Shown: positions 1 to 33,188 of the stretch, one piece after another
Position numbering within the stretch: position 1 is the first letter of the stretch
Layout: the number at the start of each line of letters is the position of its first letter
Origin: Candidatus Thorarchaeota archaeon
GTDB lineage: Archaea; Asgardarchaeota; Thorarchaeia; Thorarchaeales; Thorarchaeaceae
Direction: 5' to 3'
DNA: 33,188 nt
Assembly: GCA_038893995.1 (NCBI GenBank)
Contig: JAWAQK010000011.1
Location: forward strand, 1-33,188
Made by a program: the position numbers and the translations under genes
The notes under the pieces: generated by a model
The model's input: only the letters and a program-made list of their open reading frames with translations
What the model was told of the DNA's origin: nothing
Databases searched by the model: none

Positions 1-2
1 GG

Positions 3-146
3 GATGTCATAACTGCACATGCAGAGGTAGTCAGTAAGAATGACGAGAAGGAACGAGTGACTCTCAGGACCTACTGCACAAACCAGGATGGAAACATCGT
101 CCTAGATGGAGAAGCTGTGGTTGGCATCATGAAGATTCAGGACTAG
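3..146 (+). CDS. MaoC-family (hotdog-fold) dehydratase / R-specific enoyl-CoA hydratase, C-terminal part (5'-truncated)
   Basis: My translation from nt 3 is DVITAHAEVVSKNDEKERVTLRTYCTNQDGNIVLDGEAVVGIMKIQD*, with TAG ending at 146. This matches the MaoC C-terminal pattern (G)D.i.a..eV...v.l.t.c.NQ.G..V..GeA. Confidence 0.8.
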   Translation, partial: DVITAHAEVVSKNDEKERVTLRTYCTNQDGNIVLDGEAVVGIMKIQD

Positions 147-210
147 TGTCGGCGAGAGCCCATCCATACTCATCCGGTTGAACACACCCGATGCACTCGC
201 GTCGGTTGGA

Positions 211-993
211 TCAACTGCCCAGAAACTCAGCCACGGTCCGATTGAATTCATCACTGTGGTCGAGTATCACCAGGTGACCTGCGCCCTTGATCTTCACGAT
301 CGTGGAGTTCGGTAACCAGTCATGAAGCATCTCTGAGGCCCACACAGGCGTCGTGATATCGTGCTCGCCGACAACAAGCAACGTGGGTATGTTGAGGTGT
401 TTGAGTTGCTCACAGATGTTGAATCCTGCTGATGCAGCAGTAGCCAGCATCGCATCATTCTGGGTCATGTGGTCTGCAACTAGGCTCGCAACCCACTTGG
501 CGGTCTCCTCGTCGTATGGGACCAGTCCTCGCTTGCTTATCCCGAGTGCAAACTTGTCGATCGGATTGCTCTTGACTCTGGTGAGGACATCAGTGACTGC
601 CTCATTACTCACAAAGCAGTACGAACTTGCGACCACGAGCTTCTTCACTCTCTGCGGATTCTCGAGGGCATATACCAGGGCGACCATGCCTCCAAGTGAG
701 TGACCCATGAGGATGATGTCCCGGTCCCAGTTCAGGTGGTCCAATAGCAACCCCATGTCTGTCACATAGTTCCGTATCGTGAAGCGCTTCCCCGGTTTTA
801 TAGATCTGCCATGCCCGTGCAGGTCGAAGCGGAGAATCCTGTAATTCTTACCAAAGAATTCGAGTTGCTTCAGCCAGCAATCACTGTTCAGAAATAGACC
901 ATGAATAAGCACGATCTTCGGGCCATCCTCAGGCCCCTGTAGCTGGTAGGCGATCTTCGTTCCCTTGATCTCAAGGATCTCCACCCAGGACAC
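211..993 (-). CDS. Alpha/beta-fold hydrolase (3-oxoadipate enol-lactonase/esterase-like)
   Basis: LIHG oxyanion motif, DLHGHGRS, nucleophile elbow GHSLGG, catalytic Asp in GEHD and His in GAGH. Confidence 0.92.
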   Translation of the reverse strand: MSWVEILEIKGTKIAYQLQGPEDGPKIVLIHGLFLNSDCWLKQLEFFGKNYRILRFDLHGHGRSIKPGKRFTIRNYVTDMGLLLDHLNWDRDIILMGHSLGGMVALVYALENPQRVKKLVVASSYCFVSNEAVTDVLTRVKSNPIDKFALGISKRGLVPYDEETAKWVASLVADHMTQNDAMLATAASAGFNICEQLKHLNIPTLLVVGEHDITTPVWASEMLHDWLPNSTIVKIKGAGHLVILDHSDEFNRTVAEFLGS

Positions 994-1303
994 CGGACTT
1001 AGGGAGGACTAACGCCACTAATAAGGATGAAGGTGGTGGGATCGGTCCATACCGAACTGAACCGACGACGATCAGGGTGATGTTACGTGCCAGTACGTGA
1101 AGGGAAGATCGACCCCCGGCATGTCACGGACCGGCTGAAGCATTCAGGGTACAGCAGGTGACTGAATGTCAGGGCTCTGAGAATGTCGTTGCTCATGCTT
1201 CTCGCAACAGATATTAGGCGGGGCGCTGATGATGTGCCCCATGCCAAGAGGCGGAGGGGACGCCGCACTGGCATTCGATTGTTCTGAAAAGGGAGTGTGA
1301 AAC

Positions 1304-2473
1304 ATGGCACTTACCGGAGAGAAGGTTGGAATACCTGAGGCTGAAGAGGCCCCAGTGGTCGTTGTGGCACGATGGAAACAGCCCCTAGCTGGCATCATCG
1401 CGCTGATCTACATCTTTGTCATCACGGCCATTGTGTGGTATGCAATGTCTCAGACCGTGCTGATATTCACAGCAAGCCTACTGGGTGGCTTTGGTCTGAT
1501 GGCCGTGCTGTTTGCCATCTGGTTTGAAAACTGGCCATTCTATAAGCTCAAGGCACCATGGAAGGTAGGCATTGCAGCCACAATCCTCAATGTCATCGTG
1601 GCCTTTGTGCTGATATACATAGCCTCCTGGTTTGCAGCCGCCTATGGAGCGAGCCTAGGCATCGTCGATCCGACTGTTGCACTCTGGGTAGGATGGTCGA
1701 TATTCGGAGCATTGTCGGCGTCCTGCTTCTCGTTTGGAGTGCTGTGGGTCGCAGGAACAATGTACTGGCCGGTTTTCCAGAAGAAACAACCAGTGAGGGG
1801 TATTGTCGTCTTCATCATCGGGATGCTCATCACGCTTGTGGCCTGGTATCTGCTGTTCTACCCCTACGGCAATCCTGCAGCAGTCCTTGCGAACCCACTG
1901 ACGTGGGTACTCCCAATGTACGGCATCAACATGGCCTGGACGCAGTGGACCATATTCTTCTCGCTTCTCACTCTGATGACATTCGAGTACTGGCCATGGA
2001 AGAAGGCCGGCAAACAACCACTGATAGGTATCGTGGCATTCATAGTGTGCGCTGTGCTCGGATACGTATTCGTGTACGTGGCAGGGATCGTTGGATACCT
2101 CGTGACCGTACCGCTGTTTGGACTTCTGGGCTTTGCCAACCCCGGTGAACCCCTGACCGCAGCAGCCGTAGGACTCTGGAACGTGGCCTATGCAGACTGG
2201 CTCATTGCAGCAGTCATCATCGTATCTCTGTTCCTCGACAACTGGCCGAAGGGCTTCAGCCAGATGAAGAACATCCTCATCAGACTCATCCTGGTGATCA
2301 TCCTCGCGACAGTCTTCTTCATTGGCTTCTACTACGTCGCACCGCTACTGCTCATAGCGGGAAATGGAAACCCGTACTACACAAGTGTGACCACATTTGT
2401 GATAGTCATGCTCTGGCTGCAGCTCGTATTCGCCTATCTGTGGCGAAAGTGGCCGCTGTACAAGCAGATGTAG
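1304..2473 (+). CDS. Polytopic membrane transporter with repeated (F/W)xxWP motifs (resembles the MtmP-like 'AAT family' permeases)
   Basis: About 10 hydrophobic helices; repeats FENWPF, MYWPVF, FEYWPW, LDNWPK, WRKWPL and KQP..G; GGAG(TG) RBS before the ATG. The family assignment is from recall only. Confidence 0.6.
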   Translation: MALTGEKVGIPEAEEAPVVVVARWKQPLAGIIALIYIFVITAIVWYAMSQTVLIFTASLLGGFGLMAVLFAIWFENWPFYKLKAPWKVGIAATILNVIVAFVLIYIASWFAAAYGASLGIVDPTVALWVGWSIFGALSASCFSFGVLWVAGTMYWPVFQKKQPVRGIVVFIIGMLITLVAWYLLFYPYGNPAAVLANPLTWVLPMYGINMAWTQWTIFFSLLTLMTFEYWPWKKAGKQPLIGIVAFIVCAVLGYVFVYVAGIVGYLVTVPLFGLLGFANPGEPLTAAAVGLWNVAYADWLIAAVIIVSLFLDNWPKGFSQMKNILIRLILVIILATVFFIGFYYVAPLLLIAGNGNPYYTSVTTFVIVMLWLQLVFAYLWRKWPLYKQM

Positions 2474-2480
2474 TATCCTG

Positions 2481-2514
2481 ACGGGGACGGCCGTGTCCCC
2501 GTTCTCCTATTTCT
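2481..2514 (+). terminator. GC-rich hairpin plus pyrimidine tract after the transporter gene
   Basis: ACGGGGAC (2481-2488) pairs with GTCCCCGT (2495-2502), followed by TCTCCTATTTCT. Confidence 0.55.
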
Positions 2515-2524
2515 GTAGTTTCAG

Positions 2525-2539
2525 ATGGTATAATACCAT
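2525..2539. promoter_or_regulatory. Perfect 7-1-7 palindrome, candidate transcription-factor site upstream of the disulfide reductase gene
   Basis: ATGGTAT-A-ATACCAT, about 100 bp upstream of the ATG at 2639. Confidence 0.45.
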
Positions 2540-2638
2540 GTGTTCATATTTGAGTGTGACAACTGTGGTCGCTGCTAGATGATAGATTTAGGGCTGGCAG
2601 ATGTCAGCGGTAACCTGTGATAGGGGATGTGACTCTGA

Positions 2639-4168
2639 ATGAAGAACTATGACCTGGTAGTAGTTGGTAGCGGAGTTGGTCTGACTGTCCTCGGAGAGGG
2701 ACTCAATGCTGGAATGAGTTGCGCACTGGTCGAGAGCGGAAAGATGGGAGGCACGTGCCTGACCCGTGGATGTATCCCATCGAAGGTACTGACATATCCG
2801 GCCGACCTGATCCGCGCTGCAGAGGACGGCAAGAGGGTCGGGGTCCATCTCAGCCTCACACGCATTGATTGGGAGACCATCTCAAAGAGGATGTGGAGTC
2901 AGATAGACGAGAGCATGAGAATAGAGGAGAGCCTCAACAGAGTTGACGGCCTGGATGTATATCGTGGTGTGGGAGAGTTTGTCGGTGACTACCAGATGAG
3001 GGTCAGACTTGACGACTCTGGCAGATACTCCGATGTCTTCAAGGGAGACCGTTTCGTCTTGGCCTCAGGAGCCCGTTCCATGATACCCCCCATCGAGGGA
3101 ATAGATAAGGTGGACTATATCACGACCGAGTCATTCTTTGGTCCCAAGTTTCCCAAGAAGCCCTGGGAGAGCCTCGTGATCATAGGTGGGGGCATAGTGG
3201 CCGCAGAGTTTGCCCACATGTTCTCTGCGTTTGGAACACGAGTGACCATCATCGAGATGCTACCGCGTCTTGTGGCCTCGGAGGAGCCAGAGGTGAGCGA
3301 GCTCCTCGAGAGGGCATTCAGAAGGCGTATGACCGTACTGACAAATACCAGGGCCATCGCAGTGCGTCAGGAGGGTGACCTGAAGACAGTGACTGCAAAG
3401 GAGCAGACATCCAACAAGACTATCGACGTGTCGGGAGAGGCTCTGCTCATCGCCGTGGGCAGGAGGTCGAATGCGGACATACTGAGAGTGGAGAAGACCG
3501 GTGTCAAGACGGATGCCAAGGGATGGATAGTCGTGGACGAGTACCTGCAGACATCAAGACCAGGGATCTGGGCCATAGGTGACGCGACTGGCAGATACCA
3601 GTTCAGACACAAGGCGAACTACGATGCGGATATCGTGACCAGAAACATCTTCGGAGACGCGTCCAACAGGGTGGCAGTGGACTACTCCGCAGTGCCGTGG
3701 GCCATCTTCACATATCCTCAGATTGCACACGTCGGCATGACGGAGAGAGAGGCCATAGAGAAGGGTCACGAGATCTACGTGGCAAAGAAGCACTACTCCT
3801 CTGTCGCAAAGGGCTTTGCAATGGGATTTGAAGAGGGTGATGAAGACGATGGTTTCTTCAAGCTGATAACAGACAGGAACTTCAAGATCCTGGGGGCTCA
3901 TGCCATTGGACCTGAGGCGTCGCTGCTGGTTCAGTCCTTTGTGTATCTGATGAATGCAGGATTCACATGTGGTCCCCCGTCAGCGAGAGGAAGACCCGTG
4001 CCTCTGGCCCAGAGGGCGTGTCCCGAGGCAGGCTCGTTCATGCCAGTGTATCGCTCAATGGTAATTCATCCATCATTGAACGAAGTGGCAGCATGGGCAA
4101 TCGGGAATCTACGACCCGTCAACATACGAGTCTCAGAAACACACCATCATCATGATCATCAGCACTGA
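2639..4168 (+). CDS. Class I pyridine nucleotide-disulfide oxidoreductase (dihydrolipoamide dehydrogenase / mycothione reductase-like) with His-rich tail
   Basis: FAD motif VVVGSGVG, redox disulfide GGTCLTRGCIPSK, NAD motif IIGGGIVAAE, WAIGD, C-terminal HPSLNE, tail HHHHDHQH. Confidence 0.92.
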   Translation: MKNYDLVVVGSGVGLTVLGEGLNAGMSCALVESGKMGGTCLTRGCIPSKVLTYPADLIRAAEDGKRVGVHLSLTRIDWETISKRMWSQIDESMRIEESLNRVDGLDVYRGVGEFVGDYQMRVRLDDSGRYSDVFKGDRFVLASGARSMIPPIEGIDKVDYITTESFFGPKFPKKPWESLVIIGGGIVAAEFAHMFSAFGTRVTIIEMLPRLVASEEPEVSELLERAFRRRMTVLTNTRAIAVRQEGDLKTVTAKEQTSNKTIDVSGEALLIAVGRRSNADILRVEKTGVKTDAKGWIVVDEYLQTSRPGIWAIGDATGRYQFRHKANYDADIVTRNIFGDASNRVAVDYSAVPWAIFTYPQIAHVGMTEREAIEKGHEIYVAKKHYSSVAKGFAMGFEEGDEDDGFFKLITDRNFKILGAHAIGPEASLLVQSFVYLMNAGFTCGPPSARGRPVPLAQRACPEAGSFMPVYRSMVIHPSLNEVAAWAIGNLRPVNIRVSETHHHHDHQH

Positions 4169-4351
4169 ACGATCCTAGTCTAGGGGCGACTCACCCGTCT
4201 GGGGATCCGTCGCATTACGATCAGGACCAAGTCCGCCGGCATGGCGCATCTGGCCTTAGGATGTGAGAGATCCACTTGAGGTGTCTACCAGTATCGAAAA
4301 CACCTTATGTCTTGATAACTATGTTGAACTACGGGATAGTGGGAGAAGGTA

Positions 4352-4627
4352 TTGGATATGAACAAGGCCGAAACAGAGCTGGTCGGGATGGTCGTGATGT
4401 GCAACGTTGCGTTTTCCCCGGCGCGAGATCATAAGACAGGGATCGTGACAATACAGACAGAGGATAATGAATACCATGTCCTGGATGTCGACGACTACAC
4501 CGAGATGGCTGAGTGCGCTGAGGGCGACTACGTGAGGGCAACAGCAACAAGATCACAGGACTCAAGGACCTGGATCGCCCACAAGATCACCCGATTGAAC
4601 ACCACAGGGCTCCTGGACGTCCCATAG
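4352..4627 (+). CDS. Small acidic hypothetical protein, possible OB-fold-like beta-barrel
   Basis: 91-aa ORF with an upstream TATA-like CTTATG and a purine-rich RBS; beta-strand pattern (ELVGMV, IVTIQT, EYHV, GDYVRATA). Confidence 0.6.
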   Translation: MDMNKAETELVGMVVMCNVAFSPARDHKTGIVTIQTEDNEYHVLDVDDYTEMAECAEGDYVRATATRSQDSRTWIAHKITRLNTTGLLDVP

Positions 4628-4787
4628 ACGTAGAAGAGGGTCGTAGGATCCTAGTGACTATTACCTCCGGCAACTGGGAACACTCTGTCCAGTCCAGTTC
4701 CGGCGCAGACCGCCCGCCTGGTGACCACAGGGACACACCAGATGTGAACGACTGAAGGACCTCAGATCCGCGCAGGAAACCTCTATC

Positions 4788-5261
4788 TTGTACGGGATGT
4801 ACAGGAGGCCCGTGTCAACAAAGGAGTCCCTGATTTCGGTCTTGAGGCTTGCGCTCTCGGAGTCGAGAGCCCTAGAACGAGAGATGGTCAGGACGGCGGA
4901 GACAGTCGACAGCCCGCGACTCAAGGCGCTACTACTCGTGTTTGCCGAGTCAGAGTCGAAGACCGCCGACAGGATCGCACACATGATTGCCACTGGAGTG
5001 GTAGATGAACTGGAGGAACTGGTCGAGAAGAGGGGACAGATGCCACAGGTCGTGACGGAACCGTTTCCAGACGAAGATGGGAAAGATCCGAGAAAGGCCG
5101 TATGCAATCAGGTGCTCAGCAGGCAGCTGCGAGCCTACTCACTCTACTTACGCATGAGCAGAATGGCCAGGTCTGAACTCATAAGGAATATCTTCGAGTA
5201 CCTCGCCTATCTCAAGGCTGTTCAACTCTCGAAACTCCGGAGAGTCTGCACTTCTCTCTGA
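4788..5261 (+). CDS. Ferritin-like/rubrerythrin-fold protein with degenerate iron ligands
   Basis: Four-helix pattern: LRLALSES, SPRLKALLLVFAESE, RAYSLYLRMS, ELIRNIFEYLA. The start could be the ATG at 4797. Confidence 0.65.
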   Translation: MYGMYRRPVSTKESLISVLRLALSESRALEREMVRTAETVDSPRLKALLLVFAESESKTADRIAHMIATGVVDELEELVEKRGQMPQVVTEPFPDEDGKDPRKAVCNQVLSRQLRAYSLYLRMSRMARSELIRNIFEYLAYLKAVQLSKLRRVCTSL

Positions 5262-5533
5262 GACCCTCTTATGAGGGGACACCACCGAAGACCAGGTACG
5301 ATGGCCGGACCGAGCCGTCTGTCCCGTGTAGCATCACTACGAACGAGTGTATTTCGCAGATCTACTAGGATCAGTTTCCTCAAGACAGTGCTCTTGAGGG
5401 TGTGGTTGAGCCCCGGGATGCAGTGCATCTGAATTTCTTCGCTCAGGGCCGCTCTGGCGGGATCATCGCGACTACCACTCCGTCAGCCTGTGGGCAAACA
5501 TCTGGTCCACAGAGGCCCGCAGACGGAGGACAT

Positions 5534-5722
5534 TCACACCATGGGTAGTCCCAGACTCGTGGCCAGCAGGTTATTCCAGATCCATATTGAAGGATAGAAT
5601 ATCAGAGTGATGTACTGGTCGTACGGCGTAACAAGCATACCGGTTGCATATGCATAGCTGACGCCGAGTCCAATCACAATGTAGGTTACTATGAGGGATA
5701 TTATCTTCATCAACGCACCCAT
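5534..5722 (-). CDS. Small membrane protein (62 aa)
   Basis: Strongly hydrophobic with one or two TM segments; TATA-like CTTTATTAG on the minus strand at about 5757-5765; hairpin downstream. Confidence 0.65.
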   Translation of the reverse strand: MGALMKIISLIVTYIVIGLGVSYAYATGMLVTPYDQYITLIFYPSIWIWNNLLATSLGLPMV

Positions 5723-5992
5723 TTTGTTCGCCTATACGGCGTAATGACAGCTGGCTCTAATAAAGTCAATCCCTCATAGAGTCGCAGCCAGATCAGGCTG
5801 TTAGAGCCACGGGACTTGCTCGTCACTCTGGCAGTCTGGAACGCAGGTCGAGATTGGCCATAGCAAGGCGTATGGTAGACGGTCGACGTGGTCATGAGGG
5901 GAAGCCAGTTTCATCCCCAGCGGCTCTCCATGAGAGTACCATGTCGTGTCATAGCTCCTCTCCAGTCAGCATGGTAAGCCTATCTGGTGTAA

Positions 5993-7312
5993 TCAGGGAC
6001 CCACCGAATTCTGGAATCCGCCCGAGTTCACCACGTGCTGGATTGCATCGAGTGTGAAGTCAAGATCTCTGTCGCCATGAGCAAACGACATGGCACCAAG
6101 TCCATGATGGCCAAGTACTCCCTGCTCAAGCAGGAGTGCCTGAAAGACATCTTGCCGTTGGCGATCGATCGCTGCTGCCAGTTTCGAACCTGTCAACGAC
6201 TCAGCAACATACGGTTTCTTGAGAGCGTGAATGAACAGGATGGAACCGTAGCCAGTAGCGAGCATGTTGCAACCTGTCTCAGTCAGGGCCCGGTTTATCC
6301 GATCGCGGAAGCAGTCACCACGGGCATTCAGACTGGCGTATTCACTCCTCCTCAGGCCAAGCTCATTCAGAGCCGCGATACCTGCAACCATCGAGAGAGG
6401 ATGACACGAGAAGGTGCCCCCACCGACCCATCCGGCACTCCTTGTAGCTGAGCTCGCAAGTCGCATTATGTCCTCTCGTCCTCCGTATACTCCGATTGGC
6501 ATTCCCCCGCCTGCGACCTTACCGAGTGTGAGAAGATCAGGTTTCACACCGAAGATGTGAGTCCCCGCATCACCGTAAGCCAGTCTGAAGGCTGTGACTA
6601 TCTCATCGAAGATGAGTACAACCCCATGTCTCTCGGTGACCTCTCGAAGGTAGGGCAGGAAATCGGGGGATGGTGGAATGCCTCCGCCGGCACCAAGTAC
6701 GGGTTCCACGACGATCGCCGCGAGTTCCTCGCCATGCTCTCTGATAAGCTGGTCCACGCTGTAAGTGTCGTTGAAGTCGAATGACACACCGCCATGGAGG
6801 GGTCTATCGTCAAAGGGATGACTCAGATGGAAGCAGAGCGTGTCGTTGCCACCGTGCCAGCCTCCCAGCGCCTTGGCCACAAGTCGTCGGCCAGTAAATT
6901 GTCTGGCCAGTCTTGTAGCATACATGGTTGCCTCACTACCCGTTGTGCAGAAACGCATTCTCTCCAGCGTTGGAATGGCCTCCTGGATGATCTCTGCAAG
7001 CCGTACCTGGTACTCGTTTAGGGCTCCAAAGTGTATCCCATTTTCGAGCTGGTCAGAGATCGACCTCTTGATAGCGTCATTGTCATGGCCCAGGATCTCT
7101 GAGTAGTGGGTCATCCACCAGTCGACGTACTCATTTCCGTCGACATCCCATATGTGGCATCCCTTGCCCCGTTGGATGAAGGGGGGATAGGCCCCAGCCC
7201 CAACGGTCCCGAATGTCCGTATGTTGTGATTGATCCCGCCTGGAAACAGACGCTGAGAACGACCCCAAAGTGCAGCTGCCTTAGTGGTCCGATTCTTGTA
7301 GTCTTCGAGCAT
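5993..7312 (-). CDS. Class III PLP aminotransferase, glutamate-1-semialdehyde aminomutase (HemL)-like
   Basis: WDVDGNEYVD, GSEATMYA, IVVEPV, LIFDEIVT, PLP lysine in LTLGKVAGGGMPIG, GGTFS. Start placed at MLEDYK (7312), downstream of the TATA-like TATTAATA at about 7344-7351; the ORF track starts at 7357. Confidence 0.88.
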   Translation of the reverse strand: MLEDYKNRTTKAAALWGRSQRLFPGGINHNIRTFGTVGAGAYPPFIQRGKGCHIWDVDGNEYVDWWMTHYSEILGHDNDAIKRSISDQLENGIHFGALNEYQVRLAEIIQEAIPTLERMRFCTTGSEATMYATRLARQFTGRRLVAKALGGWHGGNDTLCFHLSHPFDDRPLHGGVSFDFNDTYSVDQLIREHGEELAAIVVEPVLGAGGGIPPSPDFLPYLREVTERHGVVLIFDEIVTAFRLAYGDAGTHIFGVKPDLLTLGKVAGGGMPIGVYGGREDIMRLASSATRSAGWVGGGTFSCHPLSMVAGIAALNELGLRRSEYASLNARGDCFRDRINRALTETGCNMLATGYGSILFIHALKKPYVAESLTGSKLAAAIDRQRQDVFQALLLEQGVLGHHGLGAMSFAHGDRDLDFTLDAIQHVVNSGGFQNSVGP

Positions 7313-7430
7313 GAATGGTCCCGAGGAATCAGAAATGACTGTCCTATTAATACACATGTCCCGAGTACTCGCTAATATCTCGGTGACAGGCCGAGTAGGT
7401 CAAGGATGTCGAGACACTACCCTAGGGAGT

Positions 7431-10400
7431 TCATCTACGTCTTCGAAAGAGTGTGCTCGCGATCAACGCCCCAGCCAGCATGGCACCCGCAGCGGCTGCA
7501 AACACGACCGGCTCAAACTGGCTCGAAGTATCTATGTATGCGACTGAGGGGTCGGACCATGTACGACTGGAATCGTCTCGAACCATGAACCTCAACACAT
7601 AGCGACCTGGAGGCAGTCTGGTCTTCAGCTGCGATGAGCTGGCGACAAATATCGGCAACCCTGTAGTATTGTCAGCTGGAAAGACTTCCCACCAGTAGGT
7701 CGACGAACCAAGTACATTCTCAGCATATCCCCGTGCCATGACCACGCTCTGATTTCCAGATGGCGTCACTACGACCTCACTTATGTGTGCAACCGGCACA
7801 GGATCGCATAGTAGCTCATACCACACCGCATCGTTCTGACTTTCGAAGCAGACTATCCGACCATCTGTGACTGTTGGTGTCAGAGCATATAGTCGCCTTC
7901 CGGTGGGATCAAGAGCAAACACATGCAGAACGTTGCGCGGGGTATCGAGCTCCAACCTGACACTCACGGGCGTCAGACGTATCTGGGTGGGGGGCCGGCC
8001 CCAATACTCGGCATCCCGCGAGTTGCCCAACCGCCAACCTGTGTTCCGGACCTGAGAGCCAACGTAAATCAGTATGTGGTCTGACGATGCCAGATCATTT
8101 CCGTCGAGTGCTGACGCCATCACGACTGAGAAGTTCGTGTACGATCTGACTGACAGGACCGAAAGGTTGGCCTGATTGAAGAACCCGAGTGCGCCCTGAG
8201 TCCGACTTGCATTGACTAGAAACACTCCTGTCAATGGAGACCAGAACAGCTCCCCTGTATCAGATATCCTCCACGTGAATTCATACTGACCTGAAGGGGT
8301 ATCCTGAGACTCGGGAAGACCTTCCACTGGCCAGTGGACGCAGCCACTTCCTACTAGTGATTTGACCATCTGCAATGATGGAGGCTCGGACGGACCGAGA
8401 CTGAGCAGCTTCCTAACCCCATGCTCCAGTGGAGTTGTACCCAGCTCGAATGGTTCGTAATGGGTCATTACGCCCTCCTGCAGGTAGGTCCTGATCGATA
8501 GGGACCTGTCGAAGTAGTAGTATAGGGTGGACTGCGCCACACTCACATCGCCCCTGCGATACATGAGCGCAACAAAGGGAATGAGGGCCATGTACAGTGG
8601 GTTAGGGTCAATATCGTACGGACTTGTGATGTACCTTATGCCCAGGGGTTTTTCACCGTGAATGCCAAACAGCATCACCCCATCAAGGTCCTGAAAGGCA
8701 GAATATGCAGCGAGGAATACTGGCCCCTCGATGCATGTGGCCTGAGTGGAATAGTGATTGTACTCAGACACTGTGATCGGCTTTCCAGCTACTGCAGATG
8801 CAAGGACCCACGGTATTGTGCCTCCGTATGTGTCATTGACCATGGGGTAGTTCCATGGAAGATTGTGGTAGATGTATGCGGGGTCCCAGTAGCAGTGTTG
8901 GTCGAGATAGTCCATCCTGGCCTGACTCAACAGACTTGCAGGGCCGTAGAAGGAATTCGTCCCAGTGATTGGTATCGCGACACCCAGGCCCCGTAGATGA
9001 TCACGCATCTCTGAGAAGTACTGGGACTCCAGGTCTACGTAGAAGCGGACCTGATCCATCATCCTTGACAATGTGAAGGATCGTCGCTCACTGAAGGGTA
9101 TCCTCAATACCGTGCCTATCCATGGGTCCTCTGATGGCATAAGGCCTTGAATTCCCCCCTCTCTGAGCTCTACAGAGTCTAACCAGAAACTGACATTTCT
9201 GACACCGTTCTGGCCCAGATTGATCCGCAGTGTGCTGTCCTGTGAGCGCACAGTCTTGAAGGTGAACGAAAACTTCCTCCAGTTGAGTGACACCGTATAG
9301 TCTTCGCCAGTGTAGTCAAAAGCGCCCCAGCCATCCACGAGTACGTTCAGAGTGTCACTGGCTCTTGCCCAGAAGGTCAATGTGTATATTCGGTCTGCAG
9401 CCAGATGGATCCCGTCCTGCTTGACCCAGATGTTTGAGTATGATGAACCCGAGCACTGCTGGATGTGTATCCTGGCAGAAGCGGGCGAGTTGTGATAGAC
9501 CACAGTATCGCGACTCAAGGTTGCTATCTCAGGTAACACGCTACCAAATGACCAGTGTAAGAGGTCTGTGGAGAATTCACCGTTGAGTATCAGACTTGGA
9601 CCTGTGAAGGGAATCTCGCCGACCGCCCAGGCACTGCGCAGGTCTTCAACATTCGCATACATCTTGGAGAGCCAGTCGTTCCAGTGATGATCCAACTCGG
9701 ACACGTAATACTGGGGTAGCTCGCCACAGGACTCGGTAGGCCCCTTTGCCTGGCCGAGCCCGTACAGCTGGTCAAAGCTGTCCGCAAGAAACAGGCTATT
9801 CTCGTTCGTCACCTCGATCATTGCAAGCACTGGATCCTCAGCTAGAGACATCCCGGTGTACGGGTTGACGTGGCACAGCAGATTGGTCGCGTACTCCTTT
9901 TGGAGGTCTATCATTGTATCGTTGAAGAGTGTGACATACTTGGCCATCACCGGAAGATGTTGCCACTCGACGACACCATCGCCCCTAAGAAAAAACCGTT
10001 CGGCGTGAAGATTCATGTCTATGTATATGCCGTGCTGCTTTAACTGATATACAAAATAGTCGAACCTGTCCAGCCAGTCACTCTTCAGATGACGTGTGTC
10101 ACCCCATGCGAGGTCGAAGATGCAGTCGTCAGGGCGATAAAGAGACTCGATCTTATGAAATCGGAGGAGGTTGAAGCCAAACTTTGCAAGACGACCCGCA
10201 ATGATTTCTGCATCTGTCTTCGAAGGCGCCCCCCACCCCCAGCATACGCTCGTGCCGAGGAATCTGACTCTCGTACCATCCTCGAACTCGAAATGGCCGC
10301 TAGGAGACACGTGTAACTTGCCGTGAGTCCCAGCAGGACGATCATTGAGCCAGGTCATATCTACGGCGGAAGGAAGAGTGTCATACCAGGGAAGCTCGTA

Positions 10401-10538
10401 GTCATTCCAGACTAGAGGCTCAGATGGAGTGGTAGGTGATGGAGTCTGTTCGGGGGCAAGTCCCACGCTGGCAGCTGGAATCGGAAGCATGAAGCCCGTG
10501 AGTATCAATGCAAGAAGTGGTATCGACTCGGCGTGCAT
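7431..10538 (-). CDS. Secreted, C-terminally anchored clan GH-A (GH5-like) glycoside hydrolase with inserted CBM4_9 module
   Basis: Signal peptide; GFNLLRFH, GIYIDMNLH, VNPYTG, acid/base EVTNEN, nucleophile ITVSEYN; CBM4-like LILNGEF...YTLTFWARA...WRKFSFTF...FWLDSVEL; C-terminal TM followed by RRRR. Confidence 0.85.
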   Translation of the reverse strand: MHAESIPLLALILTGFMLPIPAASVGLAPEQTPSPTTPSEPLVWNDYELPWYDTLPSAVDMTWLNDRPAGTHGKLHVSPSGHFEFEDGTRVRFLGTSVCWGWGAPSKTDAEIIAGRLAKFGFNLLRFHKIESLYRPDDCIFDLAWGDTRHLKSDWLDRFDYFVYQLKQHGIYIDMNLHAERFFLRGDGVVEWQHLPVMAKYVTLFNDTMIDLQKEYATNLLCHVNPYTGMSLAEDPVLAMIEVTNENSLFLADSFDQLYGLGQAKGPTESCGELPQYYVSELDHHWNDWLSKMYANVEDLRSAWAVGEIPFTGPSLILNGEFSTDLLHWSFGSVLPEIATLSRDTVVYHNSPASARIHIQQCSGSSYSNIWVKQDGIHLAADRIYTLTFWARASDTLNVLVDGWGAFDYTGEDYTVSLNWRKFSFTFKTVRSQDSTLRINLGQNGVRNVSFWLDSVELREGGIQGLMPSEDPWIGTVLRIPFSERRSFTLSRMMDQVRFYVDLESQYFSEMRDHLRGLGVAIPITGTNSFYGPASLLSQARMDYLDQHCYWDPAYIYHNLPWNYPMVNDTYGGTIPWVLASAVAGKPITVSEYNHYSTQATCIEGPVFLAAYSAFQDLDGVMLFGIHGEKPLGIRYITSPYDIDPNPLYMALIPFVALMYRRGDVSVAQSTLYYYFDRSLSIRTYLQEGVMTHYEPFELGTTPLEHGVRKLLSLGPSEPPSLQMVKSLVGSGCVHWPVEGLPESQDTPSGQYEFTWRISDTGELFWSPLTGVFLVNASRTQGALGFFNQANLSVLSVRSYTNFSVVMASALDGNDLASSDHILIYVGSQVRNTGWRLGNSRDAEYWGRPPTQIRLTPVSVRLELDTPRNVLHVFALDPTGRRLYALTPTVTDGRIVCFESQNDAVWYELLCDPVPVAHISEVVVTPSGNQSVVMARGYAENVLGSSTYWWEVFPADNTTGLPIFVASSSQLKTRLPPGRYVLRFMVRDDSSRTWSDPSVAYIDTSSQFEPVVFAAAAGAMLAGALIASTLFRRRR

Positions 10539-10716
10539 CGACGTATCTCCTTATTGCTGAACATGAAAATGAGTTTTGTGAAACGCGGCCGTACCGACCA
10601 ATGTGTGGAATGGGCCGTATAGGGCCCAATACCGCCAGGGCCTCTACGGCTTTATCTGAGTGCAGTCAGCACAATGCTCTTCTTTGTCAGCATGGCACTT
10701 GTCTCAGGGCCGTGTC

Positions 10717-11154
10717 ATGTCGGAAACACACCAATATGCACTGACTGTAAGACACCTGCATGAGAAGATAGTCAACGTGAGCATCAAGGGCAAGGAAGAC
10801 TTCAGGGTGTCCACACCCCCAGACTTCTGGCCAGAAGCTCCCGGTGATGTCCTGTCCCCGGAGGACCTGTTTGTGGCCTCTGTGGCATCCTGCTACGGCG
10901 TTACTCTCGCTGGTATCGCTGAGCGTTCACATGTGAAGCTGAAAGGCTTCACAATTGAGGCGGAGGGCAGGCTGAAACGTGGTGAAAAAGGATGGGAGTT
11001 TGAAAACATCACCCTCCATGCAAACATAGGTGCTTCGTCGGAGAAGGACATAGAGAGTATTGAGAAGGTTGCTGAGCGCGCACACACCTACTGCCTAGTT
11101 TCGAACTCTCTGAAGTGCCCAGTCCTGGTTCAGATCGAAGTCAAGGTCGCGTAG
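10717..11154 (+). CDS. OsmC/Ohr family peroxiredoxin-like protein
   Basis: SPEDLFVASVASC and AHTYCLVSNSL carry the two conserved Cys. Start corrected to ATG 10717 (MSETHQY). Confidence 0.9.
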   Translation: MSETHQYALTVRHLHEKIVNVSIKGKEDFRVSTPPDFWPEAPGDVLSPEDLFVASVASCYGVTLAGIAERSHVKLKGFTIEAEGRLKRGEKGWEFENITLHANIGASSEKDIESIEKVAERAHTYCLVSNSLKCPVLVQIEVKVA

Positions 11155-11165
11155 TAGAGTTCGTT

Positions 11166-11543
11166 CTAGTCCATCTGCGGTAGAGGAATTCCGACAGAGT
11201 ACTCGTTGCCACAATCGCATCTTAGCTTGATTGACCATCTCTTGGGTAGGGGGACCACGAACTCAGCGAGCTGACCGGAGAGACTGTCCCTAATGCCCCG
11301 GATCAGCCTCACGTAACTGTCAGCTACACAGAGCAACTCGGCGTTGAAGTCCAGGTCAGACACAAAGTATCGTATTGACTCGTTGCATTTCGGACAGTAG
11401 GTCAGGAGGAGGTGTGTCTTGTCGCCACATTTGGGGCACTCGATCTGTCGCTGTGTAATCGCCGGAGCTGACTCTATGTCGACACTCTCCGAGATCTCAT
11501 TACCGCAGACGCTGCAGAAGTAGCTCAGAGGAAATGTCTTCAT
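11166..11543 (-). CDS. Multi-Cys zinc-ribbon protein of unknown function
   Basis: CSVC, CPKC, CPKC and CDC motifs in 125 aa. Confidence 0.8.
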   Translation of the reverse strand: MKTFPLSYFCSVCGNEISESVDIESAPAITQRQIECPKCGDKTHLLLTYCPKCNESIRYFVSDLDFNAELLCVADSYVRLIRGIRDSLSGQLAEFVVPLPKRWSIKLRCDCGNEYSVGIPLPQMD

Positions 11544-11621
11544 GAGAACGTCCCGAGAGAGAGGTTAGTGCGCGGAGGGATAAAGGTCTAATGGTGGCAC
11601 ATTCGTGAGTCAGGTGACACG

Positions 11622-12338
11622 ATGAGAAATTCACTCGGAAAAGAGAGAACTCGCAACCTCCTGAGGGAACTTGCCGCAGACGCCGGTCCCTGGAGTCAGC
11701 TATTCCGTCCGACTGAGAGGTCCGACACAGCAGCTATTGGGGTCCTGTCAGTCATACTGGTCGGACTATGGTCTTCACGACTATTTACCGATCAGGCCCC
11801 AGTGTACGTACTGACCCCCCTACTCGTGCTTGTGTGTGTCATCCTCTCGCTACGGACATGGGAGCTCACGGATCTCTCATGGTCCGGCGAACACTATCGT
11901 CTCGAACTTACAAGGCGAGGCCCACCAATGTCCATCATCCTGGAGGCACAGATAGGATCTGCATTGGTCTTCGCGATGATGTACTATCTTGTCATTACAC
12001 TCTTTGTGGTACCAGGCGTTCCCGCGCAAGTACTAGCATTGACCGCCCTTCTCATTTGCCTCCTGCTGTTCCCAGTCGTTCCAGCCGCTTCTCAGTACAC
12101 TAAGTTGAAGATGTTCAAGACGACGGTGACCATACTGGGAACGATCGGTGGGACCGATGTCATCGTTGAGCGTCTGAACGTTTCGCCGATAGACCCAGCG
12201 TATGGACAGGCGACGGATGTCTTGAGCAGCCACGTTGCACGAGTGATGAACCGCATCGCACGAGACCGGCCCGAACTACTTGACCCACCAGGTTGGCAGC
12301 CAATCGGCATACCGGACCATCATCGTCAGTCTGAGTGA
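11622..12338 (+). CDS. Hypothetical membrane protein (about 4 TM)
   Basis: Four hydrophobic segments; GGTGA RBS directly upstream of the ATG. Confidence 0.7.
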   Translation: MRNSLGKERTRNLLRELAADAGPWSQLFRPTERSDTAAIGVLSVILVGLWSSRLFTDQAPVYVLTPLLVLVCVILSLRTWELTDLSWSGEHYRLELTRRGPPMSIILEAQIGSALVFAMMYYLVITLFVVPGVPAQVLALTALLICLLLFPVVPAASQYTKLKMFKTTVTILGTIGGTDVIVERLNVSPIDPAYGQATDVLSSHVARVMNRIARDRPELLDPPGWQPIGIPDHHRQSE

Positions 12339-12388
12339 CGCTATCAATGCCACGATATGAAACGAGCTCGATGATTCACGCGACCATG

Positions 12389-13669
12389 TCAGATGACATC
12401 GAAGACTATCTCCCAGAACTGACGCTCAGACACTCCCAACCTCATGGATCGTATATCGTCCTTGACCCGGTTGAAGACCTCCGAGGACATGGCCCGCTTC
12501 TGTTGCTCATGCGTCTGTTTGACCCTCTCTGTGATGATCTGTACCTGTTCTGGAGTCGCCTCCACTCCGCCCATCTCGAGCAGGTATTCAATGAATCGAC
12601 GACCTACGAACTTTCCAAGATGGAACTCGCGCCTGCGACCAACACGAGCGGGGCTTATGGGTTCGTAGGTCATTGAATGCGACAGCTGTCCGTGTGAATG
12701 GATGCCACTTGAGTGCGTGAAGGCGTTGTCTCCGCTTATTGCCTTGTGCAGTGGTAGTGGCACCATGAACCGTTGCTCCACCTCCCTCGAGAGGTGGTAG
12801 AGTTTCTCTGTCTCCACACCTGTGTCGATGCCGTAGAGTTCCTCCAGTGACATGACGACCTCCTCGAGCGCGGCATTCCCTGCTCGCTCGCCATAGCCGT
12901 TGACGCACACATGAGCATAGGTGGCACCCTCCTCAATTGCTGCAAGTGTATTTGCAGTGGCCAGACCGAAGTCATTGTGACAGTGTACTGCTATCGGAAC
13001 ACGGTACCTCGGATCGTTCCACAGATGCTCCCTCACCTGCGACACGATGTATCTCATGACCTGAGGTCGCACGAAGCCTACTGTATCTGCAACGCATATC
13101 TTGCTGGCCCCGGCATCTATTGCGGCCCTATAGCACCTACACAGGAACTCCATGTCGCTCCGGGTCGAGTCCTCTGCAATATAGTCTATAGTCAGGCCAT
13201 GTTCGCGCCCGTACTCTATGCATTCTACAAGGCGTTCGATCATCTCATCTCGAGTCATCTTGAGCTGATACTTGAGCCTGAAGTCAGACGTGGCGATAAA
13301 GACAGGGACCTCCTTCACTCCGGCGTCTATACAGGCATCGATGTCCGAAACGTTCGCACGAGCGGGGGCACCCACTACGGCTCTACTGAGTCCCTCCCTC
13401 GCGATAGCGGCGACAGCCTGCTTCTCAGACTCACTGACGGCAGGATACCCGACCACCACCACAGAAACTCCTACCTCGTCAAGGAGCTTGGCGATCTCAA
13501 TCTTCTCGTCGATGGTGAGAGCCACGCCAGGTGTCTGTTCCCCATCCCTGAGTGTCTCATCCCATATGAAGACACGTTTGGGAAGGTAAGAGGACCGAGT
13601 AGCCTCGATGCGATTGTAGTTGACGGCCAGGCCGGCCTTCTCAAGGGTCTCCATCGTCCGTTTCTCCAT
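12389..13669 (-). CDS. DRE-TIM metallolyase: homocitrate/isopropylmalate/citramalate synthase family (AksA/LeuA-like, no regulatory domain)
   Basis: DETLRDGEQTPG, AEDSTR, ADTVG, HCHNDFG, GYGERAGNA, HSSGIH. Confidence 0.92.
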   Translation of the reverse strand: MEKRTMETLEKAGLAVNYNRIEATRSSYLPKRVFIWDETLRDGEQTPGVALTIDEKIEIAKLLDEVGVSVVVVGYPAVSESEKQAVAAIAREGLSRAVVGAPARANVSDIDACIDAGVKEVPVFIATSDFRLKYQLKMTRDEMIERLVECIEYGREHGLTIDYIAEDSTRSDMEFLCRCYRAAIDAGASKICVADTVGFVRPQVMRYIVSQVREHLWNDPRYRVPIAVHCHNDFGLATANTLAAIEEGATYAHVCVNGYGERAGNAALEEVVMSLEELYGIDTGVETEKLYHLSREVEQRFMVPLPLHKAISGDNAFTHSSGIHSHGQLSHSMTYEPISPARVGRRREFHLGKFVGRRFIEYLLEMGGVEATPEQVQIITERVKQTHEQQKRAMSSEVFNRVKDDIRSMRLGVSERQFWEIVFDVI

Positions 13670-13677
13670 AGTCTGTA

Positions 13678-14241
13678 CTAAGGTCGCTCGAAGACATACT
13701 CCCCATGGTCTGGAAGTCCATTCTTGGCCTTCTCAAGTCCAGACATCTCTCTCTCAAACTCATCTCTTGAGAGCTTGCCTGCCTCGAAGGAGGCCTTGGC
13801 CTTCTCAATCTTGTAGTCCAACCTCTGTCGCTCAAGGTAGAGACTGCTCAATGAGTGTTTGCATGAGGGCACAGCACCGGCTCTCTCACCTATCGCCTGC
13901 ATCATTGGCAGCCAGCAGATCTCGTCGATACGAAAGGCATACTCGAGTCCACGTTCGATTATCCTGTCAGTGAGGGGACAAGAGTGGACTGTTATCTTGT
14001 GTCCCTCCTGCCTTGCGTCCAGACCCAGGGCTCGCATGAGTTCAGCTGCAGTCTTCGCAGCCGCCTCGGGCCCTCTCGGACTTGATCGCTCCGCAGCCTC
14101 GATTCCAATCTGCCTGAATCCTCTGGCGTACCCCTCGTGCATTGAGAGGGCACCCACAGTATCTCTCAGACCCCACCATAGCCCATCCAGAAACGCAATG
14201 AATGATTTCCGTACTAACTCGAGCTCCGACATCGACGTCAC
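13678..14241 (-). CDS. V4R/H-NOX-like (DUF6125 / ATC-hydrolase-like) small-ligand-binding-fold protein with helical insertion
   Basis: FLDGLWW motif, TVHSCPL, EICW, final strand EYVFE; overlaps the nitroreductase stop (GTGA). The start may be the ATG of MSELE. Confidence 0.55.
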   Translation of the reverse strand: MTSMSELELVRKSFIAFLDGLWWGLRDTVGALSMHEGYARGFRQIGIEAAERSSPRGPEAAAKTAAELMRALGLDARQEGHKITVHSCPLTDRIIERGLEYAFRIDEICWLPMMQAIGERAGAVPSCKHSLSSLYLERQRLDYKIEKAKASFEAGKLSRDEFEREMSGLEKAKNGLPDHGEYVFERP

Positions 14242-15011
14242 CTCCTGACTCTGAAGGGCTCACCCCATCGATTGAGGAAAGCTATCTCCTCGGGAGGCTG
14301 CCTCGGCGGCCCCTGTGTCCGTTCGCCCTTTGCATAGCCCAGCGTCAGACAGAGTATGGGCACCCAGTGAGGATACGGTATGCCCAGTCGCTCGCATATT
14401 GCTCCGACGTCGTCGAAATGGTCCAGTTGGACCGAGGATACACAGCTTCCTATGCCAAGCGAGGCTGCGGCCAGTGCCATGTTCTGCATCATCATTGCTC
14501 CTGCGATTACCGCATGTCTGGGGCCAGACCAGCCATAGACACCGCCAGTTCCCCTCAGTGTCGGCTGTGAGTTACCAACGTGTGTCTGGTCAACGGCAAG
14601 GACCAATAAGACTGGCGCCCCGTTTGTCTCTGGCTCGCCCTTGATGTACTCGAACCGTCGTCCAGTTATCAGGATCTCAATCGTCCTCTCTCGAGAGGCC
14701 TTTGACTTGATGTAGCTCAGTCTTCTCTCAAGCTCCTGGCGAGGAGTGGCCCTGCCAAACAGTTGTATCGTCCGGTCCACCGCGATCTGACCAATGAACC
14801 GCTGAGTCTCCTTGTCTCTGACCACGATCACACGCCAGGGCTGCTGATTCTCAGCGCTTGGAGCATAGCCACCAGCCTCGATTATCTTGTAAATCAGCTC
14901 ATCAGGAACATCACGTGATGTGTCGTAGTCCCTGATGGCCCTTCTCTCCTTGATCGTCCTGATGGTCTCGTTGTCTTCCAAGTCGACCGCGCTCCTTGTA
15001 CCGCGAGTCAA
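14238..15011 (-). CDS. Nitroreductase family flavoprotein
   Basis: ERRAIRDY, APSAENQQPWRVIVV, QNMALAAASLGIGSC, LTLGY. Confidence 0.93.
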   Translation of the reverse strand: MTRGTRSAVDLEDNETIRTIKERRAIRDYDTSRDVPDELIYKIIEAGGYAPSAENQQPWRVIVVRDKETQRFIGQIAVDRTIQLFGRATPRQELERRLSYIKSKASRERTIEILITGRRFEYIKGEPETNGAPVLLVLAVDQTHVGNSQPTLRGTGGVYGWSGPRHAVIAGAMMMQNMALAAASLGIGSCVSSVQLDHFDDVGAICERLGIPYPHWVPILCLTLGYAKGERTQGPPRQPPEEIAFLNRWGEPFRVRR

Positions 15012-15097
15012 CTCGGAAAATCGTCCTTAAGTAGATAGCTGGGAATCAGCGCTCGTCAGGAGACGAGAGGGTATCTGGGGTCGGAGCACTGCGAACT

Positions 15098-15703
15098 CTA
15101 ACGGGCAAGCTTGCTCGCGATCTCGGCGATCCTCTTCCCGTAGTCACGGGCAATCTTCCTCTCGGTCTCGTCAGGCTGTCTAGAACCATCCACGTCGGCC
15201 AGAGTACTTGGGCCATATGGTGTACCGCCACCCATGTGAGTGTTGATCTCGGGAGATGTATAACCAGGAGGGACTATGATCATCCCATGGTGCATCATGG
15301 GAATCATCATGGTTATCAGTGTTGATTCGTGTCCGCCATGCGGTGTGGCCACGCTTGTGAAGAACCCCGCCACCTTGTTCACGAGCCTCCCCGTCGCCCA
15401 CAGGTAGCCAGTCTGGTCAATGAAGTTCTTCATCTGTGAGGCCATATTGCCAAACCGCGTCGGGCTCCCGAAGATTATCGCATCATAGTCGCCCAACTCT
15501 TCAACCTTGGCGATCGGTATGTCACTCTGGATGGCCGCACCGTGCTTCAGACCAGGGCTAGACTCTATGATCTCGCGGGGTATCAGTTCAGGTACTCTCT
15601 TCAGGTCGACATCCGCACCTGCCTCGCGGGCACCCTGGGCAATCTCCTTCGCAAGCTCAAGAGTGTGTCCGTAAGAACTATAGTAGAGAACGAGCAGTCT
15701 CAT
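15098..15703 (-). CDS. wrbA: NAD(P)H:quinone oxidoreductase, WrbA family
   Basis: YYSSYGHT, YDAIIFGSPTRFGNMASQMKNFIDQTG, HGGHESTL, GGTPYG. Confidence 0.96.
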   Translation of the reverse strand: MRLLVLYYSSYGHTLELAKEIAQGAREAGADVDLKRVPELIPREIIESSPGLKHGAAIQSDIPIAKVEELGDYDAIIFGSPTRFGNMASQMKNFIDQTGYLWATGRLVNKVAGFFTSVATPHGGHESTLITMMIPMMHHGMIIVPPGYTSPEINTHMGGGTPYGPSTLADVDGSRQPDETERKIARDYGKRIAEIASKLAR

Positions 15704-15705
15704 GG

Positions 15706-15732
15706 TATTAATTATAGTTAATAGTCATATAA
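15706..15732 (-). promoter_or_regulatory. wrbA promoter: TATA box plus 18-bp AT-rich palindromic operator
   Basis: TATTAATTATAGTTAATA (15706-15723) lies between the minus-strand TATA TTATATG (15726-15732) and the start codon at 15703. Confidence 0.65.
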
Positions 15733-15814
15733 CCCTTGCGTGAGGGGCAATGTGACTCGTGTCAGGCCAGATTGTCCAGGGATAGGCCCTGAGAGATCAG
15801 CGCCTATTCATATC

Positions 15815-17017
15815 TCATATCAGCGGAGCGTCTCTACCAGCATACTTGACATGGAAGCCCGTGTCGAGGTTCATGCACTCCTTGAGTATGGCACTCCCTG
15901 CGACGAGTCGCTGGATCTGGTTTGTGCCCTCGTATATCTGCAGTAGCTTTGCATCACGCATGAGTTTCTCTGCGGGATACTCGGTGAGGTACCCGTAGCC
16001 ACCCATGATCTGTACGGCGTCTATTGCGTTCTGCATGGCTGCATCGGACGCAAAGAACTTGGCAAATGCGGAGATCTTAGAGACCGCACCACCTGTATCA
16101 GCCAGATATGCCGCATACCTCGTGAGCTGTCGGGCCGCCTCAGCCCTTGCACCCATGTCGGCCAGTGTGAAACTTATCCCCTGGAATGCACCGATGGGCT
16201 GACCAAACTGGTGACGTACATTGGCAAAGCGAGCTGCCTCATCAACAGCGCGCTGTGCAACGCCAGTGGCTATGGCAGCGATTCCAGCCCGTGTCTTGTC
16301 GAGGGTCTTCATGGCTATCTTGAATCCCTCTCCCTCTTTTCCAACAAGACACTCCTTCGGGACACGAACGTCCTCGAATATGACCTCGCTCTGGATCGAG
16401 TTGTTCTGACCGACCTTGTTCTCGATGTGACCAATCTTCACGCCCTTTGTCTTCGGGACCATGAAGACAGACAGCCCCTTGTTCTTCAGCTCCGGCTGAG
16501 TCGATGCGAAGACTGTGAAAAGCGACGCCACTGGAGCATTGGTGATGAAGCACTTTGTACCATTGATGACATACTCGTCGCCCTCTCGGACCGCCCGCGT
16601 TGCTACTGAGCCCGCGTCGGAACCTGACATCCGTTCCGTCAGACAGAATGCCCCGAACTTGACCTCCTTTCCTGTGATAAGCGGCGTCACATACTCCTTC
16701 AACTGATCTATCGTGGCTGCAATCACGAGTGGGGCAAAGGCGAGATTATTGCACATTATGGTTGTCGCAAGTCCTGCACATCCATAACCTGTGGCCTCAG
16801 ACACGAGAGTCTCTGCAAGCAGCGAGAGTCCTGGTCCTCCTGCCTCCTGTGGAATGTGCAGGTTCATCAGGCCTGCCTCATAGGCCTTCTGCACGACATC
16901 CTTCGGAAACTCGTTCTTCTTCTCCAGCTCGTGAGCACGAGGCGTGATATACTCGTATGTGAACTGTCTTGCACGTTCCCAGAGAGTCTTCTCCTTATCA
17001 CTCAGTCCAAAGTCCAT
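15815..17017 (-). CDS. Acyl-CoA dehydrogenase (short/medium-chain-like)
   Basis: FCLTERMSGSD, INGTKCFITNA, RHQFGQPI, QIMGGYGY, catalytic IYEGTNQIQR. Confidence 0.96.
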   Translation of the reverse strand: MDFGLSDKEKTLWERARQFTYEYITPRAHELEKKNEFPKDVVQKAYEAGLMNLHIPQEAGGPGLSLLAETLVSEATGYGCAGLATTIMCNNLAFAPLVIAATIDQLKEYVTPLITGKEVKFGAFCLTERMSGSDAGSVATRAVREGDEYVINGTKCFITNAPVASLFTVFASTQPELKNKGLSVFMVPKTKGVKIGHIENKVGQNNSIQSEVIFEDVRVPKECLVGKEGEGFKIAMKTLDKTRAGIAAIATGVAQRAVDEAARFANVRHQFGQPIGAFQGISFTLADMGARAEAARQLTRYAAYLADTGGAVSKISAFAKFFASDAAMQNAIDAVQIMGGYGYLTEYPAEKLMRDAKLLQIYEGTNQIQRLVAGSAILKECMNLDTGFHVKYAGRDAPLI

Positions 17018-17052
17018 CTGACTCGACCCATCTGCGGGGCGCCGCTCCAGGA

Positions 17053-17106
17053 CTTAAATCAATCGCCATGCGATGAATGGGACATCGAAAATCGATACAC
17101 TTTATA
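17053..17106. promoter_or_regulatory. Divergent promoter (acyl-CoA dehydrogenase / thiolase) with two ATCG-N5-CGAT palindromes
   Basis: Minus-strand TATA-like TTTAAG at about 17053-17058 and plus-strand TTTATA at 17101-17106; ATCGC-CAT-GCGAT (17062-17074) and ATCGA-AAA-TCGAT (17084-17096) lie between them. Confidence 0.55.
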
Positions 17107-17151
17107 CTGCGTTTTCTGGGGGTAGAGCCAAAGAATGTTGGGGTTATCTCG

Positions 17152-18324
17152 ATGCCACTCAAGAGGACCTGTATCGTAAGCGGGGCCCAGACCAAGTTTG
17201 GCCAGCTAGAGAACGTGACACTCCGCGAGATGTTCGCAGAGGCAGTAAACAGTGCCACCACGGCGGCTGGAATCCCCAAGAAAGACATCCAGGCTGTCTT
17301 TGTGGGGTCGTTCATTCCGGAGATGTTGGTCCATCAGGGTCACACTGCCCCCCTCCTAACCGACTTTGCCGGGTTGAGGGGTCTGCCCGCTACGCGACAC
17401 GAGGCAGCGTGCGCTTCCGGGGCCGTGGCATTGCGTGCGGGAATAATGGCGATTGAATCAGGACTCTACGATACGGTCCTTGTTGCTGCCGCAGAGAAGA
17501 TGACGTCGGTCTCGACAGCGAAGGCCACTGAGGCACTGGCAGCAGCTGCCGATGACGAGTTCGAATCAAGCATTGGGCTGACATTTCCAGGAGTCTTCGC
17601 GATGGCAGCGGTCGCACACATGCACAAGTACGGGACTACCGAGGAGGACATGGCTCTGGTCGCGGTGAAGGCTCACAAGAATGCCGCAACGAACCCGTAT
17701 GCGCAGTTTCAGAAGGAGATAACCCTGGAGAAGGCCATGACGCCAAAGTATATCGCGTGGCCCCTCAAGCTCTTCGACTGTTCCCCCATATCGGACGGGG
17801 CCGCAGCTGTCGTGCTCTCATCTGTCGACAAGGCCAAGCAGTATACCGACGTGCCGGTGCGGATCCTGGGGAGTGGACAGGCATCCGCATCCATGGATCT
17901 GTGTGCAAGGGGAGACCTCACGACCTTCGAGGCATCAGTCAGGGCCAGCCGAGAGGCCTACAAGATGGCCGGACTGGGCCCGGAGGACATGGACATGGCA
18001 GTCGTCCACGACTGCTTCACAATCGCTGAGATAATTGCGACCGAGGACATCGGATTCTTCCCGAAGGGTCAGGGAGCAAAGGCAGTACGGGAAGGTGTAA
18101 CTGCAAGAGACGGGGCGAAACCCGTGAATCCCGACGGTGGACTGAAGGCAGTAGGTCATCCGGTCGGCGCCACTGGAGTGAAACAGGCTGTAGTATGCTT
18201 CAAGCAGCTCACAGGAAGGGCGGGAGCAAACCAAGTCCCAGACTGCAAGACTGCAATAATGCACAATTTCGGCGGCACAGGAGCCACTTGTGTGTGCAAT
18301 GTGTTCAGGAGGGCTGACGCATGA
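17152..18324 (+). CDS. Archaeal/SCP2-type thiolase (acetyl-CoA acetyltransferase)
   Basis: HEAACASG, DCSPISDGAAA, VHDCF, GHPVGATG, HNFGG. Start corrected to ATG 17152 (MPLKR). Confidence 0.95.
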   Translation: MPLKRTCIVSGAQTKFGQLENVTLREMFAEAVNSATTAAGIPKKDIQAVFVGSFIPEMLVHQGHTAPLLTDFAGLRGLPATRHEAACASGAVALRAGIMAIESGLYDTVLVAAAEKMTSVSTAKATEALAAAADDEFESSIGLTFPGVFAMAAVAHMHKYGTTEEDMALVAVKAHKNAATNPYAQFQKEITLEKAMTPKYIAWPLKLFDCSPISDGAAAVVLSSVDKAKQYTDVPVRILGSGQASASMDLCARGDLTTFEASVRASREAYKMAGLGPEDMDMAVVHDCFTIAEIIATEDIGFFPKGQGAKAVREGVTARDGAKPVNPDGGLKAVGHPVGATGVKQAVVCFKQLTGRAGANQVPDCKTAIMHNFGGTGATCVCNVFRRADA

Positions 18325-18710
18325 GCGAGTCACCTAGTATCTATCAGTACAAGAAGAACATAGAGGCAGGGACCTTCAAGGCATACAAATGCAATGACTG
18401 CGGGGCGGTCATCGCACCTCCGCTGGGTGCATGTTATTCATGTGGTGGCACCAAGATGAGCTGGACAGATGTGAGCGGTCGCGGGACTCTCGTATCGTTC
18501 ACTGTGATCCACGTTGCTCCTGAGGAGTTTGCCAGTGAAGCACCTTACTACGTGGCAGTAGTGAAACTTGACGAGGGGCCCAACATCACGGCAAGGCTGA
18601 CAGGCTTTGACCCGAGCAGACCGCAGGACGTCAAGGTGGGAATGCCACTCAGGATGACATATGTCACAGCTCAGTCCGGGAAGAAGTATCTGGCATTTGG
18701 ACCTGCGTGA
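18321..18710 (+). CDS. DUF35 Zn-ribbon/OB-fold thiolase partner
   Basis: CNDC...CYSC, GTLVSFTVIH, PYYVAVVKLDEG; ATGA overlap with the thiolase stop. Confidence 0.93.
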   Translation: MSESPSIYQYKKNIEAGTFKAYKCNDCGAVIAPPLGACYSCGGTKMSWTDVSGRGTLVSFTVIHVAPEEFASEAPYYVAVVKLDEGPNITARLTGFDPSRPQDVKVGMPLRMTYVTAQSGKKYLAFGPA

Positions 18711-18767
18711 GCAAGATCACGCGCGGACAATCTGACCTGGTGTACTCTGACGACGACTCTACGGGTG

Positions 18768-19478
18768 TCAGTACTTCCTCCATTCGATCCGGACGAGCGC
18801 ATAGATGGCAACAACGACCATGAGGATTGTGAGAGACTCCACCACTCTGCCGACTAGGCCTGATGTACCCAGTCCTCCCACTATTTGGCCAACATAGTCG
18901 AGGCTCAGACGACCAGCCCAAGCCACGACCAGCATCAGGACGGTCTTCCCCAGGAGAAGAGGGGTCACTAGCTTCCACCACTGATACCGAGACACACCAA
19001 GAGGGACCATGACGGCATCATCGGGTAGGGGAGTCGCGGCGAGCAGAAACACGAGCACTGGTGTGGCCCTTGGATGCCGGGATACGAAAGATGAGAAGTC
19101 TAGCACCTGACTCGGCGGTACGAGCCTGCGTCCAAGCCTGCCGATTCCGTAGCTGATCATCTCGCCCAACATCGCTCCCGCACCTGATACGAGCCCAACG
19201 AGAGTTGGATCGAAGACAAACTCGGAGGTGACAGGATCTCGCAGGCCACCAAGCATGTATGGAACCCCCATGTATGGAATGGGGACAATTATGGAGGCAT
19301 TCCCGACAACAGACACGACGAAGCTTCCATAATACCCTGTCACGAGTGAAACATACAACAGGAGCTCGTACATCGACTGGGTGAAGGAAATTGATTCGGG
19401 GGATACGACTGAGACGGCCGTATAGACACCGAGGGCAAGCAGGCAGATGCAGAGGAAGATGTCGGAGGCTCTGGCCAT
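18768..19478 (-). CDS. DedA/VTT-domain (SNARE-associated Golgi family) membrane protein
   Basis: GNASIIVPIPY, GAMLGEMISYGIGR, LAATPLPDDAVMVPLG. Start moved to MARAS (19478) to avoid overlap with the divergent gene. Confidence 0.87.
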   Translation of the reverse strand: MARASDIFLCICLLALGVYTAVSVVSPESISFTQSMYELLLYVSLVTGYYGSFVVSVVGNASIIVPIPYMGVPYMLGGLRDPVTSEFVFDPTLVGLVSGAGAMLGEMISYGIGRLGRRLVPPSQVLDFSSFVSRHPRATPVLVFLLAATPLPDDAVMVPLGVSRYQWWKLVTPLLLGKTVLMLVVAWAGRLSLDYVGQIVGGLGTSGLVGRVVESLTILMVVVAIYALVRIEWRKY

Positions 19479-19584
19479 TGTTGCAATCGACGATGGCCAA
19501 CACCGACGAGATATCAACATTACCGTCTTCGAGAGAGTCGTGGCAGACTTAAGTGGGTCAACAGTAACTTGTGTTTGAACGGAG

Positions 19585-20844
19585 ATGCCAGAGAAGATCC
19601 GGTATGGCAGAGGTTTCATCTCTCTAGATGACTGTTTCCACGATGCTGATATCCTCACACCCCGCTCCGCCCCTGCCATTCCCGACCTCAGTAGAGCACT
19701 CTATGAGGCCCTCGACAAGACCGGCATGGTGGCAAGAATCATGAATAGTCGTGATTCCCGAGGCGATGCGGTGCTAATGGTAGATGCTCCGGCGTACTCG
19801 CCCATCGACACAGAAAGACTGTTGACACCCACGCTATCGTTCATAGAGGCGACAGGGATACGAATAGAGGATGTGCAGATCTTGGTTGTCTGTCCCGTCG
19901 CCAAGAGGGTCGGCCGTGATGACATCGGATCTATCTCGAAGGCAGTGACCAGATACCCAGTGTTCGTACACGACCCGGACGCTTCCGATGAACTTGTCAG
20001 CATGGGCAGGACCCCCACGAACGGCACTCCTGTAACAGTCAATAGACTGCTGTCCGTGTCGGATGTGCGAATTGCGGTCTCGGCCATCGTTCCTGATGTC
20101 TACACGGGTGCTACAGGAGGGTTCTCCCCAATACTACCAGGCTCTAGCGGTCTCGCCACTGTGTTGAGGCACAGACATCTGTACATGGAGGGACCATTTG
20201 GACTCTGTAGCATAGACTCACCAGTAGTGACGGATATGCGGGAGTGTTCAGAGATGGTGGGAATGGACCTGATCGTCAATGTCGTGCTGGACTGGCAAGG
20301 CTCGCCAGTGAGGGTACTCGCGGGCGAACCATCATGCTGGGAGGACGGGGTGAACACACTCAGGCAACTGTCAAGGGTGCCGCTCAGACGCAAGGCTGAC
20401 ATCACAGTCGTAGGAGCGGGAGGTCATCCATCGGACAGGACACTCTATGACGCGGCAGATGCTCTCGTCGCAGGAATGGCGGTCACAAGGAGGAATGGTG
20501 CGATTGTACTCGTGGCTGAATGCCCAGAGGGTGTGGGTCCGTCGGGATTCATCGACACAGTCGGAGGCTGTAGTTCGAGTGAGGCGGTTGCCACGTTGGC
20601 CAGGAGGAGGTTCAGGATTGGGATGGAGAAAGCAGCTCTGTTCTGGCGGGTCCTTGAACATATGCGAATCGTGATAGTGAGCACAATTGACGACAGCATA
20701 GTCGATGCAGACCTGCATTGTAGTCCTGCTCACAGCGTAGAAGAAGCGATGGAGATCGCCCAGAGGCTGGTTGGAGAACACATGAGGACCGCGGTCCTAC
20801 CTGCGGGAAACTCAACACTTCCCCTTATGCAGGAATTGGTCTAG
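19585..20844 (+). CDS. LarA (nickel-pincer lactate racemase) family homolog with degenerate active site
   Basis: N-terminal YG, VHDP, GRTPTNGTPVTVNR, GATGG..ILPG, KADITVVGAGGHPSD, AECPEGVG. Confidence 0.85.
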   Translation: MPEKIRYGRGFISLDDCFHDADILTPRSAPAIPDLSRALYEALDKTGMVARIMNSRDSRGDAVLMVDAPAYSPIDTERLLTPTLSFIEATGIRIEDVQILVVCPVAKRVGRDDIGSISKAVTRYPVFVHDPDASDELVSMGRTPTNGTPVTVNRLLSVSDVRIAVSAIVPDVYTGATGGFSPILPGSSGLATVLRHRHLYMEGPFGLCSIDSPVVTDMRECSEMVGMDLIVNVVLDWQGSPVRVLAGEPSCWEDGVNTLRQLSRVPLRRKADITVVGAGGHPSDRTLYDAADALVAGMAVTRRNGAIVLVAECPEGVGPSGFIDTVGGCSSSEAVATLARRRFRIGMEKAALFWRVLEHMRIVIVSTIDDSIVDADLHCSPAHSVEEAMEIAQRLVGEHMRTAVLPAGNSTLPLMQELV

Positions 20845-21188
20845 CGGTCGGAACTTGCTTCTCCAAACAGCCCATCTGCAGCCTTTAGGGCATCTCGGAC
20901 CTCTTCTCTAGAGAATGACTCAAGCGTTCCCTTCTTTGCGATGCGGATTGTGACCAGCGCATCCTCGTCCCGAGGGGCCATCTCCCACGATACCTCGTAC
21001 TGGGGGCGTTCATTGACAAACTGCCTCAGCATCGCGAACCATGCCTCCTTCACGTCGTCAATGCGGACGTATAGGAAGTCAATCAGGGGTATCGTGACCT
21101 CCACTGTGAGCACTCTGCCAGATGTGACGTAGTAGTTCTCTATGTTCCAGGGCAAGGAGGGCCACCCGAGAAATGGAAAGCCTTCCAT
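20841..21188 (-). CDS. Hypothetical alpha/beta protein (115 aa) directly downstream of the large receptor-like gene
   Basis: ATG start 31 bp after the upstream stop, protein-like composition, and it fills the gap up to the convergent LarA-like stop. Confidence 0.7.
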   Translation of the reverse strand: MEGFPFLGWPSLPWNIENYYVTSGRVLTVEVTIPLIDFLYVRIDDVKEAWFAMLRQFVNERPQYEVSWEMAPRDEDALVTIRIAKKGTLESFSREEVRDALKAADGLFGEASSDR

Positions 21189-21219
21189 TGAGTTGATAAG
21201 TCTTGTCCAGATGTCGGTA

Positions 21220-24200
21220 CTAGCTCGTGGAGCTACCCTTTCGACTTCGGGACCTCTCCTTCTTCTTCTTCTCTTCCTTCAGGAGTTCCTCTACCTCCTG
21301 GACGAACTTCTCGGCCTCATCCTCAGGTTTCTTGGGTTCCGGCGGAGCCTCAGCAGGAGGCCCTTCTTCAGCCTTCCTCCTGAGTAGCGCCTCAACTTCC
21401 ATGACAAACGCCTCCTCCTCAGAGGGCTTGACCACTTGGGGCTGTGGCTCTACTGGAGGCTCAGGGACCACCTGTTTCTCAGCTGCACCGGGCGGTGCAA
21501 TCGGCTCCTCTGCCTCTACAGAGACCGTCTCTGCCTCCGTGGAGGTCACGTTGGAAGAGCCAGGCTCAGGCTGAGGTTCAGTTGGTCTAACTTCGGGTTC
21601 AGTGACTGGCGTCGCAGTCTCTATAGGTCCGATCTCCTGATCTGGATGGGCCAGTGGAAGAGGACCAGGGACCTCTACCTCGAGCGGCGCGATAGCGCCT
21701 GAGCCACGCATGCGTAGGAGATGGTCAAGTACCAGAGGCTCCGACATTCCAGTCTCTCGGGCTAGCCTCGGGAGAATGTCATCAAACCGGAACTCTCTGT
21801 CGCCTACGAGCTTCTTCAGAGCCCTGAAGAGGCCCATATCACTCTTCTTCACCAGTCGATCGTTGACTATTCTGTGTGGAAGCAGCCGATCGTAGTCGAA
21901 GACAGAGTAGAGCGAACTGACAATCCATTTGCTGTCGAAACAGTCCGTAAATCCGGTCCAGCCATCCAGTTCACTGTCGTAACGTACCTCAAACAGGTCA
22001 ACAAATGTCCTCAGACGTTCTCTCAGGAACGGAGTCATCTCGCCCTCCAGGATCAGTATCCCGGCGATGTGTCTTCCAGAGTAGCCGTTCAGCCTGAGAC
22101 CCTGGTAGTTGATCTCCTCAAGAGTGCCCTGTACACCGTCTCCCTTGATCTCTCCGTAGACACTCATGACAGCAGAGATGAAACCACTCACGAGATGAGG
22201 TTCAATCTTCTGCTCAGTAAACGGATGGTAAAAGACACACGTACCGCGATTGAGGTATATTGCCATGAAGTGTCGCAACGACATCAGGTCTCTGAAGTTA
22301 TTCATCTGGTCCTCGAGTTGTTTTCTCTTTCTGAGCCTCTTGGTCCTTGCAGACCTGGTGCGTCCGTACGTGACCACCCCCACCACTGTTATGAGGGCAA
22401 TGACGAGGAGCACGTCACGCTGGGTCAGGAATCGGACGAGCAGAATGAAGAACGAAGGTGGCTGAACAGGAATGTTCGCTGCCACCTTAGTGGCCTTCCA
22501 CTGCGAATCCGTCCCCGGATACCGTGCCACCACTGTCATCCTGACGGCGCTAGGTGGAACGTCGTAGGTGGTAGTTGCCAGCCCATTCGTGCTAGTTATG
22601 GCCGAGAGTTCACTCTGCAAGACCGTGCCATTGTCTAGTTCGACAGAGATGTAGAAGGTCACGGACACACCTACCAGAGGTGCATGGGTCCCGTTGTACC
22701 GGACATACGCACCTATGGCCATGACAACTCCCTGGTAGGGCGCCAGAGGTAGCAACTCAATATAGACGCGCTGTTTGGGCTGGACTATGATCGTCGCACT
22801 TGTCGTGTTTGCACTGTATCCGTGTGCCCATGCCGCGAAGACGGCGGTGTAGCCAATCATAGACGGATCGATGGTCAGGTTGAAGACGTATCTGTAGACA
22901 CCATTTCCCACATGTACCATCGGGTAGACATTCCCTGCTACTGTCATGTTTACGATGGCAACCGTGATTGGCAGGTCTCGGTCGAGGTCACGGTATGTGA
23001 CCTGGACTGTGATATTGCAGTACTCGTAGTTCGTGTAGGAGAGAACAGAGCTGAGTGATGTGCGAATAGGTCTGACTGTGATGCTGTGGAGTATCTGCCC
23101 GTAGCTGTAGTTCTCCAGTCCAATTGTGATGTTCAGTTGATGTATAGCAAAGGACAGCATCTGTGCCGAGATTGTAAACCGGTACCGACCAGGCGCAAGC
23201 ACCTCAGTTGGGATTGAGTTGCTCCAAGAGGCGGATACGTAGGTAGCATCGATCAGTGCGCCTGTGTGCGCGTTCCTGTATTCGACGACCACGACGACGG
23301 TCTGGTTGAAATACATCACGTCTGGAATCGCTATGTCTGTCAGCATGGTGGTTGGCACTGGACGAACCTCTACGGACAGGGGTACGGTCTGATCCTCGTA
23401 TCCGTAGACAACGAAACTCGCAGAACCCGCAATCGTGCCCACTCCGAGGAAACTGCCCAGGAACGATCTGACGTAACTGCCATTGCCAAGGTCGGTCATC
23501 GGATATGTTGCGGTGCCTAAGACAAGTACAACGTTCAGACCTATCAGGGGATTGTTGGCAATATCTCTGCAGACCACTACCAGGTAAAGCTGACCATCGT
23601 AGTAGAGCGTACCCGTGGGATTGCCATCGTACCCTATGTAGTGGGGGATTATCGTCAGAGTCGTTGGCGTATCTATGACTCTGAGTGTCACATCAACGGT
23701 TGCATTAGTGTAGCCGTATGAGAGGAGATATACCCGCATCGGATACTCTCCAAGGCCAATACTCCCGTTTAGGAGTAGCCGATAGATTCCCGGTAAGATC
23801 TGATTCAGAGTGAAATTGGTGCCTCCGAGGTCCGCACGGACAACTGCACCATTCACGAGATAGCCCTGCGAACTCCTCACCGTGACATCAAGGCTGACCT
23901 GCCAGGAGTAGTACAGATCGTATGAGTACCAGTTGGGGGTCAGAGATGCAGTGTCGACAATGATGACGATCCCGTCGGTGAGATTTGTCCTATCAACGAA
24001 TCCATAACGCCATGCTCTCACTGTCGCCTGGTATGTTCCTAGTCCGAGATCGTTGACGGGGATGCTCACAGTCCACATAGTACCATTGAAGAGGAGCTCG
24101 TACACTTTCCCGTCAATGGTCACATTCACCAACGATCCTGAACTCGGCACATCGCCCCCCTGATAGCGATAGTCCACGGACAGGCGCAGCACACCGCCGT

Positions 24201-26433
24201 ACGGCACTGTGACGTTGGCCGGCGACCATGATACAGTCAGGTCTGTTGGTTCAAGAGAGATTGTGAGGGCTGTGTCTGCAGTCCTGCTGTAATGTTGGTT
24301 CTTCCAGGCACTTATAACAAGCGGGTTGTTGCCTATGTTCAACCCCATCAGACCGTTCAGGGTGACATTGTAGGTACCACTCGATGGATGCCACTGTAGG
24401 GTCCAGTAGCGCAGTCCGTCAGTTACATTCACAACTGCATTCGGAATGCTCGTACCATTTGCATATCTGTAGGAGACAGCAAGGTTCGCATCCTGAGTGT
24501 AGGTTATGCTGCTGCCTGGCGTCCACGTCAGGGAGAGCGCTAGCGTGGAGTATACTATTTCGACATCGATCGCGGCAGTCCGGTTCTGCAATGCAAAACC
24601 ACTGGCACTGATGACTATCTGATAGCTGCCGACAGACTTGCCCAGCGTCGACACAGTCGCCTTCCAGGTCCCATTGTTCAGGTCAGTCATGGGGACATAG
24701 GGAGCTCCGTCGAATGAGTATGTGACGGATGCGGCGGGTGACTTGAGTCCCTGAGGCGTGAAGGTGTCATTGTAGTAGACACTGAAACTGAAGGACTCGT
24801 CGGTGCCGACAAGCACGCTACTCTGATAGACTCTCAGGTCAGTGGGATAATAGACCACGACATCTCTAGTTCGGTACCCAGCCTCTGTACCATTGGCCCA
24901 GAAGACCTCGATCCTGTAACGACCGTTCGTAGTAGTGAATGCATCGATGTTCCACAGATAGGTGCGGATCCCGTCTGGCTCACTCTCATTTGCAGGCCTC
25001 GTGATAACAGATGTGTCTTTCCAGAATGTCAGGTTCGAACTTCCGGAGGAGACTGGGACCGATAGTGCATCTCGGAAGTTTATTGTCACGAGTAGGTCGT
25101 CGGTGATCACTACCGAGCTAGAAGCATCGATACTGGTCACGTAGTTGTGGGCAGAATACACCATTGTCCATGTTCCGTCGCTCATCTCTGTGCAGACCAC
25201 AGTCCTGCCGTGGACAGAATACTTGTCGTGATTAGTCGGCGATGACCCAAGATAGAGTCCAGTGGGAGTCCAGTCAGTCATCCTTGTCAGGTTCACAAAG
25301 CGGGAAACAGTGCCCGTAGGAATCGACGGGTAGCTCAGAGTCAGGCTCTGGTTCCATACGATAGATCCACCCGACGTTGGGGCATTCCAGAGTGTCGTTG
25401 TGGTGATGGGTCGTGAGTACCAGAGTGTCAGGGAGTATCCAACGGCGACTGATAGGTTTGAGTCGAAACGCAATTGTGTGATGTTCTTTGCACTCGTAAA
25501 CGTCCACGAGAGTCCTGACAAAGGTGTAGAGTTGCACTGTAACGCGACGCGGGAGGGATCCGAAAAACTCAGAGCGCTGCCGGAGGTGGTGTTCCAGGGA
25601 ACATAGGCATAGCGTAGGAGTGCCTCATATAGTAGTGCGCCCCCCCATTGACCATACTCCGTATCGAATCTACGTGTGTCGTACGTACCTGCTCCGTTCT
25701 GGGACCTCCACCTGATCAACGGGTAGACTCCATCGTATTCGGTCAATCCGCTTCCATCAATTATCACATAGTACTCGCTGTTGGCCGACAGATAAGCTAT
25801 GGATTGGACAGTGAGCCACGTAGCGGGGAAGATGGAGTTCATCAGTGGAGATGGGATGGTCATGTTCGACGATGACGGAGAGGACCGAACGACAAAGTAT
25901 GCAGTCCCAAAGAGAGTCCTGTTATATGTCGTAGCGTCAAGGAAGAGTGAGAAGTTGAGAAGTCTTCCGTTGTGAGGCTTCATATAGAAGCCCTGAGCGA
26001 GCTGGTTGATGTAGTAGGGTTGAGATGGTTTCTTCGTTATCTGAAAGTCCCAGCTCTCGCTGTTGACTCCGGCAACTGCGCGTTCGGCAATCGCAGTGAT
26101 ATACTGGACCTCCATGTCAACCCTGTGCAGGTTCCAACTAGGAACGAGATAGCTGTTCAGGTCAAGCACACCGGTGTGAGATGAAGGATTGGCATAGGTG
26201 TTCAGTACCTTCGTCACCTGCCCATCGAGCCTACGAGTCATATATGCGACCCCACTAAACTCGGCTCCAGTTCCGCCAGCATCAGACAGTGTCAGAACGT
26301 CTGTTGGAGAGATGATTCCCTGTGGTTGGTCAATTCTCTCATGGGGGCTGCTCACACCGCCAGGAGAGCAAGAACTTGTAAGCAGTAGTAGCAACGTGAT
26401 GGCGCAGATGAGCATCCTTGGTCCAAGTCCCAT
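21220..26433 (-). CDS. 1737-aa single-pass membrane protein: Ig-like repeat ectodomain, TM, cytoplasmic longin-like domain, winged helix, Pro/Glu-rich tail
   Basis: Signal peptide; about 100-aa beta-rich repeats with G.Y motifs and many NxS/T sequons; TM VLLVIALITVVGVVTY followed by a basic stop-transfer stretch; LRHFMAIYLNRGTCVFY...HLVSGFISAV...EEINYQG...F..RY matches the Asgard longin-like pattern as I recall it. Confidence 0.85.
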   Translation of the reverse strand: MGLGPRMLICAITLLLLLTSSCSPGGVSSPHERIDQPQGIISPTDVLTLSDAGGTGAEFSGVAYMTRRLDGQVTKVLNTYANPSSHTGVLDLNSYLVPSWNLHRVDMEVQYITAIAERAVAGVNSESWDFQITKKPSQPYYINQLAQGFYMKPHNGRLLNFSLFLDATTYNRTLFGTAYFVVRSSPSSSNMTIPSPLMNSIFPATWLTVQSIAYLSANSEYYVIIDGSGLTEYDGVYPLIRWRSQNGAGTYDTRRFDTEYGQWGGALLYEALLRYAYVPWNTTSGSALSFSDPSRVALQCNSTPLSGLSWTFTSAKNITQLRFDSNLSVAVGYSLTLWYSRPITTTTLWNAPTSGGSIVWNQSLTLSYPSIPTGTVSRFVNLTRMTDWTPTGLYLGSSPTNHDKYSVHGRTVVCTEMSDGTWTMVYSAHNYVTSIDASSSVVITDDLLVTINFRDALSVPVSSGSSNLTFWKDTSVITRPANESEPDGIRTYLWNIDAFTTTNGRYRIEVFWANGTEAGYRTRDVVVYYPTDLRVYQSSVLVGTDESFSFSVYYNDTFTPQGLKSPAASVTYSFDGAPYVPMTDLNNGTWKATVSTLGKSVGSYQIVISASGFALQNRTAAIDVEIVYSTLALSLTWTPGSSITYTQDANLAVSYRYANGTSIPNAVVNVTDGLRYWTLQWHPSSGTYNVTLNGLMGLNIGNNPLVISAWKNQHYSRTADTALTISLEPTDLTVSWSPANVTVPYGGVLRLSVDYRYQGGDVPSSGSLVNVTIDGKVYELLFNGTMWTVSIPVNDLGLGTYQATVRAWRYGFVDRTNLTDGIVIIVDTASLTPNWYSYDLYYSWQVSLDVTVRSSQGYLVNGAVVRADLGGTNFTLNQILPGIYRLLLNGSIGLGEYPMRVYLLSYGYTNATVDVTLRVIDTPTTLTIIPHYIGYDGNPTGTLYYDGQLYLVVVCRDIANNPLIGLNVVLVLGTATYPMTDLGNGSYVRSFLGSFLGVGTIAGSASFVVYGYEDQTVPLSVEVRPVPTTMLTDIAIPDVMYFNQTVVVVVEYRNAHTGALIDATYVSASWSNSIPTEVLAPGRYRFTISAQMLSFAIHQLNITIGLENYSYGQILHSITVRPIRTSLSSVLSYTNYEYCNITVQVTYRDLDRDLPITVAIVNMTVAGNVYPMVHVGNGVYRYVFNLTIDPSMIGYTAVFAAWAHGYSANTTSATIIVQPKQRVYIELLPLAPYQGVVMAIGAYVRYNGTHAPLVGVSVTFYISVELDNGTVLQSELSAITSTNGLATTTYDVPPSAVRMTVVARYPGTDSQWKATKVAANIPVQPPSFFILLVRFLTQRDVLLVIALITVVGVVTYGRTRSARTKRLRKRKQLEDQMNNFRDLMSLRHFMAIYLNRGTCVFYHPFTEQKIEPHLVSGFISAVMSVYGEIKGDGVQGTLEEINYQGLRLNGYSGRHIAGILILEGEMTPFLRERLRTFVDLFEVRYDSELDGWTGFTDCFDSKWIVSSLYSVFDYDRLLPHRIVNDRLVKKSDMGLFRALKKLVGDREFRFDDILPRLARETGMSEPLVLDHLLRMRGSGAIAPLEVEVPGPLPLAHPDQEIGPIETATPVTEPEVRPTEPQPEPGSSNVTSTEAETVSVEAEEPIAPPGAAEKQVVPEPPVEPQPQVVKPSEEEAFVMEVEALLRRKAEEGPPAEAPPEPKKPEDEAEKFVQEVEELLKEEKKKKERSRSRKGSSTS

Positions 26434-26829
26434 TGTTCGGTCTACCTCGTGCGACAGGTCTGCCTGTGGAAGATCGACATCTGTGTCGAATGGACACAGC
26501 TCAGGTCTCCTGAGTCACTTGGGCAATGTCCAAAGCCGAGATCTGCAGCGCTGGCATCCATTCTCCATCGCGATCCCGCATTGGTCTTGTCCAGTCGGAT
26601 CCGGCTGGTCTCAGTTCGGTCCTCAGTCGACATACCGGTGAACGTGTGACCTAATCTTCTGCAGGAGCGGGATATAACGATATCTGGAGAGTCGCTCATC
26701 GATATATCGAACACTGTCCAGTCCGCAACGGATGGAGGCCCCTATCGGACAAGCAGCCATCCCCATTGCCCCGGGCAGACTGACGTCCTGTCATGTGTTG
26801 AAGATGAGGGATGGTACTGTAGAGTAAGA

Positions 26830-26880
26830 GGGCAAGGGGACTGGGTGTGCGCGACGTACGAACTCACCCGTCCGATGCCC
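26830..26880 (-). terminator. Long hairpin immediately after the stop of the 26882-27541 gene
   Basis: Nested pairs GGGCA/TGCCC, GGAC/GTCC and GGGTG/CACCC; followed on the minus strand by TCTTACTCT. Confidence 0.5.
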
Positions 26881-26881
26881 A

Positions 26882-27541
26882 TCACTGTTCCAATAGTCGT
26901 CCGCAGGAGCGACAGAAGCGGTCTTGGGGAGCTATCTTGGGGGATCCGCAGAATGGACAGTAGTCTCTGCTCCGGTAGCCTGGTGACGATGCGGGGGATG
27001 CCTCGAAACTTGATGGAGACACTGGTTGAATGTACGGATTGGGGCCGCTACGTCGCACGTATAGAAATACCGCACCAAGGACCGCTGCCAAGACTGACAA
27101 TGCAAGGAAAACGGCAACAGTAGTCTGGACGGCTCTGGACGATTCATAGTTGATTGATCCGACCACGTGTACGCTCGATTGTCCACTGTTGTAGAATACT
27201 GCATACCATGTTCCGTCGCAGGGAATGACAAAGTCCGTAGATAGCGCCGATACATTGTCATATGCGCAGTAAATGTAGGCGGGCCTGCCGTCTGCCCACA
27301 GGGAGTAGTTCCACTCATCACAGACGAAGAACATCACACCTTCCCCAGCTGTCACCTCGAACTCCACTGCAATCTTGTCGTCTTGACTGCAGAAACCATC
27401 GACTGAGCCCCATGTCAGGGAATTGATCCATAGGTCAAAATGACCTGCCAATGGAGAGCTGGTGCTGATGGCCACCCCTGTCCCCGTGCAGAACAATACC
27501 ACGAGGACCGTAGACAACATTAAGATGTATGCCCTTTTCAT
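26882..27541 (-). CDS. Type I membrane protein: GOLD (emp24/p24)-like beta-sandwich, TM, cytoplasmic zinc ribbon
   Basis: Signal peptide; DKIAVEFEV..GEGVMFFVCD...TDFVIPCDGTWYAVFYNS...VHV; TM VAVFLALSVLAAVLGAVFLYV followed by RR; CPFC...CRSC. Confidence 0.75.
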   Translation of the reverse strand: MKRAYILMLSTVLVVLFCTGTGVAISTSSPLAGHFDLWINSLTWGSVDGFCSQDDKIAVEFEVTAGEGVMFFVCDEWNYSLWADGRPAYIYCAYDNVSALSTDFVIPCDGTWYAVFYNSGQSSVHVVGSINYESSRAVQTTVAVFLALSVLAAVLGAVFLYVRRSGPNPYIQPVSPSSFEASPASSPGYRSRDYCPFCGSPKIAPQDRFCRSCGRLLEQ

Positions 27542-27936
27542 GCCTCAAACCACCTTCTCGTGTCGCTGTTCTCTCAACCGGCTCATACCATTAGAGAACC
27601 GCTTGAACTCTGTACATATGAGTTCTGATAAGAAGTTTATCTTGGCGAGGTCAGCCACTAGCGCTAGAATGGCGAACTCACAAAGAGGTGCTGTATCGGG
27701 GCGCGGAGTCGAAGACCCCGGACAGCGACAGACCCAGCATGATTCACGTGCAGACTCGGTCACTGAGCCAATGCGGTCTGACGAATCTCTGAAGGCCTCT
27801 TCATTCACTTCCAGCACTCGGGTAGGCAGGCGAAGTCCTCTGCCAAGAGGAAATATCCACGGATTAGGGCAGGATCTGTGATATCGTAAGGATAGGGACC
27901 AATATCAACAACCGATCAATCACGACTGGCTGGATG

Positions 27937-28572
27937 TCACACGTTCAGTCTGATTCTCTGGAGGACTGCGTCAGGCCCTGTGAACTTACGCACGCGCAGG
28001 TCCACATCCATGTCCTGCGCAAGTCGATGACAGGCCTCGAGGTCCAGATCTGGCAAGTTCACGACAGAGAGACGGACCTGCATAAGTTCGCGGCACCTCC
28101 TGGCGAACTCAAGCATTGAGCCGAATGCACTCTCACCGTACACTGGTCTGCAGAGCCTGACATAGGTTGCTGCGTCCGGTGCATTGAGGGACACGTTCAC
28201 ACTGTCGAGTCCAGCATGCGCAAGTTCACCGGGCACATCGCGCTGGGGATGAATGAGAAGGCCGTGACCATTTGTGTCCATACGGACATGGATACTGCTC
28301 AGCTGCTTCACAGCACGTATTGTCTCGAGAATCGCATCAAGGTTCAAGGTAGGCTCCCCAAGTCCGACTATCGCTACCTCGTCGAGATCACGATCTTTCA
28401 TGGAGGAAGTGACCGCAGCGACAAGTTCTGCTGGTGTCGGATCTCGTGTCAGCCTCAGATCATACCCAAAGACACCGTCACAGAACTGTCGTATGCAGAA
28501 GACGCAGTCATTGGTACACCTATTGGTAGGATTGACATAGAGCGTACGATCCCTGAAGTATGCGAGGCTCAT
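27937..28572 (-). CDS. TatD-associated radical SAM protein
   Basis: LYVNPTNRCTNDCVFCIR (CxxxCxxC), GLGEPT, RMDTNGHG, VSLNAPDA..Y.RLCRP. Confidence 0.9.
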   Translation of the reverse strand: MSLAYFRDRTLYVNPTNRCTNDCVFCIRQFCDGVFGYDLRLTRDPTPAELVAAVTSSMKDRDLDEVAIVGLGEPTLNLDAILETIRAVKQLSSIHVRMDTNGHGLLIHPQRDVPGELAHAGLDSVNVSLNAPDAATYVRLCRPVYGESAFGSMLEFARRCRELMQVRLSVVNLPDLDLEACHRLAQDMDVDLRVRKFTGPDAVLQRIRLNV

Positions 28573-28637
28573 GCGTTGTCGCTGGGGATGGCCTCATGGA
28601 TGACTCATAAGCTCTTGGAAATGTGAGAGCATACCCT

Positions 28638-29144
28638 CTACGTGTAGTACGCCAGTCCAGAGTCCTCCTCAGTAGACTTGCCAGGAAACTGTCCGGTTAC
28701 CTCGTTTAGGATGTGTATCACCATGTCTATCACATTGTGTACAGTCCGGATTGAGTTCCACAGTCGGTCATGCGAGAAGGCGTCGTCATATATCCTCTGA
28801 GAGACCACAAAACCAGGACCGGGGGGCTGGGGACCAGGAGCACCAGGGGTAGGCTGGACAAATCCCAGCAGTACCGGTTGCGTAAAACTGAACTTCATTG
28901 CCTCAATCTGGAACCGCTTCATGGACTCACCAGTGAGGGCTCGCAGGTGTTGGGGCGATATCAACACTTGGGACTCAATCCGGATGTGGTGTTGGTCGTT
29001 GGGTCGAACGATGGTGAAGAAGAAACGCATGAACTTCACCTTGAAGATGAACTCCGTGCGTGGGTCCGATATACTCTCTACTGCGATTCCCTCACGGGAG
29101 AAGAATTCACGCACCGACTCTCTAATTCGTGCTCCATCACTCAT
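28638..29144 (-). CDS. DUF2299-like conserved archaeal protein
   Basis: EG..V...D...F, ISPQH, RIYDDAFS..L pattern. Start placed at MSDGA (29144); the ORF track starts at 29183. Confidence 0.65.
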   Translation of the reverse strand: MSDGARIRESVREFFSREGIAVESISDPRTEFIFKVKFMRFFFTIVRPNDQHHIRIESQVLISPQHLRALTGESMKRFQIEAMKFSFTQPVLLGFVQPTPGAPGPQPPGPGFVVSQRIYDDAFSHDRLWNSIRTVHNVIDMVIHILNEVTGQFPGKSTEEDSGLAYYT

Positions 29145-29202
29145 CAGAATATCATCAGGACCACACAACGACATACAGCTCAATTAACGGTTGCGACTAC
29201 AG

Positions 29203-30006
29203 TCAGCCACGGAACCACTCCACCCGGCCATAGGCATCCTCGACACGGTCCGCAAAGCATGTGATAGTCTCTCTTGCTGTCTCTGTTGCAGATGTGTCAC
29301 ATGAGGCAGCAAGCAAGCACTCGTCACTCCTCTCCTCAACCATCCGAACCCCCCACGGATCGATGATATTGCTGTGGCCAAAGTACCTCTTCCCATCGAA
29401 GGCCCCACCGACTCGATTACAGCAGGCCATGAAAAGCTGATTCTCTATGGCTCTGGCACGGATCAACACGTCCCAGTGACTACTGCGCGGCTCCGGGAAT
29501 GCCGCAGGAACCAGTACCAGTTGGGCTCCCTCGAGGGCAAGCCTACGCGTGACCTCGGGAAACCTCAGGTCGTAACATATCTCTACACCCACTTTCAATC
29601 CAGCAGCCTCAAATAGGACAAGTCTATCGCCCCCAACGAAGACCTCTCGCTCGTTCTGAAAAGGATGGATCTTCCTGTATCTAGCAACCTCTTCTCCTCC
29701 GGGAGACATGACAAGGAGCGTGTTGTAGAATCGTTCTGACACGGGCTCGACTCCAGTCGCAATCACGTACGCTCTATGTTCTCGGGCCAGGTCACTGAGG
29801 AACCCTCTTGTAAGACTAGGTACATCCGGACCGATTCTCTTGTAGTCTTCTGGATTGAAGCCTATCGCGAACAGCTCCGGCAAGAGGACAAACTCCCTAT
29901 CACAGACCGGGCGATGCTCCCTGAGGAGTGTTAGTGCCCGTCGATAGTTCTCGTCAGGCCTGCCCTCTGTGCAACTCATCTGGACAAGTGTCACCTTGAA
30001 CTCCAT
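29203..30006 (-). CDS. Carbon-nitrogen hydrolase (nitrilase superfamily, omega-amidase/Nit-like)
   Basis: Glu-Lys-Cys triad in LPELF, YRKIH and EICYDLRFPE; RARAIENQ. Confidence 0.94.
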   Translation of the reverse strand: MEFKVTLVQMSCTEGRPDENYRRALTLLREHRPVCDREFVLLPELFAIGFNPEDYKRIGPDVPSLTRGFLSDLAREHRAYVIATGVEPVSERFYNTLLVMSPGGEEVARYRKIHPFQNEREVFVGGDRLVLFEAAGLKVGVEICYDLRFPEVTRRLALEGAQLVLVPAAFPEPRSSHWDVLIRARAIENQLFMACCNRVGGAFDGKRYFGHSNIIDPWGVRMVEERSDECLLAASCDTSATETARETITCFADRVEDAYGRVEWFRG

Positions 30007-30256
30007 GAGACGAATCCTCCATCAGTCGAGGACGAGGAAATCTGCACAGTCTGTGTCAGTCGACCCTTTTCAGAGTGACGCAGTGCAGTGTGATGGCCGC
30101 TGTCCTGAAGGCTCCGGACTGCTCTCGTGGACCCCAGCTCAGGGCTCAATGGATACACGGTCTAGCCTATCGCGGCTAGTCCGTGTGCAGAGCACAACCC
30201 TTAATTCTTTAGGGACCGCGGTCGAGATTGGAAGGCAGAGAAGGATAGTGCGTCAA

Positions 30257-30565
30257 GTGGTAAACGAGGTCAATGTGGAACCGAAGACTAGGCAAGATAT
30301 GCCCAAGACATCATATTCCCGCCCTGTTGTAGGATCCACCGGGAAGACTGGTACATGGCGCACGTTCGACCCTGTCATTGACTACGAGAAGTGTAGCAAG
30401 TGCAGGACCTGTTGGCTCCATTGTCCAGAGGCGACCATCGACATCGATGAGGACGAATATCCCCGGATTGACCTGGACTACTGTAAGGGCTGCGGAATCT
30501 GTGCACAAGTGTGTCCGAAGAAGTGCATCGAGATGGTGAGAAGCGGAGTGGAGGACAAGCGATGA
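30257..30565 (+). CDS. porD: Pyruvate/2-ketoisovalerate:ferredoxin oxidoreductase delta subunit
   Basis: KTGTWRTFDPVID, CSKCRTCWLHCPE, DYCKGCGICAQVCP. Start uncertain (GTG at 30248 or 30257). Confidence 0.92.
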   Translation: MVNEVNVEPKTRQDMPKTSYSRPVVGSTGKTGTWRTFDPVIDYEKCSKCRTCWLHCPEATIDIDEDEYPRIDLDYCKGCGICAQVCPKKCIEMVRSGVEDKR

Positions 30566-31737
30566 AGACTATGATCATGACTGCCAACTATGCGGCGGCA
30601 TATGCGATTGTTTCTGCGAGAGTCGACGTAGTTGCGGCCTACCCGATCACGCCAGCCACGACTGTACCAGAACAGGTTGCGTTCCTGAATGAACAGGGAA
30701 TATACAAGGGTCAGTTCATCCGAGTGGAATCGGAGCACTCTGCAATGTTTGCATGCATTGGCGCGAGTTCCACAGGTGCACGAGCATTCACGGCGACCTC
30801 GTCGAACGGGCTCCTGTACATGGACGAGGCCCTCCACTGGGCTGCGGCTGCACGACTCCCCATAGTGCTGGCCAACATCAACAGGTCTGTGTCACCAAGC
30901 TGGAATATCCATGTCACACATGATGACTCAATGTCGAAGAGGGATACAGGCTGGATACAGTTCTATGCCGCAAGTGTGGATGAGTTTTACCACACCATAA
31001 TCCAGGCGTTTCGACTGGGGGAGGATCCAAGAGTTCTGATGCCAGTCATGGTGAACGCCGATGGGTTCGTCTTGAGTCATACAGTGGCTCCCTATGACTA
31101 CCTGGAACCAGAGGAGGTTGACAAGTTCCTGCCCCCCTACAACCCACCGCACTGGGTCATGGATCCAGACAAGCCAATATCACACGGCAACATAGTCTTT
31201 CCCGAGTACTACCAGGAGTTCAGGTACTTCATGCACGAGGGCGCACTGGCCGCACTCGACGTATACGAGGAGATCGAGAGGGAGTACAAGCAGCTGTTCG
31301 GAAAGTATCTCGGGGGTCCGATAGACTGCTACAGGTGCGAGGATGCAGACATAGTGTTCACATCACTCGGTACCGTTGGTGCGGAGGCGAAGGACGCGAT
31401 CGATCAGCTCCGGGATGAGGGATACCGGGTTGGCAATGCGAGGATAAGGATGTACAGACCGTTTCCTGTCAAGCATGTGCGCGACCTTGGAAGCCACATA
31501 AAGGCCTTCGCATGTTTCGACAGAGGGGTGTCATACGGCTATGGCGGTCACTCTGTGAATGATATCAGGGCAGCAATGTATGCCACTAAGCATCGTCCAA
31601 TCATCAAGAGCTACATCGGAGGCCTTGGCGGACGAGACGTGACCGTTGATGACATCAAGGAGATGATACTGGATACTTTCAAGATTGTCGAGTCAGGGGA
31701 GACAGATCCGGTCGAGACCTGGCATGACCTGAGGTGA
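30562..31737 (+). CDS. porA: Pyruvate/2-ketoisovalerate:ferredoxin oxidoreductase alpha subunit
   Basis: AAYPITP, VESEHSA, FTATSS.GL, GLGGRD; ATGA overlap with the delta subunit stop. Confidence 0.93.
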   Translation: MKTMIMTANYAAAYAIVSARVDVVAAYPITPATTVPEQVAFLNEQGIYKGQFIRVESEHSAMFACIGASSTGARAFTATSSNGLLYMDEALHWAAAARLPIVLANINRSVSPSWNIHVTHDDSMSKRDTGWIQFYAASVDEFYHTIIQAFRLGEDPRVLMPVMVNADGFVLSHTVAPYDYLEPEEVDKFLPPYNPPHWVMDPDKPISHGNIVFPEYYQEFRYFMHEGALAALDVYEEIEREYKQLFGKYLGGPIDCYRCEDADIVFTSLGTVGAEAKDAIDQLRDEGYRVGNARIRMYRPFPVKHVRDLGSHIKAFACFDRGVSYGYGGHSVNDIRAAMYATKHRPIIKSYIGGLGGRDVTVDDIKEMILDTFKIVESGETDPVETWHDLR

Positions 31738-31742
31738 TAGAG

Positions 31743-32648
31743 ATGGTGACAGTCAAGGAGATGCCACTGAAGGAATATGTGCTCAAGGGAAACGCAGCTT
31801 GCGCGGGCTGTCAGGACATGGTTGCGCTTAGGCATGCGCACAAGGCGCTGGAGGGCAAGGTGATACAGGTCGTGCCAGCATGCTGCACTAGCGTGGTGCA
31901 GTCACTCTGGCCCAAGACTGGACTCGACTTCCCAGTGCTCAATACCGGTTTCGCTGCGGCTGCAGCCACGGCGTCCGGCGTCAGGGCAGCACTCAGGGCA
32001 AAGGGCAGGGACGATGTCACCGTGATGGTCTGGGCCGGCGATGGGGGCACCTTTGACATTGGCATACAGGCCCTATCAGGTGCCTTCGAGCGCAGGGAGG
32101 ACATCCTGTATGTCTGCTACAACAATCAGGTCTACAGTAACACGGGGACCCAGAGATCTGGCGCCACACCCATTCACGCAGAGACATCCACGACCTGGTA
32201 TGGCAAGACAGAGGCCGAAAAGATGCTTGACTTCATCGTCGCCGCGCACGAGCCCGCCTATCAGGCGACCGCCAACTCATCGTATCCACGAGACCTGTAC
32301 GAGAAGTTCAGGAAGGCCAGAGAGATCAGGGGCCCCAAGTTCATCCATGTGTTCATACCGTGTCCTCAGGCATGGAACTATCCAGTCGAGTTAGGGGTAG
32401 AGATAGGTAAGCTCGCGGTCGAGACTGGATACTGGATACTATGGGAGCGGATAGGCGAGGAGTTCATCCTCAGCCCCTATAGCAAGAGGTATCAGGACCC
32501 TAAGAACAGAAAGCCCGTCGAGGAGTTCCTGAAGCTGCAGGGGAGATTCTCTCGGATGTTCAACCCGGTACGGGACGAGAAGAAGATCAAGGACTTTGAG
32601 GCATTCGTGCAACATCGATGGGATGTACTGCTCAGGACATTCACGTAA
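31743..32648 (+). CDS. porB: Pyruvate/2-ketoisovalerate:ferredoxin oxidoreductase beta (TPP-binding) subunit
   Basis: ACAGC, GDGGTFDIG, NTGTQRS, PCP; GAGGTGA RBS before ATG 31743 (alternative start GTG 31734). Confidence 0.93.
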   Translation: MVTVKEMPLKEYVLKGNAACAGCQDMVALRHAHKALEGKVIQVVPACCTSVVQSLWPKTGLDFPVLNTGFAAAAATASGVRAALRAKGRDDVTVMVWAGDGGTFDIGIQALSGAFERREDILYVCYNNQVYSNTGTQRSGATPIHAETSTTWYGKTEAEKMLDFIVAAHEPAYQATANSSYPRDLYEKFRKAREIRGPKFIHVFIPCPQAWNYPVELGVEIGKLAVETGYWILWERIGEEFILSPYSKRYQDPKNRKPVEEFLKLQGRFSRMFNPVRDEKKIKDFEAFVQHRWDVLLRTFT

Positions 32649-32667
32649 GGGGTCACGCAGCACCAGG

Positions 32668-33188
32668 TCAGTACCGACGGCGTCTTGTCAGATACAGACC
32701 GGACACTATGATGCCGACTATACCTATGCTGGCCCCCAGATAGAGCGGGTTCAGGTCAGGTCTTTGGGGATCAGTGTTCCAGAGATACTCCGTGAGATTT
32801 GAGATCCCATCGCCATCTGGGTCCGCATCTGCATCGTTGACAAGCGGGTCCAGTCCGTATCTGATCTCCCACAGGTCGGGCATCTGGTCGCCATCAGTGT
32901 CGGCTTTGATTGGGGATGTGCTGTTTAGGTATTCGAATATGTTTGGAACACCATCTTCGTCAGGGTCCTCACGGTCATCAGCTGAGAGGACTGTGAGCCC
33001 ATAGGAGTGTTCCCATCCGTCAGGCATACCGTCCCCATCAGTGTCGGGGGCCAGTCGATCTGTACCGATCGAGAGTTCAGTCGCATCGCTGAGCCCATCT
33101 CCATCAGAATCAATCTCACTCAGCTTCTCGGCAAAGAGGAACTGCTGACGGTCGTACACACCGTCTCCGTTGACATCTGCATCGTAGA
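32668..33188 (-). CDS. Cell-surface protein with thrombospondin type 3-like DxDxDG Ca-binding repeats and C-terminal TM anchor (5'-truncated)
   Basis: The frame is open to the window end (YDADVNGDGVYDRQ...); repeats DSDGDGLSD, DTDGDGMPD, DPDEDGVPN, DTDGDQMPD, DPDGDGISN; TM followed by RRRRY. Confidence 0.88.
   Translation of the reverse strand, partial: YDADVNGDGVYDRQQFLFAEKLSEIDSDGDGLSDATELSIGTDRLAPDTDGDGMPDGWEHSYGLTVLSADDREDPDEDGVPNIFEYLNSTSPIKADTDGDQMPDLWEIRYGLDPLVNDADADPDGDGISNLTEYLWNTDPQRPDLNPLYLGASIGIVGIIVSGLYLTRRRRY

Follow-up and report, generated by a model that had tools for sequence, protein, structure and literature searches.

Longin domains lie at the core of eukaryotic membrane traffic, where they are found in SNAREs, coat adaptors, TRAPP and regulators of Rab and Rag GTPases, and many soluble longins are also known from Asgard archaea. 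Eukaryotes employ the fold as a docking surface for small GTPases and coat proteins. In the R-SNAREs of the longin type (Sec22, VAMP7 and Ykt6), the longin domain is accompanied by a SNARE motif of about 53 residues arranged in heptads, and by a C-terminal transmembrane (TM) segment or lipid anchor. Archaeal S-layer glycoproteins and bacterial Ig-repeat adhesins are not known to have a folded cytoplasmic domain.

An Asgard-specific expansion of longin domains, including 'NPRL2-like' longin families, is described in a preprint (bioRxiv 10.1101/2020.10.19.343400); the longin fusions reported in its text are to two-component signalling domains, an architecture that differs from the one described here. 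Longins of the GAP type are defined by a GP motif, placed where the b1-b2 loop ends or b2 starts, beside a conserved arginine finger (PMC12290439).

The window considered here, the whole stretch of 33,188 nucleotides that was analysed, belongs to the genome of a Thorarchaeote (an Asgard archaeon) from a hot spring, and its DNA occurs in hot-spring metagenomes; RNA runs containing the stretch are not listed. A single large ORF, P0001 (21220..26433, minus strand, ATG start), encodes a type I single-pass membrane protein of 1737 residues, with the succession of signal peptide, ectodomain, one TM helix and cytoplasmic part that a preliminary description had read from the letters. P0001 is probably a giant, putatively glycosylated, single-pass cell-surface protein. 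Neither Pfam nor NCBIfam returned anything above threshold for any part of it, whether searched whole or in pieces, so that its folds are assigned from structure predictions. No description of an Ig-ectodomain/TM/longin architecture was found in the open-access papers and preprints searched. New here are the peak of conservation in the longin domain, a short motif in the tail, the single-copy status of the gene, and an Asgard-wide module of a longin domain and a winged-helix-like (wH) unit. What emerges is a strongly conserved longin directly under the membrane, at the inner end of giant, putatively glycosylated surface proteins, apparently across Asgard archaea. The family is a testable candidate for a link between the Asgard surface and the intracellular eukaryote-like machinery, and the question of such a surface-to-interior connection was raised by cryo-ET of Lokiarchaeum.

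Ectodomain and membrane anchor

The N-terminus of P0001 resembles a signal peptide (aa 1-~24; 26362..26433, minus strand), with a hydropathy peak over aa 1-25 and a single Arg before the hydrophobic core LICAITLLLLL. It is followed by an extracellular head (aa ~25-428; 25150..26361, minus strand) that has no Pfam match, and that is all-beta in the AF2 model of the ectodomain (m4d8d23c5c5e7, pLDDT 89.9, itself all-beta). Within the head, AF2 and VIA-align place a lectin-like or jelly-roll domain (aa ~115-287; 25573-26091, minus strand), which aligns with a baseplate protein of phage phi812 (Z 12.4, 146 residues aligned, rmsd 2.9) and with the lectin-like domain of Cwp84 (Z 11.6).

The head is carried by an array of Ig-like or macroglobulin (MG)-like beta-sandwiches (aa ~429-1222; 22768..25149, minus strand), as judged from HMM repeats, VIA-align and Foldseek. 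Seven tandem repeats of ~99 aa (aa ~542-1222) are recovered by each of three independent seeds in iterated HMM searches, which are required here, as the repeats are invisible to plain self-BLAST. The AF2 model adds an Ig-like domain at aa ~429-529, and between the array and the membrane lies a further, putative beta domain (aa ~1225-1325; 22459..22761, minus strand) with a sub-threshold Pfam match to Big_1 (E 0.018). PF13620 or PF02369 occurs in some orthologs; in the P0001 ectodomain, the matches to Big_1 and Invasin_D3 are sub-threshold only. The earlier estimate of roughly eight ~100-aa repeats was fair, since seven HMM units, one AF2 domain and the Big_1-like region (aa 1225-1335) can be counted.

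The repeats are beta-sandwich units of ~100 aa, as expected of Ig-like or MG-like tandem arrays. For instance, one domain of the array aligns with an MG domain of alpha2-macroglobulin (Z 12.4, rmsd 2.1 over 94 aa), and the array also resembles PKD, NCAM, invasin and RTX-adhesin repeats in VIA-align, with model residues 400-500, 501-600, 600-698 and 699-800 each reaching Z 9.3-11.3 to PKD, NCAM and other single-domain beta-sandwiches. Foldseek matches of the ectodomain include the MG chain of complement C3, titin, and the S-layer proteins of N. maritimus and H. volcanii. The protein contains 36 NxS/T sequons, 35 of which fall in the ectodomain (14.4 expected from composition; 30 or more had been counted by eye) and one after the TM helix. 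The predicted stalk consists of eight or nine beta-sandwich domains of the Ig/MG-like type and has many potential sites for N-glycosylation.

The hydropathy profile has two peaks only, at the N-terminus and at aa ~1329-1359. The second contains the predicted TM helix V1341-G1357 (22363..22413, minus strand), one residue from its earlier placement at aa ~1340-1356, and directly after it comes the basic stretch RTRSARTKRLRKRK (aa 1358-1371), in which Arg and Lys make up 8 of 14 residues. This polybasic stop-transfer, R1358-K1371, and a juxtamembrane helix reaching to aa 1384 (model residues 2-25, pLDDT 93-97) together occupy 22282..22362 on the minus strand, from sequence and AF2. Hydropathy, the positive-inside flank and the 35:1 split of sequons are those of a type I single-pass protein (N-out, C-in). 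The cytoplasmic placement of the longin-containing C-terminal part, already proposed in the preliminary description, is supported by the positive-inside rule and the asymmetry of the sequons, both predictors read from sequence.

With its signal peptide, many sequons, Ig-like chain, anchor on the C-terminal side and variable repeat number, P0001 resembles both archaeal S-layer glycoproteins (csg of H. volcanii, 7ptp; SLP of N. maritimus, 8c8m) and bacterial Ig-repeat adhesins (invasin, RTX adhesins); its repeat count varies by 1-5 units (about 100-490 aa) among orthologs. In sequence features alone, it is compatible with the S-layer class, whose members form the 2-D lattice of the envelope and rank with a cell's most abundant proteins. 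In contrast to what is known of S-layer proteins and adhesins, P0001 has about 380 residues predicted inside the cell, including its best-conserved part.

The cytoplasmic longin and winged-helix module

The cytoplasmic part was modelled with high confidence by AF2 (pLDDT 90.5, pTM 0.85). The alpha/beta domain containing LVSGFISAV, previously delimited at about aa 1384-1510, is modelled at aa 1385-1517 (21883..22281, minus strand; model residues 26-158) and assigned to the longin fold by AF2, Foldseek and VIA-align. DSSP gives strands and helices in the order E27-34, E39-45, H53-71, E78-84, E87-93, E97-103, H109-130 and H142-158, which is the five-stranded antiparallel sheet of longins (b1-b2-a1-b3-b4-b5-a2-a3), flanked by a single helix on one side and a pair on the opposite side. 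In each of three independent structure comparisons, the best matches are longins (Z 11.5-12.9 over 118-128 residues). In VIA-align, Z is 12.9 for Sec22b, 12.8 for TRAPPC4/Trs23, 12.5 for Fuzzy, and 12.2 for both VAMP7 and AP5 sigma; for 8yqg, a Roadblock-Longin protein of Lokiarchaeota, the longin gives Z 11.4-11.9. A non-longin fold, which would have counted against the preliminary description, is not what the model shows.

The fold and the order of strands and helices are shared with eukaryotic longins (Sec22b, VAMP7 and Ykt6; TRAPPC1, TRAPPC2 and TRAPPC4; the N-termini of AP sigma and mu; zeta-COP; LD1 of Fuzzy, Mon1 and Ccz1; the SRX domain of SR-alpha), at Z 11-12.9 and rmsd 2.6-3.3 over 115-128 residues. 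P0001 is not, however, a member of any longin family at the level of sequence. No Pfam family was matched by aa 1360-1600 at E <= 0.1, nor any relevant one by the whole protein at E <= 1, which leaves P0001 outside Longin, Sybindin, Sedlin and Clat_adaptor_s as sequence families, and phmmer against PDB sequences and profile searches of PDB gave nothing significant. Longins of the GAP type (FLCN, NPRL2, SMCR8/C9orf72) also share the fold, with GATOR1/SEA and FLCN chains matched by Foldseek at E of about 6e-4 to 3e-3; NPRL2 and NPRL3 are absent among the top 50 VIA-align matches. Roadblocks (MglB, LAMTOR and those of Asgard archaea) reach Z 9-11.3, with the alignments confined to model residues 22-132, and there is no Pfam Robl_LC7 match. 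The Roadblock/LC7 fold is defined as a-b-b-a-b-b-b and lacks the two C-terminal helices of longins; in P0001, the juxtamembrane helix lies where roadblocks have their N-terminal helix, while the additional helices at 109-158 correspond to those of longins. The boundary between the two classes is soft because the folds are related.

As in the R-SNARE longins and SRX, the longin domain of P0001 would be held at the membrane. The arrangement is nonetheless the reverse of that in longin SNAREs, which are tail-anchored with the SNARE motif between longin and TM, whereas P0001 has a TM helix and a 1300-aa ectodomain before the longin. A SNARE heptad motif is absent, and after the wH unit comes a disordered tail rich in Pro and Glu with only two conserved helical motifs of ~9 aa, which sets P0001 apart from Sec22, VAMP7 and Ykt6.

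The winged-helix-like segment recognised earlier appears in the AF2 model as three helices and a strand (H171-184, H191-202, H206-219, E222-224; pLDDT 95-98) at aa 1530-1583 (21685..21846, minus strand). A winged helix is by definition a three-helix bundle with a beta-hairpin wing behind it. At the profile level, the segment weakly resembles the C-terminal winged helix of MCM (E 0.07), and it has no usable match in the ESM Atlas; the structure searches covered the whole longin and wH model, and their matches were filled by the longin domain. The remainder (aa 1588-1737; 21223..21672, minus strand) is, from its composition, the acidic, Pro-rich, disordered tail anticipated in the preliminary description, with a net charge of -16, 22% Glu and 17% Pro. 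A motif search found two copies of an amphipathic motif in it, FVMEVEALL (aa 1676-1684; 21382..21408, minus strand) and FVQEVEELL (aa 1710-1718; 21280..21306, minus strand). The pattern F-[VL]-x-[DE]-V-E-x-L-L is present, in one or two copies per tail, in 88 of 105 ortholog tails; among 5200 shuffled tails, it turned up in one.

The longin domain is by far the best-conserved part of P0001, with a median identity to 105 orthologs of 68%, compared with 38% for the head, 30% for the Ig array, 31% for the wH unit and 32% for the tail. A single-copy ortholog is found in 21 of the 24 genomes of the family. The survey across Asgard genomes that had been suggested in the preliminary description found the longin and wH module in 98 of 101 sampled genomes, with 2-24 matches per positive genome, and mostly just after a TM helix; a TM precedes the longin domain by no more than 100 aa in 103/106 orthologs and in 98/124 more distant representatives. 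The family of surface proteins with a TM-tethered longin and wH module is large and apparently Asgard-wide. The module is also homologous to three soluble longin and wH proteins of ~400 aa in the same genome (hhalign probability 98.5%, E 1.5e-15). For these paralogs, the identity with the NPRL2-like asCOG families of Liu et al., which pair a longin with a small C-terminal domain, is assumed, and the homology of P0001 is to the paralogs themselves. In P0001, unlike such soluble Asgard longins, a homologous module follows a TM helix and is thereby fused to a very large, putatively glycosylated ectodomain.

Possible roles of the protein

The best explanation, given a probability of roughly 60%, is that P0001 is a large type I surface glycoprotein, a component of the surface coat or of adhesion, with its cytoplasmic longin module serving as a membrane-fixed docking platform. 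Outside the cell, the predicted lectin-like head sits on the Ig/MG-like stalk, whose number of domains varies as in adhesins and archaeal S-layer proteins, and the single predicted TM helix with its polybasic stop-transfer fixes the protein in the membrane. Inside, the longin module may dock a conserved cytoplasmic partner, and the tail motif may either offer another short site for docking or bind in the longin groove of P0001 itself. The notion of a docking platform is argued from the conservation of the longin domain and, by analogy, from the known behaviour of longins. Eukaryotic longins suggest, by analogy, a small GTPase as one candidate for this partner, and nothing specific points there. 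The partner of the tail would show whether, ahead of eukaryogenesis, the surface was already tied to membrane biology of the GTPase or the coat type; should the tail merely anchor the structure, the interest of P0001 would be limited to that of an envelope protein.

The preliminary description had gone further, in proposing a relay of extracellular contact to small GTPases or membrane-remodelling machinery. In such a transmembrane receptor, a ligand or contact at the ectodomain would alter the longin domain, which would act as a GEF, a GAP or a platform for small GTPases or Roadblocks. Asgard longins are widely proposed as GTPase regulators (bioRxiv 10.1101/2020.10.19.343400; PMC12290439). The longin fold of the model and the strong constraint on this domain are consistent with a relay, as are the possible clients in the same genome (about 31 small-GTPase ORFs and 15 Roadblock/LC7 loci) and, in a distant subgroup (L020, L026-L028), a gene for a ~360-aa GTPase one gene away from the P0001 homolog. 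However, at each of 19 ortholog loci, the surrounding ~6-9 kb contain neither GTPase nor Roadblock genes. In more distant members of the family (~58 loci), 19 of ~700 neighbouring genes (~2.7%) encode GTPases, three of them directly adjacent, which is roughly the genomic background in published Asgard GTPase content; no enrichment near family loci is seen against this chance expectation, itself a rough estimate. Moreover, GAP-type longins have a GP motif before strand 2, whereas the b1-b2 loop reads N-R-G-T-C in P0001, D-R-G-T-C in its orthologs and s-G-[TLVI] across the wider family, with GP absent from all of them. No Arg is conserved family-wide, the loop Arg being kept within the Thor ortholog group only, and it is not obvious how a signal would be transmitted by a single rigid TM helix under a putatively glycosylated stalk of 1300 aa. 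The neighbourhoods of the 19 orthologs and the missing GP motif lend the relay no support, and a receptor of this kind is doubtful. The structural reading of the preliminary description is supported; its functional reading, as an adhesion or sensing receptor with such a relay, is an argument by analogy only. Nothing favours a signalling receptor over a structural surface-coat protein, or an adhesin, with a cytoplasmic docking module.

A purely structural role, as the main, S-layer-like envelope glycoprotein, with the longin and wH module dimerising, or anchoring the coat to the membrane or cytoskeleton, and having no regulatory function, is unlikely. It would fit the signal peptide, the enrichment in sequons, the C-terminal-side TM anchor and the conserved single-copy gene; longin and roadblock domains are, as is generally known, usually dimers, and the 8yqg dimer is among the structural matches. 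The Ig chain matches the S-layer proteins of N. maritimus (8c8m) and H. volcanii (7ptp) at Foldseek E of about 5e-12 to 2e-11, but complement C3, titin and contactin rank equally, as any Ig chain scores in this way. Many archaeal S-layer proteins contain Ig-like domains (PMC8640222), yet the Asgard envelope imaged in one study, that of a lokiarchaeon and not of a Thorarchaeon, has unordered surface densities and no ordered S-layer (PMC9834061), and the up to 24 module matches in other Asgard genomes are a misfit with a single lattice protein. Improbable to a like degree is a prokaryotic counterpart of receptors for cargo or adhesion that carry their own sorting module, in which the longin domain and tail helix would recruit Asgard trafficking, ESCRT or cytoskeletal machinery to surface contacts. 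Here, the conserved tail helix (D/E-V-E-x-L-L) would be acidic-dileucine-like or MIM-like, and its folding back onto the groove of the longin might act as a switch of the kind seen in VAMP7 and Ykt6; if true, a physical outside-to-inside link of eukaryote-type parts would predate eukaryotes. Least credible by far is a membrane-tethered transcription factor whose winged helix would bind DNA at the membrane or after proteolytic release. A few orthologs are named 'DNA-binding Lrp family transcriptional regulator' by JGI, and besides the wH unit of the model there is a weak whole-chain profile match to an Lrp/NirD-type HTH (4ch7_A, E 0.21). The profile matches are not significant, however, and the wH unit of orthologs is near-neutral to acidic (median net charge -1, median pI 5.3), is followed by a tail with a median net charge of -25, and is conserved far less than the longin (31% versus 68%).

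Neighbouring genes

P0109, the gene upstream, encodes a signal peptide, a TM and a Zn ribbon; it was considered as a member of the locus and rejected, as it has no homolog in any related locus. Downstream of P0001 lies a small ORF, P0108 (20841..21188, minus strand), with its likely true start at a TTG at 21155, giving a protein of ~104 aa. In the ESM Atlas, P0108 has low-TM, heterogeneous matches only, from a model of pLDDT 0.60, and complex prediction with aa 1360-1591 of P0001 scored 0.00 in both runs, a result that is no evidence either way. A P0108-like ORF, 52-64% identical and on the same strand, is found directly downstream in 16 of 17 family loci. P0108 nevertheless has the look of a neighbour kept by synteny, not of a proven partner, and the case for a dedicated partner is weakened, because two genomes keep it in a block with LarA, DedA or DUF2299 genes away from any P0001 homolog, so that its adjacency is read as conserved synteny. 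In the case of G019, the P0001 homolog is 670 kb away and P0108 stays between a DedA-like (VTT) gene and DUF2299, and in G025, a genome of a sister family, P0108 adjoins LarA and the P0001 homolog is absent.

Architecture and topology of P0001

P0001, also referred to here as the receptor, is encoded by a single ATG-initiated ORF of 1737 codons on the minus strand (window 21220-26433). The protein is most likely a surface-coat or adhesin glycoprotein that carries a membrane-fixed longin domain as a docking platform for a putative partner. Its architecture is a novel combination of known parts, no description of which was found in the open-access literature searched, and no part of the protein is matched above threshold by a Pfam or NCBIfam model. 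A Kyte-Doolittle scan reveals just two hydrophobic peaks, one at the signal-peptide-like N-terminus (one Arg followed by a Leu-rich core) and one at aa ~1329-1359, where the transmembrane (TM) core V1341-G1357 has RTRSARTKRLRKRK directly behind it. Upstream of the TM, 35 NxS/T sequons are observed, as compared to 14.4 expected from composition, with a single sequon in the 380 residues C-terminal to it. This 35:1 split, together with the positive-inside flank, supports a predicted type I (N-out/C-in) topology. The hydropathy peaks and the sequon count bear out the preliminary description of a signal peptide, one TM and a sequon-rich ectodomain, and its observation of the overall architecture is confirmed; the structural interpretation, namely an Ig-like ectodomain, a longin domain and a winged-helix-like unit, is supported.

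The ectodomain is homologous end to end with that of ~100 orthologs (31-47% identity), and register shifts of ~100 to 490 residues in the alignments reflect a difference of one to five repeat units between orthologs. Plain self-BLAST did not find internal repeats in the ectodomain; each of three independently seeded iterated HMMs returned the same set of seven tandem ~99-residue units at aa 542-1222. An AlphaFold2 model of aa 30-830, built on an alignment of 41 orthologs, is all-beta with a mean pLDDT of 89.9. Foldseek matches of this model are Ig-like and macroglobulin chains, including complement C3/C5, titin, contactin and an RTX adhesin, as well as the S-layer proteins of Nitrosopumilus maritimus and Haloferax volcanii (E ~1e-12 to 1e-11). 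By VIA-align, model residues 400-500, 501-600, 600-698 and 699-800 each correspond to one MG/PKD/Ig-like sandwich, the top match being an alpha2-macroglobulin MG domain (Z 12.4, rmsd 2.1, 94 residues). The same method identifies a predicted lectin-like jelly roll at model residues 86-258 (aa ~115-287), similar to a phage baseplate protein (Z 12.4) and to the lectin-like domain of Cwp84 (Z 11.6). One further Ig-like domain is modelled at aa ~429-529, and a sub-threshold Big_1 match suggests that a membrane-proximal Ig-like domain is probably present. The earlier estimate of roughly eight ~100-aa Ig-like repeats was therefore fair, with seven found by sequence, one more by structure, and the probable membrane-proximal domain in addition. 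Archaeal S-layer proteins often contain Ig-like domains (PMC8640222). Cryo-ET of Lokiarchaeum has shown a single membrane whose surface densities are complex and unordered, without an ordered S-layer (PMC9834061).

The predicted cytoplasmic longin and winged-helix-like module

The cytoplasmic region was modelled with AlphaFold2 (aa 1360-1600, 25 aligned relatives; pLDDT 90.5, pTM 0.85), and consists of a juxtamembrane helix, a domain at aa 1385-1517, a second domain at aa 1530-1583, and terminal disorder. In the model, the first domain has the strand and helix order b-b-a-b-b-b-a-a. The best Foldseek matches are AP sigma, TRAPP Bet5/Trs23/sedlin, zeta-COP, VAMP7 and Fuzzy. VIA-align, run exhaustively against 48,161 representative chains, returned AP5 sigma (Z 12.2), VAMP7 (12.1), Sec22 (11.9), Fuzzy (11.8), sedlin (11.7) and a Lokiarchaeota longin (11.4), and a further VIA-align comparison gave Sec22b (Z 12.9, rmsd 2.6, 120 aligned) and TRAPPC4 (Z 12.8). 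Roadblock proteins (MglB, LAMTOR and Asgard Roadblocks) also score well, at Z 9-11.3, but span residues 22-132 only, whereas longins additionally match the two C-terminal helices of the model. The three structure comparisons concur in supporting a longin fold for aa 1385-1517, and the longin-like domain that had been proposed from sequence is retained, on the predicted cytoplasmic side.

Median identity to the ortholog set is 68% for the longin (range 56-73), as compared to 38% for the head, 30% for the Ig array, 31% for the winged helix and 32% for the tail. Three longin loops are near-invariant within the ortholog group: a D-R-G-T-C hairpin, Y-G-E-I-K-G-D-G after helix 1, and E-G-E-M-T-P before helix 2. 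Such constraint, focused on a small cytoplasmic longin, would be expected of a conserved binding interface. GAP-type longins are defined by a GP motif beside an arginine finger (PMC12290439), and this GP motif is absent from the P0001 longin.

The winged helix at aa 1530-1583 is supported by its modelled secondary structure (three helices and one strand) and, weakly, by profile matches to the MCM C-terminal winged helix (E 0.07) and to an Lrp-type HTH; structure-search lists for the cytoplasmic model, in which the winged helix was part of the same query, were filled throughout by the longin domain. The median pI of this segment in orthologs is 5.3, which argues against DNA binding. Directly after the winged helix, at least 90% of orthologs (alignments A1 and A2) carry the consensus I-x-T-[IV]-L-Q-R-Q-G-L-G-L; this segment is missing from P0001 at aa ~1585-1600, where a Pro-rich stretch begins straight away.

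The winged-helix-like segment and acidic disordered tail of the preliminary description are both recovered, the tail having a net charge of -16 (ortholog median -25). It is Pro-rich and poorly conserved; the exception is F-[VL]-x-[D/E]-V-E-x-L-L, a short amphipathic motif that P0001 has twice (aa 1676-1684 and 1710-1718). At least one copy occurs in 88 of 105 orthologs, mostly 15-45 residues before the C-terminus, as compared to 1 in 5200 shuffled tails. The motif is limited to the Thorarchaeota ortholog group and its close relatives or fragments (longin-HMM E of 1e-12 or better), and was not found in the representatives of more distant subfamilies that were scanned. Its final six residues match the eukaryotic acidic-dileucine pattern [DE]xxxL[LI], and its spacing is like that of MIT-interacting helices, both of which we take to be resemblances.

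Distribution and paralogs

A search of 1.8 billion proteins with the 241-aa cytoplasmic query yielded 490 cluster representatives at E <= 1e-3. The ~100 long orthologs, where they carry a name, are mostly assigned to Thorarchaeota; names on more distant members include Promethearchaeota, Lokiarchaeota and Helarchaeota. Of 24 Thorarchaeaceae genomes, 21 carry one ortholog each; phylum-wide, the module profile matches 98 of the 101 genomes sampled (2-24 matches per positive genome). In 103/106 orthologs and 98/124 other representatives, the module is preceded by a TM helix no more than 100 residues away, so that membrane tethering predominates among the top-scoring relatives of P0001.

In the genome of the window (2.33 Mb, 82 contigs, 91% complete), the receptor gene is single-copy and accompanied by three distant soluble paralogs of ~380-410 aa, at C11:47295-47597 (L002), C75:4922-5332 (L003) and C8:52574-52861 (L004). 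Their N-terminal longin is homologous to the P0001 module, with homology extending through the longin into the winged helix (profile-profile probability 98.5%, E 1.5e-15), and their C-terminal region has no Pfam matches. These paralogs are candidate heterodimer partners of the P0001 longin, and probably represent the 'NPRL2-like' Thor family of Liu et al. (bioRxiv 10.1101/2020.10.19.343400). The parts of that study consulted list 130 Roadblock/longin asCOGs and report that most Thor genomes encode 'NPRL2-like' longin families and that such longins can be fused to two-component domains; a fusion to a TM helix and giant ectodomain is not mentioned in those parts.

Genomic neighbourhood and the GTPase question

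The preliminary description had proposed a relay to small GTPases, for which the genome of the window offers ~31 P-loop small-GTPase ORFs and 15 Roadblock loci. In a neighbourhood sample of 77 loci with crude ORF calls, no small-GTPase or Roadblock gene is found near P0001 or in any of 19 ortholog loci. At ~58 loci of more distant members, GTPases account for 19 of ~700 neighbouring ORFs, three of them directly adjacent, which is roughly the genomic GTPase frequency expected for Asgard genomes. GTPase-coupled signalling by P0001 is conceivable but unsupported. One subgroup (L020, L026, L027 and L028, from genomes G032, G100, G076 and G054) has the conserved order of a ~360-390-aa GTPase, a 119-232-aa gene (~230 aa at all but one of the four loci) and the receptor; here, and for this subgroup only, the arrangement may be meaningful.

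A dedicated partner encoded next door was considered in the case of P0108, the small conserved downstream ORF (window 20841-21188, minus strand), whose likely TTG start at 21155 gives ~104 aa and agrees with the M-P-W start of its orthologs. P0108 is of no known family, and its Atlas model (pLDDT 0.60) is of uncertain fold. At 16 of 17 ortholog-group loci the receptor gene is followed, in the same orientation, by a homolog of ~100 aa (52-64% identity) after a gap of about 42-132 nt (mostly 45-68 nt). The family is single-copy, and was found in 18/20 genomes of Thorarchaeaceae, in 1/1 of the sister family, and in 0/79 genomes sampled from the other 21 families. P0108 is convergent with a LarA-like gene (4-nt overlap), which shows the same degree of synteny, as do the DedA/VTT, thiolase, DUF2299 and nitrilase-like genes. 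Two genomes are informative here, and in both P0108 keeps to this block and not to the receptor gene: in G019 it remains between the DedA-like and DUF2299 genes, with the receptor gene 670 kb away, and in G025, of the sister family, it sits next to LarA with no receptor at the site. P0108 is thus treated as a syntenic neighbour rather than a demonstrated partner. Within the conserved block, a thiolase gene followed by a ChsH2-type OB-fold/zinc-ribbon gene (window 17077-18710, plus strand; ~80% identical across Thorarchaeaceae) forms the usual archaeal acetoacetyl-CoA thiolase pair.

The upstream gene, P0109 (219 aa, window 26882-27541, minus strand), has no homolog in any related locus fetched. 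Its product has a signal peptide, a ~120-aa Cys/Trp-containing ectodomain and a single TM; the cytoplasmic tail terminates in a zinc ribbon (Pfam Zn_ribbon_3, E 5e-6, slightly under threshold). The second big ORF of the window (7431-10538, minus strand, 1035 aa) has weak, sub-threshold matches to CBM_4_9 and GH5 cellulase, and may encode a secreted glycoside hydrolase.
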